Below, piece after piece: positions 1 to 64,000 of a stretch of DNA of 64,000 nt. The notes under the pieces are model-generated. The model was not told where the DNA came from and made no database searches. It saw only the letters and a program-made list of their open reading frames with translations. The stretch lies in sequence record NC_070958.1; one strand, given 5' to 3'. How positions within the stretch are numbered: the first letter of the stretch is position 1; the number at the start of each line of letters is the position of its first letter. Both the position numbers and the translations under genes were made by a program.

Positions 1-2
1 CA

Positions 3-269
3 GAACGAGAGAACTGTATTCGTGACCTCCTCTCTGTTTACGATGACATCAGGGGGTTCTGGAAACACAAGAAAGGTTTCTATATTGGACATTGCCCAAG
101 CCACCCTAGTGAGTTGCGTGGAAGAAGAATGATCCACGGCCATACCCACACTAAGGTAATACAAGATCAGCGCTTCATCAACGTTGCTATCGATCTTCTC
201 CCTAACGGTCCTGTAAATATGAAGGACTTGGTGTCAGGAGATTACCGTAGTTATCGAGACCCGGTATAA
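3..269 (+). CDS. Metallophosphoesterase (calcineurin-like), C-terminal part; truncated by window start
   Basis: My translation: ...GHCPSHPSELRGRRMIHGHTHTKVIQDQRFINVAID...*; HxPxHP and GHxH motifs typical of phage phosphoesterases; TAA at 267-269. Confidence 0.7.
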   Translation, partial: ERENCIRDLLSVYDDIRGFWKHKKGFYIGHCPSHPSELRGRRMIHGHTHTKVIQDQRFINVAIDLLPNGPVNMKDLVSGDYRSYRDPV

Positions 270-273
270 ACTA

Positions 274-303
274 ATCCATCACTGCCTTAGGGTGGTGATG
301 GGT
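274..303 (+). terminator. Hairpin, probable intrinsic terminator
   Basis: ATCCATCACTGCC-TTAG-GGTGGTGATGGGT, 13 bp with G-U pairs, directly after the stop codon. Confidence 0.6.
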
Positions 304-316
304 TGATCTCCATATC

Positions 317-341
317 TTTTCAAGTAGATATTATCTAAGTG
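317..341 (+). promoter_or_regulatory. Early-promoter-like motif, copy 1
   Basis: TTTT CAAGT AGATATTAT CTAAGTG; matches the 10-copy intergenic consensus; resembles the phiKZ early core TATATTAC. Confidence 0.75.
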
Positions 342-373
342 CATTCATAACCAAAATTGCTAAGGAGCAATAA

Positions 374-847
374 ATGAATCTCTTAAATAAAGCACTCGTC
401 AAAATGTTCATGCTGGCAGGTTGCCGGAGTCGAATCTGTGGGAGGGATCGTCAAGTCTTCATTCTGAAGAAATGTGTAGTGAAGATACCAGTGATGTCCA
501 ATGGCTGGTTTGAATTCGTCCGTGGTTATTATTCCAATCTCAAAGAGATGGATAGTATCCGAGGTTACGAAGGTAATTTCCAAGAACATCTTCCAGAAAT
601 ACTGGGGAGTTATTTATTTGGGTTAGTCGTCGTTTACAAGAAATATCGTGAGATTATGGATGGTAAAGATGACAATGAAACCGGCGACTTTGCCGAGTAC
701 ACTAGGTTCCTAGGTAAACTTGATGACATCCGGAGAAATGAGAAAAACTCAGAAAAATATATCTGGACTCAAGACACCAAGATCTTTAACTTTGCCTGGG
801 ATAAATATGGCCGGGTGGTAGTCATCGATCTGGGTACACCTTATTAA
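374..847 (+). CDS. Minimal protein-kinase-like protein (paralogue 1)
   Basis: VVKIP, N-x-x-E helix, catalytic loop D-T-K-I-F-N (DxKxxN), terminal DLG; SD AAGGAG. Confidence 0.7.
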   Translation: MNLLNKALVKMFMLAGCRSRICGRDRQVFILKKCVVKIPVMSNGWFEFVRGYYSNLKEMDSIRGYEGNFQEHLPEILGSYLFGLVVVYKKYREIMDGKDDNETGDFAEYTRFLGKLDDIRRNEKNSEKYIWTQDTKIFNFAWDKYGRVVVIDLGTPY

Positions 848-857
848 CAAAGAGGGA

Positions 858-1262
858 ATGATTATGTCTGAAGTAAACATGAGTGAACTTATGAAGAAAG
901 TTCATGAGAAAGGAATGAAAGCGTTTGAGGAAATGGACCATAAGGAACGCTGGGCTTTCTGGACCGCAGTCTCCGTCCCACCTCTCCGTTTTGTTCTTCG
1001 TAACGCAATGTCTTGCGAAGATAAGAAGTTGCGGTATGACCATCGTGACATTTCGTTGGTGCTGGGTTACGTATTGGGAATGCACAAGGTCGCTCCCATC
1101 CGTGACCTCATGAACAGCCAATCCATTCGTCTGGCCATTGTTGTTCTCCTGGATGCAATGACTGGGATGAAAGAAATGGATGCAGTCATGGACGACATGG
1201 TCAATATCGCGGCCAAAACGATGAACACCATCGACAACAAGATACTCTACTATTACCAATAG
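858..1262 (+). CDS. Hypothetical protein
   Basis: 134-aa ORF with SD GAGGG, packed between the two kinase genes. Confidence 0.75.
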   Translation: MIMSEVNMSELMKKVHEKGMKAFEEMDHKERWAFWTAVSVPPLRFVLRNAMSCEDKKLRYDHRDISLVLGYVLGMHKVAPIRDLMNSQSIRLAIVVLLDAMTGMKEMDAVMDDMVNIAAKTMNTIDNKILYYYQ

Positions 1263-1270
1263 GCGGGTGT

Positions 1271-1660
1271 ATGAAACCTGAAGTCATTGGAACAACTCGC
1301 CACGTAAGGTTATTCAAACATTTCGTGGTAAAGTTTCCTAGGATGACAACGTGGTTTGAGAAAGGCTTTAATCTAAGAGTCTTTCTCAATAACCTTTATC
1401 TCAATCGTAGAGAGCGCAGGTTGGCAAAGAAGTATAAGGGAGCCGAAGGTATTCCTCATATTTACTTTGCAGACCCATTCGGTTTTGTTGTTATAATGAA
1501 ACGTTACAACACTAATCTGAAGACTGAACAATTCTGCGCACTTTATAATTCACTACTCGACAGGACTGAAATAGATCCTGAATTTTGGGAAGATGATTCG
1601 AGTGTCCCCAACTTCGGTTTAACTGAGGACGGGAAACTTGTTAAAATTGATTTGGGGTAA
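1271..1660 (+). CDS. Minimal protein-kinase-like protein (paralogue 2)
   Basis: VVKFP, NRRE, IPHI, FGFVVIMKRY, D-S-S-V-P-N, ends KIDLG*; aligns by eye with 374..847. Confidence 0.7.
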   Translation: MKPEVIGTTRHVRLFKHFVVKFPRMTTWFEKGFNLRVFLNNLYLNRRERRLAKKYKGAEGIPHIYFADPFGFVVIMKRYNTNLKTEQFCALYNSLLDRTEIDPEFWEDDSSVPNFGLTEDGKLVKIDLG

Positions 1661-1663
1661 CTA

Positions 1664-2020
1664 ATGCAACACTGTACTTTTGATACTGTAGGTGAATTGG
1701 TAGGCGTCTTAAATGGTCTCGGGAAACCAGAAGCCATGGTGGATAGCTTTTATGTCTATGAACGACAGGAAAGAAACTACATTGTGATGGAACGAACCGA
1801 GGAAGGGGAAACTTCTTTCAACTTTGCTCCAGTCCGTCACAATCACCCTTATCAAGGTTATGACGATATCGTAATCTCGTCCTCACTCACCGTAGGTAAG
1901 TTTATCGAGATGCTAGAAACCTTCCCACTGGATACACACATCAAGTACATCCGGTTGAAAGGTGCCGACAACATGGTGGCAATGAACGTTGAAGAAGACG
2001 GCATTGTGATTCACGATTAA
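1664..2020 (+). CDS. Hypothetical protein with internal duplication
   Basis: TVGELVGVLNGLG and TVGKFIEMLETFP repeats; operon packing. Confidence 0.7.
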   Translation: MQHCTFDTVGELVGVLNGLGKPEAMVDSFYVYERQERNYIVMERTEEGETSFNFAPVRHNHPYQGYDDIVISSSLTVGKFIEMLETFPLDTHIKYIRLKGADNMVAMNVEEDGIVIHD

Positions 2021-2030
2021 GGAGATTGTC

Positions 2031-2411
2031 ATGAACAATAAACATTACTACATTCCTGGGTCCAACGCCTTAGGGGCATTTGCCCAGGCATTGGAAAATC
2101 GCCTCATTGCTCAATTGGGTCAAAATCCAATGGGGTGCGTCAATTATCCACCAACAAAGAAGGTTCTGAGTCTGGGTGCTTATTCTTCCCCGGGACTCAG
2201 CGCAATGTCGTCCAAGGATGACATTATGTTCAGGGTGGAAGAAGAGAATGGGTACGATCTCGTATCCAGATACATGGAAACCATGGATCCGAATTGGGAA
2301 GGTGAACCTTATATTCCTCCCTCCACCAGGACTCCCCGTGATCTCCTGGAAATGAAAACCCACGGGGCTTTGAAACGTAGCTTCCAACCCCCTAAACGTA
2401 CCAAGTACTAA
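2031..2411 (+). CDS. Hypothetical protein
   Basis: SD AAGGAG, operon packing. Confidence 0.75.
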   Translation: MNNKHYYIPGSNALGAFAQALENRLIAQLGQNPMGCVNYPPTKKVLSLGAYSSPGLSAMSSKDDIMFRVEEENGYDLVSRYMETMDPNWEGEPYIPPSTRTPRDLLEMKTHGALKRSFQPPKRTKY

Positions 2412-2440
2412 TCCGCCTCGATAATAATAAAGGAAATGAA

Positions 2441-2803
2441 ATGTTTGACTTTTCTGGTGTAAAGAAGAAGTTCCGTAAGAGTTTGAAGAAGCGTTACGGT
2501 ACTATTGTCCCGATGGTTGTTGGCGGTGACAAACAGATCTACAACTTCCTGAGTATGTTCGCCGGCCCGCAACATTTCCGACGTGTTAAGTTCCAGTGGA
2601 GACACGAACGGGCACCGTTCTGTTTCCGACCAGTACTCGACGGATACCAGTGCGTCAAAACAGGTTTGATCATCCAGGCTGACAATGTGTTAGCGATGAC
2701 CAACCAATTTGAAACAATGGCGAAGACTGCCAAGGAAGAAGGGAAACTCGAAGAGTTGACCAAACGCCGTGTCAGCTACGAGCTCAATCACAAACGTTTT
2801 TAA
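2441..2803 (+). CDS. Hypothetical protein
   Basis: SD AAGGA, operon packing. Confidence 0.75.
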   Translation: MFDFSGVKKKFRKSLKKRYGTIVPMVVGGDKQIYNFLSMFAGPQHFRRVKFQWRHERAPFCFRPVLDGYQCVKTGLIIQADNVLAMTNQFETMAKTAKEEGKLEELTKRRVSYELNHKRF

Positions 2804-2813
2804 TAGGAATAAC

Positions 2814-3233
2814 ATGAACGCCTATCTCAAGACTTGCATCAACGACGTTAAGTTTTCGATGCTGTTAAAACGCAGACTTACCTGGCACTGGATAATGATT
2901 AACATCGTCATACCGGTGCGGTGTTATTTCAGAGCCAGGGAAATTGTCTATGTCGACATGGGCGTATGGTTTACCTATAAAGGAGTAACCATGTGTCCGG
3001 TAGAATGGAAACTCCAGCCCAAATGGTTCCCGTGGCCGTTGGGTCCTTCCCACAAAGGTTATCGGGTTCATGGTTACAACAAACCTTTTGAACTCACTAG
3101 CGAAGTAGAAGTCATGTTGTATTGCGAACAGCTCGCATACCACAACAGTCGTTTACTTAAATCGGCCAATACGCTCACCAAGAAGCTTGATGAGATGGTG
3201 GCTAACATGGAAAAACAACTTCTCGAAGGTTAA
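2814..3233 (+). CDS. Hypothetical protein (start moved to ATG 2814)
   Basis: SD AGGA upstream of in-frame ATG 2814; avoids overlap with the previous gene. Confidence 0.7.
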   Translation: MNAYLKTCINDVKFSMLLKRRLTWHWIMINIVIPVRCYFRAREIVYVDMGVWFTYKGVTMCPVEWKLQPKWFPWPLGPSHKGYRVHGYNKPFELTSEVEVMLYCEQLAYHNSRLLKSANTLTKKLDEMVANMEKQLLEG

Positions 3234-3234
3234 C

Positions 3235-4617
3235 ATGACCGACGAACAATATATCAATGAAGAGGTAAGTGAAATGAACCAGCATGATAACACGTTCCAG
3301 GTTGGACTCCGCCGCCTTCAAATCGCCATTTCCGGTGGTTGGGGTGAAAAGGAGCGTCAGATTGCCAAGGCGGCAACAGAGCTCTATATGAAGAACAAGC
3401 GTGAGTTCCTGCTCTGCAAAGACCCTGTTGCGTTAGCAGGAATGATGGGTAATACTGAGCGTTACCCTGAACTCGAGGGACTCCTGGAAACAGGGACTAT
3501 CGCAACCAATGCAATCCTTCACGCATTTGTATCCACCACTCAATTCAACTACAAGTATGATGAGTGGGCCGGCGATACCATGGGTTACTGGGGTGTCAAT
3601 CCCGGTACCATCAAGAACAAGTTTGAACACTGGTACCTGGAACTCATTCGTCAGCTGATGACCGAGACCTCCAAGGATGACCGCACTGGAACAGGGACTC
3701 GTTCCCTGACCACCGCCGTGTACAAACACGATCTTCGTGAATCGTTCCCTCTGCTCCGTAGCCGATTCCTGAAACCGGAGAACCCTGGTAAGGAATACAT
3801 CTGGATGCTTTCCGGTTCCAACAACGAAAAGGAACTGGCTGCAATGGGTGTTCCCTTCTGGAGCGAGTTTGCCGATGAGACCGGTGATCTGGGTCCTGTG
3901 TACGGTTACCTGTGGCGCTACTGGCCTAATGGTGATGGTACTACCACCGACCAAATCGAATACGTTCTGGAGACTCTCCGCAAGTCCCCTGAAAGTCGAC
4001 GTGCTGTGGTCAGTTGTTGGCACCCTGGGTTGATCCCCGATAGCAAGACTCCGCCCAAGGAAAACTACAAGGTAGGGAAACAAGCACTGACTCCGTGTCA
4101 CTATGCTTTCCAATTCCTGGCAAGTCCCATCGGGTTCTGTGAGCGTCTGGCGTGGGCTAAACAACACAAGCCCGAACAGATCGCATTCCTGTATCCCGTG
4201 ACCGGGTCTGACTGGACCGAAAGGACGGAAGAAGCAATGAATCGGATTGGAGTACCCAAGTACTACCTGGACCTCCAATTCAACATGCGGAGTTCTGATA
4301 CTGTTCTGGGTCTTCCGGCAAACTTCAACTTCTACGGCCACATGTGTCACGCATTCGCCAAAGAGTTGAACATGGTTCCTCGTTTCCTGTCCTACACCGG
4401 GACTGACGTCCATTTGTACGTCAACCATATCAAGGGTATGAAGGAAGTCTTTGATTGGGTGAAACAAAACAAAGAGAAAGTCTTTGACGAAGTATCCCAA
4501 ATCAAAATCGTGGGCGAGTTCGAAAACCTGTACGACATGAAGCCTGAAAACTTCGAGTACATCAACTACAGCCGTGAGCTGGTCGGTCCGGCCAAACGCT
4601 TCCCGGTTGCTGTTTAA
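3235..4617 (+). CDS. thyA: Thymidylate synthase (ThyA type) with about 129-aa N-terminal extension
   Basis: DRTGTGT, DLRESFPLL, DLGPVYGYLW, catalytic ALTPCH, MRSSD..LGLPAN, HLYVNH; start refined to ATG 3235 (ATG 3274 possible). Confidence 0.95.
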   Translation: MTDEQYINEEVSEMNQHDNTFQVGLRRLQIAISGGWGEKERQIAKAATELYMKNKREFLLCKDPVALAGMMGNTERYPELEGLLETGTIATNAILHAFVSTTQFNYKYDEWAGDTMGYWGVNPGTIKNKFEHWYLELIRQLMTETSKDDRTGTGTRSLTTAVYKHDLRESFPLLRSRFLKPENPGKEYIWMLSGSNNEKELAAMGVPFWSEFADETGDLGPVYGYLWRYWPNGDGTTTDQIEYVLETLRKSPESRRAVVSCWHPGLIPDSKTPPKENYKVGKQALTPCHYAFQFLASPIGFCERLAWAKQHKPEQIAFLYPVTGSDWTERTEEAMNRIGVPKYYLDLQFNMRSSDTVLGLPANFNFYGHMCHAFAKELNMVPRFLSYTGTDVHLYVNHIKGMKEVFDWVKQNKEKVFDEVSQIKIVGEFENLYDMKPENFEYINYSRELVGPAKRFPVAV

Positions 4618-4634
4618 CATTTATCTTTAACAAT

Positions 4635-4664
4635 GGTTGAACTAGGGAGATCCCTAGTTCAACC
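4635..4664. terminator. Perfect hairpin after thyA
   Basis: GGTTGAACTAGGG-AGAT-CCCTAGTTCAACC, 13 bp; weak U-tract. Confidence 0.55.
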
Positions 4665-4681
4665 TATATTTGGAGAATAAC

Positions 4682-5683
4682 ATGAAACTTTTAGTCGCAG
4701 CGCTCTTCGGTATTTCCCTGGGTAGTTCCAACATTGACACTGTGAAGTCGTTCAGTCCGGATAAGAACCAACGTTGGAACATGGAACAAGTCACCGAGGG
4801 TATGAACCACTGCTCAGAGAAATTGTGGGAGGAGACTACCACTGGTAACAATGTGGAAGTCGTCTTTACCTGTAAAGTCGACCCGCGCATCATCCAGTCC
4901 GTCAACGATGTGATGTCTGCTCGACTCAAGAAAGACGCAATCCGGGTTGAGAAAGAAGCCACTAGTCAAGCTCAGCGAGTGACTGATAAAGTTGAAGAAC
5001 TGATGGCTCAACTGAATGAGCACAATCCCGAAGAGGATGTTGCTTTGTTCGACAAGTGGGCTCCCAAAGCCGTGGCGTTGCTGGAGAACCATCCTAACGA
5101 GTTGATCTACTTCCGCAACAACATCAATGGCGACGTTCAACATTACGACGCTGAAACAATTGCCAAGTATCCTGAGTACAAATTCCTCAATGACGTCGCT
5201 GATATCAATGAGGGCTCCAAGGGTGTTGTCCATGTGGGTAGTATCTACCAAAGTTATCTGGTTTATCAGAATTATGATCGCGTGCTGAAAGAACTTCGTC
5301 CAGAAGGAATGAGCGGTGTCAATGACTATATCAAAACTCTGGAGGACGACGCGAATCAAATAGCTGACCGTCTTAACACCGCACGTAACTTTGACCAGGA
5401 TCCGGCGACCAAACTGGAAGGAATGACTTATGAGTATCGTTTCTTGGTGATCGATAATAAAGTTCAACTCCTTCGTTTGTTCGTTGGTGCTCAAACTGGA
5501 TTGGGTCAGTATCGTGTTTACGATAAAACACCTGGGCTCTCTGATGAAATGATGAGTAGCCTTCAAATGGGCCTGCTTAGCCCCAACAACGTTCCTGGTG
5601 ACGTTGAGTTCTTTGGTACCTATCGTGCTGTCATCAAACACTTCCGCGGTGGTACTGCGTTGAAGGATTGGACAACTAAATAA
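4682..5683 (+). CDS. Hypothetical protein, possible N-terminal export signal
   Basis: SD GGAG before ATG 4682; MKLLVAALFGISLG hydrophobic start. Confidence 0.75.
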   Translation: MKLLVAALFGISLGSSNIDTVKSFSPDKNQRWNMEQVTEGMNHCSEKLWEETTTGNNVEVVFTCKVDPRIIQSVNDVMSARLKKDAIRVEKEATSQAQRVTDKVEELMAQLNEHNPEEDVALFDKWAPKAVALLENHPNELIYFRNNINGDVQHYDAETIAKYPEYKFLNDVADINEGSKGVVHVGSIYQSYLVYQNYDRVLKELRPEGMSGVNDYIKTLEDDANQIADRLNTARNFDQDPATKLEGMTYEYRFLVIDNKVQLLRLFVGAQTGLGQYRVYDKTPGLSDEMMSSLQMGLLSPNNVPGDVEFFGTYRAVIKHFRGGTALKDWTTK

Positions 5684-5684
5684 A

Positions 5685-6026
5685 GTGAGAGGGTACGTCC
5701 CTCTCTTTGGGGGGACTATGCAATTCGTATTAGGCCATTTAGTGTTAAATGGCTCTGTGTTAGTAGGTTACTATCTGATCTTTGTTTTGATCAGTCAAGT
5801 ATTCAGGGACGATTATCGTCGTTACCAAGTCAGAAGGATATGCAGGATAATTCTGCTATCTTATTTCTCTTGGTATACCTGGGGCTTAGAAAGTCTGGCA
5901 ATCGCTAATGACGCACTCGTGCATGTCAGAATGACCGCCCTCATCATCGCCATCTGTGCTTTACAAAATGCAGTTGGTTGTTTAATCGCTAAAGAAGAAA
6001 GGAAAGCTAGTTATGATTACCGCTGA
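5685..6026 (+). CDS. Small membrane protein
   Basis: About three hydrophobic segments; start GTG 5685 or ATG 5718. Confidence 0.65.
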   Translation: MRGYVPLFGGTMQFVLGHLVLNGSVLVGYYLIFVLISQVFRDDYRRYQVRRICRIILLSYFSWYTWGLESLAIANDALVHVRMTALIIAICALQNAVGCLIAKEERKASYDYR

Positions 6027-6294
6027 ATTGATCCTCGGAATCTTGTTTGTTTACATCACATCTATGTTTGGTTCCATGTTGGTTAAGCCAGGAGCTGACG
6101 GAAAAGTGATCCGTAGTACTATCACCGTCATCGCCTTCATCATCCTGGGGATCCTAATCTGTTCTGTTAACCATCGGAACAGTTGGTTATATCTTGCGTT
6201 TACAAGATCAGTTGGCGGGATACTGTTAGCTCTCGCAGCAGCTCACGTTGTAATGATCGTAGATATTCACCGCAAAACCAATCATAAGAAATAA
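6013..6294 (+). CDS. Small membrane protein (3 TM)
   Basis: Three hydrophobic segments, basic C-terminus. Confidence 0.7.
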   Translation: MITAELILGILFVYITSMFGSMLVKPGADGKVIRSTITVIAFIILGILICSVNHRNSWLYLAFTRSVGGILLALAAAHVVMIVDIHRKTNHKK

Positions 6295-6304
6295 GGAGGT
6301 CGTC

Positions 6305-6703
6305 ATGACTGTTAAAATTGACGCACTGAACATATTCGACACTAACGATATTTTCTCGCTGGTGTTTGAATCGCGTAACCGTGAGATTGAAGACGGAACC
6401 ATTTTGAAAAGTGATGTTGCTGGCGTTAAAACCACACTCCATCTGTTTGATCAAAAAGGTTCTCTGATCATTGAAGGTTCAATTGGCCACTCCACCATAC
6501 TCATTGCCCATGTTAACAACAAGTGGCTGATGTATATGAACAAGGATACCAATACCTTGCCGGCGGGTGCCTTGCGTAAACAACGCATCCAGTATTTCAA
6601 CACCGTAATGAAGAACCCAGCGACAACTGGTACTTCTTGCGAAACCGACGACTGGGATTCCTTCGCAGGAACCATCTGTCGTTTTATTAAGGACGCGCGA
6701 TGA
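6305..6703 (+). CDS. Hypothetical beta-rich protein
   Basis: SD AAGGAGG. Confidence 0.8.
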   Translation: MTVKIDALNIFDTNDIFSLVFESRNREIEDGTILKSDVAGVKTTLHLFDQKGSLIIEGSIGHSTILIAHVNNKWLMYMNKDTNTLPAGALRKQRIQYFNTVMKNPATTGTSCETDDWDSFAGTICRFIKDAR

Positions 6704-6915
6704 CCGGATATGAGGGGATGTTCTTTGTCCTTCTCATGCTAATCCCTATGACGATTATTTCGATTGGATTGGGGATGCGTGATCAGGACGTGACCAAAAC
6801 AAGTATGAAGAACTTCAAGATCAAACTTAACCACTTCTGTGGGTTCATCACAATAGCTGGTGCGTTGGCTTATGGGTTCTTCCTATTCTTTCTGAAACAA
6901 GGTATAGCATGGTAG
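6700..6915 (+). CDS. Small membrane protein (2 TM)
   Basis: ATGA overlap with upstream stop; two hydrophobic segments. Confidence 0.7.
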   Translation: MTGYEGMFFVLLMLIPMTIISIGLGMRDQDVTKTSMKNFKIKLNHFCGFITIAGALAYGFFLFFLKQGIAW

Positions 6916-7130
6916 ATTTCTTTAAGCAGTTTTACGGTGAGGTGATCAACACCTGGTACGTCTTTTTGCTGATCCCGTTCGTGAGTGGTCCCGTGATCAC
7001 TTTCTTGACGTGGTTGAAGACCCGCAAGGATGTGAACCGTGAAACCTGGATAAGGATCTACATGAACGAGGTGGCGTCAGAGTACGCCATCTACGTTATT
7101 ATCGTGGGTCTGGTTTTGTATTTTAAATAA
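6909..7130 (+). CDS. Small membrane protein (2 TM)
   Basis: Two hydrophobic segments; overlapping start. Confidence 0.7.
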   Translation: MVDFFKQFYGEVINTWYVFLLIPFVSGPVITFLTWLKTRKDVNRETWIRIYMNEVASEYAIYVIIVGLVLYFK

Positions 7131-7139
7131 GGAAGGAAC

Positions 7140-8285
7140 ATGCATTTCTCTAAACCTCGTTTGGTAGTTGGTTTCGATATGGATGACACCATGTGTCAAA
7201 CCGGCGAATACATCAAACAAGCCATCCGGCATTTCGCCCTCAAAACCAACAACAAAGACTTGTTGGACTACCTGGATCGGACAGTAGAACTTTCCACTAT
7301 GCACTACGAACCCTGGGTCAAAGACCTGGTTTGGTCCGAAGTGGTTAGTAATGGTCGCTTCATGCTCGACGCTCTCCCCACTGACATCTGTGAGAATGGT
7401 GGGTTGGTAGATCGTGTCTCCCTTTTCCGTGACGAAGAGTGCAAACACGGTGAAGTCGCACTTGTAATCTGTACTCACCGCGGGTTCCATGAACAAGGTA
7501 AACTGTTCACCGAGACCTGGCTCAAGGATAGGGGACTGGATTGGGTCTTTGATGAGATTCACTGTATCTCCCCCGAGGAACACAAGGATAAGATCAAGTA
7601 TCTGAAAGAGCAATATCCTGGTTCCCACATCCTGCTGATCGACGACAACCCGATGGGTGAGTCCGCACCTCACACCCCTGCCATGGACGAGCTTATCATC
7701 TACGATAAGTACACCAAGTTCCAGGCGTATAAAGATCAGGTTACCTACCAATCTGACAATCAAGTTATCGAGATCATGCGTGATCGCTTGAAAAAGCAAA
7801 CCCCGCTGACTATCGAGATGTATGACAGTGACAAAAAGATCGAAGCCAAGCACTACCTGAATGTTGGGCAAATGGTTCGTCAACTCCTGGTTGTTGAACA
7901 TCAATACGCCAAGTCTCTTTATGAGACGTCCGGTCTGATCGATCCGAGCACTTCAATCAACGATCTCGTTGAGTACATCTCTGGATACGATAGCTCCGCT
8001 GTCAAATCGTTTATTCTGTTTGCTGATGGTGAACCGGTCGGATACACCCGAGCTTTCAATGATGGTGATCCGGCACACTGGAACCTCTGTGCCTTCGTCA
8101 TTGACGAAGCTGTTCGAGGGAAAGGTTTCGGTAAACAGTTCGTTCGTCTGGTAGAAAACAAACTCAAGGCCAATGGCGCCGAAGAGATTGTCCTGGATCA
8201 CAAATACGATAACGACCAAAGCGCTGCCTTCTGGCAAAAACTTGGTTATATCCCGCACACTGTTGTTTGCTCGAGGAAACTGTAA
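7140..8285 (+). CDS. HAD-superfamily (5'(3')-deoxyribonucleotidase-like) phosphatase fused to a C-terminal GNAT acetyltransferase
   Basis: HAD motifs FDMDDT, ICTHRG, K, LIDDNP; GNAT acetyl-CoA motif VRGKGFG and N..SAAFWQKLGY. Confidence 0.8.
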   Translation: MHFSKPRLVVGFDMDDTMCQTGEYIKQAIRHFALKTNNKDLLDYLDRTVELSTMHYEPWVKDLVWSEVVSNGRFMLDALPTDICENGGLVDRVSLFRDEECKHGEVALVICTHRGFHEQGKLFTETWLKDRGLDWVFDEIHCISPEEHKDKIKYLKEQYPGSHILLIDDNPMGESAPHTPAMDELIIYDKYTKFQAYKDQVTYQSDNQVIEIMRDRLKKQTPLTIEMYDSDKKIEAKHYLNVGQMVRQLLVVEHQYAKSLYETSGLIDPSTSINDLVEYISGYDSSAVKSFILFADGEPVGYTRAFNDGDPAHWNLCAFVIDEAVRGKGFGKQFVRLVENKLKANGAEEIVLDHKYDNDQSAAFWQKLGYIPHTVVCSRKL

Positions 8286-8866
8286 TGACCAAAGCACTCT
8301 TTTCCGCAATCTGGGCTCAAACCGCTACTGGCGGTATGGGTATCCACAACACCCTCCCTTGGCCGCACTCTCCTGCCGACATGGAATGGTTCCGTAAACA
8401 CACCATGGGGAAACCCATCGTGATGGGTCACAACACCTACAAGTCCTTGGGCATCCATCAACTCAATGGTCGGTTGAACGTTGTGATTTCCAAGACACAA
8501 CCAGTGGGTGCGGAACACCTCAATACCTACAACGGTCACGAGACCAATGAAGGGTTGTACTGGATCGAGTCTGTTGAACGTTTCCTGGAAACCGTTCCCA
8601 GTGCTTGGGACACCAAGGAAATCATGATCATCGGTGGTCCGAAAACTTACGTTGAGTTTAAGGAAGTCATTGAGCGTGTCTACACCACCACCTTCATGGG
8701 TGAGTTCGAAGCCGAGATTGGACTCTGTTCACAGACCGATGCCGAGGAAGCGTTCCACACCGTTTACTATGATGAGTTCTCATCTAAAGAAGTAGTGTTC
8801 CGGATACTGGAACGTATCGACCCGTCAGACGAACTCGACATCGAGGTGTGGAAAGTTAATGATTGA
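8285..8866 (+). CDS. folA: Dihydrofolate reductase
   Basis: GMGIHNTLPWPHSPADMEWFRKHTMGKPIVMGHNTYKSL, LNGRLNVVIS, IIGGPKTY; start ATG 8285 overlaps upstream TAA. Confidence 0.93.
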   Translation: MTKALFSAIWAQTATGGMGIHNTLPWPHSPADMEWFRKHTMGKPIVMGHNTYKSLGIHQLNGRLNVVISKTQPVGAEHLNTYNGHETNEGLYWIESVERFLETVPSAWDTKEIMIIGGPKTYVEFKEVIERVYTTTFMGEFEAEIGLCSQTDAEEAFHTVYYDEFSSKEVVFRILERIDPSDELDIEVWKVND

Positions 8867-9095
8867 TCCAAGCATTTACGTTTCCATTCTGGTGATCATC
8901 GCTGCTATCGTCTGGCTGGTGATCGGTGTGAATATCTCAGCCAGAGTTCATTGGGCTTTTGGGACCTCGCATAACACCATGCGATTTGGTTCGCGTCTGA
9001 AGAACAACGCCATTTTCATTGGCAACGCTGTCTTTTGGCCCTGGTTGGGATTGTTCTTTCTCTACGCAATCCTCGAAGCAAATTTCGATCGTTAA
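8859..9095 (+). CDS. Small membrane protein (2 TM)
   Basis: Two hydrophobic segments including FWPW motif. Confidence 0.7.
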   Translation: MIDPSIYVSILVIIAAIVWLVIGVNISARVHWAFGTSHNTMRFGSRLKNNAIFIGNAVFWPWLGLFFLYAILEANFDR

Positions 9096-9102
9096 TAAAT
9101 AG

Positions 9103-9136
9103 CTCTTTGGGGTTTCGACCCCAAAGAGTTTTTATT
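9103..9136 (+). terminator. Intrinsic terminator
   Basis: CTCTTTGGGGT-TTCG-ACCCCAAAGAG followed by TTTTTATTT. Confidence 0.9.
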
Positions 9137-9146
9137 TGTCTATAGT

Positions 9147-9171
9147 TTTTGAAGCAGATATTATTAGGGTG
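9147..9171 (+). promoter_or_regulatory. Early-promoter-like motif, copy 2
   Basis: TTTT GAAGC AGATATTAT TAGGGTG. Confidence 0.75.
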
Positions 9172-9191
9172 TAAACAACAGGAGAACTCTC

Positions 9192-9284
9192 ATGGGATAC
9201 TTTATATTGCTTTTGCTTTTGATCGCTGTTCTGGTTAAACTGAGTCGGATAGAAAAGAAGTTGGGGAGAAAGAAAGATGTCTGA
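9192..9284 (+). CDS. 30-aa single-TM microprotein (not in ORF track)
   Basis: MGYFILLLLLIAVLVKLSRIEKKLGRKKDV*; SD AGGAG; first ORF after promoter; stop overlaps clpP start. Confidence 0.6.
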   Translation: MGYFILLLLLIAVLVKLSRIEKKLGRKKDV

Positions 9285-9999
9285 TCAAGAAAAACCTGTT
9301 ATCAAGATTAACTCATTTAGCTTTATGTGCGACGTCGATGACCATGCGTTGCACAAGTTCTTCGATTTCTACGACTCGATGTCTGTCAAAGACGGATTGA
9401 TAATCAATGTCTCGAGTGATGGCGGGAACCCGGAAGTGACACTGAAGATCCAAGACTTCGTGACATCCAGGAACCGTCCCACTCTGGTTGTTGCAATCGG
9501 TGATTGTTCCAGCGCTGCGATGGGATTCTTCGGGATACGAGGAACCACCAGACTCGCGTACAGCAGTTGCCGGTTCATGGAACATCAACTCTTACTGAAC
9601 ACTCCCAAGATGAGTATTGAATCCATCTGCTCGTCCATTGATGAAGTTCAGTCCAGATCCCATCTCTTTGAGCAACGTCTCACCAACTGGTGTGGGTTGA
9701 GGGAAGAGGAGTGTAAAGAACTCTTCAGTCCAAACGACCTTTACTTTGATGCAATCGATGCATTGATGTTCGGGACTCGTGGTATTATTGACGGGATCAT
9801 CATCCGTCAACTGGACGACTTCGAGTGGATCGTTCTCACCAGGGACGGGTTCAAACGTTTCATGTTCCCCAGGGATATCATCAATGAGAATCCGGTATTA
9901 ACAGAAGAGGAGTTAAAAGAATATGGGTTGAAGCCCTATAAACCCGATAACGTTATCAAAGCGATAGAACGACGTAAACATCGTCAAAGTCTCGCTTAA
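9277..9999 (+). CDS. clpP: ClpP-like serine protease
   Basis: VSSDGG (cf. INSPGG), GDCSSAA (catalytic Ser), RFMEHQ (His), NDLYFDAIDA..GIID (Asp). Confidence 0.8.
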   Translation: MSDQEKPVIKINSFSFMCDVDDHALHKFFDFYDSMSVKDGLIINVSSDGGNPEVTLKIQDFVTSRNRPTLVVAIGDCSSAAMGFFGIRGTTRLAYSSCRFMEHQLLLNTPKMSIESICSSIDEVQSRSHLFEQRLTNWCGLREEECKELFSPNDLYFDAIDALMFGTRGIIDGIIIRQLDDFEWIVLTRDGFKRFMFPRDIINENPVLTEEELKEYGLKPYKPDNVIKAIERRKHRQSLA

Positions 10000-10028
10000 T
10001 CACAACACACTTAATAAAGGAACCAGAC

Positions 10029-11657
10029 ATGTCCATTCTGAATGATGTAACTTATACCAACCGTGCCGGCACTCGTGAAATCATCGACGAGGTTGTTAAG
10101 GAGGCATTCGATAGCGTTTGCTCCACTATGGGTCCGGATGGTAACTACGTCGTGATCAACCAATCCAACGTTCCGGTCACCACCAAGGACGGTGCTTCCG
10201 TAGCCAAGGCACTGGACTTCGGTGAAACCCGTCGGAACATGATCGCACAACTGGTTCGCGAACCGAGCCTCCGAGTAGAGCGTGAAGTCGGTGATGGTAC
10301 TACCACCACTGTCTTCATGACCACCAAGCTCTATCAGGCGTTCTGTGACAACATGACTTTCCGTGAAATCCGTTTCATCGATTCCATGGTTGGTAAAGCG
10401 CTCGAGGCGCTCCGGAAACTGATCATCCCGGTCAAAGCGAGCTCCCCCGAGTTTAAACTCATGTTGACTACCACTGCGAACTATGAGACCGAGATCGTTG
10501 AACGCATCCTGGAACTCTATCAGGGCGATGCACTCCCGAACATCACGCTTCGGAAGAATCCGAGCATTCCCGAGGATCGTGTTGAGCGTGTCACTGATCT
10601 CCGTTACAACGGTGCGTATCCGTCACCTGAAATTCAGGCTATGAGTAAAGCTCCTCGTAGTCGGATCACTTTTGGTGCCGGTACAACCGTGGTCGTGGTC
10701 GACAGTAACATCGAGACCATCCAGATGGGTGATCTGGCACGTTTGGCACAACCTGGTGGGGATCCGGTAGTTATCATCGCTACCAGCTTCTCTATGGCTG
10801 CTATCCAGGCTATCAAGGGTTACTACCAGATGGCTAACGAAGAGGCACTGAAAGCACTCCAGGCTGATAAGAGTGCCAATGTCGCATTGACTGCACCTAT
10901 TGTTCCGTTCACTGTTCAAGCAGGCGGGACTCTGGGGAAAGCAATGTTGCTGGAAATGGCACAACTGCTGGGTCTGACAACCGCGGTCGATCTGTCCAAT
11001 GGTATCACCCTCGCCAAAGAGTGTGATGCTCCTTTCGTTCTGAGTCAAGACGGTGTGACCATTCCTCGGGAATGCGAGCATGTGGAAACTCGCCGGAAAG
11101 AGATGTTGGAAATCAACACCGCCCAGTACGAAGAGCTCGATCAAGCTACTCGTCAAAAGGCACCCGGCCTGATGCTGTTCGAACGCATCGGGATTCTTTC
11201 TGGCACCAACATCACTGTCAGTGTGACTGGCCAAACAGAAAGTGACTGTTCTGAACGTTACTATCGTTATGAGGACGTCATCACCGCTGCCCGTAGTTCA
11301 CTCGGGTTCGGTGTACTTCCTGGTATCGGTTGGGGGTATCTGCAAGCAGCTAAAGAAGTCGAGGACCACTTTTACGAAGTGGGAATCACCCAGAACCAAC
11401 GTATCCTGATGGATAAGTTCCTGGATGTTCTTCGTGCCCAGTACACCTACCTCACCGGTAATGTTTACCGTGACATGGATCGTGTCTCCTTCCTGGACCT
11501 CACCACTGGTGAAGAATCCAAGGATCCTGGCAAGGTCTATGATAACGCCGCTGCAACCTGTCTCGCTCTTGAGAGTGGTTGGGGCGCTGCCAAGACCCTT
11601 GGTAAACTGAGTACCATCACTGGTCGTGGTGATACCAACTATCTCCACAAGCGTTAA
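10029..11657 (+). CDS. groEL: GroEL-like phage chaperonin
   Basis: STMGPDG, TTKDGASVA, GDGTTT, RYEDVITAARS, GVLPGIG, VYDNAAAT; 542 aa; no GGM tail. Confidence 0.92.
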   Translation: MSILNDVTYTNRAGTREIIDEVVKEAFDSVCSTMGPDGNYVVINQSNVPVTTKDGASVAKALDFGETRRNMIAQLVREPSLRVEREVGDGTTTTVFMTTKLYQAFCDNMTFREIRFIDSMVGKALEALRKLIIPVKASSPEFKLMLTTTANYETEIVERILELYQGDALPNITLRKNPSIPEDRVERVTDLRYNGAYPSPEIQAMSKAPRSRITFGAGTTVVVVDSNIETIQMGDLARLAQPGGDPVVIIATSFSMAAIQAIKGYYQMANEEALKALQADKSANVALTAPIVPFTVQAGGTLGKAMLLEMAQLLGLTTAVDLSNGITLAKECDAPFVLSQDGVTIPRECEHVETRRKEMLEINTAQYEELDQATRQKAPGLMLFERIGILSGTNITVSVTGQTESDCSERYYRYEDVITAARSSLGFGVLPGIGWGYLQAAKEVEDHFYEVGITQNQRILMDKFLDVLRAQYTYLTGNVYRDMDRVSFLDLTTGEESKDPGKVYDNAAATCLALESGWGAAKTLGKLSTITGRGDTNYLHKR

Positions 11658-11662
11658 TTGAA

Positions 11663-11700
11663 AGGGAACCCTTCGGGGTTTCCTCTCTTCTTTATATATT
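11663..11700 (+). terminator. Intrinsic terminator
   Basis: AGGGAACCC-TTCG-GGGTTTCCT then T-rich tract. Confidence 0.8.
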
Positions 11701-11759
11701 TTATTTTTGTCTCCAACCGGTATCTGTTGTAACTCAATTACCAACTAAAGGAATGAGCG

Positions 11760-12602
11760 ATGTCTAAAGTGCATTTTATCTATGGTCCCATGAACAGTTC
11801 TAAGACCACCACTTTGATCACCACTGCGTACAACTATCGTGAAGAAGCACAGAACCCGGTCATCATGAAACCTTCCCTGGATACTCGGGATGGCGTTGAA
11901 CCGATGATAAAGTCTCGTCCTGGTCTGACCGCTGCCTGCCAACTTTTCGACAAGAGTGAGAATCTCTTCGTCAAGGTCGCTGGACTTTCTGGCGCTACTC
12001 AGGAAGAACTGAACTGGCTGGAAGAGAACCTCCCTCCTCGACCCGCACCGGATGTAGCCGAAATGGTCTCTGGTATCAGAACCGCCTGGATCAACAAGGG
12101 GGTGATGCTCAAGGACATCCTCCCTGGCTATGACCAAAGTCGTCTTGACGAACTCAGCGAGATGCTGAAGACCCAGAAAGTCAGGGTGAAAGAATACCAG
12201 TACACCCGCCACCAAACTCTGGAACTCTTCGGGACCCGCATCAATAAAACCATCGACTGTGTTCTGGTTGATGAAGTTCAGTTCCTCACCGAGGAACAGG
12301 CCCTCGATCTCCTGGACATCGCCGATTATCTCCGTATCCCTGTAATGGCCTTTGGTCTCCGGAACGACTTCAAGGGGGAGATCTTCCCTGCCTCAAAGAT
12401 CCTGATGGCACAGGCAGAAGTCTGTAAAGAGAACAAGGGTGTGTGCTGGTGTGGTCGTAAGGCTACCCACGTACTCCGCATCGCCGAAGATGGTACTGTG
12501 GATAGTGATGGTCCTCAGGTTAAGGTTGGTGGTAATGACACCTACAAATCTGTCTGCCGTTATCACCACCGCGCAGGTATGTATCGTAAACCAGGGATTT
12601 AA
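11760..12602 (+). CDS. tdk: Thymidine kinase (type II) with about 85-aa insertion
   Basis: YGPMNSSKTT, KPSLDTRD, VLVDEVQFL, FGLRNDF, CWCGRKAT, YKSVCRYHH. Confidence 0.92.
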   Translation: MSKVHFIYGPMNSSKTTTLITTAYNYREEAQNPVIMKPSLDTRDGVEPMIKSRPGLTAACQLFDKSENLFVKVAGLSGATQEELNWLEENLPPRPAPDVAEMVSGIRTAWINKGVMLKDILPGYDQSRLDELSEMLKTQKVRVKEYQYTRHQTLELFGTRINKTIDCVLVDEVQFLTEEQALDLLDIADYLRIPVMAFGLRNDFKGEIFPASKILMAQAEVCKENKGVCWCGRKATHVLRIAEDGTVDSDGPQVKVGGNDTYKSVCRYHHRAGMYRKPGI

Positions 12603-12627
12603 TAGCTGAAGATTTAACATGGAGAAA

Positions 12628-12652
12628 ATTTCAGACCGATATTACTATAGTG
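12628..12652 (+). promoter_or_regulatory. Early-promoter-like motif, copy 3
   Basis: ATTT CAGAC CGATATTAC TATAGTG. Confidence 0.75.
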
Positions 12653-12701
12653 AAGATACATAGGGTATCTCATTAATGTAACTACATCGGAGAAATATAA
12701 C

Positions 12702-13391
12702 ATGGCTATCATCACTATCAAATCTGTATCCCTGGTTGGCGTTTCCAAGTTCGTTCGTGCCTTCGCCTTTGACGAAGATAAGATGGGTGTTCACCAGGCC
12801 ATCATGGAAACTCCTGAGTATAAGGAGCTTTCCAAACTGACCGATATGAGTCAGTATGACAAAGACGTTTGTGCAATGGACTACGAAATCAAATTCGAAT
12901 CCATCCGTCACAAACATCATCCGCTGAACAATCAAACTCTGCGTCAGCAAGTCTGGTACACCACCCTGGAAATCGTTAAAGAGGAGAAGATCAAATTGGA
13001 ACCCATCGAAATCAAAGTACCGCGTATCAAGGTTGAAAGCTACACCCGTGAACTGGACTTCGGTCGTCGGTACCGCAGCCTGCACGCCAACAAGATCACC
13101 AAGTCCAAGAACTACACCGGTATGGCTGTAGGTGCCCTGGCTGCCGTTGGTCTGGAAGTGCTGGCTGAAGACAGCAATGCCGCATCCATCGTAGCGGCTG
13201 CTGCCGGTGCTGGACTGGGTGCCCTGGCTGTATCCAACGCCGCCGACATGATGGACGACAACCTGGCCAACTCTGCACTGCTGGGTCTGTACACTATGTC
13301 CGCCGGGATCATGTTCGGTCGCATCACCGCTGTACTGACTGCCGATAAAGAAGTCGAGCAGGTTTCAGCAGAATACGCCGACGAGCTGTAA
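12702..13391 (+). CDS. Hypothetical protein with C-terminal glycine-zipper-like hydrophobic helices
   Basis: GMAVG, GAGLG, GIMFG (GxxxG) segments; strong C-ending codon bias. Confidence 0.8.
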   Translation: MAIITIKSVSLVGVSKFVRAFAFDEDKMGVHQAIMETPEYKELSKLTDMSQYDKDVCAMDYEIKFESIRHKHHPLNNQTLRQQVWYTTLEIVKEEKIKLEPIEIKVPRIKVESYTRELDFGRRYRSLHANKITKSKNYTGMAVGALAAVGLEVLAEDSNAASIVAAAAGAGLGALAVSNAADMMDDNLANSALLGLYTMSAGIMFGRITAVLTADKEVEQVSAEYADEL

Positions 13392-13396
13392 GAAAT

Positions 13397-13430
13397 ATCC
13401 CTCCTGCCATTGGCAGGAGGGATTCTTATT
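13397..13430 (+). terminator. Intrinsic terminator
   Basis: ATCCCTCCTGCC-ATT-GGCAGGAGGGAT then TCTTATTT. Confidence 0.8.
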
Positions 13431-13514
13431 TCACATTTAATTTTTCATTATATGAACTCCGCATCCTTTCTATTGGGAGAGTGCGACTCATAACTTTTGC
13501 ACAAGGATATACGA

Positions 13515-14123
13515 ATGCAATCAGTTAACCTGAAGAAACCCGTGGACTACTTCATCAATATTCTTCGTGAATATCGTCCGATGTCTCTGTTCGAGGACAC
13601 TCCCGACAACAAGGATATCATCCTGTCCAACTGGACTACCGACGCCGATGGCGTTAGCGATGTTGTGGTTCGTTCCGAAGTAACCGCCAACCAAAAGACC
13701 GAACAAGTCAAGTTCCAAGCAGGCACCCTGCTGGGAATGTTGCGTGGCGTTACCAAGGAATACACCGAGGAAGGTGTCGATGTCGGCCTGTACCTCATCG
13801 AGAACGAGCTCGCGCTCTTTATCGAAGAAGGTAACCAGGATTTCGTAGCCGCACTGGAATGCACTGGCTATCAGTTCGATGAAGGCAACCTCAGCTTTGG
13901 TAGCTCCCCCGAGGGTGACGAAGATGTGGCCGTCGCTGGTATTCTCCACATCGAGTATCCCTTTGTGGTCGGTAAGATCCCCGTCTATGTGATCGCCGAT
14001 GCCCCGGTAGAAGAGGAATCCGAAGAACCCTCCCAGGAGGAAGAGAAGGAAGTCACTCAACAACCGGTACAGAAACAACATTACGGTCATCAAGGCCGTA
14101 AGAACAAACAAAAGCACAACTGA
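13515..14123 (+). CDS. Hypothetical acidic protein (start moved to ATG 13515)
   Basis: SD AAGGA; strong codon bias; Glu-rich linker and basic tail. Confidence 0.8.
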   Translation: MQSVNLKKPVDYFINILREYRPMSLFEDTPDNKDIILSNWTTDADGVSDVVVRSEVTANQKTEQVKFQAGTLLGMLRGVTKEYTEEGVDVGLYLIENELALFIEEGNQDFVAALECTGYQFDEGNLSFGSSPEGDEDVAVAGILHIEYPFVVGKIPVYVIADAPVEEESEEPSQEEEKEVTQQPVQKQHYGHQGRKNKQKHN

Positions 14124-14152
14124 TCATTGATGCTTATTAGTTAACACGCACA

Positions 14153-14195
14153 AATACCAAGGCTGGGGGAACCCGGTCTTGGTATTAACTTTCTA
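14153..14195 (+). terminator. Intrinsic terminator
   Basis: AATACCAAGGCTGGG-GGAA-CCCGGTCTTGGTATT. Confidence 0.75.
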
Positions 14196-14206
14196 TGTCC
14201 TATTTA

Positions 14207-14231
14207 TTTATAGATCGATATTATTACAGTG
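14207..14231 (+). promoter_or_regulatory. Early-promoter-like motif, copy 4
   Basis: TTTA TAGAT CGATATTAT TACAGTG. Confidence 0.75.
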
Positions 14232-14299
14232 ACGAACAACTCCATGTTCATTCAATGCAGTCATACGTACTGTCAACCATAACGTATTAGAGGTCTATT

Positions 14300-15031
14300 A
14301 TGATTAACGAACAAATGCTTGCTGGTGCCATTCGTAAGGCGATCGAACCCCTGACTTCAATCGAGGATAACAACCTCTTTATGTTTGAAGTGGGTCAAGT
14401 ACTCTGTCGGTTTAAAACCAACGTTTACATGATGTTGGACGAAGACATGTGTTGCCGAGATCCCAACGAACTGATTAACTTTGTCATCACTGCCGGTGCG
14501 GACGTTGTTAATGCTGGCGGGTACACTGAGATCATTAAACGTGACCGAACCGTTCTTCGGATTTCTGGTGTTCATGATTACGGTGCGACTACCCTGGAAC
14601 AGGGACACGAGTTCTTGTACAACGAAGATATCAGCGATCTCATCCCTGCCGACCGTTTGGTCAGAATGCACGATACCCATTTCATGAGTGCGCGTCAAGA
14701 AGGGGAAGGTGCGCCCAAGAACGATCTGGAACGATTCGAATCCTTAGGGTTCAATCTGGAAAGTGCTCACGGCTATCATTTCAACACTGATCGTTTCCTG
14801 GATTCCAGGGCCACTGTAAGTATGACTATCAGTGGTCGTGTCTTCGCTGCGGCGTACGCTAAGAAGCGTCGTGAAACAGCCGAACGTCATCCTGGGTCTG
14901 AAGGTCGTTATCTCAGCCAGGGTCGTGAAGCTAATCGGTTGCAACGACTGGAAGATGAAAGTAATCCTGTTCCGGAAGAACGTCCTGGTCTTTCCGGCCG
15001 TCAGTTCCACATGCAATTCATGGCTAAGTAA
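14300..15031 (+). CDS. Hypothetical protein
   Basis: SD GAGG; 243 aa. Confidence 0.8.
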   Translation: MINEQMLAGAIRKAIEPLTSIEDNNLFMFEVGQVLCRFKTNVYMMLDEDMCCRDPNELINFVITAGADVVNAGGYTEIIKRDRTVLRISGVHDYGATTLEQGHEFLYNEDISDLIPADRLVRMHDTHFMSARQEGEGAPKNDLERFESLGFNLESAHGYHFNTDRFLDSRATVSMTISGRVFAAAYAKKRRETAERHPGSEGRYLSQGREANRLQRLEDESNPVPEERPGLSGRQFHMQFMAK

Positions 15032-15040
15032 GGAATACAA

Positions 15041-15607
15041 ATGAGTAATCTCGTAATCTTAGAAACCAAGGGCAGGGGCTTTTGGAAACCCGTAATTTCC
15101 GAAGATGGTGCTAAATGGATCGAAACAAATATCCCTCCTCACTTTGGTTCCATCCAAGCACACTCCACAATCATGTCGGTGGGCTATCACTGGAAGAAAC
15201 ATGCTGTACTGTTTAGCATCATGGGCACCTTGCGTGGATACGACATCTTTATTAACGCATGGTCCCTTACAACCGACACCTGTACTCCTCGTCTGGTAAG
15301 AGTAAGGTTGGAAGGTCAACCACTTGGATGGCTTTCCAAAGAGGAATCCCTGCGGTACCTCAAACGTTGGTTGTTGAGTGAAGGGCTCTACACAGTGGCA
15401 GGTTATCCTCCCAGAACCAGGAAGATGATCTATCAGATGCTGGAGGAGATAAAGGATGATCATGTAACCACTTACTACCCTGGCTATCTATACAGGCTAA
15501 GTAAACATCATGGTCGTTGGCGTTTATCTCACGACGGAAAAGTTTGCCTGGATATCAATCATCTCAATCAAATCACTCAAGCCAATCTGTACCATTTGGC
15601 CGTGTAA
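15041..15607 (+). CDS. Hypothetical protein
   Basis: SD AAGGA; 188 aa. Confidence 0.75.
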   Translation: MSNLVILETKGRGFWKPVISEDGAKWIETNIPPHFGSIQAHSTIMSVGYHWKKHAVLFSIMGTLRGYDIFINAWSLTTDTCTPRLVRVRLEGQPLGWLSKEESLRYLKRWLLSEGLYTVAGYPPRTRKMIYQMLEEIKDDHVTTYYPGYLYRLSKHHGRWRLSHDGKVCLDINHLNQITQANLYHLAV

Positions 15608-15616
15608 GGAATAACC

Positions 15617-16057
15617 ATGTTAAAAGACCCGGTAGTCGTTTACACCGATCCAGAGAAAACCATCATCAGTACTCACGGTGAAAATCTAGCCCAGAAAGAC
15701 TTTGGTCTTTATAACAGTATAAGTGAATTCAGAAGAGAGGGGTTCAAAACACCCGATCAGATCAGATCAATTCTGGATAGGGGTGGTTTCTCGTTACGTC
15801 GTCGGGTTGATGGCAAGAAAGGATTCATTCTTGAACGCAAGTTTGGATTTACCCACATCGGGGTCATTGAAGAAATAGTGATGGAAGAAAACACCATGGC
15901 TGTTTTAGGTTGGGAAGTTCGTCAAGATAGCCATGATAAGATTTTCATTAAAGAGATCAGACATGAAGTAGGTCGCGGTAGCGAAGACTTCAACCCTCGG
16001 AAGGGATGGCTCTGTGATGTAATCTCCTTCAGTGTGTTGCTGGATGAACTTTTGTGA
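15617..16057 (+). CDS. Hypothetical protein
   Basis: SD AAGGA; 146 aa. Confidence 0.75.
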   Translation: MLKDPVVVYTDPEKTIISTHGENLAQKDFGLYNSISEFRREGFKTPDQIRSILDRGGFSLRRRVDGKKGFILERKFGFTHIGVIEEIVMEENTMAVLGWEVRQDSHDKIFIKEIRHEVGRGSEDFNPRKGWLCDVISFSVLLDELL

Positions 16058-16069
16058 TAACGTAATAAA

Positions 16070-16100
16070 CCCCTACCCCATCCTTTCGGTGGGGTAGGGG
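16070..16100. terminator. Bidirectional terminator, copy A of a 31-nt repeated element
   Basis: CCCCTACCCCATCCTTTCGGTGGGGTAGGGG between convergent genes, A-rich left and T-rich right flank. Confidence 0.85.
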
Positions 16101-16107
16101 GTCTTTA

Positions 16108-16758
16108 TTAAGGATTATTTTTGATTACGTCTTCCAACTCTTTGACGTATGTCTGGAGTTCGAGGATTTGCTGACGTTGTTGTTCAATGATGATCGTTGC
16201 CGACGGCTCATCAGTGATGCGATTTTGGCGAGACTGTTCCCATGCCTCTGCTTCCAATTTGGAAACGTATCCACGGGTAGGTACGGTAGTCACAACCACG
16301 TTAGGGTTCTGAATCCCGAATGCACCTTTCAGATACTCGTCAATGTACGCAACGGCATTATTGACACGATCTTTCAGGTGTGGTGGGCAGGAACCCAGGT
16401 CGGCCACAATGCCAACACGCTCATAGATCACACCATCCGCCACTGGGAACGATTTGATGTAAGTAGAGAGCACATAGGTGGGACCACGACCACGACTCGC
16501 CAGAGAGACAACTACAGCGTTTTGCGAGATAGCCGTTTCAATCTGGCTGTTCACTTCACTTACATGGTTCGGGTCATCTTTGCTATACCCGAGCGGTTCG
16601 TAAATGATTTTGAACAGATCCAGTTTGAGCGCCTGCATCTCAGGGATCGTTCGGTTAGCCTCGACAGAATAGAAGACGTCTTCTTTTACCACTTTGTCGA
16701 ACGGAGCTTCTGCTACGAACTTACCAGCTGCTCTGATCGACGGAATGTTATTCGTCAT
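16108..16758 (-). CDS. Conserved jumbo-phage protein, probably virion-associated
   Basis: 216 aa, coiled-coil C-terminus, co-transcribed with 16748..18085; function from synteny only. Confidence 0.6.
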   Translation of the reverse strand: MTNNIPSIRAAGKFVAEAPFDKVVKEDVFYSVEANRTIPEMQALKLDLFKIIYEPLGYSKDDPNHVSEVNSQIETAISQNAVVVSLASRGRGPTYVLSTYIKSFPVADGVIYERVGIVADLGSCPPHLKDRVNNAVAYIDEYLKGAFGIQNPNVVVTTVPTRGYVSKLEAEAWEQSRQNRITDEPSATIIIEQQRQQILELQTYVKELEDVIKNNP

Positions 16759-18085
16759 CTACAAGACCGTCCTTAATGAATTGATAGCGAGTCGCCATAG
16801 TGATCTTGGCAACGCTACTACGTTTTGTCAGGTACATCCGACCACCGATAGTCACCCGCTGCATACCTGCCGGAGGGAGGTCTGTCGGACGGTTGACTTC
16901 CGCAGCAGCCAGCATGGATTCCAAGTCGAACACGAACTGGTGAGTCTCTTTACTCATGTAACCAGCCTGGCTGTCGTCGGACGGAATCAGTTGGTAATCA
17001 GGGAATACCTGACGGATGTGGATGCGACCTTGGTTGTTCCGGGGCTTGCCTACAAAGGACACCGATGCCGATTTATAGAGGGAAGGAACGATCTGGAGGG
17101 ATTTTATGATATCATCCTCTGCGTAGAAGTCAGCGTACTTCTTCGCAAGTGCATCTCCACCTTGGAAAGTAAAGATAGGACTCAGAGTAGAACCTCTCTG
17201 TGTCTCGTTCAACAATGCAAGCTCATTCCAGTGAGGAATGGCGATGAACTCCAGTGGGTTAAACAAGTCTGGTATGACTTCCTCCCACTTGGTTTCGGGG
17301 TGCTTGGAGTTGGAGAGAATACAGTTTCGGATCGCCTCAAATGTTTCTTCTTCGGCGTCGTTCGGGTTCCCGTAATAAATCACCGTCCAAACAGCTTTAT
17401 TGAACTTCGGCTTGTTGATCAAGTCGTAGACATTAAAGGTGTAAGTGGTGCGCAGTGTGTACGGATCGGTTTTACCAACCAGGGCATCAACGCGATCTTG
17501 GACCTTATCGGTGGTTTCTTCGTACAGACGGTTTTGCACTTCTTTATAGTTGTGCCCTGCCAGATAGTCGATGTCACCAGGAGGGATAGGACCAACGACG
17601 TAGATCTCCCGGTACGGGAACTCCAGAGCAAAGGCGGCATTAGCCATCCAGATTTTGAACTCGTGGACCACCCCACCTGCTTCATAGGTGAAGTTAATGC
17701 TGGAGGGTAACCAGATAGTGCTATTGGTCACCATCTCACCAACACTCTTCCAAACCCATCCTTTCGAGAAATTGGTCTTGAGAGCTTGGAGACAGATATT
17801 GGAATCATCAGTGATGTTTCCCTTCTTCGCCTCGTTGTACAGCCAGTCCAGCATCGTGAGAACCGGGTCTTGGTGACTCGTCGGAATCTGCTCATAGCGG
17901 TTTTCCGGGGAGTCCAATTTAACACCACGGAATCCAACCAACAGAACGGGACTGTCTTTCTTGAAATAGAAGTCAGGTTCCTTCGCATAGGTTTTGGTCT
18001 TATTGGTCAACTCACCGATTGGTGAGTTAGAACCATTCCTTACCAAACCCGCCACTTCCGCGAAGCAACTGTAGAGGTTACTCAT
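16748..18085 (-). CDS. Putative virion structural protein (phiKZ gp157-like by synteny)
   Basis: 445 aa; position next to the RNase H-like gene as recalled for phiKZ; SD GAGG. Confidence 0.55.
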   Translation of the reverse strand: MSNLYSCFAEVAGLVRNGSNSPIGELTNKTKTYAKEPDFYFKKDSPVLLVGFRGVKLDSPENRYEQIPTSHQDPVLTMLDWLYNEAKKGNITDDSNICLQALKTNFSKGWVWKSVGEMVTNSTIWLPSSINFTYEAGGVVHEFKIWMANAAFALEFPYREIYVVGPIPPGDIDYLAGHNYKEVQNRLYEETTDKVQDRVDALVGKTDPYTLRTTYTFNVYDLINKPKFNKAVWTVIYYGNPNDAEEETFEAIRNCILSNSKHPETKWEEVIPDLFNPLEFIAIPHWNELALLNETQRGSTLSPIFTFQGGDALAKKYADFYAEDDIIKSLQIVPSLYKSASVSFVGKPRNNQGRIHIRQVFPDYQLIPSDDSQAGYMSKETHQFVFDLESMLAAAEVNRPTDLPPAGMQRVTIGGRMYLTKRSSVAKITMATRYQFIKDGLVDDE

Positions 18086-18128
18086 ACTTTTTGATCCTCA
18101 GGTTATTGTACAATGAATAGGGTGTGAA

Positions 18129-18563
18129 TTGATAAAATGGTGGAACATAAAAATGTGGTTCGTGATAAGGGAGGTAACAGACCGGTTCGTTTTGAACCGG
18201 GTGGTAAACTGGGCGTCTGATAAGACCCAGAAACACCTTGTCGGTAGCCTTTCCGGTGCCGTTGTGTTCTGTGTGTTCTTACTCATGATTCTGGCTAACG
18301 TTTCCGTTAAAGCCATGACTCTGTGGTATGAACGCCGAGCTCTTCTCGACAACTTGACTCATGTAGAGGCAAGAATGTTAGACGTGCAAGAGAACACGAA
18401 TCTCTTTATCGGTGTACTCCATGAGACGAATGAATCTAAACAGGCTTTGATCGCTGACAACATCAAGTTGAAAAATGACCTTAGCTTGTTGATGCTTCGT
18501 AACAAGGAGTTGGTAAAGAGAAATCGGCTGCTTGAAAAGGAGTTAGATCTCTCCCAGAAATAA
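18129..18563 (+). CDS. Single-TM plus coiled-coil protein (start TTG 18129 or ATG 18153)
   Basis: GAVVFCVFLLMILA TM followed by Leu heptads. Confidence 0.65.
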   Translation: MIKWWNIKMWFVIREVTDRFVLNRVVNWASDKTQKHLVGSLSGAVVFCVFLLMILANVSVKAMTLWYERRALLDNLTHVEARMLDVQENTNLFIGVLHETNESKQALIADNIKLKNDLSLLMLRNKELVKRNRLLEKELDLSQK

Positions 18564-18637
18564 AGTGATCTAAATAAAATTTCACTCAAAGAAGAATCGG
18601 TTGTCCCATAGTTAAACCCAACGTGCAGGTATAAACA

Positions 18638-20062
18638 ATGAATGTCGTCTATTATCTTGTCAGCACAGCTATTAAAGACAAGACGGTTGGTGTTTCGGGT
18701 GGTCATGGGTATTCCTACTCATCTCAACCCAACGGAAACACCAGAAAGTTGACCAAGGACACTCCATCCTCCTACGGATATTTCGTTAATGGAAGTCTGC
18801 AAAGCATTGCCGTCACTCAGGAAGGGATCTTCAATGGTCGTGGTCTTGGAGCACCAACACCACACGAAGCGTTCCTTTCTCACTTTGTAGCGCTGGTAGA
18901 ACATCTGAAAGATAAAGAAGTCGAGAAGCTCCTGATCATACACAACTGTCCTAATGGACAGAAACTGTTGAAAGCAGCAACCCTGACCGAAAAGTTTCGT
19001 AACAACGAACTGGTTCTGAGAGCACGGGAAAAGTTCAAAGAGCTGGGTGATCGTGTCATCCTTGATGACGAGTATTACGTTAAAGGTGGCGAAGGTGCCA
19101 AGCAAGCCCATAAACAATTGGACTTCGCAAAGGCCCTGGTAGAAGTCGGGCAACTCCAGATGGATGTCATTGATGAAATGACACCTAAAGAGTTTAAGAA
19201 CCCCGAGAATGACTTCAACAAGATAGTGACCGCATCCCGCTGGTATTTCAATACCGGTGATCGTTCGACGCATTACAACGTTGATGATAAAGGTTACTTG
19301 GAGTATAACTTTGGTCGTCCCGAGCCAGCCAAGCATTATTACGGCAAGGCCACCCCGGACACCATGTACTCCAGCTTGTTCACCAAGAAACCAATTACGG
19401 TTCTGGATAAACTGTACGACTTCTGTAAGGAACGTAAACCGAATCCATATAACCTGCTTGCAGCAGCGAATGTGGACATGGTCAAGTCCAAGGAGATTAG
19501 TCGGATTATCGACATCCTCCCTGGTACCGTGCAACGTAACAGTTTGGTAGCTCCAATGGAGATAGGTGGGAAGGAAGATCCCATCTTGGTCGATTTTATC
19601 GATCCTCCTGGCCTGTCATACCGTATCGTTGATTTCCATGAAAAGCTTCGGTACTACCACACCTTCTTCCAGATGCGAGATGAAAATAATGTTCATGGCA
19701 AATCAGCCTTTGTGGACATTACCAATCTTTTCTATCTTACTGATGAAAAGGGTAAAGTAAAAATCCATCCTGGGTTCACCAACAACACAATCACCATTCC
19801 CATTCCTGTGGAATGTCCTGGTTGTGTTAAACCGGTGACTATTAACTTGGCGATCAAGTATGATTGTCCTGAGCGTAATGCTTTCAACAGTCTGATCAAT
19901 AACAAGGTTGTTGATTTCAAGGTATGGCTTGGTTTGGACTTCTCCAATGAGTCGGGTGTTCGGTATTACACCATCATCGAGACTCCGGAGTTCAACTATA
20001 TTCATTCCAACGCTTCGGCCAATCTGCGTGTGTACAACCTGAAAGAACTCGGTCGTAGTTAA
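18638..20062 (+). CDS. RNase H-like protein (phiKZ gp155-like) with apparently degenerate active site
   Basis: RNNELV (cf. KNVDLW), YVKG (cf. WVKGH), SRWYFNT; synteny with UvsX block; DEDD residues not found. Confidence 0.55.
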   Translation: MNVVYYLVSTAIKDKTVGVSGGHGYSYSSQPNGNTRKLTKDTPSSYGYFVNGSLQSIAVTQEGIFNGRGLGAPTPHEAFLSHFVALVEHLKDKEVEKLLIIHNCPNGQKLLKAATLTEKFRNNELVLRAREKFKELGDRVILDDEYYVKGGEGAKQAHKQLDFAKALVEVGQLQMDVIDEMTPKEFKNPENDFNKIVTASRWYFNTGDRSTHYNVDDKGYLEYNFGRPEPAKHYYGKATPDTMYSSLFTKKPITVLDKLYDFCKERKPNPYNLLAAANVDMVKSKEISRIIDILPGTVQRNSLVAPMEIGGKEDPILVDFIDPPGLSYRIVDFHEKLRYYHTFFQMRDENNVHGKSAFVDITNLFYLTDEKGKVKIHPGFTNNTITIPIPVECPGCVKPVTINLAIKYDCPERNAFNSLINNKVVDFKVWLGLDFSNESGVRYYTIIETPEFNYIHSNASANLRVYNLKELGRS

Positions 20063-20078
20063 GAACGTAATTAAAGTA

Positions 20079-20118
20079 ACCCTCACCTCCCTTGACGGGG
20101 AGGTGAGGGTCTTTATCT
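20079..20118. terminator. Bidirectional terminator
   Basis: ACCCTCACCTCCC-TTGACG-GGGAGGTGAGGGT between convergent genes. Confidence 0.85.
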
Positions 20119-20124
20119 TATTTG

Positions 20125-21072
20125 TTATTTTTCAGAGGGGTCAAAACCCATGAAGGCTTCTAAATCTGCGATTTCGATCATATCAATCGGCCTGAAAGCC
20201 TTTGCCACATCACCACCGGCTTCACAGAGACGGAAGATGAGTTTGTTACAGCTATCGATCGCCCGGCCCAGTTCGTTGTTCATCTTGGTCAGGAAGTTGG
20301 TCACCTTGTTGGCGTGACGTTGTTCCATTTCCGTACCAGTTGCCAGCATCTTGTTGTAGATCTCAGCGAACTTGGTGTTCTCTGCAACAGATTTGGATTG
20401 GAGGTTACGATAGGCACCGCGCAGTCCTTGAACCAACGATGCCAGGTTATAAGCTTCTGCTGTGGTTTTTACGACACCGCTGAAGTTACCATCTTTACGA
20501 CGCTCGATCATGGAATCGACTTTGTCGTAAGCCGCCTGGATTGCTTTGAACTCCGCTTCGAAGGTGGGGCACTTCTCACCGATGGTTTCGGCTGACTTGC
20601 AAACGTCATTGATCATGCCGTTCTTGTTAGTGACGTACTTGTCACTCAAACCCTTCAAGGTTGCAGGAAGAGGCTTGGCCAGCAGGATATCGAGTTCTTT
20701 GGCTTTGGTCTCGGCCTTAGCTTTGACTTCATCGGACGCCGTCTTGATTTCGCTCTCTACTGCTTTGGAGACCTTGTTGGTATCGGCCACAGCTTTGGTA
20801 ACAGCTTGATCTTGACCACGACCTTTGGAACCAAAGAAGAAGTCCTTGACCATCTTCAGAAAGTTCATTACCATTTCGTAGAACTTCTTACCAGCACCAA
20901 CGATCGCAGTACCGAGACCTTCATTCCCTGCAATGTCTTCGAGTCCATTGAGACGGAGACAGGTATGAAGGTATTCACCATCAGGACCTTCCAGTTTGCC
21001 GGTTGTGTTCAGTTCTTCAAACCCCGCCAACAGGGCGTCGGTATGGTCCGGCATACCAAAAGCAATATTCAT
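20125..21072 (-). CDS. Putative internal head (ejection) protein with propeptide (start moved to 21072)
   Basis: SD AAGGAG before MNIAFG; IAGNE/G candidate protease site; helical Ala/Lys-rich body. Confidence 0.6.
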   Translation of the reverse strand: MNIAFGMPDHTDALLAGFEELNTTGKLEGPDGEYLHTCLRLNGLEDIAGNEGLGTAIVGAGKKFYEMVMNFLKMVKDFFFGSKGRGQDQAVTKAVADTNKVSKAVESEIKTASDEVKAKAETKAKELDILLAKPLPATLKGLSDKYVTNKNGMINDVCKSAETIGEKCPTFEAEFKAIQAAYDKVDSMIERRKDGNFSGVVKTTAEAYNLASLVQGLRGAYRNLQSKSVAENTKFAEIYNKMLATGTEMEQRHANKVTNFLTKMNNELGRAIDSCNKLIFRLCEAGGDVAKAFRPIDMIEIADLEAFMGFDPSEK

Positions 21073-21082
21073 GTAAAGCTCC

Positions 21083-23209
21083 TTAGAAAATATCGAGAAT
21101 GTTAGCCCGCTTGAAAATAGGCATTGCACGTTTGACAGTAAGTTCCAGATCTACTTCGAGATCTTTGTCCAGTGTAGGAACATCCCAAACCATCCCAGAT
21201 TCAAAACCACCGAATGCAATCGGATTCTGGTTGAGTTGTTTCAGACCAGGGATCTTACCACCGCCCATTAGTTGGTTCACCAGCTCTTCGGACCACTGCA
21301 TGATATCGATGGAACGAGAGGTGATGTTTTCTTCTTTACCAGTGTCCAAGTCGAAGAGATAGACAAAGCATTCTTCATCTTGCCCACGACGATAAATCCG
21401 AGCGATGGTCTGTACCAGTTCGTAAGAACGGAACGGGGAGTTCATCAAAAGGATTTGGTTTGCCATGGTCATCTGCCTACCTTCACGCAGAGTGTTGAAG
21501 GTGGTAACGAGCGGGTTGATTTCAGGTCTGTTGGTGAACTCATTAATGATGGTGTTGATCTCATTGGTGTTCTCACCGTACAGAGGACTCGCAATCATCC
21601 CTTGTGTTTCCAGATAACTTACTACCTCGTGCACAACGTCAACGTAAGAGGTGTAGACGAGCGTCTTCTTCTTAACAGCGTTGATGTACTTGGGAAGGTC
21701 TGCGTGAGCAATGGTAAGCCTTACAGCTTCCATACGGGCTTTACCGAGGACATTACCCAGCGCTTCACCACGGATCTTCAAATTCACATACTTGACGGCG
21801 GATTTGATGTGACGCCAGTATTTGCGTTGTTCACCGGTCATCCCCACAGTCTGTTCCATCTCTCGCTCAAACTCGTTAGCGAACTTGGAAAGCGGACCAT
21901 CGGTGGAGTTGTCGAAACCCTTGGTTCTGAACTTGTTAACGATCTCAAGATACTTGCGGAGTTTCTCGATATTGACTTTATCGTGAACCACTGCTTGTCT
22001 GTAGGCGTTAACAATGGATGTCCAGTCTTCCAGGTATTCGTCGGCCATGGATGCGTAGAAACGAACCCGATCGGTGATGAACATCGCCATTTCAGCGCGA
22101 ATAGCGTCCAGAGTGAAGTTCTCTGCACCAGGGAACTTAACCTTCACGATGATAGGTTCCGGAGGACTATCCATATTCGTAATTGCAGAAATGGTGTACT
22201 TGATCCGACCCAGTCGATGCGCAAGCATCTCGTTAAGGTAGGTGTTGTCGCGACCATAGAGCTTGAGGAACTGACTGTGTACAGCTTCATCGAACATCGG
22301 GTCGATGATGTTGAAGAGCGTAAAGGTTTCTTTACCCTGTGCCTTAATCGGCGTTCCGGACATCATCAGTACATCGGAAATAAATGGGTTCTTGCAAAAC
22401 GAAGCCAAACCTTTGGACTGGGAAGAAGTGTGTACGTTGTAGTTATGGGATTCATCAACAATAACTTTGGCGGGATTCCTTCCTGACTTAGTGATTGTTT
22501 TGATAGCCAGATCCCATTCACCGGTTCGGATTTGTTCTTTGTGGATAATGAATATCTTGGCGTCCAGGTGATCCATGATATCAGTACCGTCCAAAGTGGA
22601 CCAAACCTTTGGTGGGTTTTTGTACAGTTTGTTGATCTCTTCTTTCCAAGGGTTATCGACCAACCCCTTAGGAACAATAACGAAGATAGCTCCGTCACTG
22701 ATCATCTCCGCCCAAACCAGAGACGTTGGGGTCTTACCACTCCCTACTGCCGCATCCAGAAGACAACCACGTAGTTTGAACCCCTCTCTGATCCCATTGT
22801 AATTATCTAAGAAATCACGCTGGTCAGGATATGGTGTGATGGTAAATTTCTTCAGTGCTTTATTGACGTCATGGGACGGGAAAGTACGGAAAGTGCTTTC
22901 AACCCAAGTCTGAGTTTTGATCTCATCGTAGAGTTGTTTGTACTTGTGCATACCAACGTAGTAGCGGTCAACAACACGCTTGTTACTTTGGTTTGTAAGA
23001 TGATGAATCAACCAGGTGAATTCGATCATAAAGAACTGGTGAATCTTAAACGACCTTGAGGAGGTCCGAGTAATCAGGCGGCTGAATATTACGCTCGTTC
23101 CGAAATTACTCGATAAATCGTGTTCGAATGCTTTTACATTTATACCACTTACGGTATAGTAGGAACCCACCTTTTCTATTTTAGGTGAGAAGTTAAAGAA
23201 ACCCTGCAT
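21083..23209 (-). CDS. SF2 (SNF2-like) helicase/ATPase, phiKZ gp203-like
   Basis: DAAVGSGKT, VIVDESHN, MMSGTPIK, QTIARIYRRGQ. Confidence 0.88.
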   Translation of the reverse strand: MQGFFNFSPKIEKVGSYYTVSGINVKAFEHDLSSNFGTSVIFSRLITRTSSRSFKIHQFFMIEFTWLIHHLTNQSNKRVVDRYYVGMHKYKQLYDEIKTQTWVESTFRTFPSHDVNKALKKFTITPYPDQRDFLDNYNGIREGFKLRGCLLDAAVGSGKTPTSLVWAEMISDGAIFVIVPKGLVDNPWKEEINKLYKNPPKVWSTLDGTDIMDHLDAKIFIIHKEQIRTGEWDLAIKTITKSGRNPAKVIVDESHNYNVHTSSQSKGLASFCKNPFISDVLMMSGTPIKAQGKETFTLFNIIDPMFDEAVHSQFLKLYGRDNTYLNEMLAHRLGRIKYTISAITNMDSPPEPIIVKVKFPGAENFTLDAIRAEMAMFITDRVRFYASMADEYLEDWTSIVNAYRQAVVHDKVNIEKLRKYLEIVNKFRTKGFDNSTDGPLSKFANEFEREMEQTVGMTGEQRKYWRHIKSAVKYVNLKIRGEALGNVLGKARMEAVRLTIAHADLPKYINAVKKKTLVYTSYVDVVHEVVSYLETQGMIASPLYGENTNEINTIINEFTNRPEINPLVTTFNTLREGRQMTMANQILLMNSPFRSYELVQTIARIYRRGQDEECFVYLFDLDTGKEENITSRSIDIMQWSEELVNQLMGGGKIPGLKQLNQNPIAFGGFESGMVWDVPTLDKDLEVDLELTVKRAMPIFKRANILDIF

Positions 23210-23224
23210 AACGGAACCTTAGTC

Positions 23225-24322
23225 ATGAAGAAATTGGAAAGTTTGAATTTTGAGAACCTGATCAACCATGTTTACGCCATGGGTTTACAGCTCGGTGAGA
23301 ACATCGATTGCGCCGCTGATGATAAAGTGGTTGATGGTCATGTCATAGCATCGGTTGGTGTCCACCGTTTCGTGGTTCGTAACGACACCTGGGACACTTT
23401 CGTCAACGTGGTGAACAACGGTACAACCGACGAGTTTTACGGAATGGTCAACTCCGTTCAAGTGGCTATTCGTTACGAGGTGATCATGGAATCACCCAAC
23501 GATTACAAAGTCATTCCTGTCGTTGGCACCGAAGTGAAAGAAATTCCGAAGGCATTGGAGCAGCTCTTGCTGGAACGCACAACAGGTCTGATGAGCATCT
23601 GTGCCGGGGCAATGGGTCGGATCGCCAAACTCGTGAATATCGCTCAAGATCGAAACCAGCGTAATGGCGAACTGGTCAAAGACTTTGATGCGATGCTCAC
23701 TTTCAACACTGAGCTCGGTCATGGCTTCAAGCCAGAACTCTGCTTCGACAAGATTCCGGCCATTCTTCGTGAATACGAAGGTTTCCAGATCGACCGCACT
23801 CCGTTCACTCAGGAGCTCAAGGAGCAATTCCTGACCCACGAGTACAAGCTGATCGACCGTGAGCTGGAAATCCTCCACGACGTCGTACAGGCGTTCCTGA
23901 ACTCCAAAGCAGTCAAGTCTATGGTCTTGACCGAGGAGCTCGCGATCAACGTAGTGAACAGTGCACTGATCGCACCACTGCTGGATCAGCAAATCACCTT
24001 TATTAGTTTCGGTGGAGTTGACAACTGGCGGTTGACCGGGGATCTCACTCCTAACAGTCAGAAGTGTCACGACATCATGGATGTTGAAATCGAAAGTATC
24101 ATGGACATGCTTCGGACACTCCCGCTGGAAGAAGGTGTCGACTATTGGGCGATCGATACCAAGACTCTCAACGTTTACGGTCGGACCGAACTGAATGCAA
24201 CCAGTGAGAAACCTCACGACATCTCGGAAGCTATTTCCCTGAGCTATTGTGATGGTCTCCTTGAACTGTTGAAAGTTCGTCTGAGCATGCACGATAACAA
24301 ACACGTCATCACTATCAACTAA
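23225..24322 (+). CDS. Hypothetical protein
   Basis: 365 aa, phage-like codon use, head-to-head with helicase. Confidence 0.8.
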   Translation: MKKLESLNFENLINHVYAMGLQLGENIDCAADDKVVDGHVIASVGVHRFVVRNDTWDTFVNVVNNGTTDEFYGMVNSVQVAIRYEVIMESPNDYKVIPVVGTEVKEIPKALEQLLLERTTGLMSICAGAMGRIAKLVNIAQDRNQRNGELVKDFDAMLTFNTELGHGFKPELCFDKIPAILREYEGFQIDRTPFTQELKEQFLTHEYKLIDRELEILHDVVQAFLNSKAVKSMVLTEELAINVVNSALIAPLLDQQITFISFGGVDNWRLTGDLTPNSQKCHDIMDVEIESIMDMLRTLPLEEGVDYWAIDTKTLNVYGRTELNATSEKPHDISEAISLSYCDGLLELLKVRLSMHDNKHVITIN

Positions 24323-24328
24323 CAAACA

Positions 24329-24366
24329 AAAGACCCTAGGGCCGGTTTCCCAGCCCTAGGGTCTTT
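24329..24366. terminator. Bidirectional terminator
   Basis: AAAGACCCTAGGGC-CGGTTTCCCA-GCCCTAGGGTCTTT, 14 bp, between convergent genes. Confidence 0.85.
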
Positions 24367-24372
24367 ATGGTA

Positions 24373-25140
24373 TTAGTTCAACTTCGGAAGTTGGATCACG
24401 TGGTTGGTCATGATAGCAGTGAGGTTGCTCAGCTGTTCGGTAATGAAACCAACATACTGCACTGCTTGAGCCAACGTGTTCAGTGACTCATTCAAAATTT
24501 CCTGTTGGGGTTCACTGAGACTGATTTCCTGCTCCAGGATTTTCCGCTTGAGCAGATCAGCCATCCTGATTACTTCGTCTGCGCTCTTCGCCAGCATTTC
24601 GGCATCACGAGCGTTCAACTTACCGGCAACGCGGTTGAAGTTATCGAAGATATCTTTACCAATGGTCCAGTTGGGATAGAGCTCACTAACCGGACGAGTG
24701 GACGGATTCCCAACGGTGAATACCAGGTCGGTTTTGGCTTTCAGATCAAAGATCAGAGTCATTGTGTCATGATTGAACATAGCCACAGGGACTTGACCTT
24801 TAGCTGCTGCCAGTTTCAGACCACGGTAAACCGATTCGCAACCAGTGGTAGCAATTTGCATTGCACCGATAGCTTGCAGACACAATTCCACGTATTCCTG
24901 GAAGGAACATTTCGCCGGGTTAAAAAGAACTGGCGATTGGATATGTTTGTAAGCAATATCGAAATAGTTATTTTTGTGACGGAGGGTGTTGAACAAACCA
25001 CCATCTTTAATAACGTGAACCGACTTGTTGAAATTGCGAGCATTGAACTTGTCGATGCCGAGGCTCAGCTCAGAAAAGAAGGACGAAACCTTCTCGGACA
25101 GAGTCAGGGCTTCCTGACCCGCGATATTCGCGATTGACAT
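24373..25140 (-). CDS. Putative internal head protein (phiKZ gp153-like by synteny)
   Basis: N-terminal IAGQE/A candidate protease site; divergent from UvsX. Confidence 0.55.
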   Translation of the reverse strand: MSIANIAGQEALTLSEKVSSFFSELSLGIDKFNARNFNKSVHVIKDGGLFNTLRHKNNYFDIAYKHIQSPVLFNPAKCSFQEYVELCLQAIGAMQIATTGCESVYRGLKLAAAKGQVPVAMFNHDTMTLIFDLKAKTDLVFTVGNPSTRPVSELYPNWTIGKDIFDNFNRVAGKLNARDAEMLAKSADEVIRMADLLKRKILEQEISLSEPQQEILNESLNTLAQAVQYVGFITEQLSNLTAIMTNHVIQLPKLN

Positions 25141-25196
25141 ACTTTGGTTATCTCCAAACCGTAACGAGTTTCATAAGATAAATTAAGAGGACATAT

Positions 25197-26660
25197 ATGC
25201 TGGGTGCATTGGATTTCCTGAAAACCTATTCTGCTGAATCTGACCTCCAGATTGGGCTGAACGTTTCTCCCATTTTCGACATGCTGACAACCAGCATGAT
25301 CAAAGACCATCGTGGTGTCTGGGTACAGAACGGTGGTCTCATGCCTATCAACGCTCTGGCCGGTGGCAACAACACTCAGAAGACAGGTCGTACTGTGAAA
25401 GACACCGCGGCGTTGCTCTACCGTTTCCAAACCGCCAAAGTGTTGTACGGTGACTCTGAATCCACTCTGGACATTTCCCGTCTGGCCGAAGAGGTTGACC
25501 GTCTGTTTGATGAAGAGGGCTATTTCGAAGAGCACATCAACAACAAGCGCTTCTTCTACATGCCGTACTCTGCCGGGATCGATGGTACCGAACTCCACCG
25601 TCGTGTCCAAGAGATCTTCACTCGTATCGATGCGTTGTCCAAGTCCAAGGACAAGGACGAACAGGCTGCTTACGAAGGAATGTTCATCGACACTCCGTTC
25701 GTTTCTGCCAAGACCGGTAAACGGATTCGCGTCCAGGGTCCGATGTTGTTCATCATGGACTCCATCTCCGAAATTCTGTTCGACACGCTCATGTTCAAAC
25801 AGTTCGATGATGGTGACATCGATGAAGGCGGGAAGAAGCGTACCCGTGACATGGAAATCGGTAACATGCGTCGCATCCTGATGACTGACGTCTGTATGCT
25901 CGGTCCGCGTGTCGGACTCCGGAGTTACTGGATCGCTCAGTCCGCTGACGTCATGAACATCGATGGTAAGCCCAAGGAAAAAGACTCCACCTTTCTGCGT
26001 CACAACAAGAAGATCGCTGCTCCGAAAGCGATTCTCAAACTTCCGCACATTGGTGTGGAGATCATCCGCGGTGCGGTACTGAAACAGAACGACCACTCTG
26101 TCACCTATCCCCGTGGTAAAGAGTCCCAGATCTGTGCCAACGCCAAGAGCAATCCGGAACTGGTGGAGTACAGCACCACTGTCTTCCGTAACAAGTCTGG
26201 TCAGTCTGGCGGTGACATCAAGTTCATCGGTTCCCAGGAAGAAGGTATCCTGGAATCTCTGAGCATGTACAACTCTCTGAAAGACGAAGGGTATTTCGGA
26301 CTGAATGGATCTGCCATTCGTCACAACTGTGCCCTTATCCCCGACGTGTCGCTCACCCGACCCACCGTCCGTGACATCCTGGACGAGAACAAGAAGCTCC
26401 GCCGTGCTATCGAGATCACGTGGCAACTCTGGTACATGCAGACCTTCTGGACCAACTTCCCGGCTGAATGGCGAATCGAGCCTGCCAAGCTCTATGAAAT
26501 GGGTAAAGAGAAGGGTCTGGATTGGGATGACGTCCTCGAGAACACTGTGTACTTCTGGCATGACAACCCCGAGCACATCAAAGAACACACCCTTACTGTT
26601 TACGAACTCCTCGAGATCGTAGTTAACGGTAAGAAGCCCTATTGGAAGGAAACCAAGTAA
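25197..26660 (+). CDS. uvsX: UvsX/RecA-like recombinase (phiKZ gp152-like)
   Basis: Walker A-like GGNNTQKT, YGDSEST, Walker B IMDSIS; 487 aa; SD GAGGA. Confidence 0.8.
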   Translation: MLGALDFLKTYSAESDLQIGLNVSPIFDMLTTSMIKDHRGVWVQNGGLMPINALAGGNNTQKTGRTVKDTAALLYRFQTAKVLYGDSESTLDISRLAEEVDRLFDEEGYFEEHINNKRFFYMPYSAGIDGTELHRRVQEIFTRIDALSKSKDKDEQAAYEGMFIDTPFVSAKTGKRIRVQGPMLFIMDSISEILFDTLMFKQFDDGDIDEGGKKRTRDMEIGNMRRILMTDVCMLGPRVGLRSYWIAQSADVMNIDGKPKEKDSTFLRHNKKIAAPKAILKLPHIGVEIIRGAVLKQNDHSVTYPRGKESQICANAKSNPELVEYSTTVFRNKSGQSGGDIKFIGSQEEGILESLSMYNSLKDEGYFGLNGSAIRHNCALIPDVSLTRPTVRDILDENKKLRRAIEITWQLWYMQTFWTNFPAEWRIEPAKLYEMGKEKGLDWDDVLENTVYFWHDNPEHIKEHTLTVYELLEIVVNGKKPYWKETK

Positions 26661-27028
26661 TGACCGAACAAACCAACACCTCGATGTTTTACGACTACTC
26701 TGTGCTGGTAGTGGTGGAACCTGAGTTCGAATCCAAGGTTAAGGATATCGAGGCGTATCGTAACAACCTGGTCAAGCATCTGACCAAACGAGCGGGAGGG
26801 ACCCCGCTCCGTATTGTGACCCCGAAAGGTAAATTTGGGTTCGTGGGTTTCGAAGAGATGGAAAGCGATGATCGTAACAAAACTGCGTTCGTTCGTTCTG
26901 TTGAGGATTATTTGACCCAACTTAACGAGATCGTGGTTGTTGCCAACTATCAGCAGCATCCCTTCTTTGACGCTCTGAGCAACAGCGCCACAGGAGCAAG
27001 CAAGACGGTCTCTTTCTACGGTTATTAA
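26660..27028 (+). CDS. Hypothetical protein (start moved to ATG 26660)
   Basis: TAATG stop/start overlap with uvsX. Confidence 0.7.
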   Translation: MTEQTNTSMFYDYSVLVVVEPEFESKVKDIEAYRNNLVKHLTKRAGGTPLRIVTPKGKFGFVGFEEMESDDRNKTAFVRSVEDYLTQLNEIVVVANYQQHPFFDALSNSATGASKTVSFYGY

Positions 27029-27037
27029 GGAACCCTC

Positions 27038-27718
27038 ATGCTTAAAAACAGAAAAGAGATTCAGAACGACATCCTTTTCTTGGCAAAGCGCATAACTCCC
27101 GGTGGTGGCAATCACCGGATTTATACCGCTCTGTTTGAAGAGATGTCCGATGATCAGTTCAAACTGTTCTGGAATGGTATCCATGATTCCGGTTTCATTC
27201 CTTTTATCGTTGACAACTACGATAACAAGGAAATGATCGATTATGACGGTATCGCCAAGCTCGCTAAGGAACTCAACATTCCATTGGAGCAGCGTATCAT
27301 TATGACCGATCCTGATACCGGGCTGGAACACACCACTCCTGAAACCTATCTGGTTGGTATTGCCGAAACCCGTAAACAACGCCAACTCCAGGCTAAGAAG
27401 TTTGGTGCATCCAAACATGACCACGATATCGAAGACTTGACTGGTCAACCTACTGGTGACTCTAAAGCCGGTGGTATCTCTAACCCCGAAATTCAGGTTC
27501 TGCTTTCGCTTGGTCTGAAGACTATGGCTAAAGAACTCGCTGACGTTCGTGGTGGTGATATTGGGGCTTACCAAGCTTACAAGAACGACATCATCTCTGG
27601 TGGTGAAACAACTGTTCAATCTACCCTGGAACGGGGAACTGGTGTTAAGTCCTTGAGGACGGCTCACTGGATGCTTCGTGGTCGACTGCTCGATAACAAC
27701 CTGCACCGGAGGGACTGA
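27038..27718 (+). CDS. Virion RNA polymerase beta subunit, C-terminal fragment (phiKZ gp149-like)
   Basis: GDSKAGGISNPEIQVLLSLGLKTMAKELADVRGGD resembles beta C-terminal GGQRFGEMEVWAL...EMLTVKSDD; DPDTG motif. Confidence 0.75.
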   Translation: MLKNRKEIQNDILFLAKRITPGGGNHRIYTALFEEMSDDQFKLFWNGIHDSGFIPFIVDNYDNKEMIDYDGIAKLAKELNIPLEQRIIMTDPDTGLEHTTPETYLVGIAETRKQRQLQAKKFGASKHDHDIEDLTGQPTGDSKAGGISNPEIQVLLSLGLKTMAKELADVRGGDIGAYQAYKNDIISGGETTVQSTLERGTGVKSLRTAHWMLRGRLLDNNLHRRD

Positions 27719-28221
27719 TGTGGTTTGATGAAACCGGTAAACCGGTAATGGAAGATCAGGTAGCCATGCTTATCGATGCAATCGCACTCGAAAAGATGAA
27801 TGAGCTCCAGGTCAATGGTGATGTGTCTAAATTCTGGACTGTCGTCTCTGACACGATTAACTCTTATCCGGTCGCTGCATTTATGCAGGCGTACAAAGAC
27901 TTCACCTTTTATCTCCTGAACGATCCTTCGATGTGTAAAGAGCTTTTCGACTATACAACTTGTCTGGTTGTTCAGCTCCGTACGAAGCCTTACTACACGA
28001 AGGCGGTTGAAAGCAGTCTCTCTGTACTGACCCAGATCAAGAATCACGATGCGTTTGCTGACGTACTCGATGAAAACGTCCAGGGTCTGGATGTGATTGC
28101 AGAGTTGTTGATGTTCATCCGACTCAACCATCGTGTGATCGAACGTCGCCTCATCGAGATGGCGGGTGGCCAGGTGAAACTCCCTCGACCTTCATCGAAA
28201 CAGGATGGAGGTGAAAGATGA
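27718..28221 (+). CDS. Hypothetical core protein
   Basis: TGATG overlap; 167 aa. Confidence 0.75.
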   Translation: MWFDETGKPVMEDQVAMLIDAIALEKMNELQVNGDVSKFWTVVSDTINSYPVAAFMQAYKDFTFYLLNDPSMCKELFDYTTCLVVQLRTKPYYTKAVESSLSVLTQIKNHDAFADVLDENVQGLDVIAELLMFIRLNHRVIERRLIEMAGGQVKLPRPSSKQDGGER

Positions 28222-28946
28222 TCTCCATCTACACCGAGTTAGGGTCGTTGTTCGATGAACGAAGAATGATCCTATGTAAACTTGCTCGTGAAACTGTCGG
28301 ATTTAAATTCGACTGGGTTCGTAATTTTCAGCAAGTGTATCAAGAACGTCTCTACGATGTTTTTGAGTATCCCGAATTCGGGATTACCGATGAACGTTAT
28401 AAAGAACGGTTTGAGCGTAGAAGTAAGGAAGATTTCGCGGATCGCCTCGAGAACTTCCTTTACCCGTCGAAGGTATGTCGGGATATGTTCAATATCGTCC
28501 GAGAGTATGAATTCGGTGTGGGTAAGCTCCTCTCTGTTTCCAAGTTCACTGTGACTGTCAACACATGGCCATATGAACTGAACGACGAGGAGCAAGCAGA
28601 ATTGATTGGTGCGATCAAGGGAACTGTTAGTTGGAGTTTCGACGTCAACTTGGTTCACCTTCCTCCCCAACAACTCATCCCGCACTTCCTTCATGGTTTC
28701 GATTACGTGTTCAAATACGACTACATGCTTTCACCCCACATGGGTAAGTATTGGGAGTTGTACGAGACCTCACTTCCTAGCAGAACCAAAATCGTGGTTC
28801 CTGGAGTGTTCAAAGGTAAAGTGACCCTTACAGATGGAATGGAAGCGGATTCGCCGAAAGACCTCATCTTTAAGTTAAGTGCATACCAGGGCGGTAAGGT
28901 TACCTGGATACCGTGCGATAAAAGCATTTATGACTCATACTCATAA
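28218..28946 (+). CDS. Hypothetical core protein
   Basis: SD GGAGG, ATGA overlap; 242 aa. Confidence 0.75.
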   Translation: MISIYTELGSLFDERRMILCKLARETVGFKFDWVRNFQQVYQERLYDVFEYPEFGITDERYKERFERRSKEDFADRLENFLYPSKVCRDMFNIVREYEFGVGKLLSVSKFTVTVNTWPYELNDEEQAELIGAIKGTVSWSFDVNLVHLPPQQLIPHFLHGFDYVFKYDYMLSPHMGKYWELYETSLPSRTKIVVPGVFKGKVTLTDGMEADSPKDLIFKLSAYQGGKVTWIPCDKSIYDSYS

Positions 28947-28949
28947 ATC

Positions 28950-28990
28950 ACCTCCTAGGACCTACGGGTCCTAGGAGGTTTACTTTATGT
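28950..28990. terminator. Bidirectional terminator
   Basis: ACCTCCTAGGACC-TACG-GGTCCTAGGAGGT, 13 bp, between convergent genes. Confidence 0.85.
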
Positions 28991-29000
28991 TTGTTCTGTA

Positions 29001-29531
29001 TTAGAAAGTGGCTTCGATTTCAGAGATGTCTATTTCTTGGACACCTTGGTCGATTTCTCCTTCTTTGATGCGTTCATCGAAAGAGAGTTCCTTGATAGGT
29101 TTCAAGGGATCGAGAATCATTGCCCGGTCACCATAGTTCGGAAGCACCAGTTTACCAGCAGCGACTTCGTTGAGCGCGTTAACGAAAGTTGCAAAGTTGG
29201 CACGGTTGTCCTCGGCTTCTTTCTCTTTGGCTCGTTCTTTCCGCTCATCCCGAATAGTCTTCTCCAAGAGACCGGTCAGAGTGTTGATAGAGTCAAGCAG
29301 CTTACAGTTACTCGGCTTACTGATGTAGGTTTCCATTGCCACGTCGAGAAGCAATGCACGTTGCTTGGTGAGCATACTGACAAGCTCTGATTCGGCTTGA
29401 CGCTTATCGTCGGTCTTATTCAATATGCGGTTGATCTCAGCGATAAATTCATCTTTCTTCTTAATGGACTTATCAGCTTTGGTACCCTCTACTGGCTGAG
29501 GGAGAATTCCTGAATCTTCTTCGTCGTACAT
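29001..29531 (-). CDS. Hypothetical core protein (start moved to 29531)
   Basis: SD GGAG before MYDEED; the longer start would run through the promoter motif. Confidence 0.7.
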   Translation of the reverse strand: MYDEEDSGILPQPVEGTKADKSIKKKDEFIAEINRILNKTDDKRQAESELVSMLTKQRALLLDVAMETYISKPSNCKLLDSINTLTGLLEKTIRDERKERAKEKEAEDNRANFATFVNALNEVAAGKLVLPNYGDRAMILDPLKPIKELSFDERIKEGEIDQGVQEIDISEIEATF

Positions 29532-29572
29532 TGTATGCTCCAGAATGTCTAAAGTTTTAACTGTTCTAAACT

Positions 29573-29597
29573 TTTTCAAGCAGATATTATCATGTTG
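29573..29597 (+). promoter_or_regulatory. Early-promoter-like motif, copy 5
   Basis: TTTT CAAGC AGATATTAT CATGTTG. Confidence 0.7.
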
Positions 29598-29635
29598 TAA
29601 GTGCATGAAGATATCTAAAATTAGATGAGGTAACC

Positions 29636-30184
29636 ATGTTTGAAAAGCTACTTATGCGGTTCTCTTTCTTCAGAAGGAGGGCTAAAAGAAAGTTAAGGAC
29701 TACGTTAGCAGTCCTCACTGAAAAGATAAACCAACAAGGTGCTTTCAACGATGATGACATAGTCACTATACACAACATCGTAAAAAGCCCTCTAATCTCG
29801 TATGACGAGAGTTTGGTGTTGGGTGCTGATGAGACTATACGTTTCTATTCGGTGACCTCTAACAAGGCTCTCGTTGCTCTTGAAAAGAGACCGGATGTAC
29901 TGTCCCCCGCCAACCTTAATTACGATATCACGGCCAATCCAAAAGAGCGGCCTTTCTACACTTGGTATTCAAACCAAGATAGCGTTCGACACTACGTGGA
30001 TACTGTATCTGAGATGCTGGATGCCCACGTCGACACCATCGTTACCGAGATTGATATCAAAGGCACCTGGCGACCCACATTAACAGAAGAGGACCAAGAG
30101 TTCCACGATGGGTTACTTTATCGATTGTTCCTGTTAGACCTGTTGAACATCATCAACTTCTATATGGAACGGCAATCCGACTAA
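29636..30184 (+). CDS. Hypothetical protein
   Basis: SD GAGG; basic N-terminus. Confidence 0.75.
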   Translation: MFEKLLMRFSFFRRRAKRKLRTTLAVLTEKINQQGAFNDDDIVTIHNIVKSPLISYDESLVLGADETIRFYSVTSNKALVALEKRPDVLSPANLNYDITANPKERPFYTWYSNQDSVRHYVDTVSEMLDAHVDTIVTEIDIKGTWRPTLTEEDQEFHDGLLYRLFLLDLLNIINFYMERQSD

Positions 30185-30196
30185 AGGTATAAAACA

Positions 30197-30619
30197 ATGG
30201 CAAAGAAACCAACCAATAAGACAGGCTTTGAGCGTAATAAGAATTTTGTGCCGGATGAACAACTGACCGATACCCCGGCTCGGTTATTCAGGAAGATCTC
30301 CAACGCCATGGGAATGAACCTCAGCAAGTGGACATCCTACATGGGTGAATACTTGCGTTGGTTACACCCGGAAGACTCTGGAACACCACTGGAAGTCAAG
30401 AAGGCAAGATCGACCACTCTGGGTAACGCGCAAAGTGCTTACTACTACAGCAAGTCTCTCAGCTTTAATAAGCTGATTGCAGGAATGAAAATTCTTAAAT
30501 TCAAGAAGGTCACTTTCACCATTACCGGCGAAACTGCAACCGGTGAAGTTATCACCGTGAGCGAGACTACGTTCCTTAATCGCGATACACCAACACCTGA
30601 AGACCCGTCCGAAGAGTAA
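30197..30619 (+). CDS. Hypothetical basic protein, likely conserved in phiKZ-like phages
   Basis: SD AAGG; 140 aa. Confidence 0.7.
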   Translation: MAKKPTNKTGFERNKNFVPDEQLTDTPARLFRKISNAMGMNLSKWTSYMGEYLRWLHPEDSGTPLEVKKARSTTLGNAQSAYYYSKSLSFNKLIAGMKILKFKKVTFTITGETATGEVITVSETTFLNRDTPTPEDPSEE

Positions 30620-30628
30620 CGCGGTCAT

Positions 30629-30660
30629 CTGTTACCCCTACCATGTGGTAGGGGTAACAG
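30629..30660. terminator. Perfect 14-15 bp hairpin
   Basis: CTGTTACCCCTACC-ATGT-GGTAGGGGTAACAG. Confidence 0.7.
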
Positions 30661-30701
30661 TCAACTTATCCAATTTCTTTTTTGTCTAAATAGAGGTCGT
30701 A

Positions 30702-32897
30702 ATGGCTAATAAAGTTAGCACGCAAGACAAGAACCTTGTGACGAGGTCCTTTCGTCTTTTGAGTGACGGCGTTGCAAACCCGACCGATGAGTATATAAAC
30801 ACAGACTACGATCTGTACACCAGTTTCTTCTCAACGGCGATCGGGGATAACAAGTACATCAACCCGCTACCAGGATATGGATTCAACACGGATCCCTATC
30901 CAGAACCCATCATGGAAAACCGATACGGTAACATGGGTCGTTTCTACAAACGCATCCATCACGACAATGCAGAAATGGTAACACTCACTGCCTGTGTCCC
31001 TGAGTTTACAGGTATCCTTCCATTCCTTATGAATATGTTTGACTATAGCGCCGCCGTTATGGTTAACAAAGGTCGTGCTCCTGGTTGGGCGTTCTATATA
31101 GGTCAAGCCGCCGGTGCGATTGCGTTCTTCCCTGCACAGATCGTAGCCGCCAGTTGGAACTTCTTCGAGTACCTCACTCAACAACCGAAGAACCAATGGT
31201 ACTACGGCAAAGCTGCGATGGGTCAGTACTTGACAGCAGCTCAAGGTATGTTCAACGACCTGATGGTTGCTGCTGGATATACATTGACTGTTCTTCCCCA
31301 AGGTTCCCAGGTAATGGATACCAAGTTGGGTGATCGACAATCAAACGGCCTCAAAGGTTATCGGACGCACAGTGACCAAGCAAAGAGTAACTACAGTTAC
31401 CTAAACTCCATGTTCCCTGATGCGATTAACCAAGACGGAACTGTGGACATCACAAGGGTCGCGTTACGTGGTGTGAGGAAATATCGCTATTTCCTTAACA
31501 AGGTTAAGTCGTTGGATGAAGGCTCTCGTTTCCGCAGTGTCGGGGAGAAAGACCTCGCTATTGAACGTATTCTGAATGGTCTTATTAAAGACGGTAACTT
31601 CATGAATGGTTCTGTTGGGCCGGCGGGGAAAATAGGGACTTACGAGATACTCACCAAGGAACTCGGGTCAGTAGGTGCGTCACGGGGTTCTGATGAGATA
31701 TCCTACCCTGAAGTTGCATCTGCTTATACCAACCCCAGCGCTTATGCCGAGATTCTTCCTGCCGACATGGACACAGGTCAAGCAAGTGGTTTTGATAGTG
31801 TCCGTGCCAAGGTGGAAGGTCAGGTGTCTGCCGAACGCGAAGAACGTTTCGGAATCAACCAAGGTAACTCCGGTGCGGCTGATGGTGCCACGTCACCACA
31901 ACTGCAAGGAACAGAGGCGTTCTTTAATGACACCAATAATCTTTCTGAAGATTCGTGGCTGACACAAGTTGGTTCCTTGTTGATGGATCACCTTTACGGT
32001 GGTACTGACGGGATCACGTTTAGGACAGAAGGGACAGGGGCTGTTAGTGATTCATTCTCTAACGCTTCTCAACAATCTGCTATTGCTAGCAGCTTCAACA
32101 ACACAGTACAAGCTGTCCAAGACTTCAAGTTCAACATGGGTGGTGGTGTTACTGGTATCGAGTTCATTGACAAGGCGATGGAGATCGTTAAAGACTCTGT
32201 AACTGGTCTGATGGCTGGTAGTGTGGTTGGTAACCTCCCGTTGGCATTGTTGGGTAACTCCAGGGTTATCATTCCAGAACACTGGCAGGATTCAACTACC
32301 AGTCTTCACAGTGAAACGATCAACCTGTATTTCCAGGCTCCTTACGCACATCCTTATTCGATCGCCACAAACGTATTCCTTCCAGTAGCGTTGATCATGC
32401 CGTTCTTTGTTCCATTCAGTACAGGTGGTGCGATGTATGGCTCTCCGTTCATGGTTAAGAGCTTTGCTCGTGGGAAAGGAATCATTCGTTCTGGTATGGT
32501 TCGTAACGCATCCATGACTTGGGGTGAAGGTCCGTTGGGTTGGACTACGGATAAGAAACCGTTGAACTGTCGAATCACTCTGGATTTGGTTGACTTCGAT
32601 CCGATTCTTTCCGTTCCGGTTACTCGCGTCACTAACCCACTTGACTTGGTTAACATCGCTAAGCAATCTTCCCGTTATCTTGGTGACATCGGTAAGTACA
32701 ACGACTGGGTGAACCGGGTTGCTGGCCTGGACTATATCGACACTGTTCTTCGTTATAACGACATGAACCGTCGACTCACTCGTTTCACCAATGACGTTGA
32801 AACCATGTTCTCCCCTGCCAACGTAGCAAACATTGTCAACGACTCCATTATCGGTGACGTTTCCCGTTTGTTTGTTGGTCGTCCTATGAACCGTTAA
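30702..32897 (+). CDS. Putative baseplate/tail-tip protein (phiKZ gp182-like by synteny)
   Basis: 731 aa, Gly/Ser-rich, next to the large virion peptidoglycan hydrolase gene. Confidence 0.55.
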   Translation: MANKVSTQDKNLVTRSFRLLSDGVANPTDEYINTDYDLYTSFFSTAIGDNKYINPLPGYGFNTDPYPEPIMENRYGNMGRFYKRIHHDNAEMVTLTACVPEFTGILPFLMNMFDYSAAVMVNKGRAPGWAFYIGQAAGAIAFFPAQIVAASWNFFEYLTQQPKNQWYYGKAAMGQYLTAAQGMFNDLMVAAGYTLTVLPQGSQVMDTKLGDRQSNGLKGYRTHSDQAKSNYSYLNSMFPDAINQDGTVDITRVALRGVRKYRYFLNKVKSLDEGSRFRSVGEKDLAIERILNGLIKDGNFMNGSVGPAGKIGTYEILTKELGSVGASRGSDEISYPEVASAYTNPSAYAEILPADMDTGQASGFDSVRAKVEGQVSAEREERFGINQGNSGAADGATSPQLQGTEAFFNDTNNLSEDSWLTQVGSLLMDHLYGGTDGITFRTEGTGAVSDSFSNASQQSAIASSFNNTVQAVQDFKFNMGGGVTGIEFIDKAMEIVKDSVTGLMAGSVVGNLPLALLGNSRVIIPEHWQDSTTSLHSETINLYFQAPYAHPYSIATNVFLPVALIMPFFVPFSTGGAMYGSPFMVKSFARGKGIIRSGMVRNASMTWGEGPLGWTTDKKPLNCRITLDLVDFDPILSVPVTRVTNPLDLVNIAKQSSRYLGDIGKYNDWVNRVAGLDYIDTVLRYNDMNRRLTRFTNDVETMFSPANVANIVNDSIIGDVSRLFVGRPMNR

Positions 32898-32907
32898 GGA
32901 GTAAGAA

Positions 32908-34026
32908 ATGGGATTATTAGGTCGCAGCTCTACCTTTAACGGGGTGGATGTAGACAACCCTATCAAGAAGGCGTCTCAATCGATCGCTGACGCAATCTCT
33001 GGCTTTGGTGATCAACTTGTCAACCCCATGACTAACGTCTCTCAGGCGGAGACTGGTGTCGCTCTGGTTGATGAGAATAGCAGTTCCGTTAACGCATCGC
33101 TGACCAACTATAAATCCTTCACACTAGAAGGGATTATGGCCCGGTCACGTGATCTCGTTGGTGGGATACTGAACAACCCTGACTTGGGTCGGGTGTTGAC
33201 CTGGGAAGATGGGTTCAATGTCGATACTGACGAGCTGTTCCGTATCGCCGCTCAGGGTCTTGGTTTCTCACTCAATGGCATGGGTGATATCAAACGCAGT
33301 ATTGGTGATAGCTTCCTCGAAAGCTTGAACGATATGACTGGCGGTTTGAGTAGCGGTCTCTATTTTGATGACCAAATGAAACTCAAGATCGGTGACGGTT
33401 GGCAGATGGATGTTGCTGATGAGTTCCTGGGTTTCGTCAGCAAAATGGATAGTGACTTTGGAAAGGTCCTGAACCTTGCTGGTGTTAATGCGGTACTGAA
33501 CACAATGGTGAATCAGGCCGCTATGAACAGCATGTATCAGACCTACGATTCATTCGCTGATCAATACCTGTTCTACAGTGACTATGTTGATGCACTGATC
33601 AACTCCCTGGAGTTCATTCTTGGTCGTGGCGACCTCGAGTCCATGAACAAGATCTTCGAGATCATCGAGGAAGAAGGAATCCAGAAGGTAAGGGCGCAAT
33701 ACCCTGACTTTATCGAACGTGCACTTGCTAACTTCTACTTCACCAGTGATGTTTATCCTGAGGACTATGAAGAAATGGCAATCATGCTGGATAAAGTCCT
33801 TGTCCTGTATGGCGGAGAAGATTGGTTCTATTCTCATACCGAGTTTGGTAAATTGGTTAACCTTGCCGTTGTTTCTAACATCAGTGAAGACGCTAAATTA
33901 CTTCTTGGTGATTTTGAGAAATACCATGTGCTGTTACTCGGCGCAGGGATTTACCAAGATGAAAGTGCGTACGACGTATTCCTTCGTCAGATTCCCAACG
34001 CTATCGACTTCCAAATGAGAACATAA
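32908..34026 (+). CDS. Putative virion structural protein
   Basis: 372 aa, SD AAGGAG, same operon as 30702..32897. Confidence 0.5.
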   Translation: MGLLGRSSTFNGVDVDNPIKKASQSIADAISGFGDQLVNPMTNVSQAETGVALVDENSSSVNASLTNYKSFTLEGIMARSRDLVGGILNNPDLGRVLTWEDGFNVDTDELFRIAAQGLGFSLNGMGDIKRSIGDSFLESLNDMTGGLSSGLYFDDQMKLKIGDGWQMDVADEFLGFVSKMDSDFGKVLNLAGVNAVLNTMVNQAAMNSMYQTYDSFADQYLFYSDYVDALINSLEFILGRGDLESMNKIFEIIEEEGIQKVRAQYPDFIERALANFYFTSDVYPEDYEEMAIMLDKVLVLYGGEDWFYSHTEFGKLVNLAVVSNISEDAKLLLGDFEKYHVLLLGAGIYQDESAYDVFLRQIPNAIDFQMRT

Positions 34027-34034
34027 ACATAAGG

Positions 34035-34065
34035 CCCCTACCCCATCCTTTCGGAGGGGTAGGGG
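34035..34065. terminator. Bidirectional terminator, copy B of the 31-nt repeated element
   Basis: CCCCTACCCCATCCTTTCGGAGGGGTAGGGG, 30/31 identical to 16070..16100. Confidence 0.85.
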
Positions 34066-34074
34066 TTTATTATC

Positions 34075-37000
34075 TTAACCTAATCCAACGGTGTTCGGTC
34101 GACCACCTTTACCTTGGCTGGCCATCAGGTCATTCAACCTACCAAGCTGACTGATGATCCCACTCAACAATTGCTGAGCTCCTTCATCACTGACTGCTTG
34201 TGTTCCCGTGCCAGTCTGTTTGGGAGCTGGTTTGGGGGCTGGACCAACACTAGAAACAGTGGTGGGACCTGCCGGTTGACTTACTGGTGCCGGAGCACTC
34301 GGTTTGGGAGCCGGAGCCTGAACTGGTGCCGGACTCGGAACTGGGTTAGTAACAGCGGCGGTTGGTGCCGCACTAGGAGATACCGGCGGAGACGCTGTCG
34401 CAGCTTTCTGTTGATTAACGCTGCTCTTATCCAAGAGCTCATCGACTTCCTGCTTATGAGTCTTCTTGGTAGATGCGACTTTCTCTTCAGCGGCCTTGGG
34501 GACATTCTGATCGGCAGCGTTAGGAACATCCGCTATCTTATCTTCACCGCCAGAGGTCGGTGCAAAGTCGGAGGTCTTTGTCGGACCCGCTGCTTTGATT
34601 TGACCGTTCTGGAGTTTAGCAAGATATTCGGTATATGCCTTACGACGTTCGTCAGTAAATGGAACAGAGTTACCACCGTTGATGCCACGAACAGCACTAT
34701 CGAAGTCACCAGTCGTCGCAATGGACTTGATCGCTTTATTACCCAGAAGGTAACGAACAGCGGAGTCTGCTACAACGTTAGGATCTTCAGATACCAGTCG
34801 TGGGTTACTTACGACGTCTATCCCTGTCTCACGCTTGTACTTTTCGTAGTTGGCTTTACCAGTGAGCTGGAACAAACCACGACCACGATACAACCAACCA
34901 TCCTCAGGCTTCTCGTTACCGAGTGTGGGACCTTTGGGCGCTCTACCATACACATACATCGCACGTTGTTCTGGTGGCATTGCTGCTACCTTTTCCGCTG
35001 TAGCCATGTCTGGTATGTTCCTGAAATACTTCTTCAGGGTTGGTGCAGACCAGTTGGTGTTTTCTACCGTGGACTTGTAGTTCCCCGTTTCAACCTTGGC
35101 AAGTGCCAGAGCGAGAGCAATCTGCTTGTTGTCTGTGATACCAGCACGGAGCAGACCTTGAAGGAGGAGTTGTTCACCCTGTTCCGGAGTCATGGAGAGA
35201 CCTTGGTCATCACCTGCCTTCAGAGTGGGATCCATTTCCCAACCTTCACTGAACCCACCACTATACTGACCACCGCTACCAGCACCTACTGTCCCTGGGG
35301 TAGTTCCCATTCCACCAGGAGGGAAGGCATTAGCAAAGCCATTGCTTGCGTAGTTGTTTCCACCGAAAGTCCCACCTTGCTTACCGGCTTGTTCCCTGCG
35401 TTTCATACGCATGGCAGTCAGTTCGGCAATACGGGCCTGTTCAGCTTGTTTCCTGGTTTCGGACCTATCTTGGAGTTGCTCACCGATTGCTTTAGAAGCG
35501 GCCTCCTCCATTACCGGGTCGCGCAGCGCTGCTTTCATTGCATCGCTGTTAAGCGACTTAATGTAAGTATCAGCCCTATCGCTGTCGGTACCGGATTGAG
35601 CACCTTCGAACGGACTCGCTTTCACGTTCCAGACAGAAGTCTCTTCACCATCAACCATTACCATGATCTCTGACAGCACTTTAGCTATTTCGGCTTTGTT
35701 GCTATTAGAGAGCTGACGCCAACCTTGTTTCGGAGATGACCCACGTTGTTTGTAAACCAGTGCGTAGTACTTCTGGAGTACAGGGAGGAAACGTGATTCG
35801 AACCAAGCCTTCCAGTTCGCCATCATCAGTTCTGTTTTGATCCTGAACATCGGCTTGAAGAGAGCCAGTACAGACTCCAGTGGGATTTCGAGTTTCCCCA
35901 GCCCATTGGAAAGAACCATGTTCTCTTCGCAATAACGTTCAAGTTTCAGAACTGCATCTACACGCCAGTTGATATTGGCATCGTTACCGTACACGGCAAG
36001 ACGAGCAAGCGTGAATGGTTCGATTTCTGTGTCTCCATCTTTGTGGAGGTCAGATATGTCGATGTCCTTAATTTCCGCTGTGACAGCGAAGGTTTTGTCG
36101 ATGTGCTCTTGTGACCTGATTAACGACTCGTTACCGAACTTATTCTGGAACCAAGCGACGACCTTATTGTCCGATACTTCCGGATTCAGGTTGGCTTGAC
36201 GTTGCTCATCATAAGTCCTCAACTTGAGACCGTCTGCCTTCTTCTCGGCTGGATAAGCTTTACGAAGTTCATTCATCAAATCAGCGACTTCGCCAGTGGT
36301 AGCAATTCTTGACATCGTCCCAGTATCTTGGTCAATCGGGACGTCGATAGTGTAAGGATTGGTCGACATGTGGCCAACGGCTTCCTGTACACGCTCTGCG
36401 ACAAGAACTACTTCATGGGTCTGACCGGCATCGTACTCTTGAAGATCGCCAAACCTTGCAGCGTTAGCCGCGGCAACGAAAGTCAAGAAGATGGGCTTGA
36501 ACCGTGCCTGGAACCAAGTGTTGATATTGTCACGTGGAACCGGAGCCGAGTTCTCAACGAACTGTCTGAAGACTTCAGCGACCGCCTCGGGTTTACTGAA
36601 ACCTGCCGACCCACTACCCACATTAACATGCGGGAGCAACATCATCTCGAGACGTTGTACACGTTCTGCTAAATCACTCCGCCATTCACGAATACCGTAC
36701 ATCGCGAAACGAAGACGTTTCTGAATGGAGTTGGCCAGCAGAGTTGTCCGGTAAGTGGTGCCGTTGTACTTGTACCCTTCCGAGTTAGCCATATGCTGTT
36801 CGGCGTCACGACGGTCTGTGAACAACTGTCCATCATCAGTCCAGTACACACCAGTGTTCTTGATACCGTCAATCCAACTCTTGGGCATTACTGCTTCAAG
36901 AACCGTGGTCCCGATACCGATCTGAGGAATCCAGTTTGCAGCATCCTCTATCTGATCAGCAGTGGTCACTGGACGTTTCTGGTTGAACATGTTCTCTTCA

Positions 37001-40000
37001 GTAGGTGTGGAAGAACTGTCGTCACCTGTCAACAGGTTGTATGCTAGAGCACTACCACCAAGGAGTGCGCCAACACGACCCATCCCTTTATTGAGTTTAC
37101 CCCCTCGTCCACCAGGACCGCCCATACCAAGCAGTCCGCCGATACCGCTACCGGCCATCCTGGCAATGGGACCTAACAGACCACCCAACATCTTTATACC
37201 TCCGCTAAGAAGTTTAAAGATGGGAGAGCCGATACCCAACACACCAGAGAACAACGCACTTCCAATCGTCCCTAAACGTTTCACACTGGCAGCCATGGAA
37301 CCGCCAACCATCCCGAGTAATGAACCCAGTGGGTTCTTGAAGAATCCGCCGATGGAACCCATCATGTCGTAGAGCTTGCCAAAGAGACCAGGTTTCTTAC
37401 CCTTCTCTTCACCTTCCCCTTTCTTCTTACTCTTACCGGTGAGTGTATCACCAATATCGATGATTGCTTTCTGGACTCGGTCAGATTGCGATGCTGCGGC
37501 CTGACGCGCTTTATCCTCAAGGGAGTTCTTACGCATCGCCGGACCACCAGCGTCATCAAGTTCTTCGTCCTCAATCTCCATGCCAAACTTTTGGGAAAGG
37601 AGTTTGTAGATACGATCAAGACGACGCTCAACCCCGTTCATGTTGGTACCACGACCACGAACCGCAGAGACGTGTGAGCTGGCTTGCTCGTTAGAACGCT
37701 CGAAACCAAGCTTACCCATCATGTTGGTAAAGAGTTGTTTACCCATACCGACAGCAGCACCAGCCATGTTAGAACCCATGGTTCCCACTTGTCTGATACG
37801 TTGGCCTGTACGAGTCACCAAACCTTCATCAAACTCGGCTTGGGAGATAAGTTCGTTACCTTCTTCATCGTAAACTGGACCAGAGATTTCGTTCCAACCC
37901 TTGACAGGTTTGAAAGTTCCGTTCTCATCTTTCCAGTATTCAACGTTCTTAAACCCTACTGCACGGAGACGGGGGTTCTGGAGATCACCTTTCACAAAGA
38001 CGTCTTGTTGATAGATGATTTCTTTACCCATGTCGATACCGGCGCGGAGTTTACCTATTGGGTTCACAAAGTTGTAGGCATTGACAATCATGCCCTTAGC
38101 GGTTTCGATCCCACGAAGCACTACAGCGCGACCATCAGGACCGAAGATGCGCCCACCCAGTTCACGAACTGTGATGATTGCTTTGGATACCACGTCAATG
38201 ACAGGACCTTTAATTTCACGGTACGTGTTAATAACACGTTTAGTGATCGCGTCAATGTACTCACCAGCTTTGAGCTTTGCTGACTTCAGAATGCTTTCAC
38301 CGTTTTCATCTACGATGTCTTCATCATCAGAAGGTTCGTTTGCACTGACATTTTCTTTACGATCCTTGTTACCCCAGTACTGAACGAGACCACCCAGAGC
38401 CAGTCCACCCACCGCCATAGATGCAGCGGCAATAGGGTTAGATGCAAAGTTGGAGGCAATGCCACCAAGTACGCCACCCAACACTATCGGAGAGTTCTTG
38501 ACCAGTAAGTCCATACCGCGACCGAACATACCTTCCGGGAACAGACCTTTGATCTTACTCATCAGACCTTCTTTAGCCTGCTCTTCTTGGCGTTCCTCAT
38601 TGGCGTTCTTTGGAGCACCTGAGAACAACTTGCCTTTATTAGCAAGATCCAGAAGTGAAGAAAGGATTGTTTCCATCCGCTGATTACTTTCTGCAATCTT
38701 GGATGTGTTGGAAACGATCTCTCCGGTCTGAGTGTCCATGTATGCCGTATCCGGCTTACCGGACTTGGAAGACATGTTGCTGCTAGCCAGCACGTCCAGT
38801 TTCTCTGTCAGTGTGTTGAGAGAACTGGAGAGACCAGCGAAGGAGGCACCTTCAGTACGCTTTCCATCATTGGTCGGAGCGGGGCGATCAGGAATGTGGA
38901 AACTGTTCCTGGTTTTCTTACCTTGAGTTTTGTCGCTGGGGTTCATCCCTCTGAGCGCTGGGTTGTTAGGATCGTCCATGAACATGCCGATACGTTCGTG
39001 GAATACTTCCATATCAACCTTGTCGATACCGTTCTCTGTATAGATCACACCAAGGTCACGAAGCAACTGTTCATTACCAGTGGCCCTGAGCATGTCGATA
39101 CGTTCAGCGATATTCGGAGCGAGGTCTTTCAGGTTGGTTGCTGCGGACCCTGCTTTATTGAGACGCTCTTGATACCTGGAGTTCCGCATCTCTGTCATCA
39201 CTTGCATCCGCTCGAAACCTGTGGTCTCGTTGAAGCGAGCAATGTCTTGATCACGCAGTCCAAAGTGACGACGTACCACCGCATGGATCTCGTCGAGCAT
39301 CGGACCAGAGATACCAGGAATGTCCCCGATATAGTAGAACGGGTTAAAGTTCTTCTCTCGGTCAACGTCTCTTGCGATCACCTTAGCAAATGCTTTACGG
39401 GCTCCCTGGGACAACGTCTTCTTGGGATCCAGGTCATCAACGAACTCAAGAGCAGCAGTCGCATACCGATCGAATTCAGCGGCGGGCATCAGGTCGGCTT
39501 GAACAGCGATCTGTTTGTTGGTTTCGTTCTGGAACTGACCACGCATGTAGTTGTAAGTAACCAACTCGGCATTACTGTCACCAGTTCTGATCATCTCCAA
39601 CAGTTGGTTGGTACGAGAAATCAAACCAGGTATTACTTCATTCAGTGTGACGTTGTTACCCTGAGTCCAGATACCAGCATCGACCAAATCACGTGGGTTA
39701 CGTTTCTTGAGAGTGTACTGTGTACCTTTAGCCTGGTTCATCTCAGACATAAACGAGTTCATTGCGGCTTTAGCGCGGTTACTCGCGGCGTTCTGAATTG
39801 TCCACCTGGCTTTACTCATGGGTTGTTTGTCGGGAGGAAGACTGGCAACGTAGTCTTCGTAGTCAATGAACGGCATCTCGTCCATTGCTTGGTAGTCTTC
39901 AGCCATGAAGTTGATCAAGCCAACTCCGGCGTTAGACATGTACGAAGCTTTCGAACCTGTGTTGGAGAGTCGCTCCCATTGACGTCGCAATGCCTTTGCT

Positions 40001-41136
40001 TCAGCTGGGTTTTTCTTGGCAAGGCTTTCCAACATTCTTTTACCAGGACCTCGGGCAAAGAAGTTGGGGAGGTTACGGACAGCAGCACCCGCTAACCCTC
40101 GACCAGCCATGTCTCCTAACATGCCAGCAGATACTGGCATACCGTCAGACATCTCGAGCATGTCGGCGACCATTCCCAACACACTACTGGCGCTATCTGA
40201 AGCATCTTGCCTGGCTTCTTTACCAAAACGATCCCTGATGAGACCAGTCAGGCCGCCTACACGACGCCCTACTGTACTAAACAGGGAATCCCGCATGTAC
40301 TGTTTGGAAGCGGTGAAGTTCGATGTCTTTTGGTAATCAGACATCATCGTCCCTTTCAAGATCTTCTTCAGTTCAGCAACCTGGGCGTGCATGCCCTTTT
40401 CCATGAACTTGTAGTACTTGACGTTAGCCACATAGCCTTTCGCCATCAAGTTCAATTTGGTCTGTTCGATTTTGAACTGTACGTTGCGCTGGTAATCGTT
40501 AAGATCACGAACACTGGTTTCGATATTGACAAGTTGGCGGTTACCGGCCATGACGGCAGAACTGATTTGACCACCAACGTTTGCAGACATTACGTTGAGG
40601 GAGTTCGTCATTTCTGAGAACAACCCTTCTTGACGACTCATAACGCTGTCGAGCACCAAAGTCAAGTCATAATCAGACTCTTCTTCAATACCCTCCATGC
40701 TATTATAAGACCCATCACTCTTCTCCCAGTCAGAGAAATCTTTCTGGGAAAAGTCATCCATTTTGTTACGAAGGCCGCCAGGTAACTTCTCACCGAAACG
40801 GTTGGAAAGCTGGCCGGCAATGCTTTGTAATGATCTGACCGATTCGTAGTTTTGCTCTTTGAGCTCTGTCTTGAGTTCATCGTAGCGTTCGATGGCACGG
40901 TTGGTTCGGTCGAAAGCGTTACTGAAAGTGTTGGGTAAAATAGTGCGGAGTGATCTAGTGATCGCCGCACCTGACCCTACTGTTTCATTAACGAGTCCAC
41001 CCAAGAACCCCGACGCCATACTTGACACGAATCCTTTACCTTTGAAAGGATCGATATCAAAATCTCCATCGAGATCGAAATCACCCGCAAACGGGTCATC
41101 CCAATCATCGAGACCGAGATCATCTTCATATGACAT
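34075..41136 (-). CDS. Large virion-associated peptidoglycan hydrolase / tape-measure-like tail protein (phiKZ gp181-like) with GH19 domain
   Basis: 2353 aa; GH19 signatures [38 protein letters not shown]; divergent from the beta' gene. Confidence 0.85.
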   Translation of the reverse strand: [2353 protein letters not shown]

Positions 41137-41163
41137 TTTTAATACCCCTAAGGAAAAGTTTTA

Positions 41164-42783
41164 ATGAGTCGACAACCCACTAACTTTACGTTGCTTAATC
41201 CGAGGGCCTTCCCTTGGCAAGCAATGGAACCGGTTACGACAGGCGACACTTTTGAGGGACAGACTACGAACCTTCACGAAGAAGGCTTGTACTCAACTCG
41301 CATCTTCGGACGTGTCGGTACTGATGACCGTGATAACACTGAATCCTACATCAACACCATCCTCCCCATTTTCAACCCCACCTTCTTTAAAGCACTGATT
41401 CAACTCAAGGCTTTGTATGGTGAGATCTTCAAAGGCAAGGTATATGCCAAGTGGGATCCCGAGGAAAAGGATTTCATAAAATCCAACGTCCTTGAAGGTG
41501 ATACTGGTTATGCCTTCTTTATGTCTCACTATGGTGAGTTAAGTCCGGCTAGTAACGCCTCTTTCAAGCGGACACAGAAAATCCAAATGCTGGAACGGCA
41601 TCGCGACATTGCACTTCATAGTCGTATCCCTGTTATTCCAGCCGGTCTCCGTGATGTAGAGATCTCTCCTATCAACGGGCAAGTTACAGAGAACGAGATC
41701 AACGATCTTTATCGTAAACTCTTGTTCCGTAGCAAATCACTGAACATCAAGAACCCTGATGAAACAGATCCTGTCTACGATAACATCCGTTGGGGGCTCC
41801 AAGAGTCTCTTAACAATATCGATCAGTATTTGTTCGACCTTCAGGAAGGTAAACGTGGCTACATGCAACGTCGCATGTCTCGTCGTGCTGTACACTCTGC
41901 AACACGTAACGTCATTACCTCTCGTAAGGTTTCCGTTGAGGACATGGATAACAACCATACCGGTGATCCTAACTCCACTATCATCGGGATGTATCAAGCC
42001 CTGCTTGGTTACTCGCTCACCTGTCAACACGAGCTGTTGAACGGTTATCTCTCTGAGTGCTTCACTCCAGGGATGCCCACTGCTCGACTCATTGACACCA
42101 AGACGCTCGAAAGTGTCTATATCGATGTTGACCCGAGTGTTGTGGACCGATTCACGTCCGCTGACGGGATTGTTGGTCTGATCAACAAGTTCTCTGATCC
42201 GGAACTCCGTAACCGACCGATTAAGATCGAAGGGAAGTACCTGGCCCTGGTATATGATGACGGTAAGCGTGTTTGCTTACTCCATGATGTTAACGATCTT
42301 CCTGAGTCCATGCCCAAGAAGTTCGTCCGTCCGGTAACTTATATTCAGTTCTTCTACATGCAGTGTGTAAAAGCAATTGAACGTAAAATGTTACAAGTTA
42401 CTCGGTACCCAATTACAGGGATAGGCTCCATCTTCCCGAGTCGTGTTTTCGTTCTTCCTACCAACGCTACTTCTGAAGAGCGTCAATTGGTAGACTTGGA
42501 TGGAACCGTCATCGGTGGGTATCATTTCTTCCCGTATTGGACAGAACAGCCCAGTTACTTTGATGGGATGTCCATCAGCAACATACGACTTGGTCTGGCC
42601 GGTGGTGACTTTGACGGTGACCAACTTTCGGCTAACTCCATTCAGGCCGCTGACTCCATCAAGGAAATCGAAGATATGTTTGATAAACGTATTTTCTATA
42701 TTTCCGGTGCTGGTGAGTTCCTTTACGACCCGGTTCAAGAACCGCACGAGTTTCTCCTTCGTGCATTAACTAATGGACTCTAA
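41164..42783 (+). CDS. rpoC: Virion RNA polymerase beta' subunit, catalytic N-terminal part (phiKZ gp180-like)
   Basis: GLYSTRIFG, IPVIPAGLRD, RYP, catalytic GGDFDGD. Confidence 0.92.
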   Translation: MSRQPTNFTLLNPRAFPWQAMEPVTTGDTFEGQTTNLHEEGLYSTRIFGRVGTDDRDNTESYINTILPIFNPTFFKALIQLKALYGEIFKGKVYAKWDPEEKDFIKSNVLEGDTGYAFFMSHYGELSPASNASFKRTQKIQMLERHRDIALHSRIPVIPAGLRDVEISPINGQVTENEINDLYRKLLFRSKSLNIKNPDETDPVYDNIRWGLQESLNNIDQYLFDLQEGKRGYMQRRMSRRAVHSATRNVITSRKVSVEDMDNNHTGDPNSTIIGMYQALLGYSLTCQHELLNGYLSECFTPGMPTARLIDTKTLESVYIDVDPSVVDRFTSADGIVGLINKFSDPELRNRPIKIEGKYLALVYDDGKRVCLLHDVNDLPESMPKKFVRPVTYIQFFYMQCVKAIERKMLQVTRYPITGIGSIFPSRVFVLPTNATSEERQLVDLDGTVIGGYHFFPYWTEQPSYFDGMSISNIRLGLAGGDFDGDQLSANSIQAADSIKEIEDMFDKRIFYISGAGEFLYDPVQEPHEFLLRALTNGL

Positions 42784-42785
42784 CA

Positions 42786-45700
42786 ATGACAGAAACCCAA
42801 CTCGCGTTACTCGGTCTTGCCGGTAACGAGGCGATTGAGTACAACCAGTTTGTTAAACTCTTCGCCACGAGAGAACGGGCCAGTGATGTCGTCAATCCCC
42901 GATACCAGTCTATCGGGGATGTGATGCTTCCACGAAGCTCTGTGTTCCATTATCAGCCTAAAGGGTTGAAAGAGATGGGACCGAGCAATACCGCTCCGTT
43001 CATCTCTAACTATGATCGCCAGATCAACATGTTCTTTAACCCCAACTACGTTCATGACCGTGGTGCCATCAAAATGGTTCCGCTTCAGATGAGCAAGTTG
43101 GAGAAAAGCTATTTGGCTGGTCACTACAACTATCGTCGCACCCGTCAGATCTCTGCGGTTGCCAGCAAGCCTGGCGAACTGCTCATTGATAACATGGCAC
43201 CTGGTCGACTCCCGGTTGTTTACCGGCGCATCACCATTCAAACTGGTTTCGACCAGGCTTACAACGAACTTGCCACTTTGATGGCTAACGTTGGTCAGTT
43301 CAGTAGCTACAATCTGAACCAATTTGCCGAGTTCCCACTTCCCCGTGCTTTCCCCAGTTACAAGTTGCTGGAGTTCAAGTTCGAGAAGTATATGAAACAC
43401 TTCTTTAAGCGTTCCAAGGATGGCGAGAGTCTCGTTATGGAAGGCTGGGATAAAGAAACTCTGAAAGAGTTCCAAGCGGAATCTTCTTTCTGGCTTCTTG
43501 ATCTTTATGGAATGATCATGGGTCATGGTTATGAACAGTACTCACTGTTCAACCGTCTGAACGAGAAAGCTCGTTCTCAGTTCAACATGATTTTCACTTA
43601 CAACGGTCGTTGCTGGATTGTTAATCTTCAGACCCTGATCAACCTGATCGGTTATGACGATAAACCGAGTGATAAGAAACCGTCCGCGATCAAGATTGCG
43701 TACTTCAAGCGTTTCTACCTGTCACTGATTTCTCTGGTAACACCGATTACTCAAGAGACGCCAGAGGTCAGTAACGATGAGCACGTTGTGGAAGAAGATG
43801 CTGAAAGCGAACCAGCGTCTGTCGGAGATCAAGGGAAGAACACCAATGTGGACAATCGTTCTGGTGGGGGTTCTCTTGACGACCTTTATAAGAAGCCTGT
43901 GGACGCTAAGTCTGTGGGTAAAGGACAGCCAAGCGATGTCGAACCAACTCCAGTTGGAAGTCAGGACGGAGGCAATAACAAGGAGTCGGAAGGGGCCGGA
44001 TCAAACAGCGATGGAGCTGGAGATGCGACTGACGGAACAGAGTGGGGGACTGACATCCCAGATGAAGTATTCGAACGAGCTACTGTTGAACAAGCAGAAG
44101 TAGTTGCTGCTGACTCCAGCTATGGACCAACAGTTACTGCTGACCGCATTCTTCAACGTCTTGCACGTCAGGGTCAGTTGACCACTAAAGAACTCAAGTA
44201 CTACACCGACATCTCTCGTAGTTATAAAGACATCGAGTTCGGTGGTCGTACCTTGGAAGAGATCGTTGACATCAAGTATAGCGATCTCGAGTTGAAGCCT
44301 GAGAAGATTGGTACAGACTCTGTATTGGTCGCCGATAAATCTGTTCAGCAGTCCAGGACTCAACAGTTTGTTAATGGCTACACCAAGGAATATCTGGAAC
44401 GTGACATTATCAACATGATCCTGGGTGTTCAGAACGGTGGTACCGCACTGGTTGATTTCGATCGTGAAACAACTATCACCGCCGAATCCAAGTACGACGT
44501 GTACAAGCTTCGCCTCCAACCCGTTGAAGGTGGTGCGCTGACCACTCGGCCATTCCGTATTCCCAAGGTTGATGATGACGGCACTCTGTTCATGGGTGGG
44601 GTAAAGATCTATTGCCAGAATCTCCGTGTAGATATTCCGGTAAGAAAGATTTCTCCGACCAAGGTCAGTCTCTCTTCTTATTACGATAAGAAGATCATGA
44701 TCGAACGCAGTCCGTACAAGGTCAATGACTTTGCTGCGTGGTTGAAGGCCGCTATCCTGAACAAGAGTCGTGTGGATAAATCCCTCGTCGTCACTCTGGG
44801 TGGTCAGAAAGCAGATCAGAAAGAAGTGTGTTGGTACTACTCTGTACTCGCCAGCCGGTTCAAGGAAATTCAGTTCGGAAACTACCATTTCAAGTTTGAC
44901 ACCAAATCTTTGATTGGTGATAACAAGGCGTGGGGGAAACTCTGTAACGCTGAAACCTGGGTGATAGGGGTAGAAGGTGATAAACCTGTTCTGATCGACA
45001 GCTCTGGTTTGATTTCTGTGGAAGGTGAAGAGCGTGGGTACATTGAGGAAATCCTCGGTCTGGAAATCTTCAAAGCGCCGATACCGAACTGTACTGTAAA
45101 CATCAACGGGTTCATGTTCCCGATCATTGCAGTGCTTTCGTATTGGGTTGGGTTCTCAGAGGTGATGAAACGCCTCAAACCTGTTTACCGGAGTATCGAA
45201 CCTGGTGTCCGTCCTCAGCTTAGTGCTGATGAATACATGGTACAACTCGCCGATGAACGACTCGTGTTCAACCGTCGTGATGAGTTCGCCACGCTGATCT
45301 TCTCCGGTCTCGAAAACATGCCGGGTACCAAGAACTTCGCTCGTTCACAACTTGACGATCCGAACGTGTGGTTCTCCATCATCAGTAACGATAAAGTTAA
45401 ACCTTCTCACTTTAGCGAAATGGGCTTGATCTACGATATGTTTATCGACCCCATCACAGCTCGTGAGTTGGAACGTCGCAAATATCCGCTGGTGATGGAC
45501 CAGTTGCTGATGGCAGCGGCTAAACTGTTGTTGAGTAACGAAGCTTCTCACGAAGTAGAAATCACCGAACAGCGATTTGTCGGTACCGAACGTATTCCAG
45601 GTCATGTTTACCGGGAGTTCGTGAAGTCTACCCGACAGATGCGTAACAAGCCAGGTAAGAAGAAGACATTCGATCTGAACCCCGAAACAATCATGATGAA

Positions 45701-47144
45701 CATTTTGACTGACTCCTCGTTCCAAAGCGTGGAAGAGGTTAACCTTGTTCACCAGGTTAAGCAGCAAGAAGAAGTAACATTCGGTGGTTCCTTCGGTCGT
45801 ACCGATCAAGCAATGGTTCGTCGTACTCGTGGTCAACTGGATAACTATGCTGGCATCATCTCTGAGGCTGGTAAAGACTCCGGTAAGGTAGGGTTTATTT
45901 CCTACATGACGTCCGATGCAAAGATCGTCGACCTTGCTGGTAACATCGATGTTGACCTTCCTGGCACTCCTGCTGGTCGTGGTTCTATTACCGCCAACCT
46001 GCTTTACGGCACCACTCGAGACGATACCAAGCGTTCTCTCTTTGCTGGTGTACAGCTGAGTCAGTGGATGGCTACTGATAGCTACGGTCCCGTTCCGCTC
46101 CAAACGTCCTATGACACCCAAATCGCTTATCGTACTAGCGAACTCTACTCTTCTGTTGCCAAAGATGACGGTGAAGTCATCGAAGTAACTAAAGAGGGGA
46201 TGGTGGTCAAGTACAAGAACGGAAACACCGATCGGTTCTTCTTGGGATATGAGATTGGCAAGGGTGCTGGTGAAAACCACAAACACCTTAAGATCACCGA
46301 CATGAAAGTTGGTGACAAGTTCACCAAGGGCAAAGTCGTTGCTTGGGACAGTATGTTCCTGGCTCGTGATATTCGTGACCCCAACCGCGTTTGTACCAAA
46401 CTCGGGACAATGACACGGATGGCACTCGGTGAAGGTCAATTCACCTTCGAAGACTCGATAGCGATCAGTAAGAACTATGCGCTGAAGAGTACCACTCCTT
46501 ACGTTAAGGAGAACCACTTCGTTGTGAACTATACCGACGTCATCACCATGCATGTTAAGGTGGGTGACAAGGTTGAGTACGCACAGCCTTTGGCAGATCT
46601 GCAAGACCCGACATCCGCAACCTTTAATGATGATAGCATCATGAACGGATTGGATCGTCTGGGGATCAAACAGATCAAGGCTAAACAGGCTGGGGTAATC
46701 ACCAAGGTCGAAGTCGTCTACAATGGTGACATTGAGGATGCTGATCCGTCAGTTAAGAAGTTCATCCAGCAGCAAGACTCTGTCCGCGGTAAAATGGCCA
46801 AGTACCGCAACAACACGGCTACCGATGGTAACGTTGGTGGGAACACCTCTGTAGGTAAGAGCAAGGTATACCCTGGTACTGCCTCTGTCTCCATTTACAT
46901 TGAGAACAGTCTCACTACCACCGTCGCGGATAAGTTCGTTGCAGGTAACCAAATGAAGGGTACTGTCGGGTTCATCTACCCCAACCCCATCTACACTGAA
47001 GATGGTCGAGAGGTTGATTGGTTCTTCTCCTTGAAGTCCCTTCTGAACCGCATGGTGCTCAGTCTCCGTGATAAGCTTGTTGCCAACGAGGTCAATAACG
47101 TTTACACGATTCGCATGATCGAGAAATATCCGAGGTATGAATGA
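42786..47144 (+). CDS. rpoB: Virion RNA polymerase beta subunit, large part (phiKZ gp178-like)
   Basis: 1452 aa; SEAGKDSGKVG, FTFEDSIAIS, DKFVAGNQMKG, N-terminal LAGNE/A candidate protease site. Confidence 0.88.
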   Translation: MTETQLALLGLAGNEAIEYNQFVKLFATRERASDVVNPRYQSIGDVMLPRSSVFHYQPKGLKEMGPSNTAPFISNYDRQINMFFNPNYVHDRGAIKMVPLQMSKLEKSYLAGHYNYRRTRQISAVASKPGELLIDNMAPGRLPVVYRRITIQTGFDQAYNELATLMANVGQFSSYNLNQFAEFPLPRAFPSYKLLEFKFEKYMKHFFKRSKDGESLVMEGWDKETLKEFQAESSFWLLDLYGMIMGHGYEQYSLFNRLNEKARSQFNMIFTYNGRCWIVNLQTLINLIGYDDKPSDKKPSAIKIAYFKRFYLSLISLVTPITQETPEVSNDEHVVEEDAESEPASVGDQGKNTNVDNRSGGGSLDDLYKKPVDAKSVGKGQPSDVEPTPVGSQDGGNNKESEGAGSNSDGAGDATDGTEWGTDIPDEVFERATVEQAEVVAADSSYGPTVTADRILQRLARQGQLTTKELKYYTDISRSYKDIEFGGRTLEEIVDIKYSDLELKPEKIGTDSVLVADKSVQQSRTQQFVNGYTKEYLERDIINMILGVQNGGTALVDFDRETTITAESKYDVYKLRLQPVEGGALTTRPFRIPKVDDDGTLFMGGVKIYCQNLRVDIPVRKISPTKVSLSSYYDKKIMIERSPYKVNDFAAWLKAAILNKSRVDKSLVVTLGGQKADQKEVCWYYSVLASRFKEIQFGNYHFKFDTKSLIGDNKAWGKLCNAETWVIGVEGDKPVLIDSSGLISVEGEERGYIEEILGLEIFKAPIPNCTVNINGFMFPIIAVLSYWVGFSEVMKRLKPVYRSIEPGVRPQLSADEYMVQLADERLVFNRRDEFATLIFSGLENMPGTKNFARSQLDDPNVWFSIISNDKVKPSHFSEMGLIYDMFIDPITARELERRKYPLVMDQLLMAAAKLLLSNEASHEVEITEQRFVGTERIPGHVYREFVKSTRQMRNKPGKKKTFDLNPETIMMNILTDSSFQSVEEVNLVHQVKQQEEVTFGGSFGRTDQAMVRRTRGQLDNYAGIISEAGKDSGKVGFISYMTSDAKIVDLAGNIDVDLPGTPAGRGSITANLLYGTTRDDTKRSLFAGVQLSQWMATDSYGPVPLQTSYDTQIAYRTSELYSSVAKDDGEVIEVTKEGMVVKYKNGNTDRFFLGYEIGKGAGENHKHLKITDMKVGDKFTKGKVVAWDSMFLARDIRDPNRVCTKLGTMTRMALGEGQFTFEDSIAISKNYALKSTTPYVKENHFVVNYTDVITMHVKVGDKVEYAQPLADLQDPTSATFNDDSIMNGLDRLGIKQIKAKQAGVITKVEVVYNGDIEDADPSVKKFIQQQDSVRGKMAKYRNNTATDGNVGGNTSVGKSKVYPGTASVSIYIENSLTTTVADKFVAGNQMKGTVGFIYPNPIYTEDGREVDWFFSLKSLLNRMVLSLRDKLVANEVNNVYTIRMIEKYPRYE

Positions 47145-48013
47145 ACAACAACCGTGAAGTCTTTGGACTGAAAAGTATCCAAAGCTTGATGCGGGAAGTT
47201 GGTCTTTATGGAGGGCGCATCGACGCCCTCTTTGGACCGTCCTGTGTCGACGCAATGAAAGCCCTGGTGGCTAATGCAAATCCGTCCTACAACCCGATTG
47301 TAGCCGTTCCTACTTATGACGCTACCGATGTATTCAAGTGGGTACAGGAGTACCTTGTACGCGCTGGCAAGACCCCTAACGGGTTTGCCGTAGATGGTAA
47401 GTGGGGTAGTGGTACCGAAGGTGAACTCGGTAAACTCTGTAACATGTACGCTGAAGCACATTCGCTTCCTTTCTATAGCTACGCTTGGACCGCTCACCCC
47501 AGGATCACTCCTGAGATGGTCGCGAAGGTAGAAGCATGGATGGTGAAGTGGGGTAAGCCCAAAGAACACGTCAACTATTTGTTCAGTTGTATGGCACTGG
47601 AAACAGGTCGTACTTTTGACGCTTCAATCAAGAACAAGCATTCCGGTGCTGTTGGACTGATCCAGTTTATGCCCGGTCCTAATGGTTCCGCTGTTGATCT
47701 CGGAACCACCACCGATGCCTTGGCGAAGATGACCGAGGTTGACCAGCTGGACTATGTCTTCAAATACTTTGAAAAGTACGGGTACATCAAGAAGTGTGCT
47801 CGACTGGAAGACTACTACCTCACCATTTTCTATCCTGCCCATGTCGGTAAAGACCCCAACATCAAAGTTGGCGTGGAAGGAACCAAACTCTATAGTCAGA
47901 ACTTTGGTTTTGACCGTGAGAAGAAAGGGTTCTACACCGTCGGTGATATCGCTTTCGCGATTACCGAATTCTACTGGGAAGGTATGGATCCGAAGAAACG
48001 TACCATTAAGTAA
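47141..48013 (+). CDS. Modular endolysin: two peptidoglycan-binding repeats plus SLT/lysozyme-like catalytic domain
   Basis: IDALFGPSC and VDGKWGSGT PG-binding motifs; CMALETG (catalytic Glu), AVGLIQFMP; ATGA overlap with beta gene. Confidence 0.85.
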   Translation: MNNNREVFGLKSIQSLMREVGLYGGRIDALFGPSCVDAMKALVANANPSYNPIVAVPTYDATDVFKWVQEYLVRAGKTPNGFAVDGKWGSGTEGELGKLCNMYAEAHSLPFYSYAWTAHPRITPEMVAKVEAWMVKWGKPKEHVNYLFSCMALETGRTFDASIKNKHSGAVGLIQFMPGPNGSAVDLGTTTDALAKMTEVDQLDYVFKYFEKYGYIKKCARLEDYYLTIFYPAHVGKDPNIKVGVEGTKLYSQNFGFDREKKGFYTVGDIAFAITEFYWEGMDPKKRTIK

Positions 48014-48022
48014 GGAATTCAC

Positions 48023-48190
48023 ATGTCCAAGCTGTTCGTCGACAACGTAACTACGCTGTCGAACCTCTACGAAGTCATTGCAGGAACGCTCCAGCAAATT
48101 GGCTACGAATACCAAGCCCCTCTGTCTCCGGCAGAGGAACAGGAAGTGATCTCTCGTCAGATCAAAAACAAAGTTCTGAGTGAGGACTAA
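48023..48190 (+). CDS. 55-aa protein (not in ORF track)
   Basis: MSKLFVDNVTTLSNLYEVIAGTLQQIGYEYQAPLSPAEEQEVISRQIKNKVLSED*; SD AAGGA; fills the gap exactly. Confidence 0.75.
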   Translation: MSKLFVDNVTTLSNLYEVIAGTLQQIGYEYQAPLSPAEEQEVISRQIKNKVLSED

Positions 48191-48192
48191 TA

Positions 48193-49701
48193 ATGATCCG
48201 TCAATCAACCATTCTGGCGATGACTCCTATCGCTATGGAACTCTCCAACAAAAACCTCGATTTGTCTGATAAGGTTGGCGACATCATCAAAGGTCTGAAC
48301 GATGTTTCTGTTGGCGCTGTCGCCATGACTGAAGACAACGTTGCCGTGAACCTTCCCGAAGCTGCTGATGATGGCGACCACTCCATGATCCAGGCCGAGG
48401 TCAACGCTCGACTCGCTGCGGTTATCCGCGCAAGTATGGGTGTGATCAGCAACTGTGTCAAACCGATCCTGAAGGACGCGGACCGTCTGATCTCCAACTG
48501 TATCGGTGAAGGTGGTGCTCTCGATGCAGCACTCTCCCAGATCCGTATCGACATGACCAACATGGAACCGGCGTTCCTGGCTTCTGGGATGTGTCCCTCT
48601 GAAGTTCCCGCTTCTTTCGCCCAGAACCCCACCATCAATGTGAACAACATTATCAAGGGTAACTGGCCGCGTATCGAAGACGCTCACGAAGTGTATAAGT
48701 TGATCGACGTTGACGTTGACGTTATCAACCCGTTCCTGACCGATCCGGACGAAATCAAGAAAGTCTATAACGACTTCTTCGCCGACAAGTACTACTGGAC
48801 CATCTTCGAAAGCCGTGTTCGTGAAGGTGACGTGGTGAACGTCCTGAACCCGCACCACTACAAGTTCAGTTCTTTCCGTTCGATGGTTATCCTGTCCCTG
48901 CTGGTCAACAAGTTCCGTTCCATGGACGATCCGTTCGATGGCGTAATGGGTGTCTCCCTGGAAGACTACCGTGCCAACCTGAACTTCCTCCGTGACCTGA
49001 CCAACACAGTTCTGGCTCGTTTCCGCTTTGTATGGTTGGATCGCGCCAAGGCTGGTCTGGTGATCATCGATGAAGACGTCAAGGTAGCTCCGGCTACTTT
49101 CGGACCGCTGGAAGGTATCGAGACTGTTCAAGGTACCATCCGGATTGGTTATAACAATTCCATGTTGGAAGTGTTCGCCAATAAGGAAGAAGAGTCCATC
49201 ATCGACTACGCCCTGGGTTATGCTTACGCCAAGTACCGTGGTTACAAGGTACGTGATGTCATCACTGATGGCGACGTTGTCGTAAGTGCGTACAAGGAGT
49301 ACATTCACGGTATCTCTGCCGCCATGACCGTTAACGCGGACAAGCAGGGTCGCGAAGCATTCCTGACAGCCTGCCGTAACTTCTCCACTGATGAGAAGAA
49401 CAAGGGTTACCTGGAAGTCATCAAATCTGATGTTCCTCTGAGCAATCGCATTGCGGTGGCTGTCAACTCCAGGATCAACCTGGAAGGTTTCTTCACTGAA
49501 TACCTGGTGAACGGGATTGCTCGTGGCGAGCGTTCCACCATGGGCACTGCTCTGGCAGTGGAGTTGGCTGAGATCTTTGGTTCTCCCATCGCCGCCGAGA
49601 TTCTGAAGAACAACATGGGTGGCACTCCTGCCTCCATCGAACAGCAGCGGAAAATCCTGACTGGTTCTATCGTTGCTGCAATCCTCAAGCGACTGGTGTA
49701 A
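48193..49701 (+). CDS. Putative virion head protein (phiKZ gp177-like by synteny)
   Basis: 502 aa, SD GAGGA, strong codon bias. Confidence 0.6.
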   Translation: MIRQSTILAMTPIAMELSNKNLDLSDKVGDIIKGLNDVSVGAVAMTEDNVAVNLPEAADDGDHSMIQAEVNARLAAVIRASMGVISNCVKPILKDADRLISNCIGEGGALDAALSQIRIDMTNMEPAFLASGMCPSEVPASFAQNPTINVNNIIKGNWPRIEDAHEVYKLIDVDVDVINPFLTDPDEIKKVYNDFFADKYYWTIFESRVREGDVVNVLNPHHYKFSSFRSMVILSLLVNKFRSMDDPFDGVMGVSLEDYRANLNFLRDLTNTVLARFRFVWLDRAKAGLVIIDEDVKVAPATFGPLEGIETVQGTIRIGYNNSMLEVFANKEEESIIDYALGYAYAKYRGYKVRDVITDGDVVVSAYKEYIHGISAAMTVNADKQGREAFLTACRNFSTDEKNKGYLEVIKSDVPLSNRIAVAVNSRINLEGFFTEYLVNGIARGERSTMGTALAVELAEIFGSPIAAEILKNNMGGTPASIEQQRKILTGSIVAAILKRLV

Positions 49702-49704
49702 TAC

Positions 49705-50454
49705 GTGATCGATATCACTACTCTTAAACATGATCGAGGACTGCCTAGCGCAGTCCTCAAACTCATGCCTGATGGCTCCGCTGTCGCTACCAAGCGATTG
49801 AAGTGTTGTATACCCAAGAACTGGGAGCGGAGTAATCTTGCTGAGATCGCTGACGTTGTAACGACTATTCTGATGGTGGGTTTGATCTGTGACGGTAAGT
49901 ATGCAATGCTGGGTGGAATGACTCGCATTGTTATGAAGCCGGGTGAGATCGATGAAATCTCTATCGGTGGTACTCGGTACTACATCTTTGATTTCGAGCC
50001 GGGTGAAGTGGTTATCGAGAACATGACCATTCCTCAGGACAGCAACATCGGATATTACTACTACCTCGAGTTCACCAAATATGCTCGACTACCGTGGTAT
50101 TGTTCCGAGGCCAGTTTGCTCGCCGTTTACGACGCAGCAAAGTTCTACACTGGCAAAGGGTTTGGGACCAGTAACCAATGCATCCGGGTTTTGTACGCGC
50201 TTGTAATGCGTGATCCCAACAACCTGGATTTGCCATTCCGTTACTCCCCTGATTTAAACAAAGGTGGGAAACCGAAAATCATCGGTATCAACAACCCGGG
50301 TCAACTGCTCAACAGTACCTTCTCTCGTCTCTCGTCTGGTTATATGGCTGATAACATCATCGGTGGTATCCTCAACCCTGATACGAAGGTTACTGAGCTT
50401 GAAGAAGTAATCCGTGGTCTTCCTGCCGAACTGAGAGACAATAGCAATGTCTGA
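49705..50454 (+). CDS. Conserved core protein (phiKZ gp176-like by synteny)
   Basis: 249 aa, GTG start, directly upstream of the protease. Confidence 0.6.
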   Translation: MIDITTLKHDRGLPSAVLKLMPDGSAVATKRLKCCIPKNWERSNLAEIADVVTTILMVGLICDGKYAMLGGMTRIVMKPGEIDEISIGGTRYYIFDFEPGEVVIENMTIPQDSNIGYYYYLEFTKYARLPWYCSEASLLAVYDAAKFYTGKGFGTSNQCIRVLYALVMRDPNNLDLPFRYSPDLNKGGKPKIIGINNPGQLLNSTFSRLSSGYMADNIIGGILNPDTKVTELEEVIRGLPAELRDNSNV

Positions 50455-51292
50455 AATTAGTTTCGGGAATATCATCCTGGCTAACAGCGGTAAACAGGGC
50501 ATACTGAAACCCGACGCTACCGGTCGTTATCTGTTGAATGCTGGCGGGTTCAATATCGCCAATGCTAGCGGGATTAACTATCCCGCTAACCAATACATCG
50601 TCTCCCAGATGGACAAGAACTCCGACCTGATGCGTCGTGTCAGTCAGGGTTATTGCAAGATGGAAGTTGAACATCCGGAACCTTTCGTTTATGTGGAAGA
50701 GAACGGTGTTCGCTACAAGAAAGCAATGACTTCCATTCTGGAGTGGATCAACCGGCTCCGTAGCTACGATCCTGATCGTATTTGCGGGCTCATCAGTGAG
50801 ATCTCCTTCCGTCCCACAGATCCCAACGATCTGACCAAGCCGATCTACAACATGATCTACTGTGAACCCTTCGGTCCCCGTGGACCTGAGTTCAAAGAGT
50901 CGCTGAACAACCCCCGTCACAACACGGCCGTTTCCATCCGTACTCAGGTTTCTCCTTTCCGTCCTGGTGACAACAAGAAAGAAGTTGAGTACTGGGTTGG
51001 TTATGACTGGGTCGGTGAACCTGGTATGGTTCATGCCAACAAGCACATGACCGCTGGTTGTGAATCGCTGATCCTCAATCTGAACGACAACGTACAGAAG
51101 TTCAAAGTCGCTGACGTTCTGGATGCAATGGAAGAGATGTTCACCGATGCCAGCGCTAATGCTGAAGCTCTGGAGCGGGTTGGTGGTATGGAGTCTCTCA
51201 ATGCCATGCGTGAAATGCACAACCGTCTGAAACAGAATTACCGCACAGGCGAAACTGTTCGGATGGGCGCCAGCTTTGCCGATATCTTCTAA
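50447..51292 (+). CDS. Prohead maturation protease (phiKZ gp175-like)
   Basis: EVEHP (His), GPRG, NTAVSIRT (Ser), GYDWVGEPG (Asp); C-terminal AGCE/S and GGME/S candidate autocleavage sites. Confidence 0.8.
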   Translation: MSEISFGNIILANSGKQGILKPDATGRYLLNAGGFNIANASGINYPANQYIVSQMDKNSDLMRRVSQGYCKMEVEHPEPFVYVEENGVRYKKAMTSILEWINRLRSYDPDRICGLISEISFRPTDPNDLTKPIYNMIYCEPFGPRGPEFKESLNNPRHNTAVSIRTQVSPFRPGDNKKEVEYWVGYDWVGEPGMVHANKHMTAGCESLILNLNDNVQKFKVADVLDAMEEMFTDASANAEALERVGGMESLNAMREMHNRLKQNYRTGETVRMGASFADIF

Positions 51293-51302
51293 TACCTAAA
51301 TT

Positions 51303-51341
51303 GAGTAACCAGGGCTTCGGTCCTGGTTACTCTTTTCTTTT
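51303..51341 (+). terminator. Intrinsic terminator
   Basis: GAGTAACCAGGGC-TTCG-GTCCTGGTTACTC then TTTTCTTTT. Confidence 0.9.
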
Positions 51342-51395
51342 GTACTCAACTGTTATTATATTGTTAAGCAATCGTCATCAACCAAGGAAATAGAA

Positions 51396-51968
51396 ATGAA
51401 CTTTGACCACCTTCGCATTTACACGCAACTCCGCGCACTGATCCAAACTGCGTACACTATCAAGAACACCCGTACCGCTATGGTCTCCACTTGGGATGAA
51501 CTCAAGGACGCCGAAGGTAAGGAAATCATCGTGGAGCAGTACATGACCAGGGCGAAAGCTCAGTTGGTTCAGATGTACGCACGTCGTCTGATGAAGTACA
51601 TGGAAAGTATCGCCAACCTGGACGTCATCCCGATGACTACCGAAGATGTTAAAATCGGTAATTGGCGTGTGGACTCCATCATCATCCAACTCGCCAGTAA
51701 CGAGATCAAAGATCACGACCACATGTTCCAGCTGATGATGACCAACATCTATGGTGTCACGACCAAGATGTTCGATTTCATCGACTCTGGTTTCAAACTG
51801 GAGAAATTGCTGGACCTCATGTCTAAGCAATACCTCTCCAGCTTCGAAGATCTCAATGACGAGTCCTTTGAAGTAACTGAGGAATGGGCTGAAGATCTCA
51901 TCAAGGCGTTCATCAACGGTGAGCTCCAGGATCCTGGTTTCAAGTTGCTTTCTTTGACTAAGAAGTAA
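51396..51968 (+). CDS. Hypothetical helical protein
   Basis: SD AAGGA; 190 aa. Confidence 0.8.
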   Translation: MNFDHLRIYTQLRALIQTAYTIKNTRTAMVSTWDELKDAEGKEIIVEQYMTRAKAQLVQMYARRLMKYMESIANLDVIPMTTEDVKIGNWRVDSIIIQLASNEIKDHDHMFQLMMTNIYGVTTKMFDFIDSGFKLEKLLDLMSKQYLSSFEDLNDESFEVTEEWAEDLIKAFINGELQDPGFKLLSLTKK

Positions 51969-51977
51969 TAACCACTC

Positions 51978-52018
51978 TAGAACTAGGAACCCACTGGGTT
52001 CCTAGTTCTATTTTATTT
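51978..52018 (+). terminator. Intrinsic terminator
   Basis: TAGAACTAGGAACCC-ACT-GGGTTCCTAGTTCTA, 15 bp, then TTTTATTT. Confidence 0.9.
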
Positions 52019-52028
52019 GGTCTATTTA

Positions 52029-52053
52029 TTTTCGGATATACATTATTAACATG
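52029..52053 (+). promoter_or_regulatory. Early-promoter-like motif, copy 6
   Basis: TTTT CGGAT ATACATTAT TAACATG. Confidence 0.7.
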
Positions 52054-52122
52054 AGCATAGAGCATTGAACAACCGCGGACCACTTCCGGTAAAACTCTTG
52101 TCTCTTTTAAAGGAGAAACAAT

Positions 52123-53181
52123 ATGTTTAACGACTACTACGGATTTCGCACTTCCATTAATGGTGGTGTGACATTCACCATCACCCCGCTAGGGGATAGA
52201 CAGTATCTGGAATTCCATCTTCGGGATTTGGATACTGGTGAAATGAAAGTATCCAGGATGAACCTCACCGCCGAGTCCGGTGGGACACTTTGTTCACTCC
52301 TGCTTCGGATGATGACCCATATGGAAAGTGGGGGTGGAAAGAAGACCTTCAAGTGGGATGGTTCTATTCCATTGGTGTTTGTTTACGAAGTAGGTGTTGG
52401 AATACGGATCTGTGCAGATGGGAAACATTATGTGTTCCTGTCTGGTAACAAGAACTTGTTGCTGCGTGGATTGGAAACAATCGGTGAGATGACGGAAGCG
52501 TGTGTCAAGAAAGACTATGACTACGCCCAGCATATCGCCTATTGCTACAGGCTACTCCCGAACTATGTGGATCAGGTATTCGAACAACAAGAATCCCGGG
52601 TCCGGATGGTTCACAATACCAGGTTCGGTTTCGACATCTGTCACGAAGACAAGCAAGGTAGCTTCCGGCTTTCCTTTGGTGGGAAACGTCTTGATGTTAT
52701 CGATATCCACGAAATGATAGTTGCAATCATCAAGTTAACCTGTAGCGTTAACGATGGTAAAACAATCAACATCGGAAAGTACATCTTTACCAACCTCGAT
52801 ACAGAGAGCGGGGATCGTTACATTGGAATTTTCCGTAATGCGATTCACGTTTCTTGTCGTGCCAAGATGTTACTGGTGGGCACTGGAGAACTGGAAGCTA
52901 TTGTCCAATCTCTGGGTAACATCATTTTCATGGAGACGACACGTCGTGGAAGTGATAGTAAAGAACTGGCTCGTTTCACCAGAGCAGAGAGCGAAAACCT
53001 GAAGAAGAACGTACAGCGACTGTGCGAGCTTTACAGCGATCGTCACAAATGGACGGACCAAGTTTACACCTGGTTGAGAGAATGCACTACAATGAGCTTA
53101 CAAGAGCTCTCAGTGGAGTACGGTGGGGTACAGATCAATCGTAATAGACTGCTCCGTAACAAACCGCTACTCAACAAGTAA
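52123..53181 (+). CDS. Hypothetical protein with apparent repeated beta-sheet+helix units
   Basis: SD AAGGAG; 352 aa. Confidence 0.8.
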   Translation: MFNDYYGFRTSINGGVTFTITPLGDRQYLEFHLRDLDTGEMKVSRMNLTAESGGTLCSLLLRMMTHMESGGGKKTFKWDGSIPLVFVYEVGVGIRICADGKHYVFLSGNKNLLLRGLETIGEMTEACVKKDYDYAQHIAYCYRLLPNYVDQVFEQQESRVRMVHNTRFGFDICHEDKQGSFRLSFGGKRLDVIDIHEMIVAIIKLTCSVNDGKTINIGKYIFTNLDTESGDRYIGIFRNAIHVSCRAKMLLVGTGELEAIVQSLGNIIFMETTRRGSDSKELARFTRAESENLKKNVQRLCELYSDRHKWTDQVYTWLRECTTMSLQELSVEYGGVQINRNRLLRNKPLLNK

Positions 53182-53182
53182 T

Positions 53183-53264
53183 TTCCTACTCATGTAGGGA
53201 TGAGGTGGAGGAACAATTCCGTTCCTCCTTTTTCGCAGTGCTACCCCGTAAAACGGATGACTGC
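53183..53264 (+). promoter_or_regulatory. Structured leader/intergenic RNA: three hairpins including the AAUUCC-loop hairpin (copy 1)
   Basis: TTCCTAC/GTAGGGA; GGAGGAAC-AATTCC-GTTCCTCC plus T5; GCAGT..CCGT-AAA-ACGG..ACTGC. Confidence 0.5.
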
Positions 53265-53297
53265 ATTATTGCCATGGCTAAACGCCTAGGAGTAATT

Positions 53298-54281
53298 ATG
53301 AACGTTATGAAAATGATTCACGCACCGCTTGACAATCTCGGTGAGTACCACGTCGGGATGTTCCCCGAAGATCCTGAACGAGTCTACTTGATGGACTTAA
53401 ACTTCCACGAACACAATTCCATGGTGATCCATCGCTACACCAAACACGAAATGGGTGAACTCTCAAAGATATTCAAGAGTGTTCTTACCTCCATGCAATT
53501 TGCAAGGAATGCGACCATCAAGTTCGATATTGCTGAATACGGCGTATCGGTCATCAAAGGGGCGAGTATCGAGATCCGTAATCTCGAACACGTTCATCGC
53601 CCTAATCTGACAATGAGATTCTGGGGACGGGCGAGTGATAAAGACCCTAGCGGTGAACTCGATTGGTTCTCCCAGACTGAGCGTGCACTACTGGTCCTTT
53701 CTGAAATCTTCGGAGCAATGCACGAGCTTAACGAACCAGGTAAGAAAGGAAAACTCTCGACAGTGATGCGGTTGTTTAAGAAGCATTCGTCAGAACATGA
53801 ACTATCGGAAAAGCAGTTTGTCGATTTCATCGGCGCTACCAGACCGGATAGACGCGAACTGATAAACGACATCATCATGATCGGGCACTCGCTGAGCGAT
53901 GGTCCTGTTCACCATTCCGGGTTAACGTTTGCAAGTACCGCTGACCACTATCATCTTGCACTGGATAAAGGAGAGCACCTCCCTGCATTGATAAATAGTT
54001 TCAGCAAAGTAGTCCGGGGTGAAGATGCCGTGGATCACTTCACGGAATACAACGGGGAATACCCCTGGATGTCCCATAGCTTTATGGGTTATTCTGCAAA
54101 GAAAGGGATGCCCGCCTGGAGAGACCGAACTGTCGTTATGGGGTATAACACCTACATGAAGACAGGACGGTTCAGTACTTTGACGAGTGTAGATGTACTT
54201 GAGTATATTGTTCAAGTACTTATCGAGATTGAGGAACGAGTGAAACGACTAGTCGAACTCTATCCTCCTAAGACCAAGTAG
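53298..54281 (+). CDS. Hypothetical protein (start moved to ATG 53298)
   Basis: SD AGGAG before in-frame ATG 53298. Confidence 0.75.
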   Translation: MNVMKMIHAPLDNLGEYHVGMFPEDPERVYLMDLNFHEHNSMVIHRYTKHEMGELSKIFKSVLTSMQFARNATIKFDIAEYGVSVIKGASIEIRNLEHVHRPNLTMRFWGRASDKDPSGELDWFSQTERALLVLSEIFGAMHELNEPGKKGKLSTVMRLFKKHSSEHELSEKQFVDFIGATRPDRRELINDIIMIGHSLSDGPVHHSGLTFASTADHYHLALDKGEHLPALINSFSKVVRGEDAVDHFTEYNGEYPWMSHSFMGYSAKKGMPAWRDRTVVMGYNTYMKTGRFSTLTSVDVLEYIVQVLIEIEERVKRLVELYPPKTK

Positions 54282-54287
54282 TGTGGC

Positions 54288-54330
54288 AGGGTGGAGACTT
54301 CGGTCTCCACCCTATAAACCTTTATTATTT
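54288..54330 (+). terminator. Intrinsic terminator
   Basis: AGGGTGGAGAC-TTCG-GTCTCCACCCT. Confidence 0.8.
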
Positions 54331-54344
54331 CTTTGCTCTATATC

Positions 54345-54369
54345 TTTTCAAATCGATATTATTAAGGTG
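54345..54369 (+). promoter_or_regulatory. Early-promoter-like motif, copy 7
   Basis: TTTT CAAAT CGATATTAT TAAGGTG. Confidence 0.75.
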
Positions 54370-54423
54370 TATGCAAGGCCATATAAATTAACTAATCTTC
54401 AACAATGACTAGAGGAAATACCC

Positions 54424-55395
54424 ATGAATGATTTCATCGCTGCTCGTTTCGGACATAACGTTTTCATCGGCTTCGATCTGGAGACACCTGATTGCTTGGA
54501 TGTGATCAGTGCTTCCGGTGAACGCATGGAAGTGCTGGCGATCAGCCATTACCGTCAGGATGCTCGCGGAATGTTCCGTGATCGTCGTTACGCACTGGTC
54601 CGTGCTATTGAAGGGATGTTGATCCATCTCTCCGTTCTCCCCAACGAGAAACACATCAAAGCGTTTGACTTCCTGGAACTGTCCTACATTCCAGGGGAAG
54701 GCTGCATGCTTCGTTACGACCGTCAGCGTGTATACCTGATGCGTTGCCCGCGACACATCAAAGCTCAGGAATTCAATGTCCCTGGCTTGGTCGTCGTCCT
54801 GACTCGTTTGATGAACTTGATCAAGGCCAACATCGAGTACTGTGACAATGACCTGAATGAAAAGGAAGCGCGTCTCAAGTACAAAGAGAATGACTACCTG
54901 ATCAACACCCATCTTTACGAAGTGACCCGGATGGCAAGCCCTACTGGTAACTTCAATCGCAGTTATCAACGTTACTGGGCTTTGGCAGTCCGGATGTTCC
55001 AAGGTACCCAGGGAACTCCTACTGATCCGGCACAACCGTATGCTTACGCCAAGGTACGGTTCTACAGTCCGCGTGGTTTCATGATCTATCAGACTGGTGC
55101 TGGTGTTGGTTGCAAAGAACGAGATGCGAAACTGTTTGACGCTCTCGATCGTTGCCGCCTGGGTGATCATCTCCAAGTGGTGTACACTACCCAACGTGGT
55201 GCGATGACACTTTCAACTACTCCGGATTGCGAACCGGATGGTTATGGTGAAATCAATATGCACCTGGTCAGTGGTCCTGCCGGTAGTTCGTTGACCATCC
55301 CGTATGAAACAGACGCGATCGTGTTCATTAAGAACTCCATCGCTGCGGCGAGTCGTGAAGCAACTGAAGCAGTCCGTGCACTGCGTTCGGCATAA
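54424..55395 (+). CDS. Hypothetical protein
   Basis: SD GAGGA; 323 aa. Confidence 0.8.
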   Translation: MNDFIAARFGHNVFIGFDLETPDCLDVISASGERMEVLAISHYRQDARGMFRDRRYALVRAIEGMLIHLSVLPNEKHIKAFDFLELSYIPGEGCMLRYDRQRVYLMRCPRHIKAQEFNVPGLVVVLTRLMNLIKANIEYCDNDLNEKEARLKYKENDYLINTHLYEVTRMASPTGNFNRSYQRYWALAVRMFQGTQGTPTDPAQPYAYAKVRFYSPRGFMIYQTGAGVGCKERDAKLFDALDRCRLGDHLQVVYTTQRGAMTLSTTPDCEPDGYGEINMHLVSGPAGSSLTIPYETDAIVFIKNSIAAASREATEAVRALRSA

Positions 55396-55412
55396 TCTAA
55401 GAGGAAGCTAAC

Positions 55413-55751
55413 ATGTCAGTAGAAAGCATTAAGGAACGTGTTAAGAATTTCGTTAACATGTCCGGTATCGATGTGAACTTCAATGGTCGCATCATTACAC
55501 CCAAGGCCAGGTTCCGTAAAGACAGGATGAAAGCCACCCAGGAAACCGCTCGTCACTATCGTGAGATCAGGATTTCTGATGACGTACTGGACAACCTCGG
55601 AATCGAGAAAACGGATGGCAAGAACATCCCGACCATCGCCGAGTGTTTTGAGATGCTTCCTCCTCACTTCAAGCGGAAGGACAGCATCGTCAAGTACATG
55701 GAATCCCGCCGCACCGAATTTGACAACCGACTGAAGGAGTTCTTGCAATGA
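55413..55751 (+). CDS. Hypothetical basic protein
   Basis: SD GAGGA; 112 aa. Confidence 0.75.
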   Translation: MSVESIKERVKNFVNMSGIDVNFNGRIITPKARFRKDRMKATQETARHYREIRISDDVLDNLGIEKTDGKNIPTIAECFEMLPPHFKRKDSIVKYMESRRTEFDNRLKEFLQ

Positions 55752-55894
55752 CTGATGATAATCTTCCTCGGTACATCCCTTTGGACTATATAGGGAAAAT
55801 CAGGAGTCGAGTCAAAAAGCACGACGCGGCAAGACTCAAAGCGATGTACGAACGTGCACGCAATGTCGTCAAGAACAATACCCAGTCTAAATGA
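55748..55894 (+). CDS. 48-aa basic peptide (not in ORF track)
   Basis: MTDDNLPRYIPLDYIGKIRSRVKKHDAARLKAMYERARNVVKNNTQSK*; SD AAGGAG, ATGA overlap; stop lies inside a hairpin. Confidence 0.65.
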   Translation: MTDDNLPRYIPLDYIGKIRSRVKKHDAARLKAMYERARNVVKNNTQSK

Positions 55895-55970
55895 CTGGGT
55901 TATCGAGTTGCGAGTATTCAGGTGGTATTATCCTGAGCTCGCAATCATGATGGACAATTCCGTTCATCAT
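55880..55970 (+). promoter_or_regulatory. Structured leader/intergenic RNA: three hairpins including the AAUUCC-loop hairpin (copy 2)
   Basis: ACCCAGTC/GACTGGGT; TTGCGAG..TTCAGG/CCTGAG CTCGCAA; ATGATGGAC-AATTCC-GTTCATCAT. Confidence 0.55.
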
Positions 55971-55989
55971 AATCTAAGAGGAAAGTAAG

Positions 55990-56904
55990 ATGTCCTGTAA
56001 ACTGCTGAGTATTAATGTTCACCCGACCTTGTCCATGGTTATCACTGAGGATAAAAGTTCTCATTTGCGTTTCCTTGGTCACACCAGTGAAAAGATGGCG
56101 CTGACAACCACACCCATCAAGTTGGCTGGGGAGTTGATCGAAATCACTGATTTGTGGCGGGCGAGTGAATCAACATCCGGGATCGCGACCACACGCTTTA
56201 AGGTGATCAAGTCCTGCCTGGTCTATTACCCATTTGGCGGTAACGCAATAACGCTGATGAAAGCCGAGAACCGCGAAGAAGGTATTCGGAAATTGGAACG
56301 GCTCATCCAAATATTCAAGCAATTCACCGACTACATTGCTGACGTTATTGACTTCGAAACAGCGACTAAACAGTTGCGTGAATTAGAAGATAAAACGATG
56401 GATGGATTGGTCTTCATCTATGGTGGTAAAACTTCGCAAGGTGGTAAACGTTTCTTCGAGAAGACCGAGTTCTTGGTCGGACGGTTGGTTGTAAGAACCA
56501 CTTCTTTGGTTACCACTGAACTGGGTGAACGTAAAGAAGTTCCCGTTGGACTCCAACTGGTTTTCACTGGGACAACAGGTAGCGCTATATTTGCTGTCCT
56601 GGACAACCCTATCAACAATGACAAGTACGAGGCGATCATGAGGATGACCAAACCTCATCCCGATTGCGTTCCTCGTATTTTTCATACTGCTGGATCTACT
56701 GCACACGTTAGTAGTGGACACGGTCAGAATTTACCTGACGGATTCCCCGTCGGGATTACGTTCACCTATGTATCACCGGTGACCGCTAGACAACTCACTC
56801 TCTATCGGGATGCCGATGGAATGGTCGAGTTCTTCGAGAAGACCTATCATGATGCAATGCTTCACGGTCATCTCAACCCTATCAACAACGAAAGTAAGGA
56901 GTAA
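55990..56904 (+). CDS. Hypothetical protein
   Basis: SD GAGGA; 304 aa. Confidence 0.8.
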   Translation: MSCKLLSINVHPTLSMVITEDKSSHLRFLGHTSEKMALTTTPIKLAGELIEITDLWRASESTSGIATTRFKVIKSCLVYYPFGGNAITLMKAENREEGIRKLERLIQIFKQFTDYIADVIDFETATKQLRELEDKTMDGLVFIYGGKTSQGGKRFFEKTEFLVGRLVVRTTSLVTTELGERKEVPVGLQLVFTGTTGSAIFAVLDNPINNDKYEAIMRMTKPHPDCVPRIFHTAGSTAHVSSGHGQNLPDGFPVGITFTYVSPVTARQLTLYRDADGMVEFFEKTYHDAMLHGHLNPINNESKE

Positions 56905-56907
56905 ATA

Positions 56908-57273
56908 ATGGGCGGTGTAAACCCTCTGTTCGCAGCACTGTTGGAACTGATCGGCATCGATGTCTATGACACCGACAACTATCAAATCGGTCGCACTCGT
57001 TCCGGTAACTTCACCGACAACGGTAACAAGATCGAGTACGCAATCCGGACCATTCGTCTGGGTGGTTCACTCTGGGTCACCGGCACCCTGGGTAGTGACG
57101 TAGTTGAACTGCGTGTCGTAGAACCTGGCGTAGCTGCGTTCAGTATCGGTCTTCCCAACAAGAACGATGCTGAGACTACCAGCAAGATCGAGTTCAACAT
57201 CTCCTTCACCTGCGAAGAAGATCTCCGTACCGCCTGGCGTCGTGTTGAAGGTCTCTTCAGCTACGCCGGTTAA
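56908..57273 (+). CDS. Hypothetical beta-rich protein
   Basis: SD AAGGAG; 121 aa. Confidence 0.8.
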   Translation: MGGVNPLFAALLELIGIDVYDTDNYQIGRTRSGNFTDNGNKIEYAIRTIRLGGSLWVTGTLGSDVVELRVVEPGVAAFSIGLPNKNDAETTSKIEFNISFTCEEDLRTAWRRVEGLFSYAG

Positions 57274-57280
57274 ATCGTCA

Positions 57281-57303
57281 AGGAGGGAAATAAATTCCCT
57301 CCT
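57281..57303 (+). terminator. Hairpin, probable terminator
   Basis: AGGAGGGAA-ATAAA-TTCCCTCCT. Confidence 0.6.
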
Positions 57304-57308
57304 ATAAT

Positions 57309-57333
57309 CTTTCACACCTATATTACTTAGGTG
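57309..57333 (+). promoter_or_regulatory. Early-promoter-like motif, copy 8
   Basis: CTTT CACAC CTATATTAC TTAGGTG; contains the exact phiKZ core TATATTAC. Confidence 0.8.
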
Positions 57334-57417
57334 CTGGTACGAATAGTAAAGCTTTACGCTTCGTGCTATAACTTGTTAACCAATTGTTTCATTCCATAAC
57401 TAAGGGAAATCTGAAAA

Positions 57418-57864
57418 ATGTCCAAGAAAACTGAACTGACCTTCGCTGAAATCATGTCCGCCGGTAAAGACTCCCTGGTGAAGGGTGCTGACATCCACAA
57501 CGCGACCCACACCATCAAGTTCAAGGCCGAAGACCTGACCATGCCCAAGGGCGTGACCGCTGAGTCTCTGGACCTCCACATGAACTTCATCAATCAGTCT
57601 TCCGAGCAAGTCAGCGCCGCTGTCATGGACATCGCCCAGGACCGCTACGAAGACACCAAGCACCTGGCTTGGGATGGTGTTCTGGAAGTGACCCCCGGTC
57701 TGACCCTGACCGGCTTCGCCAACCTCCGTGAAGAAGTCGACGGCGAAGCTGTCTTCGGTTCCATGTCCAGCCTGGTCGACTACAACTACGGCACCGAGCT
57801 GACCGACTGGATCACCAGCAACCAAGAGCTGATGGCCGAGAAAGCCAAGAAGCTCTTCGAGTAA
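57418..57864 (+). CDS. Hypothetical protein, probably highly expressed and monocistronic
   Basis: Extreme C-ending codon bias; own promoter and terminator. Confidence 0.85.
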   Translation: MSKKTELTFAEIMSAGKDSLVKGADIHNATHTIKFKAEDLTMPKGVTAESLDLHMNFINQSSEQVSAAVMDIAQDRYEDTKHLAWDGVLEVTPGLTLTGFANLREEVDGEAVFGSMSSLVDYNYGTELTDWITSNQELMAEKAKKLFE

Positions 57865-57875
57865 ATGTTCGATCG

Positions 57876-57920
57876 CCCGTTCCTGGAAACAGGAACGGGT
57901 TACTTCATCTCTTTTTATTT
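57876..57920 (+). terminator. Intrinsic terminator
   Basis: CCCGTTCCTG-GAAA-CAGGAACGGG then T-rich tract. Confidence 0.8.
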
Positions 57921-58514
57921 TTGGGTTTTTGTATGAACGATCGTCCCAATGCTAAACAAGTTCTTGCGAGGCACACATCTAGAACGTTCCTTTGTGATGG
58001 TGATCGTTTAAGTTGTGTGTCCTTTATTCATCACGTAACCAAACACGTCTGGATAAAGGGTGGTGATAGTTCGACTTATTTCCATGACGCCACCAACTTG
58101 AAACTTTTCCTGGGTGGAAAGATCATCAAGCTTCATAGCTGTGATCTGGGTAGTGTTCACTACGGCCTGGTTGATTTCGTTCGTAAACTGGACGTGATTA
58201 TAAAAGCTGTCAGTAACACACTCGACTTCCTTGGCAAGAATCCCAAGTACGGTGACCGTTTCGTAGTGAAGGAATTCCTTAACCCGGTGGATGGTAACTT
58301 GGTGGACATCTATACCAGTTCCATAGCTATTACATTTAGCTCCACTCACGGGTTGACGTTTGAACTCGCGTCATGTGACTTTAAGAGCCGTATCACCCTA
58401 CAACGCAAATCCGGTCCCAAGTTCCTGAGGAAGTTTCTTGATTTCGTCACCAAATGCCGAAATGAAGTTCAGAGTACTCTGGACAAGCACACTGGTACAT
58501 TACAGGAGAGTTAA
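57921..58514 (+). CDS. Hypothetical protein (start uncertain: TTG 57921 or ATG 57933)
   Basis: 197-aa ORF; no clear SD. Confidence 0.65.
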   Translation: MGFCMNDRPNAKQVLARHTSRTFLCDGDRLSCVSFIHHVTKHVWIKGGDSSTYFHDATNLKLFLGGKIIKLHSCDLGSVHYGLVDFVRKLDVIIKAVSNTLDFLGKNPKYGDRFVVKEFLNPVDGNLVDIYTSSIAITFSSTHGLTFELASCDFKSRITLQRKSGPKFLRKFLDFVTKCRNEVQSTLDKHTGTLQES

Positions 58515-58516
58515 AA

Positions 58517-59053
58517 ATGCACCCTAATGCAGAACGTGTTATGAACGGGGCTTTTGATGAAATCATTTTTTATGATAAGATCGAAGGTCCGCGAATTTAC
58601 ATGGATTGGGACTTCGGTCAGAATCCCATCACTGTAAGCGGAAAAGAAAGTGACATGAAGATCCCTAGGCTTGAGCGGCTGGCAAAGATTCTGGAGTGGG
58701 AGGATAAAACCTCTTGGGTCCTGACATTTACCAATGGTGAATGGCCGAGCTGTTCCATCGAGTCTGTTGACCGTCGTGTCACCAAAGATCCTGACTGGGA
58801 GCTTCCCTTTGACACTGTGGAAGAATGTCTTCTGCACATCCACGATCACATGGGTGAGAAAGGGTTGGTCTATCGTTCCAAGCAAGAAATGCCGCTCGAT
58901 TTGACCAGTGTTGTCAAGCCGTGGGATCTCAGTAAGGAAACCTACACCAACGAGGAAGTTCGCATTCTCATGGAAATGATGAAGGCGGAATTCGTTGAGA
59001 CAACCAACCAACTTTTCGATCGTATGCTGGGTCGTCTGGCAATAAAGGAATAA
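58517..59053 (+). CDS. Hypothetical protein
   Basis: SD AGGAG; 178 aa. Confidence 0.8.
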   Translation: MHPNAERVMNGAFDEIIFYDKIEGPRIYMDWDFGQNPITVSGKESDMKIPRLERLAKILEWEDKTSWVLTFTNGEWPSCSIESVDRRVTKDPDWELPFDTVEECLLHIHDHMGEKGLVYRSKQEMPLDLTSVVKPWDLSKETYTNEEVRILMEMMKAEFVETTNQLFDRMLGRLAIKE

Positions 59054-59064
59054 GGAGTATAAAA

Positions 59065-59613
59065 ATGAAAAAGCTGGGTGTGTTTATTGTACTACTCTTT
59101 GCATCGATGTTTGCCATGGCCGGTGGTACTACGAAGGCCAATCTGGACCTCGGTAGCATGGGCTGGGTAGTCGACAAACGTACCGAAGACGGCAAAGCGT
59201 ACATGATTCGTAATAAAGGGAACAACGGTGGAGTCATTCGACTCGGCTGTAATGTCCCTGGCGGGGATGTTTCCGTCAAGTACATCTATCGGGGACTCAA
59301 TAAAGACTTTTTCATTATTGAGCTTCTCACTGATGCCAGACTGGATTCCTATCCCTATACGGCCATGTATGGAGTTAAGTCATTGAACCAAGCAGCGATG
59401 TACAAGCAGTTCGCTATGACCGATGCTGGTTTCATGATGACTCGTTTTGCCGAAGGTGCGGCTGAGCGATTCTTTAAGAGTCGCAAAGATCGTGAGGTTT
59501 ACGGACTCCCCCGTCCCATTGGTACGGAGCTGTTCGTTGGTCACGAGCAAGTAGCTGATTATATCAATGATGTTAAAGCCACTTGCGGTTTCACTGAGGA
59601 ACCTCTTCACTGA
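59065..59613 (+). CDS. Exported two-Cys family protein 1
   Basis: Signal peptide MKKLGVFIVLLFASMFAMA; only Cys62 and Cys174. Confidence 0.8.
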   Translation: MKKLGVFIVLLFASMFAMAGGTTKANLDLGSMGWVVDKRTEDGKAYMIRNKGNNGGVIRLGCNVPGGDVSVKYIYRGLNKDFFIIELLTDARLDSYPYTAMYGVKSLNQAAMYKQFAMTDAGFMMTRFAEGAAERFFKSRKDREVYGLPRPIGTELFVGHEQVADYINDVKATCGFTEEPLH

Positions 59614-59646
59614 GGAACCTTTTCTATTAACTTAGGAAACCGGTAA

Positions 59647-60141
59647 ATGTCCTGTGTAAATATTGAAAGACTTGAAGAGGTCGGATACGTCATAGAACGT
59701 AGGTCGGATAGACTGGACCAATTCATTTTAAGATCAAGGGAGCCGGGTGATCGCCCTGGGGTATTTGCGAGTGATGGTATCGAAGACAATCCTCGCTGGA
59801 CTTCTGGTGGACGTATGTCATTCACAGTGGCATGTGACGTTTCTGCAAAGAAGTACATCATCTCACTGTTCATCTTTGGACGGTCGGATGAACTACCCCC
59901 TACGTATTTCCTGTTGGACGTTGAACCGACATCTCTTTGGCTGGCTGTTGAAACAGTCTTAGAGACTCAACCTCTGACTCCGGTTGACGAAATGATTGAA
60001 GCTCGAGACGACATCATTTCTGACGGAAAGGTTTATACTACCGACCAGGTGGTCACCCTGATAAAGTTAGTCCGCGGAGATCTCAACTCTCCTGAGGGTG
60101 ATAAGCACATCGCGATGCTGCTCAAGAGTGTGCAGCCATAA
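59647..60141 (+). CDS. Hypothetical protein
   Basis: SD AGGA; contains FTVACD resembling the first-Cys strand of the exported family; no signal peptide. Confidence 0.7.
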   Translation: MSCVNIERLEEVGYVIERRSDRLDQFILRSREPGDRPGVFASDGIEDNPRWTSGGRMSFTVACDVSAKKYIISLFIFGRSDELPPTYFLLDVEPTSLWLAVETVLETQPLTPVDEMIEARDDIISDGKVYTTDQVVTLIKLVRGDLNSPEGDKHIAMLLKSVQP

Positions 60142-60149
60142 TAAATAAG

Positions 60150-60181
60150 CTCCTAGGAACGCTTGTGGGCGTTCCTAGGAG
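60150..60181 (+). terminator. Hairpin, probable terminator
   Basis: CTCCTAGGAACGC-TTGTGG-GCGTTCCTAGGAG, 13 bp. Confidence 0.7.
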
Positions 60182-60253
60182 TATATGTGTGTCATTTAAT
60201 ACAGATGCTGTAACTATTCGTTATAGAGCGTTACAGGGCTCTAGATACATAAT

Positions 60254-60278
60254 TTTTCAGCTATACATTATTATAGTG
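60254..60278 (+). promoter_or_regulatory. Early-promoter-like motif, copy 9
   Basis: TTTT CAGCT ATACATTAT TATAGTG. Confidence 0.75.
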
Positions 60279-60312
60279 TAATGACAATCATTATTCTACT
60301 AAGGAGCACGAC

Positions 60313-60918
60313 ATGAAAACCATTATTGCTTTTGTATTGTTTATGTTCGCTGTCGGTGTAGAAGCCGCCAGCTACGATATCAAAGAGGACCCGGTCTTCA
60401 ATCTGGAAACTGCGGTCAACAATGATGTCAGTGTTAAAAAGATCTCTGGTAAAACTCACATCAAGATCCAGGGTGTGAGTGCCGAGGGTAAACACAATCA
60501 GTGGGAGTTCATCTGCACTCCTTTCAAACCTGAACTTGTCATCAAGAACAACTCGGTTAACGAGGATGGTCAGATGACGAAGGAGGGAACTGGTTTCGCC
60601 ATTCAGTTCTATATGGATGAGGAAGAAGTGGGACGTCCAATTGGCGAATGGGACAACGCGGACATTTATGTTTGGGATGATGGTCGTCAAGCTCTCGACC
60701 TCGCTCTTAACCGTTTACTTCCTATCGGCCAAGGCTGGATCGTATTTACAGTGTACGACATCGGGATGGGTAATGACAGGATTCCGGTTTCTTACAGTCA
60801 CAAGTACCCGGTCGGTGTTGCACAAGACATCGTGCGGAAACTGGTTAAAGCGGACGCTCTGGTTGATTGCAACTCTGCATTGATTCAAACTGGCGCTACC
60901 ATCAAGTTCACTAACTAA
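60313..60918 (+). CDS. Exported two-Cys family protein 2
   Basis: Signal peptide MKTIIAFVLFMFAVGVEA; only Cys68 and Cys186. Confidence 0.8.
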   Translation: MKTIIAFVLFMFAVGVEAASYDIKEDPVFNLETAVNNDVSVKKISGKTHIKIQGVSAEGKHNQWEFICTPFKPELVIKNNSVNEDGQMTKEGTGFAIQFYMDEEEVGRPIGEWDNADIYVWDDGRQALDLALNRLLPIGQGWIVFTVYDIGMGNDRIPVSYSHKYPVGVAQDIVRKLVKADALVDCNSALIQTGATIKFTN

Positions 60919-60929
60919 GGAAAAATACC

Positions 60930-61550
60930 ATGCGTTTTATTATTGCTTTTCTTACACTGGTTCTCTCCACTGGCTCCTATGCTTTCAGTTTCGGTAAGAA
61001 AGCTGTTCCGGTAGAGGAGAACAGCTTCGAAACATCTTGGGCTCGTGTCCTCACTCTCAAAGATCAAATCTCTATGGGATGGACTGCTCGGGACATGAGT
61101 GACCGGGAATTCGGTATTACCATGATGTGCGACAGCATCCGCTCGACCATCTGGAATTACAAGTTCCCAGGCCAACCTGGTGTAAAGGTAGACGGTCTTG
61201 CCATGTTGATGGTCCGTGACGTCGGAAACGATTTGTCGAAGATCGACCTGGAGACAGAAAGCCGGAACTACATGGTGATCTTTGATAGCAACTATGCAAT
61301 CGACGGTTCTGCGAATCTGGAAGTGCTGGTGAAAGACTCCAAGCGCATCGATGTGATTCCTGAACACATCAAGTTCCTGTGGGTTGGTTATAAAGCTAAC
61401 CATACTGGTACCTGGATTGTTGCATCTGGACCCAAGATGTCCGCTGAAGGTATGTTCGGTCGTATGCAGTCTTACGCCGACTTCCCTCGTAGTCAATTGG
61501 ACACTTGCAGTCGTTCCATGGAGGAACCTTCTTATAAGGTAGCCAACTAA
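60930..61550 (+). CDS. Exported two-Cys family protein 3
   Basis: Signal peptide MRFIIAFLTLVLSTGSYA; only Cys67 and Cys193. Confidence 0.8.
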   Translation: MRFIIAFLTLVLSTGSYAFSFGKKAVPVEENSFETSWARVLTLKDQISMGWTARDMSDREFGITMMCDSIRSTIWNYKFPGQPGVKVDGLAMLMVRDVGNDLSKIDLETESRNYMVIFDSNYAIDGSANLEVLVKDSKRIDVIPEHIKFLWVGYKANHTGTWIVASGPKMSAEGMFGRMQSYADFPRSQLDTCSRSMEEPSYKVAN

Positions 61551-61552
61551 GA

Positions 61553-61583
61553 AAAGCCCCGTGTTCACGGACACGGGGTCTTT
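61553..61583 (+). terminator. Hairpin, probable terminator
   Basis: CCCCGTGT-TCACGG-ACACGGGG then TCTTT. Confidence 0.65.
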
Positions 61584-61595
61584 AAGGAGTTATCC

Positions 61596-61730
61596 ATGAA
61601 TAACAAAACTGTTGTATTTCTTTTAATAATAGGACTGGCCATAATCTGGTTAGGTAGTGAACACGTTGAACTGGAAGAAGCTGTCGATAACCTCACAGAA
61701 GTTATCGGTCAGTGTGTCAATCAAGAGTAA
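61596..61730 (+). CDS. 44-aa single-TM protein (not in ORF track)
   Basis: MNNKTVVFFLIIGLAIIWLGSEHVELEEAVDNLTEVIGQCVNQE*; SD AAGGAG. Confidence 0.7.
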   Translation: MNNKTVVFLLIIGLAIIWLGSEHVELEEAVDNLTEVIGQCVNQE

Positions 61731-61760
61731 TCTCTCGTCTTTCTTAATGGAGTTCTGTAA

Positions 61761-62459
61761 ATGTTTAAGTCACTTGCTCGTCAAACTGCTGTTATCGCTT
61801 TATTTGTTGGTGTTCTATTTGGCGGCATTGGTTACAAGTTAGCCGACTACCGTACTCACGAAGTTAAGAGTGATGCCATTGTCACTCATGAAGTAATGCC
61901 TGAGTGGAAACTTTTACAGCTCCGGGAGATCTCTAAAGAAAGCAGGGGTGATGCTATCGCTCCCGTCGATCAGCAAGAACTCATTATGAACTATGCTGAA
62001 GTCCAAGACCATGCTGCGTTCTACGAGTTCATCGCTAAGGGTTCCGATGACCGAGTGGTTCTTTACTGTGACGCTCACACCAACTCTGTCAACATCGGTT
62101 ACCAGTTTGGTTTGGTAGATGAGGAACTGTCCGAACGGCTTGATGGATTCTCTATCAAGGTTCTCCGTCCAGGCAGTACTGGTTACTTTATCTTTGATGA
62201 AATGCGTCCTGCGCTCTATGACACTCATCAAGAAAGCACCTATCTCAATGCAGGAATGAAAGCGTTGGCTGATGAAGATCCCGAAGCTCTGGTGGTCTTT
62301 ACTCTTCGTTATAGCGGTACGGAAGAGGAGTCTCTGGTAGCAGGTGTATCGCCAGCCTTTAAGGTTCGGGATGTACTTGCAGCCTGGAATGCAGTTCCTA
62401 CATCAGCGTGTGAATTCGTCAACCTCACTGATTACCCTTCTTCGTTTGAACAGAAATAA
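61761..62459 (+). CDS. Membrane-anchored/exported two-Cys family protein 4
   Basis: N-terminal TM AVIALFVGVLFGGIG; only Cys103 and Cys217. Confidence 0.75.
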   Translation: MFKSLARQTAVIALFVGVLFGGIGYKLADYRTHEVKSDAIVTHEVMPEWKLLQLREISKESRGDAIAPVDQQELIMNYAEVQDHAAFYEFIAKGSDDRVVLYCDAHTNSVNIGYQFGLVDEELSERLDGFSIKVLRPGSTGYFIFDEMRPALYDTHQESTYLNAGMKALADEDPEALVVFTLRYSGTEEESLVAGVSPAFKVRDVLAAWNAVPTSACEFVNLTDYPSSFEQK

Positions 62460-62464
62460 AAATA

Positions 62465-62500
62465 ACTCTCTAGCCTTAACGGGCTAGAGGGTTCTTCATT
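62465..62500 (+). terminator. Intrinsic terminator
   Basis: ACTCTCTAGCC-TTAACG-GGCTAGAGGGT then TCTTCATT. Confidence 0.7.
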
Positions 62501-62526
62501 CTATATTTGTTTTTGACATACATTCC

Positions 62527-62551
62527 ATCTCAGATAGATATTACCTAAGTG
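62527..62551 (+). promoter_or_regulatory. Early-promoter-like motif, copy 10
   Basis: ATCT CAGAT AGATATTAC CTAAGTG. Confidence 0.75.
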
Positions 62552-62587
62552 ATAGATAACCAATATCTTTATTCACACTTAGGAGAG

Positions 62588-62776
62588 ATGACGATGTTCG
62601 CTATCAAAAACATTACTGTTCTGTTCACCGTTGTTATCTCCCTGGTGGGGATTAACCATTTGACAGTTAACAACCACATGAAACTCCATGATGGTGTCCG
62701 ACCTGTTGTTCAGTACGATCACGCAAATCGTATACTGGATGTTAGCAATCTCGAAGTAAAACCAAATACCTTTTAA
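62588..62776 (+). CDS. Small N-terminal TM protein (start moved to ATG 62588)
   Basis: SD AGGAG; hydrophobic ITVLFTVVISLVGI. Confidence 0.65.
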   Translation: MTMFAIKNITVLFTVVISLVGINHLTVNNHMKLHDGVRPVVQYDHANRILDVSNLEVKPNTF

Positions 62777-62786
62777 GGGGAAATAA

Positions 62787-63509
62787 ATGAAAAACCAACC
62801 TAATGGCGAACTCAGCGTTCAGGTAGATTACATCCGTAAATTCATGTTTCTGTTTCAGGAGCATGATGTACCTATGAGCTTGATCCGTGCTTGTGTTAAG
62901 TCCATTGCACAGAACGATCTGGCTCACAACCTTGGACATGTTCATGGTGTTTGTGAACTGGCCAGTCAGATGGCCGAGTGCCGCGTCAATAAGGATGACC
63001 AATTGAAGGTTATGCTGGCAGCACTGTTCCACGATCTGGGTTGTCGTTATAACCGGGATGATCATCATCTCATCAGCTACGGTCTCACCTATCAGTATCT
63101 GGCTGAGTACTGGCCTGAGCGTTTCACTCCTGATGAAATCAAGGAGATCGCTGTGGCTGTGCTGGAACACCGTAGTTCCAGTAAGGGTAAACCGACCAGT
63201 CTGATTTCTGAGATCGTTTCGGTAGCGGACAGTGGCAAACCTAACATCGAGATCTATATCAAGCGGGCGTTGCAATTCCGCATCTCTCGTGGTGATCTCG
63301 AAAACAAGGGTAAAGATGTACTGTTCGATGAAGTATATCATCACCTCCTGGAGAAGTTCGAGAGCAATACCGGGTACCACTGGAACAGCTACCCTGATAT
63401 AGGACTCATGCACTTCAAAGAAGAATGGGATGAATTCCAGGTTCTTCTTCACCCGACTCTTGTAAGTCACGCTATGAGAACCATAAGCGAGATTTACAAC
63501 AAGCTGTAA
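62787..63509 (+). CDS. HD-domain phosphohydrolase
   Basis: HNLGHV, ALFHDLG, DHH, LEHR, SVADS metal-binding pattern. Confidence 0.85.
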   Translation: MKNQPNGELSVQVDYIRKFMFLFQEHDVPMSLIRACVKSIAQNDLAHNLGHVHGVCELASQMAECRVNKDDQLKVMLAALFHDLGCRYNRDDHHLISYGLTYQYLAEYWPERFTPDEIKEIAVAVLEHRSSSKGKPTSLISEIVSVADSGKPNIEIYIKRALQFRISRGDLENKGKDVLFDEVYHHLLEKFESNTGYHWNSYPDIGLMHFKEEWDEFQVLLHPTLVSHAMRTISEIYNKL

Positions 63510-63512
63510 TAG

Positions 63513-63851
63513 ATGGAGGGAGACTATTCTCCCTCCCAATTTAAAGGAAACAAGCGAATGAACAACCAACTCAAAAGCACCTGCGTCAATCTGACCAACA
63601 ACTTCTTCTTCTACAAGAATGAAAACGGCGTGGTCTATTTTTCCAGTTATCAACTTTCACTGGATGGGTTCCTGGAAATCACCAGTGATGAACTTTATGC
63701 GGTCCTCGATGGACTCGATCACTTCTATCTGAAGGCCGAGATAATCGGTGAAGTAGAAGTGCACGAACTGGTCACCGAGACCACCAAGGCTCACGCCACA
63801 ATGTCTGGTCACAAACATGTGATCGCCGATACTTTCTACTCCGTCTGGTAA
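63513..63851 (+). CDS. Hypothetical protein
   Basis: 112 aa (ATG 63558 is an alternative start). Confidence 0.65.
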   Translation: MEGDYSPSQFKGNKRMNNQLKSTCVNLTNNFFFYKNENGVVYFSSYQLSLDGFLEITSDELYAVLDGLDHFYLKAEIIGEVEVHELVTETTKAHATMSGHKHVIADTFYSVW

Positions 63852-63860
63852 GGTTGTGAT

Positions 63861-64000
63861 ATGTCCAATATGCAAGTACAAATCCTTCGTCCCTTTGACA
63901 TCGTTCGCTGTTGCAAACATGGAGACACGTCAATCGGGATGGTGACCGAGGTCACTGATGGCAATCGTTGTAGTATCGATTGGTTCGTTAATGACGCCAA
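63861..64000 (+). CDS. Hypothetical protein, truncated by window end
   Basis: MSNMQVQILRPFDIVRCCKHGDTSIGMVTEV... open to the end; SD AAGG. Confidence 0.55.
   Translation, partial: MSNMQVQILRPFDIVRCCKHGDTSIGMVTEVTDGNRCSIDWFVNDA

Follow-up and report, generated by a model that had tools for sequence, protein, structure and literature searches.

Two candidate minimal kinases of an Aeromonas jumbo phage that end at the DFG-equivalent motif

Can a protein kinase end at its DFG motif? In canonical kinases helix alphaF anchors both hydrophobic spines, and for kinase structural biology alphaF and the remaining C-lobe are the scaffold that organises the catalytic machinery. Two genes of the Aeromonas jumbo phage D6 pose the question directly. 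They lie in a 64-kb window of the genome (NC_070958.1), the whole stretch of DNA analysed here, and each encodes a kinase-like core that stops at or just after the DFG equivalent. An earlier note, made from the sequence alone, had pointed out this pair, here called K1 and K2, and had joined it with the gene in between and with a metallophosphoesterase gene just upstream into a four-gene kinase/adaptor/kinase/phosphatase switch.

The features of the locus are collected in Table 1. Judged by ORFs and GenBank annotation, K1 and K2 stand first in a closely spaced operon that extends to thymidylate synthase. Both reading frames lie exactly where the earlier note had placed them, and every motif that it listed as shared (G..R.V, VVK(I/F)P, N..E, P.I, FG.VV..K.Y, D.(K/S)..N and IDLG) occurs in both proteins. 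The two are paralogues, with 30% identity over 144 columns (BLASTP, E 2e-13), and both match the phrog_4301 HMM (K1, E 5.9e-13; K2, E 3.1e-10). An HMM search of all six-frame ORFs in the window returned K1 and K2 only, with no third paralogue. The upstream gene, D6_0188, is on its sequence a calcineurin-like metallophosphoesterase, as had been proposed: it matches phrog_547 'phosphoesterase' (E 1.2e-39) and the metal-binding motifs GNHD and GHTH are visible, while its Pfam Metallophos_2 match (E 0.018) is below threshold. Between D6 and LAh10, dN/dS is 0.024 for K1, 0.066 for K2 and 0.064 for the 134-aa gene; values of 0.02-0.07 indicate that all three are real genes under purifying selection. 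The lipobox-like string L-A-G-C near the N-terminus of K1 was considered as a lipoprotein signal and rejected: orthologues do not have it, a Lys breaks the hydrophobic stretch, and AF2 models the segment as a helix.

Table 1. Features at the start of the D6 window (positions in the window)
Feature	Position	Strand	Remarks
Metallophosphoesterase gene D6_0188, 3' end	1..269	+	202 aa, cut by window start; GHTH in translation; GenBank annotation
RNA hairpin, 15-bp stem, directly 3' of the phosphoesterase stop codon	272..305	+	folding
Promoter-like motif TTCAAGTAGATATTAT	319..334	+	40 nt upstream of K1 start codon
K1 (D6_0189, 157 aa), mini protein-kinase-like core	374..847	+	Hanks subdomains I-VII plus additional N-terminal helix
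K1 catalytic loop to DFG equivalent (DTKIFN...IDLG)	773..835	+	Asp to Asn +5, Asp to Asp +18
134-aa gene D6_0190, between K1 and K2	858..1262	+	lineage-restricted
K2 (D6_0191, 129 aa), paralogous mini kinase-like core	1271..1660	+	ends exactly at DLG
K2 catalytic loop to terminal DLG	1595..1657	+	translation; Asp to Asn +5, Asp to Asp +18
118-aa gene (phrog_13970)	1664..2020	+	K2 frame, after K2 stop and one codon

K1 and K2 truly end at the DFG equivalent; the truncation is no error. In translation K1 closes with VVIDLGTPY and K2 with VKIDLG, so that, as the earlier note had read them, K2 stops at DLG itself and K1 three residues later. Could the short frames nevertheless be artefacts of sequencing error, or what pseudogenisation has left of full-length kinase genes? 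A minority of relatives is indeed longer (Kc263, 267 aa; RP12, 209 aa; AH04, 163 aa), and the ORF that follows K2 is in the same frame as K2. The stop positions, however, recur unchanged in D3, D9 and LAh10, relatives that were sequenced independently, the same stop being kept in four Ludhianavirus genomes, and the low dN/dS values do not fit a decaying gene. Nor is the truncation peculiar to this genus: no more than three residues follow D-x-G in 79 of 89 aligned family sequences (maximum 23), from 85 protein clusters and many phage lineages. The tails of the longer relatives contain no kinase C-lobe by Pfam and are mutually unalignable beyond one helix. As for the ORF after K2, its same-frame layout is absent in AerS_266 and AhC3_1; its D6 product has homology to the C-terminal portion of proteins of 252-253 aa that these two phages encode elsewhere. 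Sequencing error and readthrough are thus rejected, and the chance that these are remnants is practically nil. Missing from the phage family are Hanks subdomains VIII-XI: the activation segment with APE, the alphaF Asp, alphaG to alphaI and the alphaH-I Arg.

What precedes the stop has the marks of a protein-kinase-like (PKL) core. The hallmark pair of beta3 Lys and alphaC Glu is K37/E58 in K1 and K21/E48 in K2; the D-x-x-x-x-N catalytic loop and the Mg-binding Asp are D134/N139/D152 and D109/N114/D127, respectively. Upstream of the Lys lie the Gly-loop residues G23 and R26 in K1 (G7 and R10 in K2), and the DFG equivalents are D152-L-G154 and D127-L-G129. In PKA the Lys-to-Asp, Asp-to-Asn and Asp-to-Asp spacings are 94/5/18; they are 97/5/18 in K1, counted from K37 and D134, and 88/5/18 in K2. 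AF2 gives confident models of both proteins (K1, pLDDT 89.5, pTM 0.82; K2, pLDDT 92.7, pTM 0.82), with the K1 chain running through beta1-3, alphaC, beta4-5, a long helix, the catalytic loop and a beta-hairpin to DLG. Against the PDB, Foldseek returned kinase-like structures for all of the top 50 matches of K1 (Rio2, 6fdn_B, E 3.3e-4; PRPK, TMq 0.52-0.56; also WbdD, Cph001, BRAF, PknB and AceK) and for 46 of the 50 of K2 (A. fulgidus Rio2, 1zar, E 1.6e-3, TMq 0.57). These figures are modest, with E 3e-4 to 1e-2 and TM-scores of 0.45-0.6, although the PKL matches have probabilities of 0.9-1.0. Matches in BFVD include an RP12 homologue that UniProt labels 'Protein kinase domain-containing protein'. 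A bilobal PKL fold is therefore predicted for both proteins: a five-stranded N-lobe with alphaC, hinge, alphaE, catalytic loop and beta-hairpin.

Sequence methods, for their part, give no significant link between the family and kinases. With K1, K2 and 89 members as queries, Pfam yielded no kinase match (best, ABC1 or PIP49_C at E 0.06-0.08), and PF00069 (Pkinase) did not match even at E <= 1. Nothing significant came from NCBIfam or PADLOC, nor from searches of PDB sequences by phmmer and by hmmsearch with two profiles. What places K1 and K2 among PKL cores ending at the DFG equivalent, as the earlier note had proposed, is the motif spacing, the confident models and the nearly uniform kinase-like Foldseek matches. 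Two of the outcomes that the note had named as refuting did not occur: a PKL-fold match was obtained, and the frames are not prolonged beyond DLG.

K1, K2 and all tested homologues (E 1e-20 to 8e-66) belong to phrog_4301, a family labelled 'unknown function' that spans no fewer than 102 phage records and 85 protein clusters. Its carriers include jumbo, T4-like and N4-like phages as well as lambdoid prophages; in those of Salmonella the gene occupies a moron-like site. Among the carriers is Escherichia phage PaulHMueller, isolated on E. coli K-12 and presumably a member of the BASEL collection. Most members are 115-157 aa long. Typical ones end at position 167-168 of the 225-position phrog_4301 profile, an early end that the profile hides since it was shaped by rare long members such as that of RP12. 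A search for related loci from a subgroup alignment gave seven. P0005 (1149 aa), drawn in by a representative search, proved to be an unrelated repeat protein and was excluded. A few GenBank annotators name members Ser/Thr kinases; in the literature on this PHROG, on phage minimal kinases and on kinases without a C-lobe we found no description of the family.

Which residues has the family kept? In 18 phage and metagenome homologues, G23, R26, K37, P39, E58, G83, D134, D152 and G154 (K1 numbering) are invariant and N139 is nearly so. In the 89-sequence alignment, the VAIK-type Lys is present in 87 sequences, the alphaC Glu in 88, the catalytic Asp in 83 (Glu in the other six), the Asn in 82 and the DxG Asp in 88. 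The catalytic-loop Lys is found in 69. The pattern D-x-K-P-x-N-[FY]-G...VK[LI]DYG, mostly with one residue before the stop, occurs in 37, and many members read D-A-K-P-E-N...D-Y-G-stop. No His-Arg precedes the catalytic Asp, and the Gly-loop is reduced to a single Gly and the invariant Arg. In the K2 clade this Lys of the catalytic loop is gone (DSSVPN in K2 itself), and one K2-type orthologue has Gln for Asn.

This conservation bears on whether the proteins are enzymes at all. They might instead be non-catalytic nucleotide binders or pseudokinase-like decoys, which would bind ATP, a nucleotide signal or a host protein and transfer no phosphate. The loss of the entire alphaF-alphaI scaffold, which organises the catalytic and regulatory spines, would fit such a role, as would the occurrence of these genes as very small single-gene accessory elements in many phages, like many anti-defence binders. 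Yet the two Asp residues, catalytic and Mg-binding, and the Asn reach 92-99% conservation where the mean column identity is 27%, a pattern that a pure binder would not need; we consider the decoy explanation distinctly improbable.

A second alternative accepts catalysis and doubts the substrate: K1 and K2 may be ATP-hydrolysing switches, or phosphotransferases acting on small molecules or glycans, and not protein kinases. The top Foldseek matches (Rio2, WbdD, PRPK/Bud32, Cph001, LicA, AceK) are not classical Ser/Thr kinases. Rio2 and Bud32 are ATPases that act on ribosome or tRNA machinery; WbdD is a sugar kinase, Cph001 an antibiotic kinase and LicA a choline kinase. The Lys typical of Ser/Thr-kinase catalytic loops is missing from the K2 clade, and in 4 of 21 unrelated loci a tRNA gene cluster lies 0.4-4.5 kb from the family gene. 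But tRNA proximity may merely reflect hyperplastic accessory regions, and no such cluster is near the genes in D6. Furthermore, most members have both D-x-K-P-x-N and a VAIK-like [YF]-A-I-K, which are hallmarks of Hanks-type protein kinases, and small-molecule kinases form their substrate pocket from helices after DFG, the very helices that are absent here. This explanation seems to us rather unlikely.

The remaining alternative is the switch itself. Here one early phospho-switch would comprise the phosphoesterase, an obligate heterodimer of K1 and K2, and the 134-aa protein standing in for the missing C-lobe. In each of the four Ludhianavirus genomes these genes stand side by side on the same strand, all under purifying selection; K1-type and K2-type paralogues co-occur elsewhere, their genes directly abutting in AerS_266 and PS1; and in AhC3_1 only about 2 kb separates the phosphoesterase gene from that of K2 type.

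A wider survey of gene neighbourhoods in related phages, which the earlier note had proposed, does not support the arrangement. The gene between K1 and K2 had been taken for an orphan, and so it is: tblastn of 50,697 phage records found it in seven, all Ludhianavirus; a search of 5.8 billion proteins returned only the protein itself; and Pfam, PHROG, NCBIfam and PADLOC hold no matching family. A conserved C-lobe supplied in trans by this protein is rejected on that ground. CF8, AVP1, ACP1 and pAEv1810 carry a K1-type gene and no K2-type gene, and more than 100 phages have a single family member among unrelated neighbours. Members of the phosphoesterase family occur in 888 phage records, most without a mini-kinase, and in nine of the ten other phages compared (PS1, AVP1, ACP1, pAEv1810, Kc263, AH04, SXP01, OBP and pEt-SU) the two genes are 28-223 kb apart. 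ORF clustering across 25 loci found no conserved neighbour of the mini-kinase, which for this reason appears to stand alone. The four-gene switch is accordingly unsupported, and we give it only a very slim chance.

Even within D6, a hairpin and a promoter-like motif separate the phosphoesterase from K1. The hairpin (-22.6 kcal/mol, z -6.07; none of 200 shuffles folds equally well) resembles a terminator but has no U-tract, and a simple terminator scan made no call there. The motif that the earlier note had seen ahead of K1 recurs: TTCAAGTAGATATTAT has four copies on the plus strand of the window, at 319, 9149, 29575 and 54347, and one weak match with 3 mismatches on the minus strand (54145-54160), where 0.8 matches are expected and none of 100 shuffles reaches 5. 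Between each plus-strand copy and the first long ORF downstream of it on that strand lie 26-113 nt; the ORF after the copy at 9149 starts only at 9277. The recurring TTCAAGYAGATATTAT sites are, by their sequence, candidate promoters in the D6 window. No sigma-70 promoter was found before K1 by a scan that counted fewer sites than it did in shuffles.

How, then, might K1 and K2 work? Homology, kept truncation, conserved ATP, Mg and catalytic residues and a predicted PKL fold are what the data give. The reading we favour, with a probability of about 0.6, is that K1 and K2 are stand-alone minimal phosphotransferases of phrog_4301 without an activation loop. They would stem from an ancient duplication within a widespread phage family, each chain made of a five-stranded N-lobe with alphaC, a hinge, one long alphaE-like helix, the catalytic loop, D-x-G and the stop. 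The VAIK-type Lys/alphaC Glu pair on one side and the D..N/DxG triad on the other would hold Mg-ATP, whose gamma-phosphate would be transferred. The mini-kinases are probably Ser/Thr kinases. Because D-x-K-P-x-N has no His-Arg before it and there is no activation loop, we would expect them to be constitutively open, non-RD Ser/Thr-type enzymes with little intrinsic substrate selectivity.

Several observations count against this reading: sequence searches give no significant link to kinases, the Foldseek figures are modest, the best fold matches, Rio2 and Bud32, act mainly as ATPases in RNA-protein machines, and the K2 clade is without the catalytic-loop Lys, one K2-type orthologue also having Gln for Asn. 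Moreover, since alphaF is needed for the spines, a chain that ends at DFG may be unstable or inactive alone. Alternatively, the mini-kinases may depend on a host or phage protein that docks on the surface exposed by the missing alphaF. The genes look portable, being single genes in unrelated phages and occupying the moron-like site in Salmonella prophages, and may be accessory genes that modify host or phage components during infection.

A bolder proposal is that a chain of about 120 aa ending at the Asp-x-Gly of DFG is a working protein kinase, either a self-sufficient core or a half-kinase completed by its target, that many phage lineages carry to phosphorylate host machinery or defence proteins. 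We advance it tentatively, at odds clearly below even. If it is true, the family would contain the smallest self-sufficient kinase catalytic core, or else a 'half-kinase' whose C-lobe platform is supplied in trans, the docked host or phage target completing the enzyme; and many phage lineages would carry it as a portable tool against host machinery or defence proteins. To our knowledge, the smallest kinases otherwise known are about twice this size. A natural and widespread family, strongly constrained by purifying selection, that keeps the ATP, Mg and catalytic residues and drops everything after DFG offers a direct test of the minimal catalytic unit of the kinase fold. It is also an unannotated candidate class of kinases, with no Pfam or NCBIfam model and a PHROG that bears no functional label.

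Comparison with known kinases places the family between several systems. With Hanks-type kinases (PF00069) it shares the motifs of subdomains I-VII and their spacing: the Gly-loop Gly and Val, [YF]-A-I-K, the alphaC Glu, D-x-K-P-x-N, and D-[YFL]-G at +18. It differs from them in the absent PF00069 match, the missing His-Arg and subdomains VIII-XI, and the single-Gly Gly-loop with Arg. The best structural matches to both models, RIO2 and Bud32/PRPK, are likewise small PKL domains that have no activation loop of the classical kind. These, however, have 220-290 aa and a helical C-lobe after DFG, RIO2 with an N-terminal winged helix in addition, and neither Pfam (RIO1, kinase-like) nor NCBIfam (RIO/Bud32) gave a family match. 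RIO and Bud32 catalytic loops lack D-x-K-P-x-N, the form that dominates the phage family.

The effectors OspG and NleH, of about 190-300 aa, retain C-terminal helices after DFG, whereas in the phage proteins 0-3 residues separate DxG from the stop. Neither effector gave a sequence match, and neither is among the top 50 Foldseek matches of K1 or K2. What these 'minimal kinase fold' effectors share with the phage family is a kinase core without Hanks subdomains VIII-XI (PMC12756638), and hence the lack of an activation segment and of substrate-binding helices. OspG requires its bound partner, E2~ubiquitin, for the active conformation (PMC9950578); a mini-kinase completed by a partner would be a plausible analogue.

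T7 gp0.7 (T7K) is a further precedent, from a phage. It is hyperpromiscuous, and its DFG equivalent, DPV, lies at 213-215 of a kinase domain spanning 1-242 (PMC13645617). T7K and JSS1_004 are early phage kinases that disarm host defences (PMC13645617, PMC12345140); like the family described here they are phage-encoded and have very little after the DFG equivalent. Kinship with gp0.7 is rejected (hhalign of the 89-sequence profile, probability 0.04). T7K belongs to PHROG 2828, whereas K1 and K2 match 4301 only; it is about twice the size, has DPV in place of DxG and carries a fused shut-off domain. For the BASEL collection, a recent survey of phage kinases covered only T7K homologues and P1 Doc (PMC13645617). 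Bacterial defences, as was shown recently, can be disarmed by promiscuous phage kinases, and a second, stripped-down class would therefore be of interest for the same role; by analogy, promiscuous disarming of defences as by T7K would be the most likely functional model for the mini-kinases.

K1 (D6_0189) and K2 (D6_0191), the two mini-kinase-like proteins of Aeromonas phage D6, share every motif that the earlier note had listed for a paralogous kinase-like pair. They align over 144 columns with 30% identity (E 2e-13), and both match phrog_4301, a family labelled 'unknown function'. As that note also claimed, they end at the DFG equivalent: K1 (...VVIDLGTPY-stop) runs three residues past DLG and K2 (...VKIDLG-stop) ends there. 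Kinase-motif columns are nearly invariant in an alignment of 89 family members with a mean column identity of 27%: the Gly-loop Gly (87/89), the Arg three residues after it (88/89), the beta3 Lys (87/89), the alphaC Glu (88/89), the catalytic Asp (83/89, Glu in 6), the Asn at +5 from it (82/89), and the Asp (88/89) and Gly (83/89) of D-x-G. The consensus is G-x-T-R-x-V ... Y-A-I-K-x-P ... E ... D-x-K-P-x-N-F-G-Y ... V-K-L-D-Y-G; a literal D-x-K-P-x-N-[FY]-G...VK[LI]DYG occurs in 37/89, mostly followed by one residue and a stop. Motif spacing matches that of canonical kinases: the catalytic Asp lies 97 (K1) or 88 (K2) positions after the Lys, and the Asn 5 and the D-x-G Asp 18 positions after the catalytic Asp in both, against 94, 5 and 18 in PKA. 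Because no His-Arg precedes the catalytic Asp, the loops are 'non-RD', which fits a missing activation loop. Searches by sequence alone (Pfam, NCBIfam, PADLOC, and phmmer/hmmsearch against the PDB) gave no significant kinase link.

AlphaFold2 models built with the 89-sequence alignment are compact and confident (K1, pLDDT 89.5, pTM 0.82; K2, pLDDT 92.7, pTM 0.82). The predicted topology is that of a kinase through subdomain VII: a long alphaC has three strands before it and two after it, and then come a long alphaE-like helix, a short helix bearing the catalytic loop, a beta-hairpin and DLG. In Foldseek searches of the PDB, the check proposed earlier, kinase-like folds made up all of the top 50 matches for K1 (Rio2 6fdn_B, E 3.3e-4; also WbdD, PRPK/Bud32, Cph001, BRAF, PknB, PpkA and AceK) and 46 of 50 for K2 (A. 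fulgidus Rio2 1zar, E 1.6e-3, TMq 0.57), the other four being SAICAR synthetases. E-values are modest and TM-scores 0.45-0.6. The nearest BFVD matches are family members and other small phage kinase-like proteins, among them the homologue from RP12, whose UniProt name is 'Protein kinase domain-containing protein'. Columns and models together show a kinase-like ATP/Mg/catalytic constellation conserved in a predicted fold with DFG as its end, and we put the probability that the family is kinase-like in fold and homology at about 0.9.

Could the short chains be artefacts, or decayed remnants of longer genes? This is effectively excluded. The tail after D-x-G is at most three residues in 79/89 aligned sequences (longest, 23), so the frames do not extend past DLG. 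Judged from these sequences, truncation is a property of the family. Searched with a profile, 5.8 billion proteins yielded 85 clusters, all of 92-157 aa, with no Pfam domain in any. Longer relatives are rare and occur in RP12 (209 aa), AH04 (163 aa) and Kc263 (267 aa); their tails have no kinase match in Pfam and at most one helix in common. In the longer relatives from Kosakonia phage Kc263 (L014 1150-1953) and Erwinia phage AH04 (L015 1186-1677), two proteins annotated as Ser/Thr kinases, Glu replaces the catalytic Asp (CEHVPKN, CEYIVDN) and the C-terminal tails are mutually non-homologous. D6 and LAh10 share 92.9% DNA identity; since dN/dS between them is 0.024 for K1, 0.066 for K2 and 0.064 for the intervening 134-aa gene, and all three stops are identical across independently sequenced genomes, these genes are real and under purifying selection.

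Relatives gathered by tblastn and profile searches are widespread in phages, a single query matching 102 phage records. They occur in Aeromonas jumbo phages (Chaoshanvirus, Ferozepurvirus, AhC3_1, Plateaulakevirus), T4-like Tequatrovirus and Dhakavirus, N4-like Gamaleyavirus, Seuratvirus, Asteriusvirus (350 kb), and Erwinia, Kosakonia, Klebsiella, Pseudomonas OBP, Edwardsiella, Ralstonia RP12, Shewanella and Rhizobium phages; at least one carrier was isolated on E. coli K-12. Salmonella lambdoid prophages encode a 123-aa member with the Rz/spanin gene on one side and terminase Nu1 on the other (L017/L018 6001-6372, L019 1736-2107), a 'moron'-like position usual for accessory genes; HicAB and a DNA methylase lie nearby.

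In a maximum-likelihood tree, the K1-type and K2-type proteins from Aeromonas jumbo phages form two sister clades with good support (SH-aLRT 99 each), so the duplication is older than the divergence of Ludhianavirus, Chaoshanvirus, Ferozepurvirus and AhC3_1. The K1 type retains D-x-K-x-x-N and has an additional N-terminal helix and a tail of three residues; in the K2 type the catalytic-loop Lys is gone (DSSVPN, DAHMNN, DAHINQ, DACISN) and the chain stops at Gly. The two genes directly adjoin in AerS_266 and PS1 and lie 3 kb apart in AhC3_1, and CF8, AVP1, ACP1 and pAEv1810 have the K1 type alone; a partnership is possible, not obligatory. PS1 and PS2 carry a third, T4-like/Asteriusvirus-type member ~6 kb from the pair (PS1 record positions 30341-30703); the D6 window gave only the two copies.

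Features of the D6 window (100% identical to MN131137.2, Ludhianavirus, 259.8 kb, from record position 186001)
Feature	Position	Strand	Remark
D6_0188, phosphoesterase			5' part cut off by window start
Hairpin	272-305		directly after phosphoesterase stop codon; 15-bp stem, -22.6 kcal/mol, z -6.1
Promoter-like motif TTCAAGTAGATATTAT	319-334	+	3' of hairpin, upstream of K1
D6_0189, K1	374..847		157 aa
D6_0190, 134-aa gene	858..1262
D6_0191, K2	1271..1660		129 aa
phrog_13970 gene	1664..2020
Thymidylate synthase	3235-4617		460 aa
Motif copies	9149-9164, 29575-29590, 54347-54362	+	each upstream of a + strand gene start

The rival model of the earlier note, in which phosphoesterase, K1, 134-aa protein and K2 form one phospho-switch, is not supported. 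Clustering of all ORFs from 25 loci, the neighbourhood survey it had called for, yielded no neighbour family in common beyond close relatives. The 134-aa protein has no homologue beyond Ludhianavirus in phage genomes or among 5.8 billion proteins; on this distribution it cannot be the general answer to the missing C-lobe, for which it had been offered as a substitute. Because LAh10 has a non-Met codon (IVMSEV...) opposite the D6 ATG of the 134-aa gene (window 858-866, LAh10 locus 2358-2366), the third codon may be the true start; LAh10 annotation starts the gene far upstream, overlapping K1. The phosphoesterase (phrog_547, 888 phage records) is very common among phages. Of 10 phages compared, AhC3_1 alone has it close to the mini-kinase, at ~2 kb; the distance is 28-223 kb in PS1, AVP1, ACP1, pAEv1810, Kc263, AH04, SXP01, OBP and pEt-SU.

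Since the hairpin and a recurring motif separate phosphoesterase from K1, K1 most likely begins its own transcription unit. The hairpin has no U-tract; it may serve in factor-independent termination or as a processing site. The + strand motif is TTCAAGYAGATATTAT, in many cases with cTATAtcTT before it, and each copy precedes the first long + strand ORF by 26-113 nt; both strands of the window hold five matches (one a weak - strand match) against 0.8 expected. Its geometry does not fit sigma-70 -35/-10, and it probably represents a class of phage promoters. A looser copy lies near 62530. The early-promoter motif described before K1 is a real recurring one; its 'early' timing we only infer, co-transcription with thymidylate synthase suggesting early or middle expression of the K1/K2 operon. 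Four small genes and then thymidylate synthase follow K2, with gaps of at most 29 nt. One codon separates the K2 stop from the in-frame ATG of the phrog_13970 gene (1658-1666), probably by chance, because AerS_266 and AhC3_1 do not keep this arrangement. Thymidylate synthase has a ~133-aa N-terminal extension without a Pfam match, and insertions that spread 255 profile positions over 315 residues; the AhC3_1 homologue (344 aa) lies directly 3' of the K1-type gene.

How might such a core act? Mg-ATP would lie under the Gly-loop, adenine capped by Val and the VAIK-type Ala/Val; the Lys-Glu pair would position the phosphates, the metals would be held by Asn and the D-x-G Asp, and a hydroxyl would be activated by the catalytic Asp. 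Without activation segment, P+1 pocket and alphaF-alphaI the cleft would be permanently open, so specificity would be either low or supplied from elsewhere. alphaF normally anchors both hydrophobic spines; because it is missing, a docking partner (self, paralogue or target) may be needed. Phosphotransfer or ATP hydrolysis of some kind is likely, a non-catalytic binder being one rival reading, and protein Ser/Thr kinase activity is an even bet. A Rio2/Bud32-like ATPase switch or small-molecule kinase is favoured by the leading Foldseek matches, with Rio2 and Bud32 acting on ribosome/tRNA machinery, and weakly by tRNA clusters 0.4-4.5 kb from the gene in 4/21 unrelated loci: PS1 (L005 647-1988), T4-like ESh17 (L007 2776-3349), Shewanella SXP01 (L012 40-1070) and a 416-kb contig (L020 103-686). 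However, the D6 window has no tRNA cluster, and accessory-gene hot spots could also bring the two together by chance.

A few GenBank and UniProt records already label individual members kinases, so likeness to kinases is no new finding in itself. The family has no curated model, our literature search found no description of it, and a family-wide kinase core ending at DFG appears undescribed. Typical members have 115-130 aa; Bud32, OspG and HopBF1 are roughly twice that size. A precedent for a kinase domain with little sequence past the DFG equivalent is T7 gp0.7, which has it at residues 213-215 of a 242-residue domain and phosphorylates most proteins of host and phage (PMC13645617). A second is OspG/NleH, which lack subdomains VIII-XI, OspG being active only with E2~ubiquitin (PMC12756638, PMC9950578).

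Follow-up and report, generated by a model that had tools for sequence, protein, structure and literature searches.

We found two hairpins with an identical AAUUCC loop in Aeromonas phage D6, a phiKZ-like jumbo phage of the genus Ludhianavirus (record NC_070958.1; whole genome 259,831 bp). The hairpins are real and probably related by origin, and a chance origin of their common tip is unlikely. Both would lie in promoter-less spacers of two adjacent early operons. The reading that we prefer, with a confidence somewhat below even, is that they are structural hairpins between cistrons and form a family of two, in which copy 1 would be an attenuator and copy 2 a local structure or a relic, while the common tip would be due to common origin. 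The window mentioned below is the whole stretch of the D6 record that was analysed (64,000 nucleotides), and coordinates refer to it unless stated otherwise.

The two hairpins and their genomic setting

The hairpins, their spacers and the surrounding genes and transcription signals are arranged as follows.

52013..52062, + strand: early-type promoter heading the putative D6_0242-D6_0243 operon (hexamer at 52041, matrix score 36.6)
53182..53297, + strand: D6_0242/D6_0243 intercistronic spacer, 116 nt, with four predicted hairpins; the Shine-Dalgarno sequence (SD) of D6_0243, GGAG, is paired in the last one
53207..53228, + strand: AATTCC hairpin copy 1, GGAGGAAC-AATTCC-GTTCCTCC, with an 8-bp GC-rich stem and the hexaloop AAUUCC
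53229..53233, + strand: U-run abutting copy 1, T5 in D6 and LAh10, T6 in D3 and T4 in D9
53298..54281, + strand: D6_0243 with its start corrected, 327 aa, found in Ludhianavirus only
54289..54312, + strand: strong 10-bp UUCG hairpin closing the putative D6_0242-D6_0243 operon
54329..54378, + strand: early-type promoter heading the putative D6_0244 to D6_0248 operon (hexamer at 54357, score 50.8, the best in the genome)
55895..55989, + strand: D6_0246/D6_0247 intercistronic spacer, 95 nt, with a long hairpin and the AATTCC hairpin within a closing helix; the SD is free
55947..55970, + strand: AATTCC hairpin copy 2, ATGATGGAC-AATTCC-GTTCATCAT, with a 9-bp stem including one G-U pair and the same hexaloop
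55990..56904, + strand: D6_0247, 304 aa, found in Ludhianavirus only
57281..57303, + strand: hairpin closing the putative D6_0244 to D6_0248 operon; the next promoter hexamer is at 57321

Reading the sequence confirmed both hairpins where the first-pass annotation had placed them (53207-53228, followed by T5, and 55947-55970), together with their shared exact 12-mer, ACAATTCCGTTC, at 53213 and 55954. The spacers begin at or just after the upstream stop codon, as had been described. They had been given as 100-115 nt long with three hairpins each; the lengths are in fact 116 nt and 95 nt, and about three or four hairpins are found per spacer. Both spacers fold much better than shuffled sequences, with -42.1 kcal/mol (z = -4.5) for 53182..53297 and -30.2 kcal/mol (z = -3.4) for 55895..55989. 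An early-promoter matrix run over the whole D6 genome detected 32 strong early-type sites, all on the + strand. Neither an early promoter nor TATGT is found in the first spacer (matrix score -18.3) or in the second (-28.4), and two candidate spacer promoters, CATTAT at 53264 and TATTAT at 55926, were rejected with early-promoter matrix scores of -18 and -28. Since neither spacer has an early-type promoter, both hairpins appear to be located inside operons (0242|0243 and 0246|0247) whose boundaries are inferred from the promoter matrix. The supposed gene leaders, having no recognisable promoter, would thus be intercistronic regions within early operons.

The annotated start of D6_0243, GTG 53205, would read through copy 1. 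This start is almost certainly misannotated and the true start is ATG 53298, because the T-run, being 4, 5 or 6 long among the relatives, shifts the reading frame. The four flanking proteins (300-350 aa) show no mutual similarity in BLASTP and hhalign comparisons and no Pfam or PHROG match. Each copy had been said to precede a member of a repeat-protein family that might regulate its own synthesis, an idea that finds no support in downstream proteins with no detectable relationship. The ESM Atlas gave no usable match for either downstream protein; the ESM Atlas model has a pLDDT of 0.31.

Exactly two AATTCC hairpins per genome were found by covariance-model and pattern searches in D6 and in each of the Ludhianavirus phages compared with it (D3, D9 and LAh10, 97-99% identical to D6). 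Within the 64-kb window, the 12-mer ACAATTCCGTTC is confined to 53213 and 55954, and the 259,831-bp genome has it at no other site. The covariance model retrieved no third AATTCC hairpin from the D6 genome, where the best other match (E = 0.03) has a different loop, and none from five phages of the next-nearest genera, where matches had E values of at least 0.13. No Rfam family matches either hairpin in a search of 51000-58000. The sole Rfam match in that region is a sub-threshold, unrelated sRNA on the opposite strand (51285-51356). More distant relatives, sought with both downstream proteins by tblastn among GenBank phages, were not found outside the four Ludhianavirus genomes, and IMG/VR, JGI metagenomes and a 5.8-billion-protein word search likewise gave none. 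A literature search found no Ludhianavirus transcriptome paper. What had been proposed as a recurrent RNA family is thus confined, in the genomes searched, to two copies in each of four closely related phages, just as the accompanying caveat of two copies only had warned.

Structure and probable common origin of the two copies

Copy 1 looks like a terminator or an attenuator in shape. Its stem of 8 pairs, five of them G-C, and its 6-nt loop are terminator-like in a generic terminator scan, and its local fold of -15.5 kcal/mol has z = -3.9 against shuffled sequence. It is located 26 nt past the D6_0242 stop and 70 nt before the start codon, and a second D6 hairpin, at record position 34776, has a similar tail. 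The hairpin is unchanged across D6, D3, D9 and LAh10, and the length of the U-run is the sole variation in the whole spacer among these genomes. With its GC-rich 8-bp stem and run of 4-6 U, copy 1 would most likely act as a partial terminator of the intrinsic type, or attenuator, and reduce transcription into D6_0243; the earlier caveat that the U-tail may let it double as a terminator holds. Efficient termination at this position would, however, leave D6_0243 without a visible promoter, a point against the structural reading.

RNA sequencing in phiKZ and 201phi2-1 has mapped terminators with shared sequence motifs and conditional terminators inside transcription units (PMC10914365, PMC11512511), and the phiKZ-type motif is BCCYCCCC-loop-GGGRRGG-YTTAT (PMC10914365). 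In its GC-rich stem, short loop, immediate U-run and position within a transcription unit, copy 1 resembles intrinsic terminators and these conditional terminators, and by this analogy partial read-through would tune the distal gene. The resemblance has limits: copy 2 has no U-run, and both copies lack the TTAT motif. Many strong D6 hairpins do match the phiKZ-type motif, with a C-rich 5' arm, a G-rich 3' arm and TTAT. Neither AATTCC hairpin has it, which also argues against the structural reading; copy 1 has a G-rich 5' arm, a C-rich 3' arm and a T5 tail, and copy 2 is AT-rich with a tail rich in purines.

Copy 2 has 9 pairs, only three of which are G-C, and folds with -10.2 kcal/mol (z = -4.2 against shuffled sequence). 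There is no U-run within 2 nt of the stem, the tail being AATCTAAGAGG. The hairpin lies 53 nt past the upstream stop, and its stem ends 19 nt before ATG 55990. In LAh10, the spacer carries four substitutions and is no better conserved than its surroundings, and the 5' arm of the hairpin is changed from GA to CG with no compensation (-6.5 kcal/mol, z = -0.9). Copy 2 therefore tolerates uncompensated weakening, in favour of the structural reading. It would most likely be a local mRNA structure only, such as a decay barrier or a processing boundary, or else a decaying relic. A 13-codon upstream ORF over copy 2 (55947-55987) was dismissed as a reason for the conservation. This ORF lacks an SD, the frame in which the shared 12-mer is read differs between the copies, and two amino acids are changed in LAh10.

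The outer stems had been described as completely different, whereas an ungapped alignment of the two stem-loops matches at 17 of 22 positions. Among the 8 aligned pairs, four are invariant, two are altered on one side and two are compensatory (G-C to U-A). The invariant and the compensatory pairs are consistent with a maintained stem, the latter being the reason to suppose that it is maintained, although covariation as high as that observed was reached by 46 of 500 shuffles and only 3 distinct sequences are available. The two spacers are alike only over about 15 nt, with flank alignments at p = 0.41 and 0.73; the local alignment of spacer 1 with spacer 2 has p = 0.0015 for one pair, among hundreds of possible pairs. 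Near-identical hairpin copies are frequent among the D6 intergenic regions, and 26 pairs of intergenic hairpins have common tips with differing lower stems (for example, CCC-AAT-GGG with 4/11 matches in the lower stem and ACC-GAAA-GGT with 0/10). In a genome where intergenic hairpins come in such tip-sharing families, common origin would explain the identical tip with no dedicated riboswitch-like mechanism. The loop itself is the main difficulty for the structural reading. A neutral loop should have diverged like the flanks, yet all six positions are identical between the copies, which fits a sequence-specific recognition site. To our knowledge, AAUUCC is not among the known extra-stable loops, so the identity of the loop is not explained by selection for stability.

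Alternative readings of the shared tip

A rather unlikely alternative is that the tip, GRAC-AAUUCC-GUUC, is a sequence-specific site for a candidate trans factor, which could be a complementary RNA or an RNA-binding protein of phage or host. This factor would govern the distal genes of both adjacent early operons together, acting as an antiterminator at copy 1, repressing translation at copy 2 or directing cleavage. The pattern of conservation argues for it: the loop and its closing pairs are identical, whereas the lower stem seems to covary and the flanks show no relationship, and neither the loop nor the 3' arm varies among the four genomes, even though LAh10 has a changed 5' arm. Both copies are in a promoter-less spacer that precedes an orphan gene (~300 aa) of an early operon, and the estimated chance that two independent hexaloop hairpins would have identical tips is about 5e-4. 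However, there are only two copies, the only genomes available for comparison are 97-99% identical, and tip sharing is common among ordinary D6 hairpins. The change in LAh10 weakens copy 2. The two sites also differ in the distance from the stop (26 versus 53 nt), in the distance to the start (70 versus 19 nt) and in the U-run (present versus absent), so that one mechanism cannot act alike at both. Moreover, no candidate binding protein was found, the flanking proteins having no recognisable domains or homologues. We consider it unlikely that the tip is bound by a putative RNA-binding regulator coupling the distal orphan genes of the two neighbouring early operons; this regulator, a phage-encoded or early-acting host protein, might work as an antiterminator at copy 1, and its role at copy 2 might be that of a translational or stability operator.

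That two unrelated functional hairpins have 12 bases in common by accident is quite improbable. Twelve bases represent the shortest repeat class, of which about 8 chance repeats are expected among the D6 intergenic regions, and the finding was picked post hoc from a 64-kb read. A 12-mer shared by two spacers, the chance case raised in the first-pass annotation, is not significant on its own, but chance is an unlikely source of two 12-mers that lie exactly on the loops of separate 8-9 bp stems. The number of pairs with the same 12-mer capping independent stems of this length is expected to be about 5e-4 by an estimate from the 16 intergenic hexaloop hairpins, rising to about 2e-3 when hairpin pairs of every kind are counted.

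We regard as very improbable that the shared 12 bases act as DNA, either as an asymmetric protein-binding site or as a recombination repeat bracketing the 2.7-kb D6_0243 to D6_0246 segment. The copies are direct repeats on the same strand, 2,741 bp apart, and local copying of short intergenic modules is shown by a 16-nt ribosome-site repeat within the same operon. In T4-type phages, repeated regulatory stem-loops recombine and shuffle modules (PMC2839356). On the other hand, the two copies sit in complete stems that pair independently and show compensatory changes, a sign that selection acts on RNA or single-strand structure. The segment is also retained in all four genomes, and a dimeric operator should conserve its half-sites rather than the spacer between them. 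Four other candidates, an integron attC-like site, a symmetric DNA operator, 16S rRNA complementarity and tRNA T-arm mimicry, were set aside, as their defining patterns do not match.

The main model of the first-pass annotation, in which the loop pairs with the downstream SD and the resulting pseudoknot hides the ribosome-binding site, is barely credible. AUUCC can indeed pair with GGAGU (53289-53293) and UUCC with GGAA (55980-55983), and the 9-nt linker of copy 2 would be geometrically feasible for an H-type knot. However, the complementarity is unspecific: a matching GGRR occurs within 20 nt of the start in 129 of 265 D6 genes, so that about half of them could form such a pairing, and the expectation for both sites matching is about 0.24. 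The duplexes of 4-5 bp have only -4.3 kcal/mol (copy 1) and -3.0 kcal/mol (copy 2), and the usual pseudoknot penalties exceed such energies of -3 to -4 kcal/mol. The linker from stem to SD is 9 nt at copy 2 versus 60 nt with two intervening hairpins at copy 1, where the SD is already paired within a separate local hairpin in the predicted fold. No covariation for the loop-SD pairing is available among the sequences at hand.

Known RNA elements and biological meaning

The AATTCC hairpins share features with several known elements. Like the boxB sites of lambda nutL and nutR that bind N, the coat-protein operators and the T4 gp43 operator, they have few copies, a conserved loop with conserved closing pairs, a lower stem that may be free to covary and a site in early transcripts. 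Unlike these, the D6 hairpins have no boxA-like companion, differ from each other in their position relative to the ribosome site and terminator, and comprise two sequences only. Hairpins between cistrons can also stabilise or process mRNA, as do the REP stem-loops in malEFG and the RNase III sites between T7 early genes. The D6 hairpins likewise lie in structured spacers of early operons and could set differential stability or processing, although their stems (8-9 bp) are too short for RNase III sites. PeSL cassettes of T4-type phages are another case of repeated intergenic stem-loops in orphan-rich early regions, possibly spread by recombination (PMC2839356). In these cassettes, an early promoter is joined to the stem-loop and many copies exist (PMC2839356), whereas the AATTCC hairpins have no adjoining promoter and only two copies. 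The terminator-promoter junctions found elsewhere in the D6 genome are a better analogue of PeSL.

Little is known about regulation past the promoter classes in phiKZ-like phages, in which antitermination is suspected (PMC11512511). If a specific factor does read the AAUUCC loop, this would be a rare case of sequence-specific post-initiation control in these phages, and a regulator of this kind would amount to a boxB-like system in a jumbo phage that forms a nucleus and transcribes with multisubunit RNA polymerases of its own. If instead the preferred structural reading is true, the value of the finding would lie mainly in annotation, including a corrected gene start. D6_0242-0243 and D6_0244-0248 would then probably be operons with structured internal spacers, and the analysis would provide a first map of promoters and terminators for a group of Aeromonas jumbo phages that is so far unstudied.

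The AATTCC hairpins and their distribution

Aeromonas phage D6 of the genus Ludhianavirus (MN131137.2, 259,831 bp) matches the region 52000-57000 at 100% identity, and its relatives D3, D9 and LAh10 match it at 97.3-98.7%; a record position minus 186,000 gives the window position. The D6 record has split RNA polymerase β/β′ genes, a phiKZ-like gene for an internal head protein and a tubulin-like gene, and the subunit of its virion RNA polymerase shares 70-75% identity with counterparts in other Aeromonas jumbo phages and Pseudomonas phage OBP. Judging from these genes, D6 is a phiKZ-like jumbo phage. Genome-wide counts were made on the full D6 record, assembled from its annotated stretches. 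Both hairpins are located where the first-pass annotation had placed them.

53207-53228, + strand: copy 1, GGAGGAAC-AATTCC-GTTCCTCC, followed by TTTTT
55947-55970, + strand: copy 2, ATGATGGAC-AATTCC-GTTCATCAT, with one G-U pair, followed by AATCTAAGAGG

Compared with shuffled sequences, the local folds are strong (copy 1, -15.5 kcal/mol, z = -3.9; copy 2, -10.2 kcal/mol, z = -4.2), as is the folding of the whole spacers (z = -4.5 for spacer 1, between D6_0242 and D6_0243; z = -3.4 for spacer 2, between D6_0246 and D6_0247). The shared 12-mer ACAATTCCGTTC has two occurrences in the window and no others in the whole D6 genome. The outer stems had been described as completely different. They do include two compensatory changes (G-C to U-A) among the eight stem pairs compared, but four pairs are invariant, two are changed on one side, and 17/22 bases are identical in an ungapped alignment.

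A 13-codon ORF (ATGATG...TAA, 55947-55987) overlaps copy 2, its stop codon ending 2 nt ahead of the D6_0247 ATG. This ORF lacks an SD and differs by two amino acids in LAh10, so it is probably not translated. In addition, a 16-nt exact repeat, CATAATCTAAGAGGAA, at 55391-55406 and 55968-55983 makes up the ribosome-binding regions of two genes of one operon, D6_0245 and D6_0247; as far as the ATG, these regions are 22/25 identical. The outermost pairs of copy 2 come from the first three bases of this repeat.

D6 contains no other intergenic AATTCC-loop hairpin, even when one loop mismatch and stems down to five pairs are allowed, and D3, D9 and LAh10 likewise have two copies each and no more, at these same positions. 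A covariance model trained on the three distinct hairpin sequences recovered only the training copies across D6; the next match, a tetraloop hairpin at the end of the genome, is unrelated (E = 0.03). In pAEv1810, AerS_266, PS1, CF8 and OBP the best match has E = 0.13, and the matches carry different loops. The hairpins have no match in Rfam. Covariance and pattern searches together, along the lines suggested in the first-pass annotation, give two copies in each of the four Ludhianavirus genomes and none in these five phages of the next-nearest genera. Homologues of D6_0243 and D6_0247 beyond Ludhianavirus were absent from GenBank phages, IMG/VR, JGI metagenomes and a large protein collection.

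Several other features were seen in these genomes. A 9-bp hairpin at record 94257-94280, beyond the window, has the loop AATCCC, one base away from AATTCC. It starts ~13 nt past an early-type promoter hexamer (record 94239-94244) and is situated directly 5′ of the D6_0102 AGGAGG; the resemblance may be due to chance, because neither its stem nor its closing pair is related to those of copies 1 and 2. Two divergent ORFs, also beyond the window (record 9226-9408, - strand, and 10926-11633, + strand), begin with the same 25 residues, implying an inverted DNA repeat at about record 9.2-11 kb. Phage D3 has an isolated 88-bp fragment (record 9438-9525, minus strand) with 99% identity to 53541-53628 in the D6_0243 coding region, far away from the D6_0243-type gene itself.

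Transcription units and variation among relatives

By k-mer enrichment and an iterated weight matrix, we found 32 sites of a ~35-nt promoter-like consensus, approximately tCTATAnnTTTTCAgAnAGATATTATyannGTGTA, in the whole D6 record. All are on the + strand, with scores (28-51 bits) well apart from all other sequence. Ten hexamers lie in the window and the remaining 22 elsewhere in the record.

Promoter-like hexamers in the window (+ strand, weight matrix)
329
9159
12640
14219
29585
52041
54357
57321
60266
62539

These sites are usually just 3′ of a terminator hairpin, and a strong hairpin precedes each of the region's three (52041, 54357 and 57321). They are probably early promoters used by the virion RNA polymerase; the described phiKZ early promoters are similar in number and AT-rich character (PMC10914365). 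The hexamers in spacer 1 (CATTAT) and spacer 2 (TATTAT) score -18 and -28 in the matrix and were rejected as promoters. A TATGT motif, which shows threefold enrichment in the upstream regions of D6 genes and frequently adjoins terminator hairpins, is absent from both spacers. We infer one unit consisting of a promoter, D6_0242, spacer 1, D6_0243 and a terminator, and a second consisting of a promoter, D6_0244, D6_0245, D6_0246, spacer 2, D6_0247, D6_0248 and a terminator. As these units place both spacers between promoter and terminator, the hairpins appear to be intercistronic, rather than in gene leaders as first proposed.

With its T5 tail, copy 1 has the shape of a generic intrinsic terminator, which bears out the earlier caveat that it may double as one. 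Many strong D6 hairpins resemble the terminator motif of phiKZ (a C-rich arm, a G-rich arm and TTAT; PMC10914365), which fits neither copy. These strong intergenic hairpins have 11-17 bp, mainly tetraloops and YTTAT(G)-type tails, like the motif mapped in phiKZ. They form families that are near-identical over as much as 60 nt; several are bidirectional and lie between convergent genes. One example is the following.

20068-20127: strong hairpin of a near-identical family, with a twin at record 126080-126139, beyond the window

Among D6, D3, D9 and LAh10, spacer 1 (53182-53297) differs only in the length of its T-run (4, 5 or 6 T). The annotated D6_0243 frame from GTG 53205 crosses copy 1 and the U-run, and the length change puts this start out of frame. 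Judged by this frame shift among relatives, 53205-53297 is non-coding and the true start is likely ATG 53298, preceded by GGAG; the D9 annotation uses the ATG. Spacer 2 (55895-55989) has four substitutions in LAh10. Two of these (GA to CG) alter copy 2 in its 5′ arm, turning an A-U pair into G-U and a G-U pair into a C/U mismatch, while the loop and 3′ arm are as in D6. The fold falls to -6.5 kcal/mol (z = -0.9), so the compared sequences give no visible sign of extra constraint on the stem strength of copy 2.

Origin and possible roles of the two copies

Our preferred reading, held tentatively, is a terminator-type attenuator and a structural hairpin or relic of shared origin. Copy 1 would act as the attenuator between D6_0242 and D6_0243. 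Copy 2 would be a plain structural hairpin just 5′ of the D6_0247 ribosome site, either a decay or processing boundary or a relic, and both would descend from a common origin. Conditional terminators within transcription units and motif-sharing terminators are documented in phiKZ and 201phi2-1 (PMC10914365, PMC11512511).

The main rival, recognition of the AAUUCC loop itself by a factor, seems rather unlikely. The loop is fully conserved while the flanks retain no similarity, and AAUUCC is not known to be extra-stable, which would favour a factor; however, there are only two copies, their contexts differ, and LAh10 tolerates a weakened copy 2.

That two hairpins share 12 bases by accident is improbable. 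The D6 spacers contain 81 repeat diagonals of at least 12 bases, compared with 7.8 in shuffles, and the excess is accounted for by promoters, terminator families, T-runs and ribosome sites. The 12-mer belongs to the shortest repeat class and, taken alone, is unremarkable, as the first-pass annotation had cautioned. This caution does not extend to a 12-mer capping an independent stem at both sites, for which we estimate ~5e-4 chance pairs (16 intergenic hexaloop hairpins, nine independent positions). Common origin or common constraint of the two tips is therefore more likely than coincidence. The spacers align over 15 nt only (14/15 matching, p = 0.0015 for the single pair), and their flanks show no relationship (p = 0.41 and 0.73). 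An identical tip on a diverged lower stem is widespread in ordinary D6 hairpins, with 26 such pairs (for example, CCC-AAT-GGG, lower stem 4/11 matches, and ACC-GAAA-GGT, 0/10), and D6 terminators have near-identical copies as long as 60 nt.

DNA-level roles of the shared 12 bases are very unlikely. Least probable is the proposed SD-sequestering pseudoknot, ruled out as the leading model by weak loop-SD duplexes (-4.3 kcal/mol for copy 1, -3.0 for copy 2), a GGRR within 20 nt of the start in 129/265 D6 genes, unequal stem-to-SD spacing (60 versus 9 nt) and a spacer 1 SD that is predicted to be already paired within its own local hairpin.

Autoregulation by a repeat-protein family downstream of both copies lacks its premise, because D6_0242, D6_0243, D6_0244 and D6_0247 show no mutual similarity by BLASTP, all-against-all proteome BLASTP or hhalign (probability ≤1%); none has a Pfam or PHROG match. 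The earlier observation is real yet overstated, and for the most part its specific regulatory reading lacks support. The two hairpins are best regarded as a minor intercistronic pair belonging to a known general type.
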